From contig CAYVNX010000006.1 of NCBI GenBank assembly GCA_964453165.1, forward strand, positions 1 to 60,246: a stretch of DNA of 60,246 bases, written 5' to 3'. Position 1 is the stretch's first letter. Each line of letters begins with the position of its first letter. Under the pieces are notes generated by a model. That model had not been told where the DNA came from, ran no database searches, and worked only from the letters and a program-made list of their open reading frames with translations. The stretch comes from an uncultured Candidatus Kuenenia sp. (lineage in GTDB: Bacteria; Planctomycetota; Planctomycetia; Pirellulales; UBA1268). Positions 1 to 60,246 of the stretch are shown here, one piece after another. The translations under genes were made by a program, and so were the position numbers.

Positions 1-1376
1 CCCACGAGGCTGATCGCCCACTGGGCGATCAGGATGAAGGCGAGGCCGGCCACGCCGATCACCGTTTCGAGCACGGTCCAGGTGCGGAGCGACTCGGCCG
101 TGGAGAGGCCGAGAAAGCGGGTCACGATCCAGAAGCCGGAGTCGTTGACGTGGGAGGCGATCGTCGCCCCGGCGGCGATTGCGAGGGTGACGAGCGCCGC
201 GAACGGCTCGGGCTGTCCGGCCGACTCGATGAGCGGCGCCACGAGCCCGGCCGCCGTGATCATCGCCACCGTCGCCGAGCCTTGGAGCACCCGGATCACC
301 GCGGCCACCAGCCAGGCGACCACGATCGTCGAAAGCGGAAGTTCCGCCAGCGAGGCGGCGACCACCTTGCCCACGCCCGAATCGACGAGCACCTGCTTGA
401 AGACGCCGCCCGCTCCCGTGACGAGCAGGATCACGCCCGCCGGCTCGAGAGCCCGCTCAGCGATCTGTTGGATTCGGCCGGCCGGCATGCCGAGCCGGAG
501 GCCGAGGCAATAGAAGCTGGCGAGCGTTGCGATCAGAAGCGCCGTGAAGGGATGGCCGACGAGCGGCAGCCAGCGGGCCAGGGGTGACTCCGCGCCCAGC
601 GCCGCCCGGGCGACCGTGTCGCCCACGATCAGGAGAATCGGTAGGAGCAAGAGTCCGAGGACCAGGCCCACGCCTGGCTCGCGGAGTTGCGGCTGGATCA
701 CCAGCGAACCCGGAGCGTCCGCATGGCGGTCGTTCGGCTTGGTCAGGGGAGGGTTGCCCGCCGCAAGCGGCACGAGGAACCGTCGCGAGAACCAGGCGGC
801 TACCGCCAGCGTGGGCAGGCCGGTGAGGATGCCCAGCGCGATCACCTGGCCGAGGTCGGCCGAGAGCAGCTGCGCGACCGCGGTCGGGCCGGGCGTGGGC
901 GGCACGAAGGCATGGGTGACCGCCATCCCCGCGAGCATCGGAAAGGCGTAGGCGGTGACGGGCTGGCCGGTTCGGCGGGCCGCAGCCACCGCCAGCGGCA
1001 GGAGCATCACGATGCCCACGTCGAGAAAGACGGGGATGCAGACCAGGAAGCCGACGACGCCCAGCGCCAGGCCCGTGTGGGCTTCGCCGCAGACCTTCAC
1101 CAGTGCCGCGGCGAGTCGCTCCGCGCCCCCCGACTCTTCGAGCATCATCCCGAACATCGAGCCGAGGCCCACGACGACGGCGACGAAGCCGAGCGTGTTG
1201 CCCATCCCGGAGGTCACCGCGGCGATCACGTCGGCCGGCGCCATCCCGGCGGCGAGCCCGGTGCCGATCGCCGCGGTCAAGAGGGCCACGAACGGATGGA
1301 TTCGCAGCCAGGTCACGGCCACGATCACGGCCGCCACGCCGCCCAGCGCCACCAGCGCGAGATACCCGTTGCCCAT
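1..1376 (-). CDS. GntP-family gluconate/sugar-acid:H+ permease (3' end runs off window)
   Basis: Read manually on minus strand (absent from ORF track because no stop in window): MGNGYLALVALGG...WLRIHPFVALL...GLGSMFGMMLEESGGAERLA...IPVFLDVGIVML...HAFVPPTPGP...VNDSGFWIVTRFLG; these are GntP signature segments. Confidence 0.9.
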   Translation of the reverse strand, partial: MGNGYLALVALGGVAAVIVAVTWLRIHPFVALLTAAIGTGLAAGMAPADVIAAVTSGMGNTLGFVAVVVGLGSMFGMMLEESGGAERLAAALVKVCGEAHTGLALGVVGFLVCIPVFLDVGIVMLLPLAVAAARRTGQPVTAYAFPMLAGMAVTHAFVPPTPGPTAVAQLLSADLGQVIALGILTGLPTLAVAAWFSRRFLVPLAAGNPPLTKPNDRHADAPGSLVIQPQLREPGVGLVLGLLLLPILLIVGDTVARAALGAESPLARWLPLVGHPFTALLIATLASFYCLGLRLGMPAGRIQQIAERALEPAGVILLVTGAGGVFKQVLVDSGVGKVVAASLAELPLSTIVVAWLVAAVIRVLQGSATVAMITAAGLVAPLIESAGQPEPFAALVTLAIAAGATIASHVNDSGFWIVTRFLGLSTAESLRTWTVLETVIGVAGLAFILIAQWAISLV

Positions 1377-1399
1377 CCTGCGTCCCTTGTTCCTTGGCG

Positions 1400-1405
1400 T
1401 ATGCT
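1400..1405 (+). promoter_or_regulatory. Putative -10 element (TATGCT) 7 nt before the ATG at 1413; possible leaderless transcript
   Basis: TANNNT hexamer in the 36-bp divergent gap; no clear SD before the ATG. Confidence 0.4.
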
Positions 1406-1412
1406 ACTCGGA

Positions 1413-2474
1413 ATGCAGGCGTTGCTTCTCACGGCTCCGGGTGTGCTCGAACTCGTCGATCTGCCGCGGCCCGATCCCGGGCCGGGCGAGGTGCGGATCC
1501 GCGTCGCCGCCTGCGGCATCTGCGGCAGCGATGTCCACGGTTACACCGGTGAGACCGGCCGCCGGATTCCGCCCTTGGTGTTGGGGCACGAGGCGGCCGG
1601 CACGGTCGAGGCCGTGGGGGCCGGCGTCACCGACCTCGGGCCCGGCGAACGGGTGGCTCTCGACTCGACCGTGTTCTGCGGCCACTGCGAGTTCTGCCGG
1701 ACGGGTCGGGAGAACCTCTGTGGTAGCCGCGAGGTGCTCGGCGTCTCCTGCGGCACGTATCGGCGGCATGGCTGCTTTGCCGAGTCTGTCGTGGTGCCGC
1801 GGCGGGGCGTGTACCGACTGCCCGATCAACTCGATTTCGTATCGGCCGCCCTGCTCGAGCCGCTCACGATCGCCCTGCACGCCGCCGGCCTGGGCGGGGC
1901 CGGCCCCGACACCCGGTCGGCTGTCGTCGTCGGCTGCGGCATGATTGGCCTGGCGTCGATCGCGGCCTTGCGGGCTCGGGGTGTGCCGCGGATTGCGGCG
2001 ATCGACGTCGATCCGGCGCGGCTGGCGACCGCCGCGCGGCAGGGGGCGACCGAGACGTTTGCTGCGACGGAAGGAGGAGACGATCGGAGTGCGGGCCAGC
2101 GGGCGGCCGCATGGGCGGCAGCGGCATCGGCCAACGCCGACGGTGCCGATCTCGTGATCGAGGCGGTCGGCACGACGGCGTCGGTCCAGACGGCGATCGC
2201 GGCCGCCTGCCGCGGCGGCCGCGTCGTGCTCGTGGGCAACGTCTCGCCTCGGATCGAGCTGCCGCTCCAGCAGGTGGTGACGCGACAGATCGCGATTCAG
2301 GGCTCGTGCGCTTCGGCCGGCTGCTATCCCGAGGCGATTCGCCTGGCGGCGACCGGCGTGGTCAACCTCTCGGGCTTTGGCAGCCGCGTCGCGCCGTTGG
2401 CCGAGGGGCCCGAGTGGTTTGAGCGGCTGCGGCGCCGCGAGCCGGGGCTTGTCAAGGTCGTGCTCGAACCCTGA
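1413..2474 (+). CDS. Zn-dependent medium-chain dehydrogenase (L-idonate/galactitol-1-P/sorbitol dehydrogenase-like)
   Basis: GICGSD, GHE, structural Zn motif CGHCEFC...C, GCGMIG Rossmann motif; likely start MQALLL within ORF 687..2474. Confidence 0.9.
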   Translation: MQALLLTAPGVLELVDLPRPDPGPGEVRIRVAACGICGSDVHGYTGETGRRIPPLVLGHEAAGTVEAVGAGVTDLGPGERVALDSTVFCGHCEFCRTGRENLCGSREVLGVSCGTYRRHGCFAESVVVPRRGVYRLPDQLDFVSAALLEPLTIALHAAGLGGAGPDTRSAVVVGCGMIGLASIAALRARGVPRIAAIDVDPARLATAARQGATETFAATEGGDDRSAGQRAAAWAAAASANADGADLVIEAVGTTASVQTAIAAACRGGRVVLVGNVSPRIELPLQQVVTRQIAIQGSCASAGCYPEAIRLAATGVVNLSGFGSRVAPLAEGPEWFERLRRREPGLVKVVLEP

Positions 2475-2514
2475 CGCCCGTGGCCCCGTTTCACTTCTGG
2501 ATCTGAGGAACCCG

Positions 2515-3312
2515 ATGTCTCAGCCTGCTGATTCGCTCTTCGATCTCACCGGCCGCACCGCGCTCGTCACGGGCGCCAGCCGCGGGCTCGGCCGTCAGAT
2601 GGCCCTCGCGCTGGCCCGGGCGGGCGCCGATCTGGTGGTGACGGCCCGAGCCGTCGGGTCGCTGGCCGACACCGTCGCCGAACTGGAAGCCCTCGGCCGG
2701 CGGCCCGTGGCCGTGCCGCTCGACCTGCGGGACGAAGCCAGCATCCGAGCCGCCGCGGCGGCGGCGATCGCCGCCAAGGGCCCCCCGGACATCCTCGTCA
2801 ACAACGCCGGCTGCAACGTCCGCAAGCCCGCGCTCGAAGTCACCTGGGACGACTGGAACACCGTCCTCGACACGAACCTCCGCGGCACCTTCTTCATGGC
2901 CCAAGCGATCGCCCGCGGCATGGTCGCCCGCGGCTCGGGCCGGATCATCAACATCGGCAGCGTGACGAGCGTGTTCGGCTACGCGGGCCTGGCTCCCTAC
3001 ACTGCCAGCCGCGGCGGCGTGAAGCAGTTGACGATGAGCCTGGCCGACGAATTCGGTCCGCACGGGATCACGGTCAATTGCCTCGCGCCCGGCTGGTTTC
3101 GCACGGCGCAGAACGACGTGCTCTATCGAGACGAGGAGTGGCTCGCGTATCTCGTCGATCGGATTCCGCTTCGGCGGCCGGGCATCCCGGCGGATCTCGA
3201 CGGCGCGGTCGTGTTCCTGGCCTCCGAGGCCAGCCGCTACATCACCGGCCAGACCCTGCTCGTGGACGGCGGGATCACCACCGGCGCCACCCGAGCCCTG
3301 CCGCGGGCGTGA
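2515..3312 (+). CDS. SDR oxidoreductase, gluconate 5-dehydrogenase/KduD-like
   Basis: TGASRGLG, NNAG, YTASR (YxxxK position carries R), NCLAPGWFRT, ITGQTLLVDGG; next to GntP. Confidence 0.85.
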   Translation: MSQPADSLFDLTGRTALVTGASRGLGRQMALALARAGADLVVTARAVGSLADTVAELEALGRRPVAVPLDLRDEASIRAAAAAAIAAKGPPDILVNNAGCNVRKPALEVTWDDWNTVLDTNLRGTFFMAQAIARGMVARGSGRIINIGSVTSVFGYAGLAPYTASRGGVKQLTMSLADEFGPHGITVNCLAPGWFRTAQNDVLYRDEEWLAYLVDRIPLRRPGIPADLDGAVVFLASEASRYITGQTLLVDGGITTGATRALPRA

Positions 3313-3450
3313 AGCGGCTCGAGGAAAGCCGGAAGCGTGATCTGGGGGATTCTCCCCATGGTCGCCACGGTCGCGGTCACGGGGTCTCCCTCGCGACGCC
3401 GGCCACAGCGCAGATCGCCAGCGGGCGTGCTCAGGGCGCGATCGGGCGGC

Positions 3451-3672
3451 TCAAGGGCGATCGACACCGCCGTCGAGTTCGGCCGGCCACGTCGAAAGGT
3501 CGTCCGGCGTGTCGAAGGCGCGGTGCAAGGCGGTCAACTCGGCCTCGCGACGGTCGCGAGGCAACCGGGCCCAGGCAGCCGCCTCTTCGCCCATCGTCCG
3601 TGCCAGCAGTTCGTAATACCACTCGGGGTATTCGGCCGGAGGAGCCTCGTTGTGATGGGGTGCATCGCTCAT
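3451..3672 (-). CDS. Small acidic hypothetical protein (73 aa), translationally coupled to the upstream gene
   Basis: ATGA overlap with the stop of 3669..4613. Confidence 0.5.
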   Translation of the reverse strand: MSDAPHHNEAPPAEYPEWYYELLARTMGEEAAAWARLPRDRREAELTALHRAFDTPDDLSTWPAELDGGVDRP

Positions 3673-4613
3673 GGCAGCATCTCCTCGATGGGCGGCGCGA
3701 GGGTCGCGATCTCGCTCGGCTCCAGATTCGCAAGCACTGCGGCGCGGGCCAGGCCGGCTTCATACACGGCAACACGGGCGGGCGCTGTGAGCGGTGCTGG
3801 AGGAAGCTCATGCCTGCGGGCGGCTTCCACCACGAATGCGTGCTGGTCGGCAAATGGCATCGATCTCGGCCACGGGCAATCCTCGGCCTGCTGCCACCGG
3901 CGATAAAATGCCTTCCAGGCAGTCTGGTAGAGGCCGTAGCGGCCGCGGTTGACCGATTCCCAAACGATGCGTTCCGCCCGCACGAGAAACTCGAGGCGGT
4001 CGTTATCGGCAGTCCGGTCGATGGCCGCAAGCAGCGGTCTAGCAGCGCACGCTGGTTCACGCGCGGCGAATGGTAGGGTGGCCCAAGCCCTCCGCAGCGG
4101 CTCAACGGCCTGGAGGTGGAGCACCGCCTGGGACTCGTTGCGGGCAAAAGACTGCGATGCAAGGCCACCGACGATCGGCCAGTCTCTGTCCCGGTCGGTT
4201 TTTTTCATTCGCGCTACGGTATCCCGGTCGGCGAAGTCGGGATCAGCAGCGTCCGCGGTCCAGTGTTTCACACGCGGCGGGCGACCGAAGAAATCGACGT
4301 GATGGTCAGGTCCGCCCCCCTCCGTACGGACCGATAGATGTGACGTCCAGCCTCCCGCGAACCACTCGGCTTCGAGCGGGGCCCCGAAAATAGAGCGGTA
4401 TCGGACCACCCATGGAGGTAGCGAGGCTTCATGGCGAATGAACAGGCTCCGGACTCCCTCCGCCTGATCCGGAGGCACAATCCAATCCGAGTCCTTGGTG
4501 GTTTGCTGCAGTCCGTAGTGAACGCACGCCATCCCGCTCGTGATCGCGAAGCGAATGCCCGACGCCCGCAGATCGATCCGCAAGGTGTTCAGGAAGTCGA
4601 GCGGTGTCTGCAT
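3669..4613 (-). CDS. Putative nucleotidyltransferase (Pol-beta-like fold; AbiEii/DUF6036-like)
   Basis: FAITSGMACVHYGLQQTTKDSDWIV resembles GGxA..YG..RxTxDxD; later VDFF and MKKTDRDRD. Confidence 0.55.
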   Translation of the reverse strand: MQTPLDFLNTLRIDLRASGIRFAITSGMACVHYGLQQTTKDSDWIVPPDQAEGVRSLFIRHEASLPPWVVRYRSIFGAPLEAEWFAGGWTSHLSVRTEGGGPDHHVDFFGRPPRVKHWTADAADPDFADRDTVARMKKTDRDRDWPIVGGLASQSFARNESQAVLHLQAVEPLRRAWATLPFAAREPACAARPLLAAIDRTADNDRLEFLVRAERIVWESVNRGRYGLYQTAWKAFYRRWQQAEDCPWPRSMPFADQHAFVVEAARRHELPPAPLTAPARVAVYEAGLARAAVLANLEPSEIATLAPPIEEMLP

Positions 4614-4737
4614 GAAAACCTCGATCCCGGCGTTCTCGGCCGGCACGCCGTCGAGACTCCGCGCATCCCAATAGGATAGCCCGATCAGCGGCACTTTCAC
4701 CACCTGCGGCACCCGAGGCCTGCCGCGGGTTGCAGGG

Positions 4738-4743
4738 TAGAAT
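4738..4743 (+). promoter_or_regulatory. Putative -10 element (TAGAAT) for the DUF1592/DUF1552 operon
   Basis: Near-consensus hexamer 8 nt before in-frame GTG at 4752. Confidence 0.4.
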
Positions 4744-4772
4744 GCGGGTTCGTGAGAGGAGCGCGGATCGTG

Positions 4773-6716
4773 ATGCAGCGCGGACGAATCCTGGTCGGTG
4801 TTCTTCTGGCGGCGTCGGGGCCGACGGCCGTCGCGGCCGACGAGGATGCTGCCGAGATCGCCCGTTGGCAGGAGACCTTCGCCGACAAGGTGCGGCCGCT
4901 GTTCGAGGCGAAGTGCCTGGCGTGTCATTCGGGTGCGGAGTCGGAGGGCGACTTCGATCTGGCGGCGGTGATGGCGGTCGAGCAGCCGGCCGAGCAGGGC
5001 ATGACCTGGGATCGGGTGGCGGCCCGGGTGCGGCTCAACGAGATGCCGCCTCCCGGCAGCCCCGGGCTCTCCGATCCGGAGAAGGGCCTACTCCACCGCT
5101 GGCTCGATGGCCGGCCGGGCCGCAATCTCTGCGAAGAGCTCGCCAGCGACGAGACTCAGAGCTGGTATCGCGGCCAGGTGATGAGCCGGCGGCTGACCCA
5201 CGCCGAATACGAGGGCATGATCGCCGCGCTCGTCGGGGTCGACCTCGATCCGGCCCGGAATCTGCCGCCGGATGGCGCTGGCGGCGAGGGGTTCGACACC
5301 ACCGGCGACACGCTGTTTCTCTCACCGATTCACCTGGAGCGGTATCTCGCCGCCGCCGACGATGTCGTGGAGACGGTGCTGGCCGACGCGATGCCACCGG
5401 CCGATGCACCCGAGCGGGCGGGTTGGGAGCGGTGGGTGGGCGTGGGCTTCGAACCGACCGCGGCGAACGTCCGCGACCGGCTCGCGAGCTTCGCCACGGC
5501 CGCCTGGCGACGGCGGGTGACCGACGAGGAACTCGATCGGCTCGTAGCCCTCGCCGAGGAGACGGCCGCGCTCCCTGAGGCTCGGCCGCTCGACGGTCTG
5601 CGGCAGGCCTGCAAGGCGGTGCTCGTCTCGCCGAACTTTCTCTACCTCGTGGAGACCGTCCAGGCCGGGGGCGTCGAACCGCTCGCGCCGCGGCAGCTCG
5701 CCACGCGGCTGGCGGTGTTTCTCTGGGCGTCACTGCCCGACGACGAACTCCTGCGGCTGGCGGACGAGGGCCGGCTCACCGACGACGACGTGCTCAGGGA
5801 GCAGGTGCGGCGGATGCTCCGCGACCCGCGGAGCCGAAGCCTGGCCGAGGCGTTCGGCCTGCAATGGCTCGAGCTCGGCGGCTTCGCCCAGCGGGTGGCG
5901 GCCGACCGGAGCCTGTTTCCCGAAGTCGACGACCCGCTCGTTTCCGACTTTCGCGAGGAGACGATCCGCGTCGTGCACCGAGTGTTCGCCACCGATGCGA
6001 GCCTCCTCGAATTGATCGCGGCCGATGTGACCCCGCTCAACGCCCGGCTGGCCGTCCACTATGGCCTGCCTGAGCCGGAGCAGGTGGGAGCCGACGGCTG
6101 GGGCGTGGTCCCGCTCGCCGACGGCCGCCGTGGCGGCGTGCTGACGACGGCGGCGGTGCTTGCGACCACGTCGTATCCCCGCCGGACGAGTCCGGTGCTC
6201 CGCGGCCAATGGGTACTCGGTCAGTTGCTCGGCGGGCGGGTGCCGCCGCCACCGCCGGGCGTGCCGCCGCTGCCGGAGCCCCACGAGGGCGAGGAAAACC
6301 AAACGCTCCGGCAGCGGCTCGAGGCGCACCGCTCGAATCCGTCCTGCGCGACCTGCCATGACCGGATGGATCCGCTCGGCTTCGGCCTCGAAAACTACGA
6401 CCCGCTCGGCCGCTGGCGGACCACCGACGCCGGCCAGCCGATCGACGCCTCGGGCACGCTCCCCTCGGGCGCGAGCTTTGCCGGCCCGGAGGAGCTCAAG
6501 GCCCGGTTGCTGGATCGTCGCGAGGAGTTCATACGGCACGTTTCCCGCAAGCTGCTCGGCTTCGCGCTCGGCCGCCAGCTCGACGAATTCGACCAGTGCG
6601 TGGTGAAGCGGACGGCCGAGCGACTGGCCGCTGCCGACTACCGGGCCGGCCTGCTCGTCGAGGAAATCGTGCTCAGCCACCCCTTCCGGCACCGATACCA
6701 TAAAATGGAAGACTGA
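4773..6716 (+). CDS. Planctomycete cytochrome c protein with DUF1587/DUF1595/DUF1592/DUF1588/DUF1585 domains
   Basis: Signal peptide, CLACH and CATCH heme motifs, RRLTHAEY, SPNFLY, LWASLPDDELL, TSPVLRGQW, MDPLGFGLENYD. Confidence 0.9.
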   Translation: MQRGRILVGVLLAASGPTAVAADEDAAEIARWQETFADKVRPLFEAKCLACHSGAESEGDFDLAAVMAVEQPAEQGMTWDRVAARVRLNEMPPPGSPGLSDPEKGLLHRWLDGRPGRNLCEELASDETQSWYRGQVMSRRLTHAEYEGMIAALVGVDLDPARNLPPDGAGGEGFDTTGDTLFLSPIHLERYLAAADDVVETVLADAMPPADAPERAGWERWVGVGFEPTAANVRDRLASFATAAWRRRVTDEELDRLVALAEETAALPEARPLDGLRQACKAVLVSPNFLYLVETVQAGGVEPLAPRQLATRLAVFLWASLPDDELLRLADEGRLTDDDVLREQVRRMLRDPRSRSLAEAFGLQWLELGGFAQRVAADRSLFPEVDDPLVSDFREETIRVVHRVFATDASLLELIAADVTPLNARLAVHYGLPEPEQVGADGWGVVPLADGRRGGVLTTAAVLATTSYPRRTSPVLRGQWVLGQLLGGRVPPPPPGVPPLPEPHEGEENQTLRQRLEAHRSNPSCATCHDRMDPLGFGLENYDPLGRWRTTDAGQPIDASGTLPSGASFAGPEELKARLLDRREEFIRHVSRKLLGFALGRQLDEFDQCVVKRTAERLAAADYRAGLLVEEIVLSHPFRHRYHKMED

Positions 6717-6753
6717 GCCGGGGCTGGCTGGCCCCCAGCGGAGGTTCACGAGC

Positions 6754-8112
6754 ATGCGATTCCGATCACCCGCCCCAGGCATCGAGCTCTCCCGCCGCCG
6801 GTTTCTCCGGGGGACGGGCCTCGCGCTCGCGCTGCCGTTCATGGCCTCCTGGCCGGGCAGGGCGGCGGCGGCGATCGGCGGGGCCGCGCCGCGGCGGTGC
6901 GCCTTCCTCTACTTTCCCAACGGCGCCTCCATGAAGGATTGGGTGCCCGAGGCGACCGGTTCCGACTTCGCATTGCCCTACTCGCTCGAACCGCTTGCAG
7001 CCGTCCGCGAGCAGGTGCTCGTGATCTCCGGCCTCGACAAGCCGAACTCACGGCAGGGCGACGGCCACTATGCGAAGACGGCGAATTTCCTGACCGGGAT
7101 GCCGGTGGCGAAGACGACCGGGGCCGAGCTGTCGAGCGGCGGGGTCTCGGTGGATCAGCTGATCGCCCGGTCGCTGGCGGGCCAGACGCCGCTGCCGTCG
7201 CTCGAACTGAGCACCGAGCCGATCGTGTCGGGGGTCGATAGCAACGTCGGCTTCACGCGGATCTACGGCGGCCACATCTCCTGGGAGTCGGCCGCCCGGC
7301 CGCTCACCCGCGAACTCGATCCGCGGATGGTCTGGGAGCGGCTGTTCGGCGGCAGCGTCTCGCTCGATGCCCGCGGCCGCCAGCTGCGGGGCAACCTGCT
7401 CGATCACGTGCTCGCCGATGCCCGCGACGTCCGACGGAAGCTCTCCCGCGACGACCGGCCGAAGTTCGACGAATTCCTCGATTCGGTCCGGGCCGTGGAG
7501 CAGCGGCTCGACCACGCCGCCCAGGATGACCGTCCACCGCCCGATCCGGCGGCGCTGGGCGTGACGCCTCCGGCCGGCATTCCCCGCGAGCCCTGCGACC
7601 ACGTCGGGCTGATGCTCGACATGCTCGTGCTCGCCTTCCGCACCGACTCGACGCGGGTGGCCTCGTTCATGTTCGCCAACGACGTGTCGGGGCGAAACTT
7701 CTCATTCCTCGACGGCGTCCAGGGTGGCCATCACGAGATGTCGCACCATGAGGGCAAGCCCGAGAAGCTGGAGCAATACCGGCGGATCACCCGCTGGCAT
7801 GTCGAGCAGTTCGCCGGGTTCGTCGCGCGATTGGCCGCGATTCCCGAGGGGGAGGGCACGCTCCTCGACTCGACGATGCTGCTCTGCGGCTCGAGCATGT
7901 CCGACGGCAACTCCCACAGCCCCGACAATCTGCCGATCCTCGTGGCCGGCGGTGGTGGCGGCACGCTGGCCGGCGGCCGGCATCTCGCCTTCGAGGGCGA
8001 CCGGCCGCTCTGCGACCTGCACCTCGCGCTGGCCCGGCGGATGGGCCTGGCGATCGACTCCTTCGGCGACAGCACCGGCCCGCTGCCGGGTCTCGGCCCC
8101 GACGATGCCTGA
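6754..8112 (+). CDS. DUF1552 family protein (Tat-exported)
   Basis: LSRRRFLRGTG..LALP Tat leader, YFPNG, SVDQ, TDSTRVA, HHEMSHH, GTLLD; usual partner of DUF1592 proteins. Confidence 0.9.
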   Translation: MRFRSPAPGIELSRRRFLRGTGLALALPFMASWPGRAAAAIGGAAPRRCAFLYFPNGASMKDWVPEATGSDFALPYSLEPLAAVREQVLVISGLDKPNSRQGDGHYAKTANFLTGMPVAKTTGAELSSGGVSVDQLIARSLAGQTPLPSLELSTEPIVSGVDSNVGFTRIYGGHISWESAARPLTRELDPRMVWERLFGGSVSLDARGRQLRGNLLDHVLADARDVRRKLSRDDRPKFDEFLDSVRAVEQRLDHAAQDDRPPPDPAALGVTPPAGIPREPCDHVGLMLDMLVLAFRTDSTRVASFMFANDVSGRNFSFLDGVQGGHHEMSHHEGKPEKLEQYRRITRWHVEQFAGFVARLAAIPEGEGTLLDSTMLLCGSSMSDGNSHSPDNLPILVAGGGGGTLAGGRHLAFEGDRPLCDLHLALARRMGLAIDSFGDSTGPLPGLGPDDA

Positions 8113-8117
8113 AGGTT

Positions 8118-10343
8118 TCACTCAGGCAGTCGCGCGGCCGCCGGATTGAGCAGGCGTCTGACCTCGGCCGGGTCGCTCGTGGGCGGGTGGCAGGTTTCGC
8201 CGGTGCAGACGAAGGCCTTCGCGGACTGCTCCGGGCCGGACTTGCCTGCGGCTCCCGCCTGGGGCACGAGCCGGGCGAGGGGCGAGAGTTGGGCGAGCCG
8301 TTCGTCGCCGTCGGCGAGGAGCAGGATCCAGTTCGTGGCTCGGCTCTTCCAGACGGCCTCCACGAGCGCCACCGTGTCAGGGGTGGAGCGACGGCCGGCG
8401 ATCACGACGTGGGTCGCTGGGAGCGCGAGTCGGTCGCGCTCCACGAGCAGGGAGAGCACCGCGGTCGGGGTCTGTTCGATCCGGCCGCGGAGCGCGGCCA
8501 CGAGCCGCTCGGCCCGCGCGAATCGGGCGGGCTCATCGAGGATCACGGCCAGCCGGCGAAGGTTGGCCAGCGACACCGCGTTGGCCGAGGGCACCGCCTC
8601 GTCGCGATCTGGCTTGGGCCGCACGATCAGCAGGGGGTCGCCGGCCGGTGCGGCAAAGTAGCCGCCGGCCTCGTCGTCCCAGAAGATCGCATCCTGCCGG
8701 TCTTGCAGGGCCACCGCCTGCACGAGCCGATCGGGGTCGAACGAGGCTTCGTAGAGGTCGAGAAGCCCGCGGATCAGAAACGCGTAGTCGTCGGCGAAGC
8801 CCCCGCGGAGTGGGCCGTCGCCCTGACGGGCATGGCCGAGGCTGCCGTCGGGACTGACGAGATCGCGATGCATCCGATCGGCGGCTGCATCGGCGGCTTC
8901 GAGATAGGCCGGGTCGCCGAGCAGCTGGTAGCCGCGGGTGAGGGCCGAGATCATCAATCCGTTCGAAGCGGTGATCAGCGTCGCGTCGACGGCGGGGCGG
9001 GGCCGATCGTCGCGGGCCGCCAAGAGCCGCCGGCGGGAGTGTTCAAGTTCGGCGGCTGCTTCTGCCACCGACAGGCCGAAGGCGGCGGCGGTCTCGTCAA
9101 TGGAATGCCGCTCGAAGAGCACGCTTCCCCGAATCGCTCCGTTGGCCTCGGGGCCGTAGCGATGGCAGAAGCGGGCGGCCCGCTCGGGCCCGAGCCCCTG
9201 CTCGATCTGGTCGCGAGTCCAGCGGTAGAAGGCTCCTTCCTCAGGCTCGGTCGCGGTCGGGTTCGGCAGGCTGTCCGCGTCGATCGCGGCGTGGAATCCG
9301 CCATCCGGCGCCGCGAGGTCCCGCAGGGCGGCGTCGAGCAGGCCGCGGGCCGTGGCAGCGAAGGCGGCGTCGTTTGTGGCCTGGAAGGCTCGCAGGTACG
9401 TCATTGCCAACTGGGCCTGATCGACCAGAAGCTGCTCAAAGTGCGGCTCCCGCCAGGCGGCGTCGGTCGCGTAGCGATGGAAGCCGCCACCAAGCTGATC
9501 GCGAATGCCGCCGGCCGCCATAGCCTGGAGCGTGGCCACGGCCATCGCGTGGGGTGCTCGGTCACCGCCGTCGTCCGGCGGGGCGGCAGCGGCATACAAG
9601 AGAAACTCGATCGCAGCGGGGCGAGGAAACTTGGGCGGACCGCCGAAGCCCCCGTGGCGGGGATCGAACTCGGCCCGCAGGGTCTCGAGGGCGCGGGCCT
9701 GCACCCTGGCCGAGTCGGACTCGGCGGTGGCCACGGGAGCAGCGACGAGATTCGTGAGCGCCGCCCGCGTCTCCCGTCCGCTCGCCACGACCCCCGCGCG
9801 GTCGGTGATCCAGGCTTCGACCACCTCCGCGAGCACCGTGCGGAACCCGGGCCGACCGGGCCGGTCGGCGGCGGCGAAGTAGGTGCCGCCGGCGAACGGC
9901 TCCCCGTCGGGCGTCAGCCAGACCGAAAGCGGCCAGCCCCCGCGGCCCGTCGTCGCCTGCACGAAGGTCATGTAGATCTGATCGACGTCAGGCCGCTCGT
10001 CGCGATCGACCTTGATGCAGACGAAATGCTCGTTGAGGTAGGCGGCCGTCTCAGGATCTCGGAACGATTCCCGAGCCATCACATGGCACCAGTGGCAGCT
10101 CGAGAAGCCGATCGAGAGGAAGACCGGTTGGCCGCGGCGACGTGCCGCGTCGAACGCCTCCGGTCCCCATGGCTGCCAGTCCACCGGATCATCGGCATGG
10201 TCGCGAAGGTAGGGCGATGGGGCGTCGGCGAGCCCGTTTCCGCCCCGCTCGGCGGCGACCGTCGGGGCCAGGCCTGCCAGGATCACCGCCGAGGTTGCCA
10301 GCCAGGCGATCCCAATGCGAGGGCAAGACGACGAGGCAATCAT
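8118..10343 (-). CDS. YyaL/SPATA20-like thioredoxin (DUF255) + six-hairpin domain protein, with signal peptide
   Basis: SPYLRDHADDPVDW, FLSIGFSSCHWCHVM, KVDRDERPDVD, GGWPL, PKFP, GGGFHRYATD. Confidence 0.9.
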   Translation of the reverse strand: MIASSSCPRIGIAWLATSAVILAGLAPTVAAERGGNGLADAPSPYLRDHADDPVDWQPWGPEAFDAARRRGQPVFLSIGFSSCHWCHVMARESFRDPETAAYLNEHFVCIKVDRDERPDVDQIYMTFVQATTGRGGWPLSVWLTPDGEPFAGGTYFAAADRPGRPGFRTVLAEVVEAWITDRAGVVASGRETRAALTNLVAAPVATAESDSARVQARALETLRAEFDPRHGGFGGPPKFPRPAAIEFLLYAAAAPPDDGGDRAPHAMAVATLQAMAAGGIRDQLGGGFHRYATDAAWREPHFEQLLVDQAQLAMTYLRAFQATNDAAFAATARGLLDAALRDLAAPDGGFHAAIDADSLPNPTATEPEEGAFYRWTRDQIEQGLGPERAARFCHRYGPEANGAIRGSVLFERHSIDETAAAFGLSVAEAAAELEHSRRRLLAARDDRPRPAVDATLITASNGLMISALTRGYQLLGDPAYLEAADAAADRMHRDLVSPDGSLGHARQGDGPLRGGFADDYAFLIRGLLDLYEASFDPDRLVQAVALQDRQDAIFWDDEAGGYFAAPAGDPLLIVRPKPDRDEAVPSANAVSLANLRRLAVILDEPARFARAERLVAALRGRIEQTPTAVLSLLVERDRLALPATHVVIAGRRSTPDTVALVEAVWKSRATNWILLLADGDERLAQLSPLARLVPQAGAAGKSGPEQSAKAFVCTGETCHPPTSDPAEVRRLLNPAAARLPE

Positions 10344-10537
10344 GAGATGACGGAGGCTCGGTTTCCTACGCCGCTCGATTGTCACGGGCAACTCCTCCCA
10401 CCACGGAAATCCCGAACTGACCCGAACGGGCCGGGTAGCATCAAGAGGCCCTCTGCAGCGGGCCTTGTCCATTGCTAGGATACTCGTTCGTTTGTGGAGC
10501 CCACGGCTGGGTTTTTCGGGTGTCGGGGGAGGAGATC

Positions 10538-12874
10538 ATGCGAAGGTTGTCAGCCGGCGGCGGTGGCCGCGCGGTCGCTTGTGTGGCGTTGCTGTGGGTG
10601 GTTCCGCCTGCCGTTCCGGCGTCCGATCCGCCGCCGCTCGTGCGGAATCTGCTGAACCGGATCGAGCAGCATGAAGCGGAGGCCTTTCCGCTCGAGCGGC
10701 AGGCCCGCACGCTCGAGAGCAAGGGGCTCGTGCCGTTCTGGGATCGGATGAACGCGGCCGATCCCGATACGAGGTTCGACGTGCTGGCCGACGTGGGGCT
10801 CCAGTCGCTTCGCTGGGGTAAGGCGGACGAGGTCGTCAGCTACGATCTGGACATCGAAGAGACCCGCTACCAGGCCGGTGGTCCGATCGTCGATGCGGCC
10901 GGCTGGCGGGCGACCCTGGAGGAACTCCGGACGGCCGGCTACCGGATCACCCACTCCGACTGGCACCAGGAGCGGTTCGAGATCGACGCCGACGGCCGAC
11001 GGATCTCCGATACCCGGTTCACCATCCAGGGCAGCCGGGGCGACGGCCGGGATCGGCTCGAGGTGAAGGCCACCGTGCGGGTGCGGTGGCGGGAAGCCGG
11101 TGATGGATTCGTGCCCGACGCGGTCGAGGTGCTCGACGCGAAGGTGCGGCGGCGATCGGCCCCGCCGTCGTTCACCCAGTGGCTGCGGGTGCGGCTGGCG
11201 CCGCTGTTGCTCGAGCAGAACAAGCCGATCGAGATCGACTACGGCGCGACCTACGCCCATGACCTCGACGGCGACCAATACCCCGACCTGCTCCAGGCCG
11301 GCAGCGACACGATCCTCTGGAACGAGGCCGGGCGGTCCTTCAAGGCGGGGCCGTTTCTGCCGCGGGAGGCCGAGGCCCGGGTGAGCCGGGTCGGGCTCGT
11401 CGCCGACGTCGATGGCGACGGCATTGTCGACTGGATCTGCGACAACGCCGTGCGGAAGCGGCTGGAGTGGCATCGTGGCCGGCCGAACGCGGTTCCCGGG
11501 GAGCCTCCGTTCGAGCCCGAGCCCCACGAGATTCCGATGAAGGGCCTGTTCAAGAACGTCTCGGCGATCACGGCCGGAGACATCGACCGCGACGGCGATC
11601 TCGACCTCTACGTGAGCCAATACCGCACGCCGCAGGACTCGATGCCCGAGCGGTATTGGGACGCCAACGACGGCTACGGCAACCTCCTCTTGGTCAACGA
11701 TGGCAAGGGCGGCTTCCGCGATGGCACCGAAGCGGCCGGGCTGGCCCCGAAGCAATATCGCCGCACCTATTCCGCCTCGTTCGTGGATCTCGACGGCGAT
11801 GGCGATCAGGATCTGGTCGTCGTCTCCGACTTCTGCGGCACCGATCTCTACCTCAACGACGGCCGCGGCCACTTTCAGGACATCACCGAGACCGGGCTCG
11901 ACGCGCCCCGCACCTTCGGGATGTCGCACACCTTCGCCGACTACGATCACGACGGCCGGCTCGACTTCTTCGTGACCGGGATGAGTTCGACCACGTCTCG
12001 AAGGCTGGAGCGGATGCAGGCCTTCCCCGCCGGCTACGACGACGCCAACCAGATGCGGGCGGTGATGGGCTACGGCAACCGGATGTACCTCGGCCAGGCC
12101 GACGGTCGGTTCGCCGAGCCGGCCTACAAGGACGCCGTGGCCCGGACCGGCTGGTCGTGGGGGTCGGTGTCGTTCGACTTCGACAACGACGGCGACGACG
12201 ACATCTATGTGGCCAACGGCCACGTCTCGGGAAAGAGCACCGAGGATTACTGCAGCAACTTCTGGTGCCACGACATCTATCTCTTGCCCGGTGTTCAGGG
12301 CGACGACATGAAGTCGTACCTCGACGCGATCCCAAACCGGGCTCAGATTTCCTGGGACGGCTTCCAGGTGAATTCGCTCTTGGTGAACCAGGCGGGCCAG
12401 GGTTTCCAGGACCTCGGCTATATGCTCGACGTCGGCTTCGACTACGACAGCCGCCAGGCGATCGCCACCGACCTCGATCTCGACGGCCGCGTCGACCTCG
12501 TGATCGCGAGGCAGCCGGAGGATCTGCTCGCGCCGGCGAGCGACGAGAAGGCCTGGACGTCGCTGATGCTCTACAAAAACAGCCTTCCCGAGGCGGCCGA
12601 GCGGGGCTGGATCGGGGTCACGCTCTCCGGCGCGGCCGGGGTCTCACCGCTCGGGGCTACCGTGCTCCTCGAGACCGATCGGGGCGTCCGCCGTCAGGTC
12701 GTGGTGTCAGGGGATTCGTTCCTCTGCCAGCACCCGGCGCAGAAGCACTTCGGGCTCGCGCCGGGCACGGCCGTGAAGTCGCTCACGGTCGTGTGGCCGA
12801 ACGGCACCGAAACGGTGGTCTCGGCACCCGAGCCAGGACGGTACCACGCCGTCGCACCACTTCCGAGCCAGTGA
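10538..12874 (+). CDS. CRTAC1-like FG-GAP repeat protein with C-terminal ASPIC/UnbV domain
   Basis: Multiple DxDxDGxxD repeats, GWSWG, C-terminal HFGL...VVWPNG. Confidence 0.9.
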   Translation: MRRLSAGGGGRAVACVALLWVVPPAVPASDPPPLVRNLLNRIEQHEAEAFPLERQARTLESKGLVPFWDRMNAADPDTRFDVLADVGLQSLRWGKADEVVSYDLDIEETRYQAGGPIVDAAGWRATLEELRTAGYRITHSDWHQERFEIDADGRRISDTRFTIQGSRGDGRDRLEVKATVRVRWREAGDGFVPDAVEVLDAKVRRRSAPPSFTQWLRVRLAPLLLEQNKPIEIDYGATYAHDLDGDQYPDLLQAGSDTILWNEAGRSFKAGPFLPREAEARVSRVGLVADVDGDGIVDWICDNAVRKRLEWHRGRPNAVPGEPPFEPEPHEIPMKGLFKNVSAITAGDIDRDGDLDLYVSQYRTPQDSMPERYWDANDGYGNLLLVNDGKGGFRDGTEAAGLAPKQYRRTYSASFVDLDGDGDQDLVVVSDFCGTDLYLNDGRGHFQDITETGLDAPRTFGMSHTFADYDHDGRLDFFVTGMSSTTSRRLERMQAFPAGYDDANQMRAVMGYGNRMYLGQADGRFAEPAYKDAVARTGWSWGSVSFDFDNDGDDDIYVANGHVSGKSTEDYCSNFWCHDIYLLPGVQGDDMKSYLDAIPNRAQISWDGFQVNSLLVNQAGQGFQDLGYMLDVGFDYDSRQAIATDLDLDGRVDLVIARQPEDLLAPASDEKAWTSLMLYKNSLPEAAERGWIGVTLSGAAGVSPLGATVLLETDRGVRRQVVVSGDSFLCQHPAQKHFGLAPGTAVKSLTVVWPNGTETVVSAPEPGRYHAVAPLPSQ

Positions 12875-12888
12875 GGTGACCGTCGGGC

Positions 12889-14511
12889 TCAGGGCTGGGC
12901 CGTCGACGCGGCTTCCCCGGAGCGGATCCAGCGGGCCCGATGGGGCAGCGGCGACGTGCCGTCGAAGTAGGCCTGCAACTCGGGCCAGAGGTGGTCGGCC
13001 ACTTTGCGGCCGAGTTCGAGGCCGGCGACGTTGTCGGCCTGGATGTGGTAGCCCCCCATCACCCGGGAAATGCCGGCCATCTCCGCGGCGGCCGTGAACG
13101 TGGGGAGCGGCAGGAGCACCTCGCAGGTGGTGTGCGGGTCGTCCAGTATCTCGGCGAGCGGCCGGCCGTCGAGTTGCTGCATCTCCTGGCAGGTGAAGCC
13201 CTGTTCGGTGAGTTCGCCCGCCTGTCGCGGCTCGACGAAGCCACACGTGTCGCTGCCGGTGAACAGGGCGAGGATCCGGCTGCAGCCGCCGCTGACACAG
13301 CTGTGGCCCGAGACGTAGCCGGGGAAGGGGGGCGTGATGAAGGTGGCAGGCGAATAGGGGATCCAGTTCTCGCCCTGGATCGTGGCGACGCCCTGGCCCG
13401 GGCCCATCCAGCCCCGGATTGGCTTGCCCCGGTAGAGATGGTGGATGAGCGTCCAGGGACGCGAACTGTCGTAGAACCGCTTGGAGTCCCAGGCGGCGAT
13501 GAAGGTGTCGAAGGCGCAGGTGCCGACTGCGAAGAACAGCTTGACGTCGCGGTCGAGGTCGTTGCGGTCCCGTCGGGAGACGACGAGTGCGAACCTCAGC
13601 CAGTGGCCCGACTGGCCGGTCGACCGCGGGCCGTCCCGCATGAACTCCACGATCGCCTTCTGCTCGGGGGTGAGACTGCCGTTGAAGGCGATGCATTCCT
13701 CCACCTCGCGGGCGAGTTCCGGCGACCCGACCAGGGGCGGCGGACCGGGCCGGAACTGGTCCGACCGCTCGAGTCCGAACGGCCAGACCCGATACCAATG
13801 GGGCGTGAGGAAGTCGGGCACGATCGTGCCCCCGTGACCATCGTCAAACGGGATCAACTGCCAGCGGTCGGGATCATGAATCGTCTCGGGCGGATTGACC
13901 ACGCGATACATCGTGTAATCGGAATATGGTTTCCCATTCCCGCCGGGCTCGTCACCGAGTTGGTTGGCACCGTCGCCATACCGATACGTCACGAGCAGGC
14001 GGGCGACGTGATTGCCGATGCCCACCGGGGTGGCGAGATCCTCGGAATCGTCGGCCGGGTCGTAGCCCATCTGCCGCATCGCGGCCGTGAGATCGGCGGC
14101 GAAGTGCGGGTATTGATCGAGGCAGGCCCGGTACATCGCATGGGCAATCGCCTTCTCCTTGTTCTCCCGGGTCCGCTCCGTGGCCGGCCGCCGCAGGGTG
14201 TCGCCCGTGAGGGTGCCGACCGCCCGGTCGTCATAGGCCGCCCAGGCGTCGAACATCGCCGTGACAGGGATCACCATCTGCCGCGACAGAATCGTGGGCC
14301 TGGCCCCCAGCCGCTCGACGTCGCGGGCCGCCGTCTCGAGCATGACCTCGACCCAGCGGGAAGCGGCCGAAGGCTCGTGGCCGCCGCCGGCCGGGCGGTC
14401 GGTCTCGGGAATCTGCTGGGCGCGGGCCAAGCCGTCGAACCCGGCCGCCACCACGACGACGGTGCCCAGGATGATCCCGCGGACGAAGCGAACAACGGTC
14501 ATGTGACTCAT
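12889..14511 (-). CDS. Exported vanadium-dependent haloperoxidase-like protein (PAP2 superfamily)
   Basis: All three vanadate/phosphate motifs: KRFYDSSRP, PPFPGYVSGHS, SRVMGGYHIQAD; N-terminal signal peptide. Confidence 0.85.
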   Translation of the reverse strand: MSHMTVVRFVRGIILGTVVVVAAGFDGLARAQQIPETDRPAGGGHEPSAASRWVEVMLETAARDVERLGARPTILSRQMVIPVTAMFDAWAAYDDRAVGTLTGDTLRRPATERTRENKEKAIAHAMYRACLDQYPHFAADLTAAMRQMGYDPADDSEDLATPVGIGNHVARLLVTYRYGDGANQLGDEPGGNGKPYSDYTMYRVVNPPETIHDPDRWQLIPFDDGHGGTIVPDFLTPHWYRVWPFGLERSDQFRPGPPPLVGSPELAREVEECIAFNGSLTPEQKAIVEFMRDGPRSTGQSGHWLRFALVVSRRDRNDLDRDVKLFFAVGTCAFDTFIAAWDSKRFYDSSRPWTLIHHLYRGKPIRGWMGPGQGVATIQGENWIPYSPATFITPPFPGYVSGHSCVSGGCSRILALFTGSDTCGFVEPRQAGELTEQGFTCQEMQQLDGRPLAEILDDPHTTCEVLLPLPTFTAAAEMAGISRVMGGYHIQADNVAGLELGRKVADHLWPELQAYFDGTSPLPHRARWIRSGEAASTAQP

Positions 14512-14687
14512 GCTCCCGACCAGAATCCAACCCCGCCGCCTCCAGTATTCCTGACCGGCACGGATTCGCAACTCGGTATGCAAGGCACAGGCCGCTCCCG
14601 CGGGGCGATCCGCCTGCCCCACGGCAGTGGGGACGGCGCGGTCGCTGCGGAATCGGCTACTCCGCGGCAATCGTGGCCGGTCTCGGT

Positions 14688-14764
14688 GTCCCCGGATTGG
14701 CATCCGGGGCTTGTATGCGGCACAGCCGGGCGTTGATCCAAGCCCCCGACGCGAGTCGGGGGAC
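14688..14764. repeat. Inverted doublet of REP-like 26-nt hairpins
   Basis: Minus strand 14688-14713 CAAG-CCCCGGAT-GCCA-ATCCGGGG-AC; plus strand 14739-14764 CAAG-CCCCCGAC-GCGA-GTCGGGGG-AC. Confidence 0.75.
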
Positions 14765-14850
14765 TCCGCGTGGAAGCGAGGCCCGTTGTCCACTCGGCGA
14801 AGCGACGCCTGCCGCCCTGCGTCCGCTACGCCGGCGGCATCGACAGGCTT

Positions 14851-15279
14851 CTAATCGCGGTTCCAGACGAGCCGGGCCGGTTCGCCGAGCCGACCGACGA
14901 GAATGGCGTGCTGGTCGTACTCGGCTGCGAGTTGGATGGCGTCTGTCTCGGCGATGCCGAGCACGAGCAGGCTCGGTTCGGCGGGCCACTGGCCGCCGGA
15001 GTCCTCGCCCGAGCCGGGTAGGCAGGGGTGGCCCAGGTCTCGAATGGCCGCGCGGAGCCGGTCCATCCGGCCGGCATTCTCGGCCGCGGGCAGGATCTGC
15101 GATCGCGGGTTGCAGGCAGTGACGAAGGCCCAGTCGCGGAGGCCGTGCCGCTCGAGGAGGCGGTCGACTGCGGCCGACCGCTCCTCGCAGCGGATCACGA
15201 ACTCCTGGCAGCCCTCACTGGCTGCGACGAAGTAGGCAGCGGCCCGATACGCCACCTTCAATTGCTCGTCGATCGCCAT
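14851..15279 (-). CDS. DUF3293 family protein
   Basis: AYRAAAY, WAFVTACNPRS, WPAEPSLLV, YDQHAI. Confidence 0.8.
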   Translation of the reverse strand: MAIDEQLKVAYRAAAYFVAASEGCQEFVIRCEERSAAVDRLLERHGLRDWAFVTACNPRSQILPAAENAGRMDRLRAAIRDLGHPCLPGSGEDSGGQWPAEPSLLVLGIAETDAIQLAAEYDQHAILVGRLGEPARLVWNRD

Positions 15280-15298
15280 CGCAGCGGCCGGACCTGAC

Positions 15299-16681
15299 TC
15301 AGCGGGGGCCCCACGACGGCAGACTCGGCAACCGCATGGCCCGGACGGTGGTCGTGCCTGAACCGCTCACATCCGAATCCGCGTTCCCAACGGAGAGCGT
15401 CTGCTCGCCGGCCGTGGCGAAAGTCACGCGGAGCAGAGCGATGCCGTTGACGAAATCAACAGTACTCGGGAGCGTTGCCTCGGCGTCGCTGCTCGACACG
15501 GCGAGGCTGCCCATGAAGCCTCGAACCATGCGGCCATCGGCGTCCACGGCCACGAGTTGCGCGAGCATCGGCAGGCCAGCGATCACCTGCCGGGGCAGCC
15601 AGACGTCGATGGCGGCAACGGTCGGAGCCGCCTTCACGGTGGTCGTCGCGGTCGCCTCGATGTCGCCGGTCGTCACGGTCACGTGCTGCGCGCCAAGCGT
15701 GGCGAATGCCACTTCGAAATAGGCTCGACCGCGGCGGAATTGCACCGTCTCGGGCAGCCTGGCTTCCGGATCGCTCGAGGCGAGCGTGGCGGATCCGCTG
15801 AACTCTCGGATCGCCTCCCCGTCGGCGTCGATGGCGACGACCGCGACTCGAGTCGTTTGACCGGCCACCACGTCGGGCCGCAGTTCGATCCGGAAGTCGG
15901 CGACGACGGGTTGCGCCGCGACGGTGGTCGCCGCTTCGGCCGTGAGGTCGCCCGCCGTGGCCGTCAGCGTCTGCTCGCCAGGGGTGCCAAACGTCACCGT
16001 CGCCACGGCCCGGCCCCGCTCGAAGGTGACTGTCGTTGGGAGGGTCGCAGCCTCGTCGCTACTCGTGAGCGAGACGTCGCCGCTGAAGTTCGGCACGCTG
16101 CGGCCATTGGCGTCGAGGGCCATCAGCATCACCTTGACCGGTGAATCGACCCTGGTCGATTCGGGTATGCGCATCACCAACTGCGTCGCCACGATCGGTG
16201 CGGCGACCCGGGTCGTGTCGGATCCGGTGATCGGGGCGATGCCGACGGTGCTGGCGGTGAGGGTTTGTTCGCCGGTCGTGTTGAACGTGACGCTGACAAA
16301 GGCCCGGCCCCGCGAGAACGAGACCGATTCCGGCAGAACAGCCGCTTCGTCGCTGCTCGACAGGTACACCTCCCCGCTGAACGAGGCAGGACGATTGTCG
16401 GCCCCGACCGCCATGATCAACGCCCGCACCGGCAGCCCGTTGGGCACGGCCGAGGGAAGTACGACGGAGAAGCCAGTGGCCTCGACGTCGGTCACCACGT
16501 CGCCGGCATCGGCCCCTGGCAACCGACCGTCAGACAATCGTGTGAGGACCGACTGTGCGAGGCCAACGAGGTCGATCGGCATGCCGCTGAGCACCATGCG
16601 GGCCTCGAGCCCTTCGAGGCCGAGTTGAGCGGTGCGGGCAGCCGTGTGGTTTCTACGATCGGAACGCCGATTCGTCGCCAT
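15299..16681 (-). CDS. Planctomycete extracellular protein with LEPR-XLL-like leader and four ~95-aa Ig-like repeats
   Basis: LEGLEARMVLS leader; four repeats of A.DA.G....F.G...L.SSD..A.LP..V.F..GRA...VTF.T.G.QT. Confidence 0.75.
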   Translation of the reverse strand: MATNRRSDRRNHTAARTAQLGLEGLEARMVLSGMPIDLVGLAQSVLTRLSDGRLPGADAGDVVTDVEATGFSVVLPSAVPNGLPVRALIMAVGADNRPASFSGEVYLSSSDEAAVLPESVSFSRGRAFVSVTFNTTGEQTLTASTVGIAPITGSDTTRVAAPIVATQLVMRIPESTRVDSPVKVMLMALDANGRSVPNFSGDVSLTSSDEAATLPTTVTFERGRAVATVTFGTPGEQTLTATAGDLTAEAATTVAAQPVVADFRIELRPDVVAGQTTRVAVVAIDADGEAIREFSGSATLASSDPEARLPETVQFRRGRAYFEVAFATLGAQHVTVTTGDIEATATTTVKAAPTVAAIDVWLPRQVIAGLPMLAQLVAVDADGRMVRGFMGSLAVSSSDAEATLPSTVDFVNGIALLRVTFATAGEQTLSVGNADSDVSGSGTTTVRAMRLPSLPSWGPR

Positions 16682-16784
16682 GGTGAAACTCCTCGAGATG
16701 CAACCCCTGAGAGACGTCGCTCTCCCCTGGACGGAGAGGCTACCACATGGAACGAATCGGGCCAGCAAACGTTGCGGGAGCCCC

Positions 16785-19700
16785 CTATTTGACCGGGATT
16801 TCGGCCCGCCAGCGGCCGTCTTCGAGCCCGATCCGCTCCAGAGGAATCCGCCGGAAGCCGATCTCCCAGGCCGGGGAGTCGTCGGCCAGCCGGTAGTCGC
16901 CGGCGGCGGCGTCGACGAACCGGGGGTCGGCGTCGATCAGGTTGTGTTCGAAGGTCACACTGGCCCCGGCCGCCGGCTCGATCGTCGCCCAGGTGCCGCC
17001 CGTGCTCACGTTGCGGCGGACGACGACGTTGCGGGGCATCTGCGGAGCCTCCTCCAGGAGCCGCGCGATCTCCGGATACCGATTGGTCCAGGTGGGGCTC
17101 TGCCAGGGCATCTCATCGAGCTTCTGTCGCATATAGCCGCCGGGAACGACCGTGGGGGCGAACCAGCCGATCCCGCGAGCGTCCACCTCGACGGCCGGCT
17201 CTCCGTTGACGAACAGGTTGTTCTCGACGAGGTTGTCGCGGCCGCCGCCGATGAAGGCCGACCGGCCGGCGTTGCGGAAGAAGTTGCCGACGATCGTGAT
17301 GCCGCTGGCGCAGTCGTCGAGATAGACCCCCATCGCCCCGAGCCGACCAGGGGCCACGATGTCCTCGAACCGGTTGTGGCGGATCACCGTGCCCCGCATC
17401 GACCAGTCGCGGCCCATGTAGAAGGCTCCCACGTCACCCGTCTCCTGGCAGACGTCGCGGATGTGGTTGAGTTCGATTTCGTGGTCGTTGCCCCCGAGCA
17501 GGATGCCGTTGTGCGGCGCGTCGTGGATCAGGTTGTGGGCGGCGCGGTTGCCGACGCCCTGGATCTCGACGGCGGGGCGGTAGGTCCGCTGGAGCCGGGC
17601 GTAGTGATGGATGTGGTTGTTCTCAGCGCGGTGGCCGGCGGGTATGAGCCGCGGGCGGTCGCCGCCAACGAGCCGCACGCCGCCCGCCCCGAGATCGTGC
17701 AGGTCGCTGCCGAGCACGGCATGCCCGCTGCCTCCCTGCACGTCCACGCCCCAGCCGCCTGCGTTCCGCAGCCGGCAGCCGCCGATCGTCACGGCTTCGC
17801 CGCCGGTGATCGTCACGAGCGTGCCCCGGCTGCCTTCGAGCACGAAGCCGCGGAAGGTCACCCGCGAGACACCGTCGCAGACCAGGACATGGTCGAGAAG
17901 CGTCACGGTCGCCTCGCCCGTGAACCCTTCCGGCGGCCAGAGGTAGAGGACGCCGTGCTCCCGATCGACGCACCATTCGCCGGGGTGGTCGAGTTCGCAG
18001 AGCATGTTGAAGCCGTAGAACCGCTGGCCGCTCCGGTAGGTCGTGTGCGGCTCCTCGAGTTCGATCGAGCGAGCGGCCGGATCGACGGCCTTGATGCGCT
18101 GTCGGGAATCGGACCAGTCCCAGAAGAAGTAGCCGAACAGCCAGCCGTCGGGCTCGTGCAGCCAGGCCGGCAGCCGGTCGATGTCGGCAGTGAACTTCCC
18201 GACGGAGTTGCCCGGCAGTCCGCCGTCGGTCATCGGCCGGTCGCCGAGCAGTTCACCGATCGTGGCAAAGCCGTCGTTCGGCCAGCGGGCGATCGGCTGG
18301 CAGACGTCGTTCACGAACACCTCGAGACGTTGGTCGCTGCCGGCGAAGGTGCCGGCATCGGCGACACCGGCTGCCTTCAGGTCGGCCTCGAGGACGTGGG
18401 GCCGGGCCGCCTCGGGGATCCGGGCGACGACCCCGGCGCCGCGGACGGGCTTGAAGCCGCCCACTCGTCGACCACCGGTGAGCACGACCCGTTCGCTCGG
18501 GGCCGACTCCCAGGTCACGCGGGTGCGGGTCGTGCCGCTGTCGGCGGCAGCCAGCGCGAGCGGCTCCGCGAGTTGATGCGTGCCCCCGTGGATCACGACC
18601 CGAATGTCGGCGGGCGGCGACTCGGAGGCGAGCATCGTCCTCACGCGATCCCGGGCGGCGGCCAGCGTGGCGAGCGGGCCGCGGTCGGTGCCCGCCGCGT
18701 GGGTGACGGCGGTTCCCGTCCAGGCATCGTTGCCTTCGAGGGCGACATGCACGGCGACCGACTCCGCGGCGGCCGTGGTCATGGCCGAGAGGCCGGCGAA
18801 GGCCAGCAGGTGGAAAGCACAGGTCTGACGCTGCTGCCGCCACCACCAAAGCGCGACGACCACTGCAGTTACCGCCCAGCCGCCAGCGGGCTCGGGCACC
18901 GCGGCCGCGACGGCCGCGCCGGTCGGCAGATAGGAGCCGGTGCCGTACGTGCCCGCCGCTTGCACGGCGATCAGGTCGAGGACGTTGCACACGCCGTCGT
19001 AGTTGAAATCCCCCTCGCTCCAGAAGGCCGCCTGCGGCGAGCCGTAACGACCGCCGGAGACGATGCCCACGAGGTCGAAGGCATCGACCTGGCCGCTGAG
19101 ATTCGTGTCGCCGGCAGAGGCGAAGGCGACGGTCAGCGACCCATCGGACGCGGCGAGATAGCCGAGGGTGCGGGTGCCTGCCGAAGCCGCCGCCACCGAG
19201 GAGGTGATGCCCGAGGCGCCGAGCCACGAACCGGTGCCGCGGCCTGCAAAGAGTGCCTCGAACAACGCGGCGAGCGACATCCCTCCGGCGGCCACTTCCA
19301 CCCGGCCGCTGCCCAGATCGACGAGGCCGCCGCCGGCGCCCAGGACGATCGAGAGCGATGCGGCGTCGACGGTGACCGGCCGTGCCGCGGGCAGGAGTAA
19401 CCGGCCATTGCCGGCCACTGTGATCCGGCCACCAAGTTCCCCGCCGGTGGCGATCGCGAGCGTCCCCGCTGCGATCCGCGTGCCGCCGGTGTGGCGGGCC
19501 CGGCCCGCGAGCACCGTCCGGCTCGAGCCGATGCCCGTCACCGTGACCTCGCCCGGTCCGATGAGGTCGCCCGCGAGCGTGGCTGTGACCGAGAAGAGTC
19601 CGCCGGCCCGGATCGTGGTGTCGGCGGCGATCGCGAGCGTGCCGGCCAACGTGCCGGTGTTGGAGAACCGGATGGCTCCGCCGAGTCCGGTGCTCCCCGC

Positions 19701-21176
19701 GCCCGCGACGGCAATGTCGTTGGCAAACACCCCTTGATCGGCCTTCAGGTCGAGTCCGCTGCCCGAGGCCACTTCCACCGAGGCCGTGCCGAGCGCCGCG
19801 GTGCTCCCGAGTTCGACCGTGAGATTGCCTGCGAGGCGGGCGGTGCCCGTCAGCGTCGAGCCACCGCCGACGGGCCGGAGCACGATCAGGGAAGCGGCCG
19901 GGCCCCCGCCGCCGATGAGTTCGGGCGCGTTGCCGGCCAAGCGGGCGGTGACGAGCAGCGTCGCCCCGTCGGCGACGGTGAGCGACGGCGCGCCGACGAG
20001 GCTGAGATCGGAAGCGGTCGCGGTCGCTCCCAGTCGGTACCCGGTCGTGCGGACGTCGATCGATTCCACGGTGACCCCATCGGCGGGCACCACCGTGCCC
20101 GCAGGGCCGGCGAAGATCGCCGTCGTGCCGAGGGCCGGTTCCGAATTCCAGGCCACGTCGGGGCCGTAGATCGCGCCGTCCCGCCAAGTGATTCCGGCGG
20201 AAGTCCAACTGCCCGAGCCTCCCCGGACACCGTCGCCCGCCCACCAGAGTTCGCCCGGCGTGTACACCGGCGTCTGATAGAAGACACCCAGGTTGTTGCC
20301 CACCGCCCGAGGGCTGCCATCGGAAGGCGTGTTGAGGATCTGGGTCTTGTTCACCCCGGATGCCGTGGGATTCCACCAGGCCATCGTGGTGGAGCCGCCC
20401 CCGTCCAGGTAGATGCCATCCCAGGCCCCGAAGGAGGCGAGCCACTCGCCCACCTCCCGGTTTGTGGCCCCCACCGACGCGGTCGAGCGGCCGTCGATCG
20501 TCATCAGGTAGACGTAGCGGGTGTCCTGCGAAACGCCGACTCCCGTGCGGGGCTGCCGATCGGTGCCGGAGAGCCGTGGGCTGCCGGCCGCCAGGCACTG
20601 ATAGATGCCGGAGACGGCGGTCCAGGAGTCACCGGCCGTCGTGACGTTGATCGTGTCGAGGATCGACGGCACGCCATCGGCCGTGACCGAGAACGACGCC
20701 CGGCCCACGCCTTCGGCGACTCCGGGCGAGACGAGCACGCCATCCGACACGGCGAAGCCCGTGAGATCGGCCACCGAGCCATTGGCCACGTAGAGGTTTG
20801 CATTGACGGCGGCGACCAGCGGATGCGACGTGCCCCGTGAATTCGTGATGAAATTCGGGGTCGTTTGGAGGATTGTTTCGCGAACCCCGGGCTGCCAGGA
20901 AGAGGCCCGCGGTGTCGTAAAGAAGGAGAGCCCGGGGGCGAGTGTGTCGATCCGAAGACAGTTCACCTGGAGCGGGTCGGGGGCGGTGAGCGTGAGGTCG
21001 GCGTGGAGGATGCCGGGGGAGAGCATCGCGGCCGTCGTCCAGTCGAACGGGGACTGGCCCCGGGCAGCGGGGCTGGCGAGGCCGGTCATGACGCCGGTCA
21101 GAAAACCGAATGCCAGACTGCCGACGAGTCGGGTGGATCGGCCGCGACACGGCAGCGGGACGGCGGAGGGAATCAT
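16785..21176 (-). CDS. 1463-aa fusion: phosphodiester glycosidase (NAGPA-like) + autotransporter-associated repeats + dockerin-like module + internal PEP-CTERM + right-handed beta-helix carbohydrate-active domain
   Basis: QPRTGVG, TIDGR, LDGGGST; GDTNLSG.VD.FDL and GDFNYDG; VPEP at residue ~760; then GPLATLAAARD, ARWPNDG and DVGAFY...GVYLDD beta-helix repeats. Confidence 0.8.
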   Translation of the reverse strand: MIPSAVPLPCRGRSTRLVGSLAFGFLTGVMTGLASPAARGQSPFDWTTAAMLSPGILHADLTLTAPDPLQVNCLRIDTLAPGLSFFTTPRASSWQPGVRETILQTTPNFITNSRGTSHPLVAAVNANLYVANGSVADLTGFAVSDGVLVSPGVAEGVGRASFSVTADGVPSILDTINVTTAGDSWTAVSGIYQCLAAGSPRLSGTDRQPRTGVGVSQDTRYVYLMTIDGRSTASVGATNREVGEWLASFGAWDGIYLDGGGSTTMAWWNPTASGVNKTQILNTPSDGSPRAVGNNLGVFYQTPVYTPGELWWAGDGVRGGSGSWTSAGITWRDGAIYGPDVAWNSEPALGTTAIFAGPAGTVVPADGVTVESIDVRTTGYRLGATATASDLSLVGAPSLTVADGATLLVTARLAGNAPELIGGGGPAASLIVLRPVGGGSTLTGTARLAGNLTVELGSTAALGTASVEVASGSGLDLKADQGVFANDIAVAGAGSTGLGGAIRFSNTGTLAGTLAIAADTTIRAGGLFSVTATLAGDLIGPGEVTVTGIGSSRTVLAGRARHTGGTRIAAGTLAIATGGELGGRITVAGNGRLLLPAARPVTVDAASLSIVLGAGGGLVDLGSGRVEVAAGGMSLAALFEALFAGRGTGSWLGASGITSSVAAASAGTRTLGYLAASDGSLTVAFASAGDTNLSGQVDAFDLVGIVSGGRYGSPQAAFWSEGDFNYDGVCNVLDLIAVQAAGTYGTGSYLPTGAAVAAAVPEPAGGWAVTAVVVALWWWRQQRQTCAFHLLAFAGLSAMTTAAAESVAVHVALEGNDAWTGTAVTHAAGTDRGPLATLAAARDRVRTMLASESPPADIRVVIHGGTHQLAEPLALAAADSGTTRTRVTWESAPSERVVLTGGRRVGGFKPVRGAGVVARIPEAARPHVLEADLKAAGVADAGTFAGSDQRLEVFVNDVCQPIARWPNDGFATIGELLGDRPMTDGGLPGNSVGKFTADIDRLPAWLHEPDGWLFGYFFWDWSDSRQRIKAVDPAARSIELEEPHTTYRSGQRFYGFNMLCELDHPGEWCVDREHGVLYLWPPEGFTGEATVTLLDHVLVCDGVSRVTFRGFVLEGSRGTLVTITGGEAVTIGGCRLRNAGGWGVDVQGGSGHAVLGSDLHDLGAGGVRLVGGDRPRLIPAGHRAENNHIHHYARLQRTYRPAVEIQGVGNRAAHNLIHDAPHNGILLGGNDHEIELNHIRDVCQETGDVGAFYMGRDWSMRGTVIRHNRFEDIVAPGRLGAMGVYLDDCASGITIVGNFFRNAGRSAFIGGGRDNLVENNLFVNGEPAVEVDARGIGWFAPTVVPGGYMRQKLDEMPWQSPTWTNRYPEIARLLEEAPQMPRNVVVRRNVSTGGTWATIEPAAGASVTFEHNLIDADPRFVDAAAGDYRLADDSPAWEIGFRRIPLERIGLEDGRWRAEIPVK

Positions 21177-21229
21177 GCTGCTCGATCCCTCGAGTGATGA
21201 CGGTCGTCGGCAAGCTGCTGTCAGGCCGC

Positions 21230-23692
21230 TCACCCCGCGGGGCGCCGGCGGCGAACCAGGCTTCCGGCTCCCAGCCCGAAGAGAGCCCAGCCGAGCACCG
21301 CGGTCGGCTCCGGCACGGCCGAGAGGCTCCCGGTCGCGGTAGGTGCCGCCGGGAAATAGTTGCCTTGATTGTACGCACCGCCGCCGTTGATCGCGACGAG
21401 GTCGAACACGTTGGTGACGCCGTCGTAGTTCATGTCGCCGTCGTTCCAATCGGCGGCCACCCCGCTGCCGTAGGTGCCCGAGGAGTTGATCCCCACGAGG
21501 TCGAAGACGTTGACCGCCCCGCTCAGGTCGATGTCGCCGGGCGCCGCGAACGACACGCGGGCCGAGCCATCGCCTGCCACCACGTAGCCCACGGCCCGTC
21601 CTCCGCCCGCTGCGGCGGCCGTGCTCGACATGATGCCGGTATTGCCGTTCCAGCCGCCGTTGTTGCGGCCGGCGATGATGTCGGCCCGGAGGTCGGCCGC
21701 CGAGATGCCGCCGGCGGCGATGGATACTTGGCCGGCGCCGAGATCGAGCCGGCCGCCGCCGCTCGTCTGCGCCACCGCCAGGCTGCCGACTGCCACCGTC
21801 ACGCGGGCATCGTCGGCGAGGGCCAATTGCCCTCCGCCATCGACCGTGACGGACGGAGCGCCGGAGATTGTGCCGGCGTTGATCGCCAGCGATGCGATCC
21901 CGCTCGTGGAACTGACGGCGAGCGTTGCGGCGGCCAGCGTGCCCCCGTCTACGATCACCGAGGGCGACCGCATCGAGATGCCAGAGCCGACCGCGAGCGT
22001 GGCGCCGGAGTCGACGGTGACGGCGGTCGCGGCGAGCCCGTCGGCATTCGTGACTTCCAGCGTGCCGGCCGAGATCGTGGTCGGACCGGCATAGGCATTG
22101 GCGGCGTCGAACACGACCTTCCCCGCGCCGGTCTTGGTGACCGAGGTGGCTGAGGGAATCGAGGGATAGCCCGCCTGGGCCTGGGTGACCGATCCACTCG
22201 CCACGTTGATCACGATGTCGGTGGGCGGGCCGCCGGCCGGCGTGAAGACGAGGTTCAGGCTGGTGCCCGTCTGGGTGACCGAGAAGCTTCCTCCCTGGAT
22301 CTCGTTGGCGAAGCCGGCGGATGCGACCGTGGGGGAGGTGTTGATCTGAAACGCATCGGCCGAGAAGCCGGTGATCCCGCCTGCGGCCCGGGCAAACTCC
22401 CAGGTGTAGGCCTGGGCCGGATTGAAGCCGGTCGCAAGGCCCGGAGTGTCGGGCGAGGTGGCGGAGAGCGTTTCGAGGTCAAGGAGCACGGGACCGAACT
22501 GATCGGCCGAGATGCTCAGGCTACCGCCGATCTCGAGCACGCCCCAGCCGCCGGCCGCCGAACCGTCGGCGAGCTTGAAGACCTGGCCGGAGTAGGGGCT
22601 CCAGGCGACGTCACCCGTGACGGTGAAACTGCCGGGACTCGGCGCGAGTACACCCGACGGCCCCACGATCAGCGAGCCCGCGACCGTGCCGAGGCCGCCC
22701 ATGATCTGGCTCGGCGCGACCGTGAGCCCGCCGGTCACGCCCGTCACGTCGAGCCTGCCGGCCGGATTCACCGTGACCCTGGTCGAGGTGTCGATCGAGC
22801 CGAACACCGACTCACCCTGTCGGTCTACGGTGCGAATGGCGAGCGTGCCGGCGTCGATCACCGTCGGGCCGGTGTATTCGTTGGGCACGTTGAAGGTGAC
22901 CGTGGCGTTGGGCACGTTCACCTGCACACCCAGCGGCCGCGAGCCGCTGTTGTTGGTGCTGCCATCCTGAATGTTGACGTTGAACACCATTCCGCCGGTG
23001 CCGTTGCCCTCGAGCGGGATAAGCCTGACCGATGCCCCGGGCTGGTCGGCGTAGCCGGCGGTCAAGGCCTGCCCGTAGATGCTGCCGAAGCTGCCGGTGT
23101 TGGCAAGTGAGCCGAAGGTCAGCGGCAGGGGCGAGTCGTTCCGGATGAACGTGTCCAGGCCCACGCCGATCCGGAGGATGCCGGTCGACGTGTTGACTGC
23201 ATCGCCCATCTGGACCGGACCCGAATCGGCCTCCACGATCAGACCATTGACGATGTCGAGCCGGCGGGAACTCGTGAGCGCCGATTCGGCCGACCAGGCC
23301 AGGATTCGCTTGACGTTCGATTCCCGGAAGCTCATCGAATGGACGATCCGGTAGCCGAGGTCGCCGTACCCGGGGCCGCCGATCCAGATGCCGTCCGTGT
23401 TGGCCCGGTTGTCGAAGATCACATCGTCGAACTCGCCGGGGAAATCGGGCGTGCTCGTCCAGTTGTTTGGGGCTCCGGGTGTGCCGTCGCCTGGGCCCAC
23501 CGTCTGGCCCCAGCCCATCTTGCCTTGGGCAAGGTTGGTCCAGGCGATTTCGGCGGCGCTTCCGGTCGACCCTGCCGCCATCGCCAGCAAAATCCCGCTC
23601 ACGATCAGCGGAATCCTGCAAACTCGCAGCCTTGGCCGCGAAGCGCGAGCATCGGACGAGTGGGTGAAGGCAGGGCTGGGGCGGGCGTTCAT
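21230..23692 (-). CDS. PEP-CTERM surface protein with autotransporter-associated beta-strand repeats and dockerin-like module
   Basis: Signal peptide, NEYTGPTVIDAGTL and NAYAGPTTISAGTL repeats, GDIDLSG/GDMNYDG, terminal VPEP-TM-RRRR. Confidence 0.85.
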   Translation of the reverse strand: MNARPSPAFTHSSDARASRPRLRVCRIPLIVSGILLAMAAGSTGSAAEIAWTNLAQGKMGWGQTVGPGDGTPGAPNNWTSTPDFPGEFDDVIFDNRANTDGIWIGGPGYGDLGYRIVHSMSFRESNVKRILAWSAESALTSSRRLDIVNGLIVEADSGPVQMGDAVNTSTGILRIGVGLDTFIRNDSPLPLTFGSLANTGSFGSIYGQALTAGYADQPGASVRLIPLEGNGTGGMVFNVNIQDGSTNNSGSRPLGVQVNVPNATVTFNVPNEYTGPTVIDAGTLAIRTVDRQGESVFGSIDTSTRVTVNPAGRLDVTGVTGGLTVAPSQIMGGLGTVAGSLIVGPSGVLAPSPGSFTVTGDVAWSPYSGQVFKLADGSAAGGWGVLEIGGSLSISADQFGPVLLDLETLSATSPDTPGLATGFNPAQAYTWEFARAAGGITGFSADAFQINTSPTVASAGFANEIQGGSFSVTQTGTSLNLVFTPAGGPPTDIVINVASGSVTQAQAGYPSIPSATSVTKTGAGKVVFDAANAYAGPTTISAGTLEVTNADGLAATAVTVDSGATLAVGSGISMRSPSVIVDGGTLAAATLAVSSTSGIASLAINAGTISGAPSVTVDGGGQLALADDARVTVAVGSLAVAQTSGGGRLDLGAGQVSIAAGGISAADLRADIIAGRNNGGWNGNTGIMSSTAAAAGGGRAVGYVVAGDGSARVSFAAPGDIDLSGAVNVFDLVGINSSGTYGSGVAADWNDGDMNYDGVTNVFDLVAINGGGAYNQGNYFPAAPTATGSLSAVPEPTAVLGWALFGLGAGSLVRRRRPAG

Positions 23693-24112
23693 CGGCGCGA
23701 CTCCGTGCTGGATCAATTCGAAGCGGGGCGGCGAATGCGAGAACCCGAATCGCATGACATCCCTCGCGACTCCTGCGGAAATCGCATTCTACTCGCCCTC
23801 GCTCCCCGACATTTCGGGAAATGCATCAAGCAATGCAAGCCGCGAGCCGTGTGAGAATTTCGCAAGCGAGCATAGAGACGCGGGTTTTGGTCACCTCGTC
23901 GCCTCGCTGGCGTAAAGGAATTGCCCGGAGTCGTAAAGATTCGCCCGTTCATAAAGGAACCGTGCGACCGGAACGTTGACCAACCCGGTGGGTGGGGACG
24001 ATCCTACGCCCAGCGTCCGTACCGCGAGCGGTGCGGTATCGCTGCCATGACTGCCCGAGCGTGGTCTGGTCCCGCCTGCCAGAGTCCCACCGTCATTCCT
24101 GCGAGCCCACCT

Positions 24113-25180
24113 ATGAGCAGCCTGCCTCACGCCACGCCATCGCGACATCGCCCTCTCCATGGTTTCACCCTCGTCGAACTTCTGGTCGTGATCGCGATCA
24201 TCGCCACGCTGATCGGTCTGCTTTTGCCCGCCGTTCAGAGCGCTCGTGAGAGCGGCCGCCGCGTGCAGTGCCAAAACCATCTCCGCCAGGCCGGCACAGG
24301 CTGGCTGTTGCACGAGAGCGTGAAGAAAACGCTTCCCAGCGGCGGCTGGGGCCTGGCCTGGACAGGCGACCCCGACCTTGGCTTTGGCTCACGGCAGCCG
24401 GGTGGGTGGATCTACTCGATCCTACCGTTTCTCGAGGAGACATCGCTGCACAACCTCGGCGCCGGCCAGCCCGAGGCTGCGAAGAAGCAGGCGGCCCGCG
24501 ACCGGCTCGCTGCCGCCTCGTCGACTTTCTACTGTCCCTCCCGGCGGTCGGCCTCGCCGTATCCCTGGACGCAGTCGTGGAGCATGGCCAATGCCGTGAT
24601 GCCGACGTCAGTGGGCCGCTCCGATTACGCCGCCAACGGCGGCAGTGTCTACAACCAGGTGGGCGAGCCGATCGCACCGCCCTGGTCCGGTCATGCTGCC
24701 GGCGACGTCAACGGCGGCCCCGCCTCGGTGGCTGTCGGCACCTCGACCACAGCCCGCAGCCACTTCTCCCGCCTGGCCGGCCTGACCGACGGCGTCGTCC
24801 ATGCGGGCAGCGCCGTCAAGATTTCCCAACTCACCGATGGCACGAGCAAGACGCTTCTCGTGGCCGAGAAGCACATGGATCCCGACAACTACGCCACGGG
24901 CAACGACGGCGGTGACAACGAAGCAGCGCTGATGGGCATGGGCCGCGACATCGTCCGCTGGAGCAACCATGCTGATGGCAGCCCGCTGCCGCCGGTCAAG
25001 GACGCCCGTGGCCTGGGCCAGAAGGGCTCCAACTCCTTCGGCTCCGTCCACGCGGCCACCTTCAGCGCCGCTCTCTGCGACGGTTCGGTTCGCGGGCTCG
25101 CCTTCGACATCGACCCGGCCGTCTTCCAGAGCCTCGTCGACCGCAACGATGGCCAGGCGATCCCGGGCGGGAGCTACTGA
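24113..25180 (+). CDS. DUF1559 prepilin-type N-terminal cleavage/methylation protein
   Basis: [44 protein letters not shown]9-DG. Confidence 0.95.
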
Positions 25181-28143
25181 GGCAGCGGCACCTGCTCGGG
25201 GTGTCGCAGGTATGCGATCAGGTCGCGAGCCTCGGCCTCCGAGAGGGTGTCGAGCTGGTTCTCCGGCATCAGCGAGAGCGGCGAGAGCACCCGCTCCTCG
25301 ATCTCGGCGACGGGGATCGTGATCCGCTCGGTCGGCGTCTGCAGCGTGAGGCTGGCGGGCGTCTCGTCGGCTACGATGCCGATCACCGAACGGCCGTTGG
25401 TCGTCACGACGAGCGTGGCTTGGTAGTCGCGGCCCACGATGCCGCTCGGGTCGAGGAGGTTGGCGAGGAGGTATTCGAGGTCGCCGCGGTTGCTTCCCGT
25501 GAGCCCGGGACCGATCCGGCCGCCCTCGCCATGCAACTCGTGGCATGAGCCGCAGGTCTTCGTGTAGACGAGTCGGCCCTGCGACAGGTCAGCGGCGGCG
25601 AGGTGCTCGGCCGACAGGCTGCCCCGCCAGCGGTCGAAGGCGGCCTGCTTCTCGGACGGGGTGGGCCGCACGCTGCCCCAGATCTCGGCCAGCTGCCCGA
25701 GCAAGTGTGCGTCGCTCGACCCCGCCAGTCGCTGGAGCGTGAAGGCAGAGATGTCGCTGCGGGGAATCGTGCCGGCGGCGACGGCTTCCACGAGCGTCAG
25801 TGCCCAGGCTGGCCGCGCTGTGAGCGTGGCTACCGCGGCCGGTCGCGCTCCGGGAGCCAGCTTGGAGTAGGCCGACAGAATCGCTCCCGGCGTGGCGTCG
25901 TCGGGGAAGGCGGCGAGTGCCTCGACGGCCGCGGTCTGCAGGGCTGCGTCGCCCAGGAGTTGCCGCAACACGACGGGCGTCTCCGAATCCTTGATCGCCA
26001 CGAGCGCGTCACGGGCTTCGATCCGCGCGGCCACCGGAGCCGTCGGGTCGGCCAGAGTCTCGCGAAGCGCCGGGAGCACGCGGGTGTCGCCGAATCGCAC
26101 GCCCGCAAGCCGAATGATTCGTTGGTTGGCCGGATCCGCGTCGGCTGCCAGCGTGGTGTAGCCGGCCCGCCAGGCCGCCGGCATCGGCGTCGGACCGCGG
26201 GCCGAGACCGCGACCAGGAGCTCCGCCAACAGCTGATGCCGAGCGGTCGGGTCGGCCTTCACCAGGTGGGCGACCAGGGCCTCCAGGCCCATGTCATCGA
26301 AGGCCGCGCGGCGGGCGATGAACCCCGCCACCACGCCGATCCGCGAACTGGCCGCCAACTCGATCGCCCGGACCGGATCGAGCGGCACGAGCGGCTCGGC
26401 CGCATACCAGATCATGAGCGGGAGGTTGTGATCGGCGGTATCCTCGGCATGGCTCGTCAGGCTAGCGACGATCTCCCAGCGATCGGCCGGCGGAAGCCGT
26501 TGGGCCGCCGAAGCCACGGCGAGGCGGACCACCGGGGAAGCGTCGTCACGGGCCAGCCGGGCGAGCGTCTGCGGCCAGGCGGACGGAGACGGAGTCCTGT
26601 CGGCACCCAGCCGTACGGCCCACTTCCGGATCTGCGGATCGGCGTCGTGGCAGAGTCTCTCGAGTCGGTTTGCATCGAGGCCGCCGACGGCATGCAAGGC
26701 CCAGAGGTGTCGCAGCCGGCGGGATGTGGCCGAGGTGTCGTCGAGCCGGGCGGCGAGTGTCTCCGGGACGTCGGCCGCGAGCTGGCCGGCGGCGGCGCGT
26801 TCCTGCAGGAGGCGACGTGCGTGGCGGGCCTGCCACTCGTTGGGGCAGGCGAGCAGGTCGACGAGGGCCGCATCGGCCAGCGTTGCCAGATCGATCGGAG
26901 CCGCGGATTCGGTTCCGGCGGCGGCCGCGAACCGAATCTTGAAGATCCGGCCGTTGCCCCGGTCGTGACCCGCCACGTCGCCATGGTGGCATTGGTTGCG
27001 GTCATACCAGTCGATCACCACCACTTGGCCGTCGGGGCCACAGGCCAGGGCGATGAACTGCGACCAGGCGTCGTTCGCGAACAGGAAGTCGGGCGCGAAG
27101 TCGCCGACGTAGCCCGAGCCGGCGGCGGTCAGCAGATCCTGGTTGATTCGGGCGCCGTGGATGTTGTTCATGAACAGGCGGCCGCGATACTCCTCGGGCC
27201 AGGCGTCGCCGAGGTAGACGAGCGCGCCTGCATGGGCATGACCGCCGCCCGCGGCGTCGGAGGCATCGCGGTCGGGCTGATTCCACTGGTTGCCCACCCA
27301 GTGACGATGGCGGGCGATCGTCTTGATGTCGTCGAAGGTCCAGGGATTGAAATGCTGGCCGGCCTGCCGCTGGTAGCGGCCGCCCGCGAACAGGTGGTAG
27401 AGATGGGGGATCACGCAGGCGGTGGCGAACGCATCACCCACCTCGTTGAAGTCGACGCCCCACGGATTGCTCGTGCCCTCGGCGAAGAGCTCGAATCGAC
27501 GATCCACCGGGTGAAAACGCCAGACGCCGGCATTGAGCTTCACCCGCTGTTCGGCGGGCGCGGTCGGCGGTCCGACGGCCGAGTGCGTGAACACGCCGTG
27601 GCAGCCGTAGAGCCAGCCGTCAGGGCCCCAGGTAAATGAGTTGAGGGTTTCGTGGGTGTCTTGATGGCCCCAGCCGTCGAGCAGAATCTCGGGCTCCCCG
27701 TCGGGCACGTCGTCGCCGTCCCGGTCGGGAATGAACATCAGGTATGGGGCCGCCCCGACCCAGACACCGCCGAAACCCACGGCCAGGCCACTGACGAGAT
27801 TGAGCCGGTCGTGAAACACCGTCCGGGTGTCGAGCGTGTCGTCACCGTCAGTGTCTTCGAAGATCAGGATCCGATCGCGGGCTTCCGCATCGGGCAGACG
27901 GGCTGGGTACGAATAAGCCTCGGCCACCCAGAGTCGGCCGCGGTCGTCGAAGGCCATCGCGATCGGCTGCCGCACCGCGGGCTCGGCCGCGAGCAGCTTC
28001 ACTTCGAAGCCGGGTGGCATGGTCATGATCCCGGCTGCGGCATCGGGGGAGAGGCCCTGGGCGAGCGGGGGCCTGTCTGCCGCGGTGGCCGGGCCGGCCG
28101 TGAGCACGAGCCAGAGCGATGCCAGGAGGAGGACAGCGGGCAT
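25174..28143 (-). CDS. PVC-type heme-binding CxxCH protein (membrane-bound dehydrogenase propeller + HEAT repeats + cytochrome c)
   Basis: LLAAEP...[44 protein letters not shown]. Confidence 0.9.
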
Positions 28144-28286
28144 ACCGTCAGATCTCCGTGGAAACCAGGGCGACATCCTGAACAAGCCGGGTGACGATGG
28201 AGCCATGATATCGGTCCAGCAATCGGGTGACGGCCGACGAGACCAGCCTTCGGCTGCGATTGTGCGAGGTTTGAGCAGCCTTTGAA

Positions 28287-28334
28287 TCGGAACGTAAGGC
28301 GGCGGGAAAAAACCGTTAAAATAAGACGTTCCGA
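28287..28334. promoter_or_regulatory. 9-bp inverted repeat (TCGGAACGT / ACGTTCCGA) around an A-rich spacer in a divergent promoter region
   Basis: Arms at 28287-28295 and 28326-28334. Confidence 0.3.
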
Positions 28335-28468
28335 ACCTGGTCAGTTCGGTTCTGAGCCCTTGACCATCGTCGCGAACCGCCGATAGTGTCCGTGCGAGGA
28401 CGAGGGGTGACGCTTGCACCGCCCGGCCGACGGGGCCCGCGGCGCGATACCCACGGGAGGATGCGGAG

Positions 28469-29479
28469 ATGAGCGAGCCGGCAACCTGCCGACGGCCAAG
28501 CCGCGTCCTCTGGCACGAACGCACCACCGTTCGCGAACGCCGCGGGTTCACCTTGGTCGAGTTGCTCGTGGTGATCGCGATCATCGCCACGCTGATCGGC
28601 ATCCTGTTGCCGGCGGTGCAGAGCGCTCGGGAGGCCGCCCGGCGGAGCCAGTGCTCCAACCACCTGCGTCAGGTCGGGTTCGCCACGCTGAATCTCACCT
28701 CGGCGACCGGCCGGCTCCCGCCGCAATTCGGCTGGACCCGCGCCGGGAAGGGAGCGTTTGGCAACGTGCTCTTCCATCTGCTGCCCTTCCTCGAAGAGGA
28801 GTCGCTCTACGAGCAGACGCTCGTGGCGGGCGATCAGGGGGTGGGCTTTCAGGGCTGTAGCTTCACCCGCACCCAAGGCACCTACGATGTGCGGTTTGCG
28901 GGCATCGAGCGGCTGCCGGTCACGACCTTCCGCTGTCCGTCCGACTCGACTCTGGAGGGCGTCCTCGATGCCTGGGGCTGGGCCGGGGCCAGCTACGCCG
29001 GCAACTTCCAGGTCTTCGGTCGCGATGCCTCGATTCCCTTTCAATACGCCACCTGCTGCAACGACGAGGTCCGCGGCCGCTGGGAGGGGCGGAAGAAGTT
29101 GGCGCAGGTCACCGACGGCCTGTCGAAGACGGTGCTGTTCGCCGAGAAGTATGCCCAGTGCGGTCCGCCATCCGGTGGCAACCTCTGGGCCCGCTGGGAT
29201 CAGATCGATGGCTGGCAGCCTTCGATCGGTGGTTTTTTTGGTCCGATCGACGCCAAGGGTCGGCCCTCGACGCTGCCGATGTTTCAGGTCGCGCCCGCCC
29301 TGCCGCTCGACCCGAGAAAGTCGCAGTGCAACGCGTTCGTAGCGCAGACGCCTCACACGGCCATGAATATCTGCCTCGGTGACGGCAGCGTGCGCACGGT
29401 GGATGGCGGCGTGGCCCCTCTGATCTGGTCGGCGGCACTCACCGTGGCGGGCGGAGAAGACCTGGGGCCTTTACCGTGA
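28469..29479 (+). CDS. DUF1559 prepilin-type protein
   Basis: [27 protein letters not shown]8-DG variant. Confidence 0.95.
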
Positions 29480-29910
29480 GTCGACCCGCGTTGCTGCTGA
29501 TGTCCAGCCTGCTTCTCACCGGCGTCATTCTGGCCGGCTGTGGCTCCCGCGGCGGCACGCTTGCCGGTCGTGTGCTGGTGGATGGTGAGCCGCTGGCTAA
29601 CGGAATGCTGATGGTGCAGGCTGCGAACGGTTCTCAGCTGTCGTCGCCGGTGATCGCGGGCAGCTACGAGCTGCGGGAGATTCCGCTCGGGCCGGCGCGG
29701 CTGGCGGTGCGGTCCCTTCCGCCTCCGCCGATGATCGGTCCGCCGCCGACGGCGACAGTGACCGGGGGGGGCCCGATCACTGGGGATTCCTTCACGCCGC
29801 TGCCCGATGACTATGCCGATGCCGAGCGGTCGGGTCTACGGGTCGACGTCGCGGGAGGAGCGCAGCGAGCCGATCTGGAACTCTCCGCGCGGGGCCCCAC
29901 CAGGCCGTGA
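29476..29910 (+). CDS. DUF1559-associated lipoprotein (carboxypeptidase-regulatory-like)
   Basis: LAGC lipobox, [15 protein letters not shown]...SGL; GTGA overlap with DUF1559 gene. Confidence 0.8.
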
Positions 29911-29970
29911 GCGGTGGCCGGAGTCCCAGGATTGCTCCCGCGGACCGGCGGGCGAACTCGCCCCGACGCG

Positions 29971-30429
29971 TCATCCGCCGCAATCGCTGCGAAGGTCGAA
30001 ATCAGTCGAGGTTGAATTTCCTGTCACCTCGACGGTGAGCCCGCTTTTTTTGTTGTAGCACTCGGGCACGCGCTCCGTGCCGGATCCCTTGGCATCGGGG
30101 TCATCCTCGCCGAGCGAGCCAAGCGTGCGAATCCGCACGGTCTTCTGCCCCTTGGTGACGCCAGCCATCACCGAGTCGAACATGAGTCTGTAGCGGCCCG
30201 TGGCATCCGTCCGGGCGTAGGAAAAGGTTTCGTCCGGGGCCTGGAAGACGACGATCGCCGCTGGCAGCGGCTCGCCGTCAAGCCGGACGGTGCCAGATAC
30301 ATCCACGAGACCGGCCTTGGAATAGTCCATCCGCGGCTGGCCATAGCCGCAGCCGAGCTGGGCGGCGATCACCGCCATGACCGCGAGGACTGTTCCGCTC
30401 AGGCCGCACCGTGGCAGCGTTCGTTCCAT
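29971..30429 (-). CDS. DUF1559-associated lipoprotein (carboxypeptidase-regulatory-like)
   Basis: QLGC lipobox, VSGTVRLDGEPL, TDATGRY, VPECYN..SGLTVEV. Confidence 0.85.
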   Translation of the reverse strand: MERTLPRCGLSGTVLAVMAVIAAQLGCGYGQPRMDYSKAGLVDVSGTVRLDGEPLPAAIVVFQAPDETFSYARTDATGRYRLMFDSVMAGVTKGQKTVRIRTLGSLGEDDPDAKGSGTERVPECYNKKSGLTVEVTGNSTSTDFDLRSDCGG

Positions 30430-30451
30430 GCGAGGGGCTCCGTTCGCGAGG

Positions 30452-31522
30452 TCAGTAATCGGCCGTTTCGCCCATGGCACGGGTCGCCAGGCCTCGGTAG
30501 GTTGCCAAGTCGATCGACTCGGCGATCCAGCCGACCGAGCCGTCGGCCCGGGCGAAGTGAGCGCCGCCTGGATGATAGCTGCCAAAGCTTATTTCCATGA
30601 GCGTGCCGTGCATCAAAGGATTCAGCCGGCTGTTGATTGGCACCACCGCCGAGCCCACGCCCTCGGAGTATTCCGATCCGCGGATGTAGCCGGGCGCCCA
30701 ACTCTTGGCGGCGCCCAACTGGGGGCCGAAGATCGCCCAATAATCCATGCCCTGGCTGTCCTTGTTGTAATCCGTGTCGGTGTAGGTTTCGCCGACGATG
30801 AGCGTCTTCGATGTGCCGTCGGTGATCTGCCGCATCTTGATGCGGCTGCCGCCGAACAGGATGCCGTCGGACGACCGGACCCACCGCTTCGCATCGTCGG
30901 GGTCGCCCGAGCGATCGTCCGTCGTACCCTCGAGCGGCCAGTAGGTCGGCATTTTGTAGCCGGCGATCATCGTGCTCGTGTCGTCCGACGAGATCATCGC
31001 CCCGGCCACGCCCCGATAGCTGGCCGGGACGCGGCCCGTGATCCCCTGGCTGTCCTTGCCGAGGGGGATGTCGGCGCTCGGGCAGCGGTAGGCCGAGATC
31101 ACCGTCTGGCAGGCCCGGCGGTTGGGGTGATTGAAGTTCGACCAATCGTTGGTGCCCGGATCGATCCATTCGAGCGTGTCGTAGAGGGCCTGCTCCTCGA
31201 GTCCCGGCAGGATGTGCGCGGTCCAAAACTCCCGGTAGATGCCGAACCCCGGCGGGAACCGCCCCTTGCCAGAGTGGAAGTTCTGCAGGGCCAGCCCCTG
31301 CTGACGGAGATTGTTTTGGCACTGCACCCGCCGGGCGCTCTCGCGGGCGCTCTGCACCGCCGGCAGCAGGAGGCCGATCAGCGTGGCGATGATCGCGATC
31401 ACGACGAGGAGTTCGACGAGAGTAAACCCCAGTCGGCCGAGCCGCCCGCAGGCGGGGGATGGCCGGGCTCGGCGAGCCCCTCCGGTGCTGGCGTTCCACG
31501 ACCCATTGTCGGACGTATTCAT
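30452..31522 (-). CDS. DUF1559 prepilin-type protein
   Basis: [41 protein letters not shown] (H-X9-DG). Confidence 0.95.
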   Translation of the reverse strand: MNTSDNGSWNASTGGARRARPSPACGRLGRLGFTLVELLVVIAIIATLIGLLLPAVQSARESARRVQCQNNLRQQGLALQNFHSGKGRFPPGFGIYREFWTAHILPGLEEQALYDTLEWIDPGTNDWSNFNHPNRRACQTVISAYRCPSADIPLGKDSQGITGRVPASYRGVAGAMISSDDTSTMIAGYKMPTYWPLEGTTDDRSGDPDDAKRWVRSSDGILFGGSRIKMRQITDGTSKTLIVGETYTDTDYNKDSQGMDYWAIFGPQLGAAKSWAPGYIRGSEYSEGVGSAVVPINSRLNPLMHGTLMEISFGSYHPGGAHFARADGSVGWIAESIDLATYRGLATRAMGETADY

Positions 31523-32271
31523 GACACAGTCTCCCTCCTCGAAGGTAGCAAATGCGATCGGCGGCAGCGATTGCTCCTCCGGGCGGGTGGATTGCGACTG
31601 AGCGTAAAAGTTGTTGCAACCTGAGCAGGGCGGCGGGGGCAGCGTAAGGCCGGGGAGTCGCGGCTGGGTCTGGTTGGCGGGAGGCGAATCTGCCAGATAG
31701 ATGTGGTGGAGCGATTTGCCCCAGTGTGAGCCCGCCGCTCCGTCCGGTCGCTGCCCGTAGGCTTTCCGAGCCAAGTGAGGCAAATGCGCTTTGAAAAAAT
31801 GGTCGCCGCGCTTCCGTCGTGGGAGAAGTATGCGGCGGTGGTCGTGGCGTGATGGGGTTGGCACGCCGTTTGCACTCCTTTCCCTCAGTGCTCCCGTTCA
31901 CTTGAAACGCTCAGTGCCGGCGCGGCCGCGGTGCGTCATCGGGCGATGAGCTTGATCAAGAAGTTCGGGACTGCAGGCCGGTTCTGCAGTTCCGACATCA
32001 TGGCCCGAATCTCGCGGTCCCGCATCCCGGAGAGGAGTCTGCATGCCCGTTGAATCCAAAGCCCGAGCCACGTGTGCCTGCGGCACGAACCGGCCGGAGT
32101 CGATCCGGTCCGGCACTGCTCATGCTCATGTGCCGGAGCCATCTCCCGGAATCATGATCGGCGTGGGGCTCGCGGCCTGGGGGATGCTCAGCCGCCGGCG
32201 GTGATCGGCCAGGATACGCGGCGGGCGGAACGAGCTGGCAGATCTGGCGGTGTGGCAGACGGGATTCGCCG

Positions 32272-32302
32272 CCACGCGGAGTCCCCCGACTCGCGTCGGG
32301 GG
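32272..32302 (-). repeat. REP-like repeat, 31-bp exact reverse-complement copy of 14743-14773
   Basis: ccacgcggagtcccccgactcgcgtcggggg. Confidence 0.8.
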
Positions 32303-32473
32303 GTCGGGCGGGCATGCGGTGCACGCTCCGGACGCACAGCGGGTCGGCTAGCGTTCGTGTGGTGGTTTCGCGCAAGATAGAGGTTTGGCCTCGACGGTGA
32401 AGCGGAATCACGGTCGGCCGAGTTGTGCCGGGCGGCCCGCGCTGCCGCCGTGGCCGTCAGGGAGGAGAACGCG

Positions 32474-33277
32474 ATGCCGGCGCCGCGGTTCCGTGACCTC
32501 GCCTCGGTGCATGTCGGCCGTGATGCCGCCTCGGTCCGGCTTCCCGGCTGGGTCGATCTCATGGGCGATCCCGTCCGCGGCGGCGATGGACTGCTCGTGA
32601 GCCTGGCAATCGACCCAGGGGAACCGGTCACCTGGCAGGACGCTCGCGGGCTGGCGGTGACCACGGCTGCCGCCGTGCAGGCGGTGCTCGTCGATGGTCG
32701 CAGCGACGTGATCCGCCGACTTTCGCTCGGTTCCGGCGAGGTGGCCGTGCTCGTGGTCGATGGCGGCCTGCGGCCGGCCCACGTGGATCGCGACCGCGCG
32801 GCCCGAACCGCCGAATGCCTCGAGGCCGCCCGCGCGCTCGGCAAGCAGTCGCTCCGCGACGTCGACGACACACTCTGGCGGCGGTGGCACGACGAACTGC
32901 CGACGGTACTCCACAAGCGGGCGGTGTACGTCCGGGGCGAACAGGCGCGAACCCTCGAGCTGGTCGCCGCCGTGGAACGGGGCGACTGGGTCCAGGCCGG
33001 ACGGCTGATGACCGCGAGCCAGCGGTCGCTTATTGACGACTTCGAGGTCGTCTGTCCCGCCCTCGACTCGCTCTGGGCCGTCACGGTCGCCCAGCCGGAG
33101 GTATTCGGGGGGCGGCGGGCCGGCGGCGGATTTGCGGGGCAGGTTGTGGCGTTGGTCGCGGCCGATCGGGCCGAGGCGATCGCGACCGCTGCGGCAGCCG
33201 AGTATCGCCGGGAAACGAACCAGCAGCCCGGCTGGTGCGTGGCGACCTTGGCCTTCGATCAGTCCGACGACGCGTGA
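32474..33277 (+). CDS. Degenerate, shortened galactokinase-like (GHMP) protein
   Basis: C-terminus GRLMTASQRSLIDDFEVVCPALD...GGRRAGGGFAG matches GalK; N-terminal LPGWVDLMGD...LAID is an eroded PGRVNLIGEHTD; no PxGxGLSSSAA motif. Confidence 0.7.
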   Translation: MPAPRFRDLASVHVGRDAASVRLPGWVDLMGDPVRGGDGLLVSLAIDPGEPVTWQDARGLAVTTAAAVQAVLVDGRSDVIRRLSLGSGEVAVLVVDGGLRPAHVDRDRAARTAECLEAARALGKQSLRDVDDTLWRRWHDELPTVLHKRAVYVRGEQARTLELVAAVERGDWVQAGRLMTASQRSLIDDFEVVCPALDSLWAVTVAQPEVFGGRRAGGGFAGQVVALVAADRAEAIATAAAAEYRRETNQQPGWCVATLAFDQSDDA

Positions 33278-33368
33278 CGGCCGTTCGGCGTTCGAAAGTG
33301 CCGGCGGCTATGCTGCCCGGGCTGACGGGGCTTTTCTTCTGGCAGCGTGGCCCAAGGCGGGAGAATCG

Positions 33369-35969
33369 ATGGCGACACTGTTTTTTCGGGGCGTGGTGCT
33401 GGTCATGCTGGCCTGGTTCGGCGGGGTCGCGCAGTCGAGCGAGCCCGACACCGCCTGGCCGCCGATCTCCAGCGAGTCCAAGCCGTGGACCCGGTGGTGG
33501 TGGCTCGGCAGCGCCGTCGATGAGGCAAACCTCAGGCGGGAACTCCGGGCGATCGCCGCGGCTGGCTTCGGCGGCGTGGAGATTACGCCGATCTACGGGG
33601 CCAAGGGCGCCGAGGAGCGGTTTCTTGAGTTCCTGTCGCCGGAGTTCGTGGCGGCGCTGGAGTTCACCTGCGGCGAGGCCGGCCGCCTCGGGCTCGGCGT
33701 CGACATGGCGACGGGCACGGGCTGGCCGTTCGGCGGGCCGCAGGTCGGGCCGGATGACACGGAACTGAAGATCGCGGGGAAGGACGGCTCCTTCGACCCG
33801 CAGCCGACCCGGTTCAAGGTGAAGCGGGCGGCGCCCGGCGGCGCGGGCCCCGTGGTCAACCCGTTTTCGCCGGCGGCCGCGAGCCGCTACCTGAAACCCT
33901 TCACGCAGGCCCTCGGCGAGCTACCCCGCGGAGCGATTCACGGGCAGTTTCACGACTCGTTCGAGTATCAGGCCAACTGGTCGGCGGAGGTGCCGGAGCG
34001 GTTTCGGGCGATGCATGGCTACGACCTCGATTCCCAGCGAGAGGCGCTCGAGGGCCGAGGCGATCCCGACACGGTCGCGCGGGTCAAGGCCGACTATCGA
34101 GCGACGCTGGCCGAGCTCCACCTCGACTACCTCAAGGTGTGGATCGACTGGTGTCATGAACAGGGCTACGAAGCCCGCGAGCAGGCCCACGGGGCGCCTG
34201 CCAACCTGATCGATCTCTACGCGGCGGCCGACGTGCCGGAGACGGAGGTCTTTGGTGCGAGCCAGTTTGCCATTCCCGGCTTCCGCCGCGACGAGAGCAG
34301 CGTGAGCAAGAATCTGCCGCAGCCGCTGGTCACACGCCTAGCCTCGTCGGCCGCCCATCTGGCTCGTCGCCCGCGGGCCTCTTCGGAGACCTTCACGTGG
34401 CTGCGGGAGCATTTCTGCGAGTCGCCCGCCCAGATGAAGCCGGAGATCGACCAGCTCTTTCTGGCCGGGATCAATCAGATCTTCTATCACGGCACGGCCT
34501 ACTCGCCGGACGACGCTCCCTGGCCAGGCTGGCTCTTCTATGCGTCGACCCAGGCCAACCCGCGGAACCCGCTCTGGCAGGATCTCGCAGCGGTGAATGG
34601 CTACATCGCCCGCTGCCAGTCGCTCCTACAATCGGGGGAGCCCGACAACGATCTGCTTCTTTATTGGCCGATCCACGATCTCTATCACACACCAAACGGC
34701 TGGCAGCGGGCCTTCTCGATGCACGGCCAGGATTGGCTCACCAAGGCGGCCAGCGGAAGACTCGCCCAAGACCTGCTCGATCGTGGGCTATCGTTCGACT
34801 TCTGTTCCGATGCGTGGCTCACGGAGGCCGCGCGGTATCGAGCCGTGGTCGTTCCACCCTGCCATCTGATGCCACCCGAGACGCTCGAGCGATTGCTCGA
34901 TCGCGCCGCCGCCGGTGGCCGCGTGATCTTCGTCGGTGGCCTGCCCGAGGATGTGCCGGGGCTGGGGCGGCTGGAGGAGCGCCGGGCGGCCTTCGCGAAG
35001 CAGCTCGCCAGGCTTTCCTGGTCCGAAGGGCCGCAGGGGCAGCCGGTGGCTACGGTCGGAACAGGTCGAGTAATCGTGGTGGCCGATGCTGCTGGCGTGG
35101 TGGAGGAGGCCAACTGCCGGCCCGAGCCGTTGGCTGCCGCGGGGATCGGCCTCGTGCGGCGAAAAACCGCCGCGGGGCATCTCTACTTCCTCGCCAATCT
35201 CGGCGAGCGAGCCTGGTCGGGCTGGGCGAGACTGGCCACGTCGCTCGAGTCGGCCGTGATCCTCGATCCGCTGACGGGCAGGGCAGGGGTGGAGGCCGTT
35301 CGGATCCTCGCCTCCGGGCCCGAGGTCTGGCTGCAGCTCGAGCCAGGCGAGTCGCTGTTCGTGCGGACGTTTGCCGACCGCCAGGCCAAAGGCGAGCTGT
35401 GGCCGTGGATGCAGCCAGACGGTGAGCCACTGCCGATCCGAGGCCAGTGGAGCGTCACGGCGATTGCGGGCGGACCGGAACTGCCGCCGCCCTTCACCAC
35501 CGACACGCTCGGTTCCTGGACCGAAGAAGGGGGCGAGTGGGAGCGGTTCGCCGGGACGGCCCGCTACGAGCTCGAGTTTGACCTGCCCGCTGAGGTGCCG
35601 GCCGCCGACTGGCTGCTCGACCTGGGAGACGTCCGCGAGGTGGCCCGGGTGGCCCTCAACGGCAGGCCGGTCGAGACCGTCTGGAGCCTGCCGCTCCGGG
35701 CACGGCTCCAGGGCGAGGCCCGGCCCGGCCGCAACCGGCTCACGATCGACGTCACGAATCTGGCGGCCAATCGAATCCGCGATCTCGACGCCCGGGGCGT
35801 TGCCTGGAAGAACTTCCACGAGATCAACTTCGTGAACGTGCACTACAAGCCGTTCGCTGCCGCCGACTGGCCGCTCGCGCCGTCGGGGCTGCTCGGGCCG
35901 GTGCAATTGGTGCCGCTGATGGAGCAAGAGTCGTCGTCGGAGCAGAATTCAGAGTCATCCGGAAAGTGA
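33369..35969 (+). CDS. Glycoside hydrolase family 106 (alpha-L-rhamnosidase-like)
   Basis: KPWTRWWWLG, GFGGVEI, GTGWPFGGP, DSFE, QAHG, SETFT, GINQIFYHG, SGLLGPV. Confidence 0.85.
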   Translation: MATLFFRGVVLVMLAWFGGVAQSSEPDTAWPPISSESKPWTRWWWLGSAVDEANLRRELRAIAAAGFGGVEITPIYGAKGAEERFLEFLSPEFVAALEFTCGEAGRLGLGVDMATGTGWPFGGPQVGPDDTELKIAGKDGSFDPQPTRFKVKRAAPGGAGPVVNPFSPAAASRYLKPFTQALGELPRGAIHGQFHDSFEYQANWSAEVPERFRAMHGYDLDSQREALEGRGDPDTVARVKADYRATLAELHLDYLKVWIDWCHEQGYEAREQAHGAPANLIDLYAAADVPETEVFGASQFAIPGFRRDESSVSKNLPQPLVTRLASSAAHLARRPRASSETFTWLREHFCESPAQMKPEIDQLFLAGINQIFYHGTAYSPDDAPWPGWLFYASTQANPRNPLWQDLAAVNGYIARCQSLLQSGEPDNDLLLYWPIHDLYHTPNGWQRAFSMHGQDWLTKAASGRLAQDLLDRGLSFDFCSDAWLTEAARYRAVVVPPCHLMPPETLERLLDRAAAGGRVIFVGGLPEDVPGLGRLEERRAAFAKQLARLSWSEGPQGQPVATVGTGRVIVVADAAGVVEEANCRPEPLAAAGIGLVRRKTAAGHLYFLANLGERAWSGWARLATSLESAVILDPLTGRAGVEAVRILASGPEVWLQLEPGESLFVRTFADRQAKGELWPWMQPDGEPLPIRGQWSVTAIAGGPELPPPFTTDTLGSWTEEGGEWERFAGTARYELEFDLPAEVPAADWLLDLGDVREVARVALNGRPVETVWSLPLRARLQGEARPGRNRLTIDVTNLAANRIRDLDARGVAWKNFHEINFVNVHYKPFAAADWPLAPSGLLGPVQLVPLMEQESSSEQNSESSGK

Positions 35970-36835
35970 GGGAAGGCATGGTGCGTGGTCTCGTGGCCTG
36001 TGTCCTGGCGATCGCCGGGAGCGTGGCGGTGGCGGCCGAGGACGATCGGCCGGTCGAAGATGCAAACCGCTTCCGGATGGCCACGCCGGCCGACCCGGAT
36101 CTCCCCACGCTGTTTCTCGTCGGTGATTCGACGGTCAAGTGCGGCACGAAGGGGCAGCGGGGCTGGGGGGAGGAGATCGGCAAGTATCTGGATCCCGCCA
36201 GGATCAACCTCGTCAACCATGCGATCGGCGGCCGCAGCAGCCGCACCTTCATCACCGAGGGCCGCTGGGAGACGACGCTCTCGATGATGAAGCCGGGCGA
36301 TTTCGTGATCATCCAGTTCGGCCACAACGACGGCGGCCCGCTCAACGACGACTCGCGGGCCCGGGGCTCGATTCGCGGCACCGGCGACGAGGTTGAGGAA
36401 ATCGACAACCTGCTGACCAAGAAGCGGGAGATCGTGCGATCCTACGGCGCCTACCTGCGGCAGTATGTCAACGACACCCGTGCCCAGGGAGCCACGCCCT
36501 ACCTCTGCACCCAGGTGCCGCGGAAGATGTGGGACCCCGAGGGCGGGCTGATCATCCGCCCCGATGACGGCCACCCGGTCTGGGCCCGCAGGGTTGCCGG
36601 CGAGGAAGACGCGACCCTGCTCGACCTCTACGAGGCGGTGGCAGCGGCCTACGACCAACTCGGCCCCGACGGCGTGGAGCCCTTCTTCGCCGACGCCCGC
36701 ACCCACACCACGACCGAGGGCGCCGACTTCACCGCCCGGATCGTGGTGGGCCTGCTCGAGGGTCTGCCCGAGTCACCCTGGCCCGACGTGATCAGCGAAG
36801 CCGCCGAGGAAATCTCCGCGATTCCGCAGCGTTGA
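35966..36835 (+). CDS. Rhamnogalacturonan acetylesterase-like SGNH esterase (CE12)
   Basis: GDSTV, GWG, AIGGRSSRTF, QFGHND, DARTH. Confidence 0.9.
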   Translation: MREGMVRGLVACVLAIAGSVAVAAEDDRPVEDANRFRMATPADPDLPTLFLVGDSTVKCGTKGQRGWGEEIGKYLDPARINLVNHAIGGRSSRTFITEGRWETTLSMMKPGDFVIIQFGHNDGGPLNDDSRARGSIRGTGDEVEEIDNLLTKKREIVRSYGAYLRQYVNDTRAQGATPYLCTQVPRKMWDPEGGLIIRPDDGHPVWARRVAGEEDATLLDLYEAVAAAYDQLGPDGVEPFFADARTHTTTEGADFTARIVVGLLEGLPESPWPDVISEAAEEISAIPQR

Positions 36836-36843
36836 AGCGGAAG

Positions 36844-37047
36844 TCAGTCGACGTCCATCCAGAAGGGCGCCGCCACGAACCAGGCGACGGCCGAGGCCAG
36901 CATCAGTTTCTGCATCAGGCCGTCGGCCAGCAGGCCGGTCATCGTGAGCGCCGGAGGCACGATCGTACCGGCCAGGGCTGCCAGGCCGATGAACCTGGCG
37001 ACGGCTTTCAGGCCGCTGGTTTCTGTGGAGGCGTGGTCGTGGCTCAT
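36844..37047 (-). CDS. Small two-helix membrane protein (67 aa)
   Basis: MSHDH...FIGLAALAGTIVPPAL...LMLASAVAWFVAAPFWM; ATGA overlap with the permease stop. Confidence 0.75.
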   Translation of the reverse strand: MSHDHASTETSGLKAVARFIGLAALAGTIVPPALTMTGLLADGLMQKLMLASAVAWFVAAPFWMDVD

Positions 37048-38453
37048 GGCGCACCGGCCGGCTGCGGTTTCCCGCCGGCCACCTTGGAGAGGACGATGTA
37101 GAAGAGGCCGCAGGCGATCGCGGCCGGCAGCGGAAGGTAGGAGGCAAACACACCCTTTTCTTGGTACAGCCAGAGCGCTGCGGCGACTGGCACGAGCCAG
37201 GAGACGAGCACGATCCAGTTGAAGGTGCCGCCGCTCGTGGCCGCAGGATCGCGGGGGATGCCGACGGCATCGGCCAGGAAGTGATCGACGATGATGATCG
37301 CGCCGACCGGCGCGAGCACCGTGCCGTAGAGGCCCACGAACGAGAGCAGGTTCATGGCGAAGGCGGGGAAGATGCCGGCGGCGATGCAGACCGCCCCGGC
37401 CAGGAGCGTGGCCGCCTTGCGGGGCATCGCCGGGATCATGCCCTGGAAGGCGAGGCCCGCCCGATACATCGTGGGGTTGGCCGTGGTCCAGCCGGCGATC
37501 ACCACGCAGAGCAGGCCGGCCCAGCCGACGGCGTCGTTGACCATCGTGCCGGGATCCTTGCCCTGGGCCGGATCGACGCCGTGCACCCGCACCCAGTAGA
37601 TCAGCAGGAGCGCCGCGCAGATCCAGGCGACGTAGTGGCCGAGGAACATGCCCGCGGCTGGGGCCCAGCCCGCCGAGGGCTTGCGGGCGAAGCGGAGCAC
37701 GGAGAGGTCGCTCATCCCCAGATGCATCGCCGCGTTGCAGAACCAGGAGAAGCAGACGACACCGAGGAAGCTGATCTTTTTGCCGTCGGCCGGCTCGGTG
37801 GCAGGCGTGAGGAGTTCCCAAAGGTCGTAACTCCCCAGCCGGCCGAGCGTGACCAGGCCGCAGGCCACGAACACGAGGAACATCCAGGGGGCCGCATAGT
37901 GGCCCACCCTGGCGACCACGCCGTAGCCGAGCATCGCCACCAGCGTCATCACCGCCCCGATCGCCACGCAGGAGATGATCCAGGCGGGGCCGGTTGGCAT
38001 CGTGTCGGTGAAGGTCGGCATCGTGACCGTGCCGGGTGGGAAGAACTGCCCCACGGCTGTGGCGGAGACGGTGATCATCGCTCCGGCCAGGAAGCAGAAG
38101 AGCAGGCCGTTGGCCAGGTTGTAGAGCTTCACGAGCCAGGGGCCAGCGATCCGCTCGAGCTTGTAGTAGAGCGTGAGGCGTTCGCTGCAGGCGATCACGG
38201 TGGTGAGATACCGCCAGGTGAGCACGGCCAGCAGGTTGCCGATCAGGAGGCCAAAGATCAGGCTGGCGGCGTCGGCGCCCCAGGCCACGAACAACGGCCC
38301 GATCATGAACTCGGTGCCGGCCGTGTGTTCACCCGCGTACATGCCCCAGAAGGCGGCCGGCCCACGGAGGGCCTTCTCCGGCACCCGGCGCCGCTCGTAT
38401 TCCGAGCCGACCGACTCTTCGAGATCCTCGATCTCGTGGACGAGATCCGTCAT
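37044..38453 (-). CDS. Purine-cytosine permease (NCS1)-like transporter
   Basis: About 12 hydrophobic segments, [23 protein letters not shown]. Confidence 0.75.
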
Positions 38454-39715
38454 GTCCGCTTCCCCGTGACGTCGCGTTCATAGGCTCGCACCGCGTCGAG
38501 CCAGCCGTGGCCCACGGGCACGCCGTGGGTCTCGCAGAATCGATCCCAGACCGCGCCCACCGGCAGAAGTTTGGCCTCTTCTTGGAGGGCCAGCCGGGCC
38601 GTGAGGTCGCCGGCCGCCTCCGCCGCCCGGATCGCTGGAGGCTCGAGCAGGCCGGCGAGCAGTGCCTTTTGCATGTTGCGGACGCCGATCACCCAGGCGG
38701 CTACGCGATTGATGCTGGCGTCGAAGTAGTCGAGCCCGACGTGGATCCGTTCGGGGGCGCCGGTGGCGATGATCTCGCGGGCGATCGCCAACAGGTCGTC
38801 GCCGAGCGTGACCACATGGTCGCTGTCCCAGCGGACCCCGCGGCTCACATGGAGCAGGATCTCGGGCAGGTAGAGGAGCACGCTCGAAATCTTGTCGGCG
38901 ATCGACTCGGTGGGGTGGTAGTGGCCGGCGTCGAGGCAGAGGAGTGTGCCCCGGGAGATCGCGTAGCCGAGATAGAACTCGTGGGAGCCGACGGTGCAGC
39001 TCTCGGCGCCGATCCCGAACAGCTTCGGCTCGACGGCGTCGAGCAGGTGCTCCTTGGCGAAGGGCTTTTCGAACACGGCGTCGAGGGCGGCGGCCAGCCG
39101 TTGCCGCGGGGCCATCCGATCGGCGGGCGTGTCCTTGAAGCCGTCCGGGATCCAGACGTTCGTGACGCAGGGCGTGCCCAGGGCGGTGCCCATCGCGGCC
39201 CCGATCTCCCGGCAGCGGCGGCAGTGCTCGATCCAAAAGCTGCGGATGCCGTCGTCGGGGCTCGAGAGCGTGAGGCCGTCGGCGGCCTTGGGGTGGGAGA
39301 AGCAGGTGGGATTGAAGTCGAGGCCCACGCCCCGTTCCTTGGCCCAGCCGATCCAGCCGGCGAAGTGGGCCGGCTCGATCGCGTCGCGGTCGACCCGCTT
39401 GCCGCCGAACTCGCCATAGAAGGCGTGGAGGTTAAGCCGATGGCGGCCTGGGATCAGGGAGAGCGCCTGGTCGAGATCCGAGCGGAGTTCGTCGGGCGTG
39501 CGGGCTCGGCCCGGGTAGTTTCCCGTGACGGCCAGGCCGCCGCCGAGGGCGTCACCGGCCGACTCGAAGCCCTGCACGTCGTCGCCCTGCCAGCAGTGGA
39601 GCGAGATCGGGATCGCGGCGAGGGCCTTCTGGGCGCGATCCGTATCGACGCCGAGAGCGGCGTAGCGGTCGCGGGCGAGCGAGTAGGCGGCGTCGGTGGC
39701 GGCCGAAGCGGGCAT
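38450..39715 (-). CDS. rhaA: L-rhamnose isomerase
   Basis: [67 protein letters not shown]. Confidence 0.97.
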
Positions 39716-39806
39716 GGCGTTCCCTCCAAAGCCCGCGATTGTCGCGATGCCGACGGGAATTACCAGAGCCCGTTTTGGGTCCGCATCGGACGCCCCGCTC
39801 GGCCGC

Positions 39807-40631
39807 TCAGGCGGCTTGCCGCCTCGAAGTCAGCCGCCGCAGGCACGCCAGGGTCAGCCCCGCACCGACGATCACAAACGAGCCGGGCTCGGGCACGACG
39901 ACCAGGTTGTTTGCGTATTGGTTGTTGCCGCTACCGGGCCCGGCGTTGAAATTGAAGAAGCGGATCTGCGAAATGTCCGAAGCCGCAAGATCCAGGTTCG
40001 TGTTGGTCACGCTTACCCCATCGAACTCCAAGGAGTAGGTATTTCCCACGAGTTGGGTGAACAGGATGGTTTGGTAGTCGGTGTTGTTCGGCCAGTTTGA
40101 TGCGGCATAGGACGTATTTGCGCCCGTGATGTTTTCTTGACCGCCAACATCGATCAGTTTGAATGCATCGGTAGGATCATTGCCGACGTAGAACGTCTCA
40201 AATCGATTCGTGCCACTGCTATTCTGAAGAGAGATTCCAACGGTACCTCCAAAGTTTATGAAACCCAGCGACAACTGAATCTCGACAGTGCCGCCGACAG
40301 GCAGCGTGGACAAACCCGTCGCGGTCTGCAACGCCGAGGCGAAAGAATAGGTCATGCTGGCTGTTTGACCAGTATTCGCGTAGAGACCCCAGGATGTCCC
40401 CATGGCCGTGCTCCCGGCCGCGCCGGTGAAGCTTCCATTTTCGCTGCCATTGCCCGACGTATTGGAAAACGTCCAGCCCGTCGTGCCGTTCGTACCGGCA
40501 TTCACCGAGACGATCGTCGCTCTGACGTGACTGGTGGAGAGCAGAAGACCGGCGGCTACAAAGATGCTGGCGGTCTTCGGGGATATGAGCGAGCTGAGCG
40601 TACGGCGTGGACGCAAGTCTGTGAGCGGCAT
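39807..40631 (-). CDS. PEP-CTERM protein, low-GC, Asn/Thr/Gly-rich
   Basis: Signal peptide; terminal [22 protein letters not shown]. Confidence 0.85.
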
Positions 40632-41165
40632 GGCCTGAATCACCCAAGAGTTCCCGAGTTCGGGAGAGCCCGTCTCCCCCGCCCCTACCGCCGTACGTGG
40701 ACAGCAAATCTCGCACCGTTCAGGCTTCGGCCCCTTTTTTTCTCCGTTAGGTTGTCGGAAGCCGTTGTGAAATCAGGGTTTTGGCACAGTCTTCCCTGGG
40801 ACGGCATGGCTCGCCGTCACCGTGCCAGTGGAGCGATTCGCACCACCTCTCACGCAGTGCTGGAGCGAATCGCTCCACTTAGGCCTCCGGGGTGGGTTAA
40901 TTTGCCTCACCGCGCAAGAGGGGGATCAACAGTCCGGAGAGGTGGTCCCCGGCTTGCGCGACTGCTCGACTGCCGGCTCCTGTTCCCCGCGATGGTTGGA
41001 CAGGGGTCGGGCAGCCACCCACGACCCGAAGAAGTTCGCCCCGGACTCGCTTGCCAGTCTCGTGCCGAGGGGCTAACTTGTCGCCAGGGGGGTGGGCAAT
41101 GGTCCCGCCGCGTTCGTTGCTGGTTGGTTCGATCAATCCTCGCTCCTAGAGAAAGGGTTCGCTCC

Positions 41166-41912
41166 ATGAAGACAATCGTTTCCGTCGCCATCCTCGCTGC
41201 GGCCGTGGCGACGAGTTCAGTCCGTGGGCAGACGGTGTCGGAGACGTTCGCGGGCAACCAAAACACGAGCTTTGGGGGCGCTGTCGGCAACGGTTCGTTG
41301 CAGGTCGTGAATGACAGCCTGGGGGCCATCAACTTCACGTACACCCGGGGCTCGTCCAACTTCGACAATGCGATCGTGATCTACATCGACAGCGTGACAG
41401 GGGGCGCCACCTCGACCTCCGGGTTCACCGACACGGGCGATGGTCTGCGAAGGGCGATTTCCGGCGTAGATGGCGGGAATCGGTCGACCTTGAACTTCGC
41501 CGGCGGCTTCGGGGCCGATTACGCGATTGCTCTCAATAATGGCTTTGCCGGTTTGTGGAGCCTCTCGAATCCGGCAAGCTTTCCCTTTCAGACCTCCGCC
41601 GGGCTGTTGCCTGGTAGCGCGACGCAGACCGAGGCGTCGTATACCTTCGGCATCACCGCCGCGGACATCGGCCTCACGGCCAACAGCGGTGACTCATTCT
41701 CGTTCTTCTCCACCTACGTCAGCGAGACTGCGTTCCGGTCGGTGGAGACCTTCGGGGCTTCGTACACCGGATCGCCTTCCGCCGGCTGGAACACCTTCGA
41801 TGCCGCGGGCGTGAACGCGTTTACGCTCGTGCCCGAGCCGACGACCTGCGGATTTCTGACCGCCGCTGCGGTGGCCATGGCCGCACGGATGGCACGCCGC
41901 CGCGCCTCCTGA
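41166..41912 (+). CDS. PEP-CTERM protein
   Basis: MKTIVSVAILAAAV signal peptide; terminal VPEPTTCGFLTAAAVAMAARMARRR. Confidence 0.85.
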   Translation: MKTIVSVAILAAAVATSSVRGQTVSETFAGNQNTSFGGAVGNGSLQVVNDSLGAINFTYTRGSSNFDNAIVIYIDSVTGGATSTSGFTDTGDGLRRAISGVDGGNRSTLNFAGGFGADYAIALNNGFAGLWSLSNPASFPFQTSAGLLPGSATQTEASYTFGITAADIGLTANSGDSFSFFSTYVSETAFRSVETFGASYTGSPSAGWNTFDAAGVNAFTLVPEPTTCGFLTAAAVAMAARMARRRAS

Positions 41913-41965
41913 TGGGCTGATCACGCGATTCAATTGACCCGCTCGTGCAGACGGGCTGTTGCGGG

Positions 41966-41971
41966 CATAAT
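41966..41971 (+). promoter_or_regulatory. Putative -10 element (CATAAT) 6 nt before the ATG at 41978
   Basis: Near-consensus hexamer with leaderless-type spacing. Confidence 0.35.
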
Positions 41972-41977
41972 CCGGCC

Positions 41978-42865
41978 ATGCCCGTGCCAGCCCCCGATTC
42001 CTCGTCAGCCCCTGAACACGCCGCGGCCTCGCCTCAGGTCGTTGATCCGGCCGCCAAGGGGCGGCGGCTTCCGTGGCACCCGGGGCGAGACGTGACCGGC
42101 CGTCTGTTGTTTCTCGGCACCGGCACGAGCGTGGGCGTGCCGATGGTGGGCTGCGGCTGCGACACCTGCCGCGACGGCGGCCCCAAGGACGTGCGGACGC
42201 GGACGAGTGCGATCGTCGGGCTGCCCGAGGGGCACCTGCTGATCGACACCACGCCCGACCTGCGGACGCAGCTCCTGCGGGAAAACATCGGCCGGGTCGA
42301 TGCCGTGCTCTACACCCACGACCACGTCGATCACGTCTACGGCCTCGACGACGTGCGGCCGCTCTGCTTCCACTCCGGCCGGCCGATGCAGGTGCTCTGC
42401 GAAGAGGCGGTCGAGCGGCGGATCCGCTCGGCCTTCGACTACGCCTTCTCCGACAAGCCGCCGGCCGGCGGAGGTGTGCCCAAGCTCGGCTTCGCTCGGA
42501 TCGGCACCGAACCCTTCGACCTGCTCGGGGCTCGCATCGTACCGCTGCGGCTCGAGCATGGCCCCTTCGCCGTGCTCGGGTTCCGGTTCGGCAAGGTCGC
42601 CTACTGCACCGACACCAGCGGCATTCCGGATGCCACCTGGTCGTTGCTCGAGGGCCTCGACATGCTCGTGCTCGACTGCCTCCGGCACACGACCCACCCC
42701 ACCCACTTTTCGCTCGCCGAGGCGCTGGCGGTGGTCGAACGGCTGCGGCCGAAGCGGACGCTGCTCGTGCACCTCTCCCACGAGCTGCCCCACGAAGCCA
42801 CGAGCCGGATGCTGCCGACCGGCGTGGAACTCGCCTACGACGGCCTCGAAGTGCCGCTCACCTGA
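41978..42865 (+). CDS. MBL-fold metallo-hydrolase, PhnP/LipB-like
   Basis: LGTGTSVGVP..GCGCDTC, THDHVDH..GLDD, AYCTD, HPTHF, HLSH, AYDG. Confidence 0.9.
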   Translation: MPVPAPDSSSAPEHAAASPQVVDPAAKGRRLPWHPGRDVTGRLLFLGTGTSVGVPMVGCGCDTCRDGGPKDVRTRTSAIVGLPEGHLLIDTTPDLRTQLLRENIGRVDAVLYTHDHVDHVYGLDDVRPLCFHSGRPMQVLCEEAVERRIRSAFDYAFSDKPPAGGGVPKLGFARIGTEPFDLLGARIVPLRLEHGPFAVLGFRFGKVAYCTDTSGIPDATWSLLEGLDMLVLDCLRHTTHPTHFSLAEALAVVERLRPKRTLLVHLSHELPHEATSRMLPTGVELAYDGLEVPLT

Positions 42866-43128
42866 CGGCTCGGCTTGGCAACGTTGGTGCCCAAAGCCGC
42901 TGGCCAGGTATCGGCCGGGGGTTGCCGAAACCGTTTCATCGTTCGGCGACACGCGCTGAACCCCGAACGCAAGCCTTGACCTGCAGGAAATCTTTGATCT
43001 GATTTTGTTGCGGTGGTCTGGCCAGCCCAGCAGCGGCAGGTTCGGTGTCCTCAGTTCATAAAGGTCGTGAGTTTCGGGCATCGCGGCCATGGGGTGTTGC
43101 CTGGGGCGGTCGGCTTGGGGCTGGAGCT

Positions 43129-45981
43129 ATGAACACTCGAGCGATGTCGCCGGTCGGGCCGACCCCCTGGTCTCTGCACGCATGGGTCGCGGCATCGTTG
43201 TGGGCTGTGCTGCTCGGCGGGCGGGCGGTCGGGCAGCGAGTCGATCGGTTTGACGCCGCCGAAACCTTTCAGACGATTGACCATTTTGCCGCCCACGACT
43301 CATGGACCGGGCAGGCTTATGGCGCATGGGCGCCAGCGCGACGGGAGTTGATGGCCGATGCTCTGTTCGATCGCGAGGCGGGGATCGGCCTGAGCGGCTG
43401 GTATTTCCACCTTGGGGCGGGGACCGACACAGCAATCGCTTCGCAGAGTTATCCGTGGCGGCTTCGGACGCAGGAGAGCTTCCTCGTCTCACCCGGTGTG
43501 TATGACTGGAATCGCAATGTCGCGACTCGGAACCTCCTGGCCGACGCACTGGCTCGCGGCGTTGAACGGACGATGATGGTCGTCTATTCGCCGCCGGTCA
43601 GCATGACGACCAACGGTAGGCCCTACCCGACCAGTAGCGGAAACAATCTGCCGATCGGGTCCGAACAGGTCTTTGCCGACTACGTCGCCGACGTGCTCGA
43701 GCACTTCAGCGAGCACCCCGATCCCTCTCAGCGGGTCGACTTCGACTATGTCAGTCCGGTCAACGAACCGGAGTATGACTGGAGTGGCGGGGGGCAGGAG
43801 GGAAATGGTCGGCTGTCACCGGCAACGATTCGCGGCAGGTACATCCTCCCGCTGGCACGCGAACTGGCATCCCGGGAAATCCCTACCGGAATCCGCGGGC
43901 CGGAGTCAGCCAAGATTCAGTCGCTCTCCAGCGGGGAGAACTACCTGGCAACGCTGGCCGGCAATTCCGTCGTGAGCGGCCTTCTGGGGAACGTGCTCAG
44001 CTACCACAGCTATTTCTCGGACAATGATGCAAACATGTTGCCCCGGCGCCAGGAGGCTGCGTCGGCGATGGCGGCCTATCCAGGGTGGGACCTGTGGCAG
44101 ACGGAATACTGCATTCTGTTTGACAATGCTTCGGCCGGGCTGTCCGGCTCCGGCAACGATACGAGCATGACGACGGCGTTGGCCGTCGCACGCACCATGC
44201 ATTTCGACCTGACAGTGGCCAATGTCGCGGCCTGGAGTTACTGGCTTGCCGCCACGCCGTGGGAACACAACTACAAGGACGGCCTGATCTACTTCGACAA
44301 TGCGAGGCAGACTTTTCAGGTCGCCAAGGTGGGCTGGGCCATGGCTCACTATTCCCGATTCATCAGGCCGGGTGCCCAGCGGATCGAATTCGCCGGCGGG
44401 AACGATGACATCGGCGGCCTCCTCACCAGCGGCTGGCGGCATGATGAGACGGGAGACCTCACGCTCGTCTACACCAACCAACTCACGACGTCTCAGGTCG
44501 TCACGCCGCTTGTGACCGGGGCCGAAGGGTTCGATTCGGACTACTTCACCCCGTATCGTACGACCGATGCCTCCGCCGACAACGTGCGGCCGTTGCCTCC
44601 TTTTCTCGCTGGAGAGTCGACCATCCTGCCGGCCCGGTCGCTGACCACGCTCGTGGGCGGCACGTTTGCCGAAGACAACACCGGCAAGCAGATTGCGACC
44701 CTGTCCGGTGCGCGGGATTACACGCTCGGCGGCGGTATGCTTGAACTCAGTCACGGTGGGGGAACCTACTCGGGCCGCCTCGACGGCCCCGGAGGATTCA
44801 TCAAACGGGGCGGGAGTCCGCTCACCCTCACGGCCCGGAGCCGACATGCAGGCGGAACGACGATCGCCGCCGGCAGCCTCGTGATCGCCGCCGGCGAGGG
44901 GACCGACTCGGCCGTCGGCACCGGCCTGCTGCGCATCGACGCCGGCGCAACTGTCTCGGCGGGGCAGGCCGCCTTCGGGGTGACGCCCTCGACTCCGGTC
45001 CTCATCAACGGCGGGGTGCTGCATCAGCGGGAGTCGGTCAGTCGTATGGCGGAGGTGACCTTCAGGGGGGGAATATTTTCAGGGAGCGCCGGAAGCGGTG
45101 TCGGTCTGCAACGCCGCGTCACCGCCCAGGCGGCGACGACCACCGCGGTGATGTCGGTGCCATCGGTCGAACTCGAGGCCGACATCGTCTTTGACGTCGA
45201 GGATGGGCCGGCGGCCGTCGATCTCCAGATTCGATCGGTTCTGGCAGGGGAGTTTGGATTCGCCAAGGTGGGCGCAGGTGTGCTCGATCTCCGCGGGGCG
45301 GGGTCCCAGCGGGGCGACACCGTCGTGAGCGGTGGAACGCTTCGGCTCGGGCATGCCCAGAGCCTGGGGACCAGTCGGCTTTTCATCAATGCGGGCACCC
45401 GGGTCGAAGTCGCCGACGGGGTGAGCCTGGAGGTTCGGCACCTGGGCATGAGCGGGGGTGGCTTGGACGTCGGCCGCGGGAGCCTTCGAATCATGGAGGA
45501 CGCACGCGAGGAGGTCATTCGCACCCTGATCATGGTCGGCCGAAGCCCACAGGGTGAGGGCGACATCGGAATCGTTTCGTCTTCGGCATGGATCGACCCC
45601 GTTCGGCTCACGGTCGGGTACCGGGCGAGTGGTGGCGTGATGGTGGTCGGGCTCGCGCCGGTCGGCGATTCCACGCTTGACGGTCAGGTCGACGCGTTCG
45701 ATCTCATCGCCATGGCGGCGGCCAATCGCTACCAGACCGGGCTCGCAGCCGGCTGGGAGGCAGGCGACGTGAATTACAGCGGCCGATTCGACGTCTTCGA
45801 TTTGCTCGACGTGTCGGCGAGCGGGAATTACGCCGCCGGGCGGATCACCGCCCACGCCGTGCCTGGGCCCGGCACCGGCGGACTGGTGGTAGCGGGCGGC
45901 ACCGCGCTCGTCGCGTGGGCCCGACTTCGGTGCCAAGCCGGCGGTGTGATGGCGGGGCGTCGGGTCGCGGGCCGTCGGTGA
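43129..45981 (+). CDS. GH30-like glycoside hydrolase + autotransporter-associated repeats + dockerin-like module + VPGP-variant sorting signal
   Basis: FQTIDHF, GIGLS, SPVNEPEY (acid/base), WQTEYC (nucleophile), YSRFIRPG; GDVNYSG; AVPGP-TM-basic tail. Confidence 0.8.
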   Translation: MNTRAMSPVGPTPWSLHAWVAASLWAVLLGGRAVGQRVDRFDAAETFQTIDHFAAHDSWTGQAYGAWAPARRELMADALFDREAGIGLSGWYFHLGAGTDTAIASQSYPWRLRTQESFLVSPGVYDWNRNVATRNLLADALARGVERTMMVVYSPPVSMTTNGRPYPTSSGNNLPIGSEQVFADYVADVLEHFSEHPDPSQRVDFDYVSPVNEPEYDWSGGGQEGNGRLSPATIRGRYILPLARELASREIPTGIRGPESAKIQSLSSGENYLATLAGNSVVSGLLGNVLSYHSYFSDNDANMLPRRQEAASAMAAYPGWDLWQTEYCILFDNASAGLSGSGNDTSMTTALAVARTMHFDLTVANVAAWSYWLAATPWEHNYKDGLIYFDNARQTFQVAKVGWAMAHYSRFIRPGAQRIEFAGGNDDIGGLLTSGWRHDETGDLTLVYTNQLTTSQVVTPLVTGAEGFDSDYFTPYRTTDASADNVRPLPPFLAGESTILPARSLTTLVGGTFAEDNTGKQIATLSGARDYTLGGGMLELSHGGGTYSGRLDGPGGFIKRGGSPLTLTARSRHAGGTTIAAGSLVIAAGEGTDSAVGTGLLRIDAGATVSAGQAAFGVTPSTPVLINGGVLHQRESVSRMAEVTFRGGIFSGSAGSGVGLQRRVTAQAATTTAVMSVPSVELEADIVFDVEDGPAAVDLQIRSVLAGEFGFAKVGAGVLDLRGAGSQRGDTVVSGGTLRLGHAQSLGTSRLFINAGTRVEVADGVSLEVRHLGMSGGGLDVGRGSLRIMEDAREEVIRTLIMVGRSPQGEGDIGIVSSSAWIDPVRLTVGYRASGGVMVVGLAPVGDSTLDGQVDAFDLIAMAAANRYQTGLAAGWEAGDVNYSGRFDVFDLLDVSASGNYAAGRITAHAVPGPGTGGLVVAGGTALVAWARLRCQAGGVMAGRRVAGRR

Positions 45982-46018
45982 TGGGTGAAGTTCAGCAACG
46001 GCGCGGTTCTGCGACGGA

Positions 46019-46760
46019 GTGCAGACGCAGGCGGAAGCCGGCTACCCTGTCATCGAATCGGCTCCGTCGGTGACGAAGGCCGGGGTCGGTGGATTGGCGA
46101 TGGATGCTGTCAATGGCTATGCCGGACCGACGACGGTGGCTGCGGGCACCCTTGAAGTGGCGAACTCGAATGGCTTGGCTGCCACGGCCGTGACGGTCGT
46201 CATCGGGCCGACTCTTGGCATCGCTTCCGCGGTGACACGCGGCCTGCCGCGGCGATGACCTTCGAGGAGATGCTCTACACACTCAATGACCATCCGAGCG
46301 CGGGGCCTCACAACAGCTGGACCGGCACCATCGGCATGGCCTTCGCAACCTGGCAATCCGGCGCGATGGTCAGTCATCTCGGGTATTACGACCGCGACGG
46401 TGCCGGCGGTCGACGCGGCGTTACTTTGGTGGAACTGCTGGTGGTGATCCGCTGGCTGCCAGTCGGATCGTGTTCCAGCCTGAGTCGGGGCGGGGAGCAT
46501 TCGGAGGCGTTACCATCGGGCAGATCGTGGACGTTACGACCTACACGTCAGGGGACGGTGTGCCGATTGGTCGGCAGCGAATCGCCGTGCAGCCAGAGAT
46601 CGACGAAGGCCTGATGATGAAGGACCCAGCCGCCTATGCCGCCATGACGAGGCAGAGCGCCATCCCGGCCAGGTACCGCCAGCCCTCAACGTCTGACCTC
46701 ACTGCCGAGATTCTGCCGGGAGAGGAAAATGTGATCGAGATCGCGATCCCGCGGCAATGA
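46019..46760 (+). pseudogene. Mosaic remnant: fragments of an autotransporter-repeat protein, a PEP-CTERM-type N-domain, a DUF1559 N-terminus and a lipoprotein C-terminus
   Basis: TQAEAGYP...YAGPTTVAAGTLEV; WTGTIGMAF...LGYYDRDG; [13 protein letters not shown]; TTYTSGDGVPIG...IPARY..PSTSDLTAEI. Confidence 0.7.
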
Positions 46761-46800
46761 TGGCAGAGGCCTTTCGCCTGAGGGTGGGCGACTCTGGCGT

Positions 46801-49149
46801 TCAGCCCCGCCGCAGCCGGAGACTGTTGGCGATCACCGACAGCGAACTGACGGTCATGGCGGCGGCGGCCAGCATCGGGCTGGTGACGTGGCCGACCAGC
46901 GGATAGAAGAGGCCGGCGGCCACGGGGATCGCGAGCAGGTTGTAGAAGAAGGCGAGCGCCAGGTTCTGCCGCACCACCCGCATCGTCGCCGCCGCGAGAT
47001 CAAGGGCGCGGGGCAGGGCAGTCAGGCCGCCGGAGAGGAGCGTGACGTCGGCTGTCTCCAGGGCCACGTCGGCCCCCGATCCCATCGCGATGCCCACGTC
47101 GGCCGCGGCGAGTGCCGGGGCGTCGTTGATGCCGTCGCCGACAAACACGACGCTCTTCCGCGGCTGCCCTGCGGCAGCCGCAGCCGTGACGAGCGTGCGG
47201 ACGATGGCTTCCTTGTCGGCGGGAGACAATCCGCCGCGTGCTTTGGACATCCCGATGGCCTCGGCCACCGCCAGGGCCGTCGCCGGCGTGTCACCCGAGA
47301 GCAGTTCCAGGGCGATCCCTCGGTGACGGAGGTCGGCGATAATCGCCCGTGCCTCCGGCCGCGGCTCGTCGGCGATCGCCAGCCAGCCGATGCCGCGCTG
47401 ATCGACGGCCACGTGCACGAGCGTGGTGCCGGGTATGCCTGGCGGCATTGCTGGTATCGGGATGCCGGCATCCTTCAGAAACTGGCCGCTGCCGACGAGC
47501 ACGGTCTGGCCAGCCACGGTGCCCTGCACGCCGCGGCCCACCATGTCCTCGACATCTGTTGCGGGCGGTAGTTCGATCGCCACCGCATGGGCCGCTTCAA
47601 GGAACGCCTTCGCGAGGCCGTGACCGCTGGCGGCCTCGACGGCCGCGGCGGTGGCGAGCAGATCCCGGAGGGGGCCGGTCGTGAAATCGGGCTGCGTGGC
47701 CCGCGACACGTCGCCAGCAGCCGCGCTCGCGAGCCCGGCAGCCACGATCCGGGGCCGGCCCGCGGTCAGCGTGCCCGTCTTGTCGAAGACGACCGTGCCC
47801 GGCGCGGCGAGCCGTTCCACCGCGGCGGCGGACCGCAGCAGGATTCCCTCCCGGGCCGCCCGGCCGATTGCCACCGTCATCGCCAGCGGCGTGGCCAGCC
47901 CGAGGGCGCATGGGCAGGCGATCACGAGCACGCTCACCGCCGAGACGAGCCCCAGGGCCATCCGGGGCTGCGGGCCGAAGAGCGACCAGCCGAGAAACGT
48001 CAGCACGGCCACGGCCAGCACGGCCGGCACGAACACGGCCGCGATCCGATCGGCGAGGCTTTCGATCGGGGCGCGTCGGCTGTGGGCCTCGCGGACGAGC
48101 CGCGTGATTCGCGCCACGAGCGAGTCGTTGGCGGCGGCGGTGGCTTCGAGCAGGATCGCCCCCGTGCCGTTGATCGCCCCGCCGAGCACGCGGTCGCCCG
48201 GATGCTTCGCCACCGGCAGCGGCTCACCCGTCAGGAGCGACTCATCGCAACTTGTCTGGCCCTCGCGGAGGTGTCCATCGACCGGGATTCGAGCCCCGGG
48301 CTTTACGCGGAGCATGTCGCCAACCTGCACCGCCGCCAGCGGGATGATCTCGACGGTCGAAGCCGTCGTCGGTGTCGCCTTGTTCTGACAGCATGGGGCG
48401 ATCGGCATCGCCGCCGACTTGGCGCTGCCCACCCGCTCCGCCGTGGGCGGCGCGAGATCCATGAGCGACCGGATGGCTGTGGTCGTGCCCCGCCTGGCCC
48501 GGGTTTCGAGCATCTGGCCCAGCAGCACGAGCACCACGATCATCCCGGCCGATTCGAACGCGACCGGCACCGAGCCGTCGCTCGCGCGGAAGGCCGAGGG
48601 AAAGATCGCCGGGGCGATCGTCGCGAGCAGGCTCGAGCCCCAGGCCGCGAGCACACCGAGGGTGATCAGCGAAAACATCCCCGGCCGCCCAGAGCGGAAG
48701 CCGGCGATGCCGCCGGTGAGAATCGGCCATCCGCCCCAGAACACGATCGGCGTGGCGAGGAGCAGCTGCAGCCACTGGCCTCGGTGACCGCTCAATCCGA
48801 CCCGCTCGAACCACGCGGCGATCGCATGGCCACCGAGCCGGTCGGGCAGTATGTGGCCGAGCATCGGCCCCATCGCGATCGCGAACAGCACCAGGCCGAG
48901 CACCGTGCAGACGGCCAGCCGGATGCGTTCGCGGACGAGATTCGTCCCGGCCCCCGCCGCCTGGCCCACCGGCTCGAGCGGCATGCCGCAGAGGTCGCAA
49001 ACGCCCGGCTGCGATCGCACCATCTGCGGGTGCATCGGACAGGCCCAGCCCAGTTCACCCGGGCCCGCCTGGGCGCAGCAGGGCTTCGGGGCTGCCGTAG
49101 CTTGGGGCGGTTCGGGCTGGATGACCTGCAGCGGAATCACGCATTTCAC
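46801..49149 (-). CDS. copA: P1B-type heavy-metal (Cu+-like) translocating ATPase
   Basis: CPMHP...CDLCGM metal-binding domain, [30 protein letters not shown] and MxxSS. Confidence 0.9.
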
Positions 49150-50222
49150 TCCTGCGAGGCCGCTGCAAAGCGGCCGAGCAGGGCGGCTGCGGCGCCGCTG
49201 TCGAGGGCCTCCTCGGCGAGCGAGCGAGCGGCCGCAAGCGAAGCGGCCTTCCCTGCCGCGTGAAGCACGGCCGCAGCGTTGAGCACCACGACATCCCGCC
49301 TCGGCCCGCCTTCGCCTGCGAGCACTCCGCGGATCACCGCCGCGCTTGTCTCCGGGCCGTCCACGACGAGTTCGGCCAGCCGTTCGGAAGGCTGCGTCGC
49401 GAGGCCGAAGTCTTCGGGCGTCCAGCGATACCGGGCGGTGCCGGCGGGCGTCACGTCGATCACGTCGGTTGGGCCGAACAGACTCACTTCATCGAAGGGC
49501 TTGGGATCGAGCGTGCCGTCGGAGCGTGCAAAGAAGCCGGAGACGACGAGCGTGCGCCGGGCGCCCAACAACCGGGCGGCCTCGGCCAGCGGTTCCCGGG
49601 CGGCCGCACGCCCCACGCCGATCACCTGGACGTCGGCTCGGGCCGGATTGCAGAGCGGGCCCACCAAATTGAAGACCGTGGGCCGGCCGAGCGACTTCCG
49701 CAGCGGACCCACCCGAGCCATCGCGGGATGGTGGGCCGGTGCCAAGCAGAAGCAGATTCCAAGGTCGGCGAGGCATCCGGCGGCCACCTCCGGCGGGGCG
49801 TCGATTCGCACGCCGAGGGCGGCGAGCACGTCGGCCGAACCGGTTCGGCTGGAAACCGCGCGGTTGCCATGCTTGGCCACCGTCTGGCCAGCGGCCGCCA
49901 CGACGATCGCCGCCGCCGTCGAGATGTTGAACGAACCCGAGGCGTCGCCTCCCGTGCCGCAGGTGTCGGCCACGGTGGTCCCGACCGGCAAGCGATCACG
50001 GTCGATTGGCAGCATCCGACCCCGCAGGGCCGCAGCCACGCCCGCGATTTCAGCGGCTGTTTCCCCGACGTCGGCCAAAGCCACGAGCCAACGGCCGAAG
50101 GCGTCGAGTTCAACCGAGCCTGCCAGCACGCCCTCCACCAGCCCGCGGACCTCTGCGGCCGGCAACCGCTCGTCGCGGGCAAGGGCTGCCGCCCACCTGT
50201 CGAGATCGGCCGGAGAGAGCAT
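49146..50222 (-). CDS. trpD: Anthranilate phosphoribosyltransferase
   Basis: [43 protein letters not shown]. Confidence 0.95.
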
Positions 50223-50257
50223 GGGCAGGTCCGGTGGTCGGGAGCGTGAAAAAATCG

Positions 50258-50370
50258 ATTGTAGCGCGGTCTGTCCTTCGCACCAAAACGTCGGTCGCAA
50301 AGCCGGGAGCGCCGCCGGACGCTCGGGCGGCGGGGTCAGGCTGACGGGCCGCGGAAGCCTGGCCTACAAT
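50258..50370. promoter_or_regulatory. Divergent promoter region with TACAAT -10 hexamers on both strands
   Basis: Minus-strand TACAAT at 50263-50258 toward trpD; plus-strand TACAAT at 50365-50370 with CTGACG 18 nt upstream. Confidence 0.45.
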
Positions 50371-50412
50371 CAATCGGTTGGCCCGAGACCCATTCGCCGA
50401 AAGTCTGCCCCC

Positions 50413-51366
50413 GTGTCGCTCCCGACCGAGCCCCGCAAGCTGATCATCGACTGTGACCCCGGCATCGACGATGCCGTGGCCCTCACGATGGCGCTGTTCG
50501 ACCCTCGGCTGGAAGTGGTGGCGGTGACGGCTGCAGCCGGCAACGTGGGGGCCGAGCAGGCCACGGCCAACCTCCAGGCTCTGGTGGCCTGCCTCGATCC
50601 CCCGCGGCTGCCGCGGATCGGCGTGGCGGCCGGGGATGCGCCGCTTCCGGCGAAGCCCTACTCGATGCACGGAGCCGACGGCCTCGGCGGGATTGATCTG
50701 CCGCGGGTTCCGCTCCATGGCGGTCATGCCTCGGAAAAGGTGATCTGGGAGTCGATCAAGGCGCACCCTCGGCAATTGACGATCGTGGCCTTGGGGCCGC
50801 TGACCAATATCTCGCGGGTCCTGCACCGGGATCCGGACATCGCCGAACTCATCGGGGCGCTCGTGATCTGCGGCGGCACGGCCCAGGGACTCGGCAACGC
50901 GAGCCCGGTGGCCGACTTCAACTTCTTCGGCGACCCGGCCGCCGCCCGCCATCTGCTGACCGAGCCGATCACGAAGACGCTCGTGCCGCTCGAGACGACG
51001 GGGCAGGTGGTCTACGACCTCGACTTCCTGGAGCGGCTGCCGCGGGAGTTCACCCGGGCCGGCCGGCTGTTGCGGCCGATGCTGGCCCACGCCTTCCGCG
51101 CCCATCGGCAGCTGCTCGGCTGCGAGGGCATCCGGCTGCACGACGTGGCCGCGCTCGTGGCGGCGACCGATCCCGACCTGTTCGAGCGGGAGACCGTGGC
51201 GGCAGACGTGGAAACGACCGGCGAACTGACCGCCGGCATGCTCGTGATCGACCGCCGCCGCAACGGCGTCTGGCGACCCAATGCCGATCTGCTCGTGGCC
51301 TGCGACGCGGTCGGGGTGCGGGATCGCGTGCTCAGGGGGCTTGCGGCCGCCGGCGAGGCCACGTGA
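50413..51366 (+). CDS. Inosine-uridine-preferring nucleoside hydrolase family
   Basis: IIDCDPGIDDA, HGADGLG, LGPLTN, DFNFFGDP, LHD. Confidence 0.92.
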   Translation: MSLPTEPRKLIIDCDPGIDDAVALTMALFDPRLEVVAVTAAAGNVGAEQATANLQALVACLDPPRLPRIGVAAGDAPLPAKPYSMHGADGLGGIDLPRVPLHGGHASEKVIWESIKAHPRQLTIVALGPLTNISRVLHRDPDIAELIGALVICGGTAQGLGNASPVADFNFFGDPAAARHLLTEPITKTLVPLETTGQVVYDLDFLERLPREFTRAGRLLRPMLAHAFRAHRQLLGCEGIRLHDVAALVAATDPDLFERETVAADVETTGELTAGMLVIDRRRNGVWRPNADLLVACDAVGVRDRVLRGLAAAGEAT

Positions 51367-51372
51367 GCCGCC

Positions 51373-52560
51373 TCACTCGAAGTCGGTCCGCCTGGCCACG
51401 GGAATCTGCAGCTCGACCCGCTCCCGATCCCGGAAGATGACCACCGGGACGGTGCGATCCACGGCCGTCATCCCCACCACGTTCATCAGGTGGTCGTCAT
51501 CCTCGATGGGGCGGCCGTCGAATTCCAGAATCACGTCGTTGGGACGAATGCCGGCTGCAGCGGCCGGCGCCCCGCCCGTGACCGACTCCACCCGGGCGCC
51601 CACCGGCCGCACCAGGCCCAGCCGATGGGCCTCGGGCTGGGTGAAATCCTTGTCGAGCCCCACGCCGAGAAAGGCACGATCGACCGCGCCGTTTTCCACC
51701 AGCTGCCGGGCGACGAACATCACCATCGACGCCGGAATCGCAAAGCCGATCCCCTCGCTGCCTCCCGAGTTGCTGGCGATGGCGGTATTGAGCCCGACCA
51801 CCTCACCGCGGAGGTTCACGAGCGGGCCGCCGCTGTTGCCAGGGTTGATCGCGGCGTCGGTCTGGATGAAATCCTGGAACCGCACCGCACCCTCGCCCAA
51901 TTCCAGATCGCGGCGGCCTTTTGCCGAGACGATGCCGAGCGTCACGGAGTGAGCCAGCCCGAACGGGCTGCCGATGGCCAGCACCATGTCGCCGATCCGC
52001 ACACCTTCGTCGTCGTCGGCGATTCGTGCCGTCTGCAGGTCGTCGGCCACGAGTTCCAGCACAGCGATGTCGGTGCCAGCGTCAGACCACGATCGGCGGG
52101 GCATGAGTTCCCGGCCGTCGTCGAGCCGAATGACGACGTCGTCGAGCTCTGCCCCCTCGACGACGTGGCGGTTGGTGATCACGACGGTTCGGCCGGCCAC
52201 CTCGGTGATCACGCCGGAGCCGGCCTCGTCCTCGGTGGTGCGGGCTCCGCGGGGCCGCGGCAGCCGCTTGGTGGCGTCGATATGCACCACCGTCGGCCGC
52301 AGCAGGTCCGAGAGCCGGCGGAGCTGTCGCGCCTGCCGTTCGAGCGGCTCGGCATCCTGGGCCGCCTGTTCATAGAGCCGTTCCCGTTCCTCTGCCGTGA
52401 GCCGAACCGGCCGCATCGGATCGATCCGGCCTTCCTCACGCTGCGTGGCTTCGATCGGCGCGAGCCTGGCCCGGCCCGGATCATCAGCCCGGGCGACACC
52501 GATCACCCAGGCGATGGCTGCCAGAGCCCATGAGGTACGGAGATCGAACCGAGGCATCAT
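51373..52560 (-). CDS. HtrA/DegQ-like serine protease with one PDZ domain
   Basis: TNRHVV, DIAVL, IGSPFGL, QTDAAINPGNSGGPL, C-terminal PDZ. Confidence 0.93.
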   Translation of the reverse strand: MMPRFDLRTSWALAAIAWVIGVARADDPGRARLAPIEATQREEGRIDPMRPVRLTAEERERLYEQAAQDAEPLERQARQLRRLSDLLRPTVVHIDATKRLPRPRGARTTEDEAGSGVITEVAGRTVVITNRHVVEGAELDDVVIRLDDGRELMPRRSWSDAGTDIAVLELVADDLQTARIADDDEGVRIGDMVLAIGSPFGLAHSVTLGIVSAKGRRDLELGEGAVRFQDFIQTDAAINPGNSGGPLVNLRGEVVGLNTAIASNSGGSEGIGFAIPASMVMFVARQLVENGAVDRAFLGVGLDKDFTQPEAHRLGLVRPVGARVESVTGGAPAAAAGIRPNDVILEFDGRPIEDDDHLMNVVGMTAVDRTVPVVIFRDRERVELQIPVARRTDFE

Positions 52561-52618
52561 GCCACGCGACTCGGGGAGGAAACTGGACCCAGCAGCGGGA
52601 GCATACCTGCCCGGAACG

Positions 52619-53029
52619 TCAGAGTTCCAGGTCGCCTCCGACGGCCTCCTCGCTCGCCTGCCGCCAGTTGCTCGCTTCGCCGGACCGCTCCAGATCCCGC
52701 TGGCAGCCGATGCACATCGTGGCATAGGGCAAAGCTTCGAGTCGTGCCAGCGGAATTCGTCCGCTGCAGACCTCGCACTGTCCATAGCTGCCTTCTTTCA
52801 TCCGCTCCAGGGCGTTCTCGATGTGGGCAAGTTCGCGACTCTCCACCTCGGCCAACTGCGAGTTGATCTCGTCCTGAGCCGAGTCATAGGCCGCGTCCAC
52901 GAGATCCCCGACCGACTCGCTTCGAAGTTCCTTCAAAAGCGTGAGATCCCCGGCCAATGCGCTCCGCAGGGCGTCCCGTCGCTTGACGAGGATCGCCCGC
53001 ATGTTCGTGAGTGCGTCTTTTCGTGCCAT
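52619..53029 (-). CDS. dksA: DksA/TraR C4 zinc-finger protein
   Basis: Coiled-coil tip DLVDAA (DxxDxA), YGQCEVC...RLEALP...CIGC. Confidence 0.85.
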   Translation of the reverse strand: MARKDALTNMRAILVKRRDALRSALAGDLTLLKELRSESVGDLVDAAYDSAQDEINSQLAEVESRELAHIENALERMKEGSYGQCEVCSGRIPLARLEALPYATMCIGCQRDLERSGEASNWRQASEEAVGGDLEL

Positions 53030-53263
53030 GATGCCGCTTCCTCCTCGACCCCTTCGGCGCCGCCCCTGAAATTCACCGCCGCCCGGGATCGCAGCGAATA
53101 CTACGGGGGCCAGGGCAGGATGGTTCGCGGAGGAAAAATCGGCAGGCAAATTCCCCGAAATCCAGCGAAGTGCGATTTCGACAGTTGGCGGGAGCCGGGC
53201 CGACTTTGCCGCCAGGAGGGGGGGCATGGCTTGGCCGCCCGGCCAAGCCGGCCGCCATCGGCC

Positions 53264-54487
53264 TCACTCCTGCCCCGCTGGGGCGGCGAAGCACCAGATC
53301 GTGCCGTCGTCGGAAGCGATCACCACCCGGCCCTTTGCCACGGCGGCCCCGCCGCCAAACCCACCGCCAGCCTCGAATTCCCAGACCGGTTCACCCGTCG
53401 CGGCGTCGAGCAGGGCGACGGTGCCCCGGGCGTCAGCGATCACGGCCGCCTCCCGCGGCAGTCCGCCAGAAGCGGGCGCGAGGCCCACGATCACCGGCGA
53501 GGCATCGACCCGCCCGCGGCGGGGTTGCCGCCAGACTGGGGTGCCGGTCGCGACCTTGAAGGCTTCGACGGCGCGTCCGCGGGAGCCTACGATCGCCACT
53601 CCATCGGCAAGCCCCGCGCTCGAGCGGTAGGCCTGAGCCGAGGTGGCGGGCCGCTTCTGCCAGGCGATCTCGGCCTTCATGAAGTCGATCGCGAAGAACT
53701 CGCCCCCCTCGGTGCCAAACAGTACGAGGTCGCCGCTGACGGCAGGCGTCGTGCCCGTGGGGCCGCCGATCTCGACGGTGGCCCGCTCCTCGCCGGTCGC
53801 CGCGTCGATCACGTGGAGGCGTCCGTCGCAGCCGGCGAGGAAGATGCGGTCCCCATCTGCCGTGCGGGCCACCGTCGGGCCGCATCGAATCTGATCGGCG
53901 ATCGAATGGGTCCAGAGCCGCTTGCCGGTGGCCAGATCGAGGCAGGAGAGCGAGGCGTCTTGCGAACCGACGAGCACCCGCGGGCCGTCCGCCGTGGGGA
54001 GGATCGTCGGCCCACCGGAGATCTCACCTTCGGTGGCATACTCCCAGCGGGACTCCCCCGTCGCCCGGTCGAGGCCGCGGACGATGCCAAGATCGTCGCC
54101 GACGACGAGCGGAAGCCGAGAATCTTCGGCCAGGGCCGCGGCCGAGGGAAATCCGGCCTGCTCGATCGTGCGGGTCCAGCGGGTCTCGCCCGTGGTCAGA
54201 TCGAGTGCATAAAAGTGGCCATCGAGATCGCCCAGGAACACGACCCCGTCGGCAATCACCGGCACGGCAGCAAAGGCTGCACCGGGGAAGTCCCGCCGCC
54301 ACGCCTCGTCGAGCGGCGGGGACAGCACGGCTGCCGATCGGCCCGTGCCGGAGAGGGAGCCTCGGGCCATCGGCCAGGCGTCGGCCGGCGCGGTGTCTAG
54401 CCCGTCGGCATGGCTCGTGCCGATCGCGACAGCAAGCACCCAGGCCAGCGCGAGGGTCGGGCGACTGAATTCCGCCGCGTGGCTCAT
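53264..54487 (-). CDS. Exported PQQ-binding-like beta-propeller protein
   Basis: Signal peptide, WPMARG, repeated LD..TG...W blades. Confidence 0.85.
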   Translation of the reverse strand: MSHAAEFSRPTLALAWVLAVAIGTSHADGLDTAPADAWPMARGSLSGTGRSAAVLSPPLDEAWRRDFPGAAFAAVPVIADGVVFLGDLDGHFYALDLTTGETRWTRTIEQAGFPSAAALAEDSRLPLVVGDDLGIVRGLDRATGESRWEYATEGEISGGPTILPTADGPRVLVGSQDASLSCLDLATGKRLWTHSIADQIRCGPTVARTADGDRIFLAGCDGRLHVIDAATGEERATVEIGGPTGTTPAVSGDLVLFGTEGGEFFAIDFMKAEIAWQKRPATSAQAYRSSAGLADGVAIVGSRGRAVEAFKVATGTPVWRQPRRGRVDASPVIVGLAPASGGLPREAAVIADARGTVALLDAATGEPVWEFEAGGGFGGGAAVAKGRVVIASDDGTIWCFAAPAGQE

Positions 54488-55656
54488 GCTGCCGCCTCGT
54501 AGAGCCGAGCCAGATCCATCGCCGCGACCGGCCGCGGATTGAACCGCGCGGTCCACTGCTCCGCCGCGGCGGCCGCGAGCGTCTCGACGTCGGCCGCGGG
54601 AATGCCGGCGGCCGCGAGGTTCACGGGAAGATCGCCGGCGACGAGCAGGGCGGTGAGTTGCGTGGCGAGGGATTCGCCCGCAGCCGACGGACTCAGGCCG
54701 CCATTCCCGACCGCTGCGAGCAGGTCAGCGTAGAGGTCGCCAACGATCGCTGCGTTGAACCGCACGACATGCGGCAGCAGCAGGCCCACGGCCCGGCCAT
54801 GCGTGAGCCCGTACGTGGCCGTCAGCGGGTTGGCCAGCGCGTGGGCCGCGCCCAGCATGGAGTTTTCGATCGCCAGCCCCGCCAGCGCGGCGGCCCACTG
54901 CACGGCAGCCCGGGCCTTGATGCTCGTATCGGGCCCCAACACGGTCGGCAGATGGGTGGACAGCAGCCGCCAGGCCTCGCGGGAGTAGACACGGGAGGCC
55001 GGGGTGGCCGCCAGGCAGACGTGGCTCTCGACGGCGTGGGCCACTGCGTCGATTCCGCCGATCGCCACCAGCGATCGGGGCTGCGTGAGCGTGAGATTGA
55101 CGTCGAGGATCGCCACGCGGAAGGCGGCCCGCGGATCGCCGCAGGCCATCTTCAGGCCCGTGTCGGCGTCGGTGATCAGCGCGAAGGATTGCGTTTCGCT
55201 GCCCGTGCCGGCGGTGGTGGGCACGCCGATCGAGGGCAGAAGCGGGCCGGTAGCCGTGCCGCGGCCTTTGTAGTCCTGCATCCTGCCGCCGCATGACAGG
55301 AGGAAGTTGATGCCCTTGGCCATGTCCATCGAACTGCCACCGCCGAGGCCGACGAGCAGATCGGGAGCGAAGTCGCGGGCGAACGCCGTGCCTTCTTCCA
55401 CCTCGGTGGAGGAAGGGTTTTCGCCGAACGCCGAGAAGACCAGCGGCTCGATGCCCGCGTTGGCGAGCGCTTCCGCTGCGGCCGCCACGTGACCGGCCTC
55501 GACCACGCCCTGGTCGCTCGTGAGGAGCACGCGGCTGCCGCCGAGTTCGCGAACGAGTCGGCCGAGTTCGCTCAGCCGGCCGGGGCCGACCACGAGCCGG
55601 GGCCCGGGGCGACACTCGAAGTCGGCCAGCATGGTGCCAGCGAGACAAGCCATCAC
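54484..55656 (-). CDS. Iron-containing alcohol dehydrogenase
   Basis: GLGGGSSMD, PTTAGTGSE, DAVAHAVE, GAAHALA...HG. Confidence 0.92.
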   Translation of the reverse strand: MMACLAGTMLADFECRPGPRLVVGPGRLSELGRLVRELGGSRVLLTSDQGVVEAGHVAAAAEALANAGIEPLVFSAFGENPSSTEVEEGTAFARDFAPDLLVGLGGGSSMDMAKGINFLLSCGGRMQDYKGRGTATGPLLPSIGVPTTAGTGSETQSFALITDADTGLKMACGDPRAAFRVAILDVNLTLTQPRSLVAIGGIDAVAHAVESHVCLAATPASRVYSREAWRLLSTHLPTVLGPDTSIKARAAVQWAAALAGLAIENSMLGAAHALANPLTATYGLTHGRAVGLLLPHVVRFNAAIVGDLYADLLAAVGNGGLSPSAAGESLATQLTALLVAGDLPVNLAAAGIPAADVETLAAAAAEQWTARFNPRPVAAMDLARLYEAAA

Positions 55657-55665
55657 GAGCCTCGC

Positions 55666-57129
55666 CTACGTTCGTGCCGCGAGGGCTTCCTGCCTGCCTG
55701 GCTCACCTTTGTTGGGCGCCACCTGCAGCGCCCGGGAGCGGTACAGAAACTCGATGATGTTGCCCTCGTGCGGCTGGAGCCAATCGAGCTTCGTGGTGGG
55801 CAGCGGCCCGAAGTTGAGCCGGTCGATCTGCGTGCAGTCGATCAACTGCCGCTGGAAGTCTTCGTCGTTCGTGATCGCCGTGCCGACGAGTGTGGGGCCG
55901 ATGGCCTCGAGCATCTTCGCCTGGGGACATTCGACCACGGTCACGAACGGAAACATGTACTCCGCCCGGGCGATCTCGGGCTCTGGGCTCGAGCAGTGTG
56001 CCACGACGGGCCGCAGCCAGCCGCACCGCTCGCCCTCCACGAACCGGTCGCCGTAATCGGCCGTGGTATGGCTCACGCCTGGGGCCGAGAGGAGTCCCTC
56101 GATTTGGCCCCAGATCGCCTTGGCCGCGCCCGGAATGGTGAACGCGGCGAGTTTGGCCTCGGGATCGTCGGGCGGTTTGACCTCGATCGGGCCGAGTCGC
56201 TCGGCCAACGCCGCGGCGATCTCGCGGGTGTGGCGGCTCGCGTAGATTGCCGAGGTATTGATGCAGCCGCGGCCGCTGTTGATCGCCACGCTTTCCGCCA
56301 TGACGTCGAGGTGTTCCCGCCAGTCGTCCACGCAGTCATCGCCGAGGATGATCTTGGAGAAGCCGGGGCCGTGGACCTGCACCTTCGGATTGCCCCGATA
56401 CTGTTCGACGGTCTTGGCGCTGCCGAAGATCATGCTTCGGCCGCAGCCCGCGAGCACGGCGGCACCGACGTCGGTCGCTCCCGGATAGAGGCCGATCGCT
56501 TCTGCGGGAATGCCCGCCTCGACCATTGCGGCCGCCATGCGGTAGGGCGTCCAGGGTTCCTGGCTGCCCGGCTTCATCACGAGGCCCACGCCGAGGGCGA
56601 CCACCGGCAGCCAGAGCGTATGGACCCCGGGTGAGTTCGACGGGAGCACGAGGCCGAGCACGGGGGAGGCGGCTTGGTAACTGACCGTGACGCCGCGGTG
56701 CTCCACGCCGTAGCCCTGCCAGAGGATCTTCGGGTCGAGGCCGCGGGACAGGGCGTCGAGGATCCGATCCATGTTCGAGAGCACGAACATGTTCTTCTGC
56801 ATGTTGGCCCGGCAGAGGCTCTCGGGCAGCCCCGTCGTGGCCGACTGCTGCTTGACGAAATCTTCGGGCGCCTGCCGCGAGTCGCCCACCGTGAGCGTGC
56901 CGTGGGCGTAGAGGTTCCCCGCGGTCTGCAGCCGCTCGACGATCTCCTCCGGGTCCATCGCCAGAAGCGCGCGGCGGGCCGCCGCGGACGACTTCGCCAG
57001 ATCGCGGCCGAGCATGGCCCCGCCCACCTGGCTCACCTCGGCGACGGGCTCACCGGTCAGGAAATGCACGAGCGTGTCCCGCTCGAGCGACTCATACGGC
57101 TTGCCGAACCGCCAGGCTGGAAGATGCAT
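55666..57129 (-). CDS. Atypical (acylating/LuxC- or EhpG-like) aldehyde dehydrogenase family protein
   Basis: LPSNSPG, MKPGS, NSGRGCIN (catalytic Cys), EYMFP; ELGG replaced by HGPG. Confidence 0.8.
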   Translation of the reverse strand: MHLPAWRFGKPYESLERDTLVHFLTGEPVAEVSQVGGAMLGRDLAKSSAAARRALLAMDPEEIVERLQTAGNLYAHGTLTVGDSRQAPEDFVKQQSATTGLPESLCRANMQKNMFVLSNMDRILDALSRGLDPKILWQGYGVEHRGVTVSYQAASPVLGLVLPSNSPGVHTLWLPVVALGVGLVMKPGSQEPWTPYRMAAAMVEAGIPAEAIGLYPGATDVGAAVLAGCGRSMIFGSAKTVEQYRGNPKVQVHGPGFSKIILGDDCVDDWREHLDVMAESVAINSGRGCINTSAIYASRHTREIAAALAERLGPIEVKPPDDPEAKLAAFTIPGAAKAIWGQIEGLLSAPGVSHTTADYGDRFVEGERCGWLRPVVAHCSSPEPEIARAEYMFPFVTVVECPQAKMLEAIGPTLVGTAITNDEDFQRQLIDCTQIDRLNFGPLPTTKLDWLQPHEGNIIEFLYRSRALQVAPNKGEPGRQEALAART

Positions 57130-57133
57130 CGAT

Positions 57134-57248
57134 ATGGCCTCTCTGGTTTGCTGCAGCCGGGCAGGAAGCCCGGCGTGGCGAACGAGGGCGACCTTGGCTC
57201 GCCCTCCGTTCGCCGAAGGCTGCAGAGGCCATGGATGGCCCTGCAGCC
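57134..57248 (-). promoter_or_regulatory. Structured intergenic RNA: three hairpins with an alternative pairing that covers the downstream SD
   Basis: Stems 57218-57248, 57177-57214, 57156-57174; 57224-57232 is the exact reverse complement of 57134-57142. Confidence 0.5.
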
Positions 57249-57256
57249 GTAAAAAA

Positions 57257-58387
<1,131 letters not shown>

Positions 58388-58417
58388 GGCACCGTGCTGG
58401 AGTGACGGAGGGAAGGA

Positions 58418-58888
58418 TCAGCCTTCGGACGACTGTCCCGGAGGCTGGGGGAGTGGGGCACCGAGTTGGGCAAGCAACTGGAGCACGCCGTTGAAGTGGG
58501 CGAGCCGGGGGCCGTAGCGGTCGATGAATTCGCCGAGCGCATAGTCGCTGTCCGAGAAGTCTTCGGCGTTTTCGGCGGCCTCTTCGGCGATGCCCGAGAG
58601 GAACTCCGTATGCACGCGGGCGAGTGACTCGGCGGCCTTGCGGCAGGCCTTCGAAAGCTGAGGGTTGGCCTCTTTCCAGGCTCTGAGCTCGGCGTTTCGC
58701 TGCCGGTGCTGGAGCGAGACCTGGGCGAGGATCTCCAGGAGCAGCTCAGACTGCTTGCCGCCCTCTTCGACGAGTTGCCGCAACAGCAGGTTCGTCTCGG
58801 TGAGATCGCCCGTCGGCGCGGGGCGGCCGGTCGTCGGTGCGCCAGCGGAGATGTCGACCTGGGTGAAGAAGGGGAAGTCGTCGGCCAT
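58418..58888 (-). CDS. Hypothetical helical protein
   Basis: Protein-like ORF co-oriented with the operon; EFIDRYGPRLAHFNG. Confidence 0.7.
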   Translation of the reverse strand: MADDFPFFTQVDISAGAPTTGRPAPTGDLTETNLLLRQLVEEGGKQSELLLEILAQVSLQHRQRNAELRAWKEANPQLSKACRKAAESLARVHTEFLSGIAEEAAENAEDFSDSDYALGEFIDRYGPRLAHFNGVLQLLAQLGAPLPQPPGQSSEG

Positions 58889-59149
58889 GACTGTTCTCTG
58901 GAAGGAAGTCGGCCCACCGTGGGATTCGCTCTATCGTAGGCAGAGTCGCCGCCGACCGCCATGAGCTGGAGGCCAGGCCGGGCAATCGGCAGGGCTTCGC
59001 CAGCTTGCCAGGAACGCTCGAGCCGCACGGTGCCGCCGGGGGATCGCACCCGGCCCGGCCCGCTGCTTCAAGTGGCTGACAGGTTTGCCCGATGGATGGG
59101 AGGGCGAGTCGCAGGGAAGCGACCCGTGGACGGAACCAGGGAAACGTCT

Positions 59150-59659
59150 ATGCAGCAGGAGGCGGACGGGCCCGGAAATGTGGCGTTCGGGTTTCTCACG
59201 GCGGTCGATTCGCCGGCCCACGGGCTGTTCGGCGGCTATCTCGTGGTTGACGGCCTCGGCCGTCCGCTCGAGTTCCACTGCACGGCTCCGGTCAAGGTCT
59301 CGCGGGCTCAGCAGATCCTCTACGGTCCGACGCTCCATGGACATCTTCACGGCCGGCAGATCGGCGGTGCGTTGCTGGCGGAGGGCAAGGCCGACGCGGC
59401 GGTCGTTTTGACCGACCTCGAGTCGATGCTGCATGTGAGGCCGCACACGAGCCTGCCGGTGGCGCTCGTCCGGCGGAGCGACGAAGCGACCGCCCTCACG
59501 GGCATCGTTTTCGGTGACGCGGTCGTGAGCCCCCATGCCGCCGACGCCGAGCGGGCCGCCGAGCTTGAAGAGCAGCTCGCCGCGCTGGCCGCGGCGGTCG
59601 ACCTCTGCGAACCCTTCGAGCGAATTCGGGCGGCGCTCGAAGAGGCCCAGCGGCACTGA
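59150..59659 (+). CDS. Hypothetical protein
   Basis: Protein-like ORF: FGGYLVVDGLGRPLEFHCTAPV...QQILYG...DLCEPFERIR. Confidence 0.7.
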   Translation: MQQEADGPGNVAFGFLTAVDSPAHGLFGGYLVVDGLGRPLEFHCTAPVKVSRAQQILYGPTLHGHLHGRQIGGALLAEGKADAAVVLTDLESMLHVRPHTSLPVALVRRSDEATALTGIVFGDAVVSPHAADAERAAELEEQLAALAAAVDLCEPFERIRAALEEAQRH

Positions 59660-59685
59660 GCGTGGCAGCGAGTCGGGGAGAGAAC

Positions 59686-60246
59686 ATGGCCGTCGAACCA
59701 GCCCCCGGGGCCGCGGAGCCTGGCGTGACCTCATGGCCTCCGGAGGCGCTCGTCGTACCTCCCGCGGCCGTTGCCTCCACGCACGGCTTCGAGCTGCCGG
59801 AACCGCCCGCCTTGCGGCTACCCGTGGCGACGCCCGTGCCGGCGGTGGTGGCTGTCGAGTTGTTGCCGCAGCGGCCGCGGGTGCAAAGCCATCTCTTCGC
59901 CCGGCCTACGGCGCCGCCGCCGGCGAGGTCGAGCGACGGTGCCCGCGCCGCGTTGGTGGTAGCCGGAGGCCCGAGCCGGCCGCTTCAGGATCGCGGCTCC
60001 GATGGCGCTGGCCCGCAGCCGCCGCGGACGCGGATCACGCCGCCGAAAGACGTCGTCAAGCTCTCCGAGCGGTTCTTCTATTTATTGCAGCCGGATCTCG
60101 AGACCACCCTCCGATCGGCGCGGCTCGAGTTTCCCCGGCAGCCCTTCCCGTTTCAGCTGGAAGGCATGGCCTTTCTCGTCCCGCGGCATGCCGCCGTGCT
60201 CGCCGACGAGATGGGGCTCGGCAAGTCGATGCAGGCGATCTCGTCG
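59686..60246 (+). CDS. SNF2-family DEAD/DEAH helicase (5' part; runs off window)
   Basis: Open to the window end; PFPFQLEG (Q motif), VLADEMGLGKS (Walker A). Confidence 0.85.
   Translation, partial: MAVEPAPGAAEPGVTSWPPEALVVPPAAVASTHGFELPEPPALRLPVATPVPAVVAVELLPQRPRVQSHLFARPTAPPPARSSDGARAALVVAGGPSRPLQDRGSDGAGPQPPRTRITPPKDVVKLSERFFYLLQPDLETTLRSARLEFPRQPFPFQLEGMAFLVPRHAAVLADEMGLGKSMQAISS

Follow-up and report, generated by a model that had tools for sequence, protein, structure and literature searches.

What becomes of an exosortase-type sorting signal when the reading frame does not end behind it, but runs on for 700 residues through another export signal and another enzyme? This question is raised by a gene on the reverse strand of a 60,246-nucleotide stretch (the window, contig CAYVNX010000006.1) from an uncultured Candidatus Kuenenia sp., a freshwater planctomycete. 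The gene (P0001, 16785–21176; Table 1) is a conserved in-frame fusion of two neighbouring exported-enzyme genes, and two enzymes probably reach the cell exterior as parts of its single chain.

Two exported-enzyme genes in one frame

The frame is open over 16785–21449 (1554 residues from an upstream TTG), and the ATG at 21176 gives 1463 residues. In the junction region this frame has no stops, and both alternative frames each contain stops. The uninterrupted 1463 codons reported in an earlier, sequence-only reading of the window were confirmed by the open-reading-frame list and by independent assemblies. The latter were Logan contigs, produced with a different assembler, from four runs. A single contig spanned 18000–19700 in three of them, with one differing letter in X1 (possibly the same sample as this genome), one in X3 (study P2) and three in X4 (study P3), and a 189-nt contig of X5 (study P4) covered 18720–18908 with no differences. 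No indels were reported in any of the four runs compared, and the three substitutions in the long contigs were A759V and two synonymous changes. The junction is thus supported by independent assemblies of three other studies (X3, X4 and X5), which show neither a stop nor an indel and exclude an assembly error at this point. Even for a genome bin of 137 contigs and 67.5% completeness, an artefact of assembly or sequencing, or a stop loss private to this strain, is refuted by the same junction in these three studies together with fused frames in four other, diverged lineages.

Table 1. Features of the fused gene P0001 and of the comparator paralogue.
Feature	Position in window	Strand	Basis or remark
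Whole fused gene P0001	16785..21176	-	1463 codons + TAG stop; junction DNA seen in independent assemblies
Putative N-terminal export signal, residues 1-40	21057..21176	-	Arg-rich start, hydrophobic ~16-34; sequence and hydropathy
NAGPA / DUF2233 phosphodiester glycosidase, residues 120-299	20280..20819	-	PF09992, 90 bits, cut-off 25
Beta-strand-repeat stalk, residues ~330-680	19137..20189	-	weak PATR/TIGR02601 match, 550-575
Dockerin-like module, residues 688-738	18963..19115	-	Pfam Dockerin_1, E 0.054, below cut-off
VPEP motif, V760-P763	18888..18899	-	P761, E762 and P763 invariant in 4/4 aligned fused proteins
First hydrophobic helix, A764-W779	18840..18887	-	PEP-CTERM membrane-spanning part; first Arg 17 after PEP
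Basic patch RQQRQ, R780-Q784	18825..18839	-	PEP-CTERM cytoplasmic end; at former n-region position
Second hydrophobic segment, T785-A804	18765..18824	-	retained part 2 signal-peptide core, ends AAA
GH141-like right-handed beta-helix glycosidase, residues 805-1463	16788..18764	-	Pfam, PDB and fold matches
Paralogue P0002 (comparator)	21230..23755	-	ordinary terminal PEP-CTERM; conserved in G078 and G061

Part 1 consists, in order, of a signal peptide, a NAGPA domain, a beta-strand-repeat stalk, a dockerin-like module and a PEP-CTERM, and is a member of the genus's large family of exosortase-sorted surface proteins. The assignment of the first enzyme to the phosphodiester glycosidases was upheld by the Pfam NAGPA match, and the domain also matches PDB 3ohg (DUF2233; E 3e-11). 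Residues ~330–790 have many paralogous matches in this genome and in relatives.

Part 2 begins with E805, at nt 18764, and continues for 659 residues to the stop at 16785–16787. A beta-helix enzyme of ~660 residues, as had been proposed, was recovered by Pfam (Beta_helix, residues 1183–1322; 49.9 bits, cut-off 25.9), by PDB sequences (9rx2, E 2e-25; BT_1002, E 2.9e-7) and by fold, the best matches of the structure model (pLDDT 72.7) being BT_1002 (GH141; E 5e-18, TM 0.51–0.58) and XylC (GH120; E 7e-13). In sister lineages, part 2 is encoded separately and carries a Sec signal peptide of its own.

A sorting signal abutting a signal peptide

At the join, PEP (within A759-V760-P761-E762-P763, nt 18902–18888) is followed by a 16-residue hydrophobic helix, RQQRQ, the signal-peptide core of part 2 and AAA/ES. 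PEP is also present in the fifth fused protein, that of G078 (5/5 in total), and the distance from PEP to the first Arg is exactly 17 residues in all five. The neighbouring P0002 ends in VPEP, a hydrophobic stretch, RRRRPAG and a stop; it has the same dockerin-like module, with equal spacing to the motif. Scores for the internal segment and the P0002 tail were 14.0 and 12.7 bits against TIGR02595 (cut-off 16) and 14.7 and 11.4 bits against PF07589 (cut-off 20.7); the internal segment is thus slightly above the neighbour's true tail, and both are under the curated cut-offs. Both the internal PEP-CTERM and its spacing after the dockerin-like module, two claims of the sequence-only reading, are therefore sustained by layout and by this comparison, at scores below the cut-offs.

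With regard to the second hydrophobic segment, the standalone P0110 (92% identical) opens with Met and five residues; its hydrophobic core, which comes next, is nearly identical, and AAA/ES recurs behind it. Since it is seen in P0110 and in other unfused orthologues, the segment is, judged by homology, the beta-helix enzyme's original signal peptide by descent, which agrees with the proposed signal-peptide core and AxA site. Signal peptidase I is predicted to cut between A804 and E805, and all five fused proteins retain a small-x-small site (AAA, AAA, ASA, ASA and AFA). In the four compact fusions, two to four Arg lie between the hydrophobic segments (in P0001 two only, with Gln interspersed), and acidic residues appear only beyond the small-x-small site, which places the basic patch at the old n-region position. 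The comparison of the compact fusions with P0043 and P0110 accordingly bears out the basic tail at that position.

The dockerin-like plus PEP module was found in 28 open frames of this genome. The stop follows PEP within 45 residues in 24 of them, after 46–80 residues in two and after more than 100 in two, namely the fused gene and a frame on contig C127 (350 residues). The median PEP-to-stop distance in this genome is 26 residues, against 700 in the fused gene, whose run-on past PEP is more than chance. The genome encodes an exosortase (TIGR02602, 110 bits, cut-off 105.55) and signal peptidase I. A second fusion of the same logic, of a PEP-CTERM to a prepilin-type protein, also occurs in this genome; in G078, a PEP-CTERM gene and a prepilin-type gene lie in frame with a single TGA between them.

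Fused and two-gene relatives

Relatives gave a mixed answer, and the sequence-only interpretation as a whole is partly supported: its architecture stood, no stop appeared in the assemblies, and the two ordinary genes that it had named as a refutation turned up in some close relatives. Four other lineages are fused (G078, G061, which is P0004, P0003 and P0005), and two genes are represented by P0043 (N-half), P0110 (C-half, own Met start), P0044–46 and P0111–112; P0110 lies on a 2081-nt contig with its 5' side beyond reach, and P0043 and P0110 possibly come from different organisms. The fusion is dispensable, since the nearest relatives make do with two genes. Within the genus, the fused form was present in three of the 11 genomes with a match, this one (G000) included, among 68 searched, and the gene order around it is identical in G000, G078 and G061. 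Identity to P0001 is 90% (G078) and 83% (G061) over the C-half; for the fused proteins P0003, P0004 and P0005 it is 80%, 81% and 74%.

Both halves are under purifying selection (dN/dS ~0.15–0.18), with values of 0.16–0.18 for the N-half and 0.145–0.17 for the C-half at dS 0.2–0.74, in comparisons that include the G000–G078 pair with its one shared junction. Evolution is faster in the junction (48 codons) than elsewhere in the gene, with a dN/dS of 0.33–0.55; its sequence varies among the fused proteins and its signal features are kept. For the AxA site shared by G000 and G078, conservation may be due to a young fusion alone.

In the trees, P0043 and P0110 each nest with G000 and G078 (support 100/100), and this group sits within the clade holding the fused P0003 and P0004. 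Trees uniting the fused forms, a group named after the first tree had been seen, were rejected by the AU test (N-half, p 2.5e-35; C-half, p 1.4e-86). In P0005 the fusion is by plain read-through: the linker opens with the terminal tail of the two-gene forms and retains a Met ahead of the signal core. This nesting of two-gene forms inside the fused group suggests that the gene pair fused independently about three times, or that a fused form split again. For the compact design, a deletion would have taken the short tail and stop of part 1, the intergenic spacer, and the start codon and first few residues of part 2, so that the Arg patch of the PEP-CTERM came to abut the hydrophobic core of the part 2 signal peptide.

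These relatives also bear on a less likely, though serious, alternative, namely that the fusion is a tolerated accident: a neutral by-product of a lost stop or of small deletions between neighbours in a 70% G+C genome, which persisted only since an anchor-then-signal topology is harmless, and not for a gain such as a constant 1:1 yield or co-location of the enzymes. In its favour, fused and two-gene forms are interspersed among close relatives, P0005 arose by simple read-through, further fusions of the same kind occur, and the in-frame PEP-CTERM and prepilin-type genes of G078 are separated by a single TGA. Against this, two separate deletions led to the same compact design, in which the signal core comes immediately after the Arg patch, and purifying selection on both halves persisted after fusion. 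Furthermore, only two of the 28 PEP-module frames run past the signal, and a prepilin-motif frame lies within 200 codons downstream in only one of 28, which leaves limited room for such accidents.

Proposed working and known systems

On balance, we lean towards a natural fusion that works as a hairpin and is cut by signal peptidase I and exosortase, with both enzymes delivered outside. We infer the topology and both cuts. Sec export would begin at the N-terminal signal, and the PEP-CTERM helix would halt transfer in an N-out, C-in orientation, the Arg patch remaining cytoplasmic. The second hydrophobic segment would then re-enter the translocon in the opposite sense (N-in, C-out) and carry the 659-residue glycosidase across, so that the chain would form a helical hairpin and both enzymes would lie beyond the cytoplasmic membrane. 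A signal peptidase I cut after AAA would free the beta-helix enzyme, and an exosortase cut at the PEP signal would pass the NAGPA protein to a surface anchor, leaving a hairpin peptide of ~40 residues. The two cleavages, the release of the second enzyme and the 1:1 yield put forward in the sequence-only reading would all be expected under this scheme.

The same topology argument would serve a hairpin that is uncut or cut once, which we consider rather improbable: a permanent membrane hairpin bearing a whole, double-headed bifunctional enzyme, or, for instance, one that has lost its N-part to exosortase and still anchors the beta-helix enzyme. An internal signal peptide after a membrane helix is not known to be a standard substrate of bacterial signal peptidase I, which favours the uncut form. 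However, the segment descends from a cleavable N-terminal signal, and its short core, polar stretch and small-x-small site are kept in 5/5 fused proteins, among them P0003 and P0004 with cores that have diverged at many positions; none of the five has lost the PEP motif or the 16-residue spacing.

It is more doubtful still that the beta-helix enzyme arises mainly from an internal start, the GTG at V772 in the first helix, which would give it an odd signal peptide of its own, with the full-length chain as a minor product. Codon 772 is GTG in G000 and aligns with ATG in G061 and with Met in P0003, but G078 has GCC at this position, its only start-capable in-frame codons between PEP and the cleavage site being a GTG in the second core and two ATGs in the polar stretch immediately ahead of the site. 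The V of VPEP is the only position-conserved start-capable codon in all three DNAs and, since the upstream frame has no stop, the fused chain is made whatever else happens.

For a hairpin cut twice, as we propose for P0001, there are several partial counterparts. The cytochrome b/c1 precursor FbcH of Bradyrhizobium is a bacterial two-protein precursor split at an internal signal peptide; it differs in belonging to a respiratory membrane complex, not to secreted enzymes, and in having no sorting tag. Viral glycoprotein polyproteins such as bunyavirus Gn/Gc (PMC5113920) likewise combine an anchor, an internal signal peptide and a split by signal peptidase, but these are viral genes of the eukaryotic ER, with no homology and no sortase-type step.

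With the canonical PEP-CTERM/exosortase system (EpsH, Xrt; PMC1569441), P0001 shares the N-terminal signal, PEP, a helix of ~16 residues, the basic patch, an exosortase in the genome and a large paralogous family with the same tail. It differs in the second export signal and second enzyme that follow, in its sub-cut-off scores for TIGR02595 and PF07589, and in the distance past the signal, for which Haft et al. (2006) report 3 residues as the median. These authors thought that copies of the signal remote from the C-terminus 'may represent non-functional examples' (PMC1569441), and no case of bacterial exosortase cleavage of an internal signal was found in the literature searched.

That C-terminal sorting tags work in mid-protein positions is stated in the paper on myxosortase, a different sorting system (PMC11980579). 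Its authors read Myxococcus xanthus MXAN_5598, with an internal MYXO-CTERM, as a two-gene fusion of a tagged adhesin and an exported protein, and propose that the N-part is processed and surface-anchored. The motif there contains Cys, and the available passages of that paper hold no discussion of a shared basic patch or second signal peptide for MXAN_5598.

A further likeness is HVO_0405 of Haloferax volcanii, a natural fusion of two independent genes that the exosortase homologue ArtA, an archaeosortase, cleaves at a central site (PMC7157517); by the title of Abdul Halim et al. (2017; PMC5350275) it is a Tat substrate. A second export signal after its anchor finds no mention in the accessible part of PMC7157517. 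HVO_0405 is archaeal, carries a PGF tripartite motif instead of PEP and is described as strain-specific, whereas P0001 is conserved and recurrent; mid-chain cleavage by an enzyme of this family is shown for HVO_0405 and predicted for P0001.

A single frame through the junction and its two enzyme halves

The minus strand carries a single open frame from 21449 to 16785, in which the ATG at 21176 gives the 1463 residues of the fused protein P0001. The window is a whole contig from a genome bin of 137 contigs with a completeness of 67.5%, which made it necessary to rule out an assembly error. At least part of 18300-19400 was present in 20 public runs from 11 studies, and the stretch 18000-19700 was compared with the Logan contigs of four runs (X1, X3, X4 and X5) from four studies. 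A single Logan contig covered the whole of this stretch in each of X1 (possibly the run of origin), X3 and X4, with 1, 1 and 3 substitutions, respectively, and a 189-nt contig of X5 bridged 18720-18908 with 0 differences. No insertions or deletions were reported for 18000-19700 in the Logan contigs of the four runs, and the three substitutions in the long contigs corresponded to A759V and two synonymous changes. Since contigs from several studies span or bridge the junction without an indel, the fused frame is real and common to near-identical populations in several samples. The uninterrupted 1463-codon frame described in the sequence-only reading was therefore borne out, and the possibility of an assembly error around the junction, which that reading had raised, was excluded across 18000-19700 in the four runs.

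Layout of the junction between the two halves of P0001
Feature	Position	Strand	Source
A759-V-P-E-P763	nt 18902-18888	-	junction translation
Hydrophobic stretch, 16 residues	A764-W779	-	junction translation
R-Q-Q-R-Q basic patch	residues 780-784	-	junction translation
Second hydrophobic and polar stretch, 20 residues, AAA at its end	residues 785-804	-	junction translation
E805, first residue past AAA	nt 18764	-	junction translation

Several further features of these runs were recorded. The A759V change is due to a G>A substitution at window position 18901 in the X3 and X4 contigs, two places before the PEP motif, which is itself unchanged. At 18969-19025, summed contig depth rose about ten-fold in X1, X3 and X4 (88-245 versus 9-21 in neighbouring bins) and reached 15.5, up from single figures, in X5, and many short contigs terminate there; this interval is the conserved dockerin-like core common to dozens of paralogues, and a likely breakpoint for assemblers. 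By word sampling only, 5-7% of the sampled words were present in the RNA runs X18-X20.

With regard to the two halves, the N-half matched the NAGPA/DUF2233 family (PF09992) at residues 120-299 with 90 bits (cut-off 25), and the DUF2233 structure 3ohg in the PDB with an E value of 3e-11, while the PATR and dockerin matches of P0001 in Pfam were weak. In the C-half, the Pfam Beta_helix family was found above its cut-off at residues 1183-1322, and the PDB sequence matches were 9rx2, titled 'Parallel beta-helix repeat protein' (E 2e-25), and BT_1002 (E 2.9e-7), the latter limited to approximately 95 N-terminal residues. BT_1002, a member of GH141, was the best fold (E 5e-18, TM 0.51-0.58, 15-18% identity) for an AlphaFold model of the C-half built from a 9-row alignment (pLDDT 72.7, pTM 0.76), followed by XylC (GH120; E 7e-13). 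No GH141-type family was listed by Pfam on the C-half at E ≤ 0.1, just Beta_helix and a below-cut-off NosD match. From these sequence and model comparisons, the C-half may be termed GH141-like, which denotes a likeness and not a settled membership.

A mid-chain sorting signal and a probable second signal peptide

The PEP motif of P0001 (P761-E762-P763) is not at the extreme C-terminus, given that 700 residues follow it. It is invariant in 4/4 aligned fused proteins and also present in the fused protein of the related genome G078, and in 5/5 fused proteins the first Arg stands at +17; in P0001, a helix of 16 residues leads into RQQRQ, a basic cluster weaker (2 Arg) than that of most paralogues. 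When the excised 36-residue segment was scored, TIGR02595 gave 14.0 bits (cut-off 16) and PF07589 14.7 bits (cut-off 20.7), both under threshold; full-length Pfam and NCBIfam scans of P0001 reported no PEP-CTERM, a match being obtained with the excised segment only. The genuine terminal tail of the adjoining upstream paralogue P0002, which shares its stalk, dockerin-like module and PEP tail with P0001 but reaches a stop 24 residues past PEP, scored lower still (12.7 and 11.4 bits, respectively). By these scores, the internal segment of P0001 and the tail of P0002 represent one diverged, sub-threshold local type. In this genome, 28 frames combine the dockerin-like module with PEP; 24 of them reach a stop within 45 residues of the motif (median 26), another two do so after 46-80 residues, and two run on, namely P0001 and a frame on contig C127. 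An exosortase is encoded in the same genome, on contig C21 (PF09721, 163.8 bits; TIGR02602, 110 bits, cut-off 105.55; TIGR04178, 43.7 bits, cut-off 23).

The second segment, residues 780-804, comprises RQQRQ as a basic n-region, a short core and a polar c-region ending in AAA before E805, and thus begins at residue 780 of 1463 instead of at the N-terminus. The second hydrophobic core is present in 5/5 fused proteins, as is a small-x-small site (AAA, AAA, ASA, ASA and AFA) just ahead of the conserved enzyme start. Unfused orthologues carry their signals at the same place; in particular, the standalone protein P0110 (682 aa, 92% identical) consists at its start of Met and 5 residues, a near-identical core and the same site, AAA followed by ES. 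This alignment with N-terminal signals indicates that the second segment of P0001 descends from a true N-terminal signal peptide, which, together with the recurrence of the fusion, strengthens the architecture. The order stated in the sequence-only reading, an internal PEP-CTERM followed by a second signal and a second enzyme, proved right. A signal peptidase I is also encoded in the genome (TIGR02227, 79.8 bits summed).

The four compact fused forms have only 2-4 Arg between the hydrophobic stretches and no acidic residue before the cleavage site. In P0005, a more distant fused protein, by contrast, the second core is set apart from the Arg patch by approximately 45 additional residues and is immediately preceded by a Met. 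Both segments of the junction were picked out in a hydropathy scan, as were many stretches rich in Ala and Val outside it; the scan is descriptive only. Similarly, a fold model of residues 680-860 (5-row alignment) placed helices at about 767-781 and 787-796 and is, with a mean pLDDT of 41.2 and a pTM of 0.28, too poor to count.

Fused and two-gene forms among relatives

In a first draw of 41 genomes (40 relatives and the source genome, G000), four, namely G009, G003, G034 and G023, had the C-half as a gene of its own, in open frames of 729-887 aa; no PEP tail was seen in the frames upstream of these four genes, and in G009 and G003 the gene adjoins a xylose-isomerase-like gene. Extending the search with the C-half to the whole genus (68 genomes, E ≤ 1e-60) yielded matches in 11 genomes: fused frames in G000, G078 (90% identity) and G061 (83%), unfused C-half frames in G009, G003, G051, G063 and G023, and matches in G054 (cut by the contig end), G022 (41%, in a 1625-aa frame) and G081 (32%). 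A large protein collection provided three further full-length fused proteins with PF09992 and PF13229, namely P0003, P0004 and P0005 (80, 81 and 74% identical to P0001, respectively), with P0004 being identical to the G061 frame.

G000, G078 and G061 share the order of the genes flanking the fused gene, and junction length differences between lineages amount to whole codons. Nei-Gojobori estimates among these three genomes, at a dS of 0.2-0.74, gave a dN/dS of 0.16-0.18 for the N-half, 0.145-0.17 for the C-half and 0.33-0.55 for the 48 junction codons. Directly downstream of the fused gene, a gene at 15299-16768 (-) encodes 489 residues with about five similar repeats of approximately 75; it also adjoins the fused gene in G078.

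Two-gene forms were found as shorter proteins. The N-half has counterparts in P0043 (789 aa, 89% identical) and P0044-P0046 (790-795 aa, 71-73%), all of which end 11-14 residues past the Arg patch in a common short tail terminating in ET, and the C-half in P0110 (92%), P0111 (81%), P0112 (79%) and P0113/P0114 (72-74%). The sequence-only reading had proposed to test whether orthologues keep the fusion, and the answer is mixed: G078, G061, P0003 and P0005 are fused, and the others (P0043-P0046, P0110-P0114) are two genes. For both P0045 and P0111 the longest contig listed measures 81,732 nt, and the two probably lie on one contig, which does not imply adjacency; a search of metagenome contigs with P0111 returned 12 loci but not the contig of P0111 itself, the top ones being a relative at 69% and a fragment at 89%. 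Fused and two-gene versions that are 89-92% identical offer a ready-made natural comparison. P0043 and P0110, the latter on a contig of only 2081 nt, may stem from different organisms.

In the N-half tree, P0043 grouped with G000 and G078 (100/100), within a clade that also contains the fused P0003 and P0004 (100/98) and excludes P0005; in the C-half tree, P0110 likewise grouped with G000 and G078 (100/100). A single origin of the fusion had been suggested by a first tree of 12 C-halves, with one fused clade (100/99), and was abandoned when wider sampling put two-gene forms inside it. Trees forcing the fused forms together were rejected (AU p 2.5e-35 for the N-half and 1.4e-86 for the C-half), the tested group having been named after the first tree was seen. 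Because the linker of P0005 opens with the tail of P0043-P0046 and then reads on, this protein is, as judged from the alignment, a stop-loss read-through. The most economical reading would be three events on one gene pair: the P0005 read-through and two separate deletions, one for P0003 and P0004 and one for G000 and G078, each of which would have brought the Arg patch directly up against the signal core. The alternative to three fusion events is a re-split by recombination.

Other internal PEP-CTERM motifs were observed. Contig C127 of G000 (about 2587-5604, +) bears another type of anchor-to-signal fusion, in which no stop separates a stalk/PEP-CTERM protein from the DUF1559 prepilin-type protein after it, in the order PEP, hydrophobic helix, basic stretch, and prepilin cleavage motif with its helix. 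The same fusion occurs in G054 (contig C498; with Ala replacing Gly before Phe in the prepilin motif), G078 (C124) and G061 (C148, protein P0025), so that 4/68 genus genomes showed matches through the junction without a stop. The ordinary two-gene state of this pair was seen on contig C83 of G078 (-), where TGA closes the PEP-CTERM gene and the Met of the prepilin-type gene follows two codons on without a change of frame; a single base substitution would be enough to fuse them. Adjacency alone is insufficient to explain such fusions, since only 1/28 PEP-CTERM genes in this genome precedes a prepilin-type gene, and in another frame. The window itself holds DUF1559 prepilin-type genes at 23921-25180 (+) and 30464-31468 (-), the latter sharing 66% identity with the prepilin-type portion of that C127 fusion. 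Moreover, in the database proteins P0020, P0024 and P0006 the chain continues past an internal VPEP, helix and basic patch: P0020 goes on into a signal-like stretch and then a DUF4082 protein, P0024 into 1179 residues including glucose-dehydrogenase-like domains, and P0006 into a linker with Met and a prepilin-type protein.

Predicted processing and comparison with known systems

From topology rules and the parts present, we infer that P0001 is processed by signal peptidase I and exosortase. The N-part would be exported via Sec until the PEP-CTERM helix stops transfer; the Arg patch would be retained in the cytoplasm and the retained signal core would restart export, after which signal peptidase I would cut after A804 and exosortase would cut and transfer at the PEP signal. 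The rivals to processing at both sites begin with a hairpin left uncut or half-cut. Another is that the fusion is merely tolerated. Production of the beta-helix part from an internal start is possible for G000, where an in-frame GTG (codon 772) and an ATG (codon 799) lie between PEP and the cleavage site, and G061 has several start-capable codons, including an ATG at the codon 772 column; however, G078 has GCC at that column and is limited to one GTG within the second core and two ATGs among the polar residues immediately preceding the site. Of the start-capable codons, only the V of VPEP keeps its position in all three genomes, so that an internal start is not a conserved feature.

A bolder version of the two-cut proposal is that bacteria have evolved the anchor-to-signal hairpin repeatedly, under selection, as a route to secreted polyproteins, including both cuts, the 1:1 yield and the prepilin extension; we consider this doubtful. 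One gene and one translocation event would then supply two glycan-degrading enzymes in a fixed 1:1 yield, one passed to the cell surface by exosortase and the other freed by signal peptidase I, with the common Arg patch working for both signals, and in the PEP-CTERM::DUF1559 fusions the cytoplasmic side would be where prepilin peptidase cuts. If true, exosortase signals would be modular, position-independent processing sites and not strictly C-terminal tags.

A simple route from neighbouring exported-protein genes to a bacterial polyprotein is shown here: when an anchor directed outside-to-inside precedes a signal directed inside-to-outside, the topology is self-consistent, and a stop loss or small deletion therefore costs nothing. 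Should P0001 be processed as proposed, exosortase signals in bacteria would not be tied to the C-terminus. Annotation rules limited to C-terminal PEP-CTERM will miss such proteins, and automatic pipelines may call them errors. Exosortase cleavage has proved hard to demonstrate, and P0001 would be a practical substrate for it, as a cut in mid-chain changes the size greatly; HVO_0405 served in this way for archaeosortase (PMC7157517).

Phrase searches of the literature on internal PEP-CTERM and internal sorting signals returned nothing relevant, though supplementary tables may list further motifs, and a search for fbcH found no mention in the papers listed. Haft et al. thought the few PEP-CTERM proteins with long tails possibly non-functional (PMC1569441). 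The myxosortase paper describes internal MYXO-CTERM motifs as rare, interprets MXAN_5598 as two fused genes, and refers to Navarre & Schneewind 1994 and Abdul Halim et al. 2017 for its statement that sorting tags function within a protein (PMC11980579). That sortase-family signals can be placed mid-chain through gene fusion is known already; what would be new is the conserved hairpin with one basic patch for both signals, its processing being predicted. Like HVO_0405, a natural fusion with a central signal, P0001 consists of two genes fused; in its relatives these are separate (P0043-P0046, P0110-P0114, and the C-half genes of G009, G003, G051, G063 and G023). The sortase-dependent cut at the central signal of HVO_0405 was demonstrated (PMC7157517), whereas in P0001 the corresponding cut is predicted.
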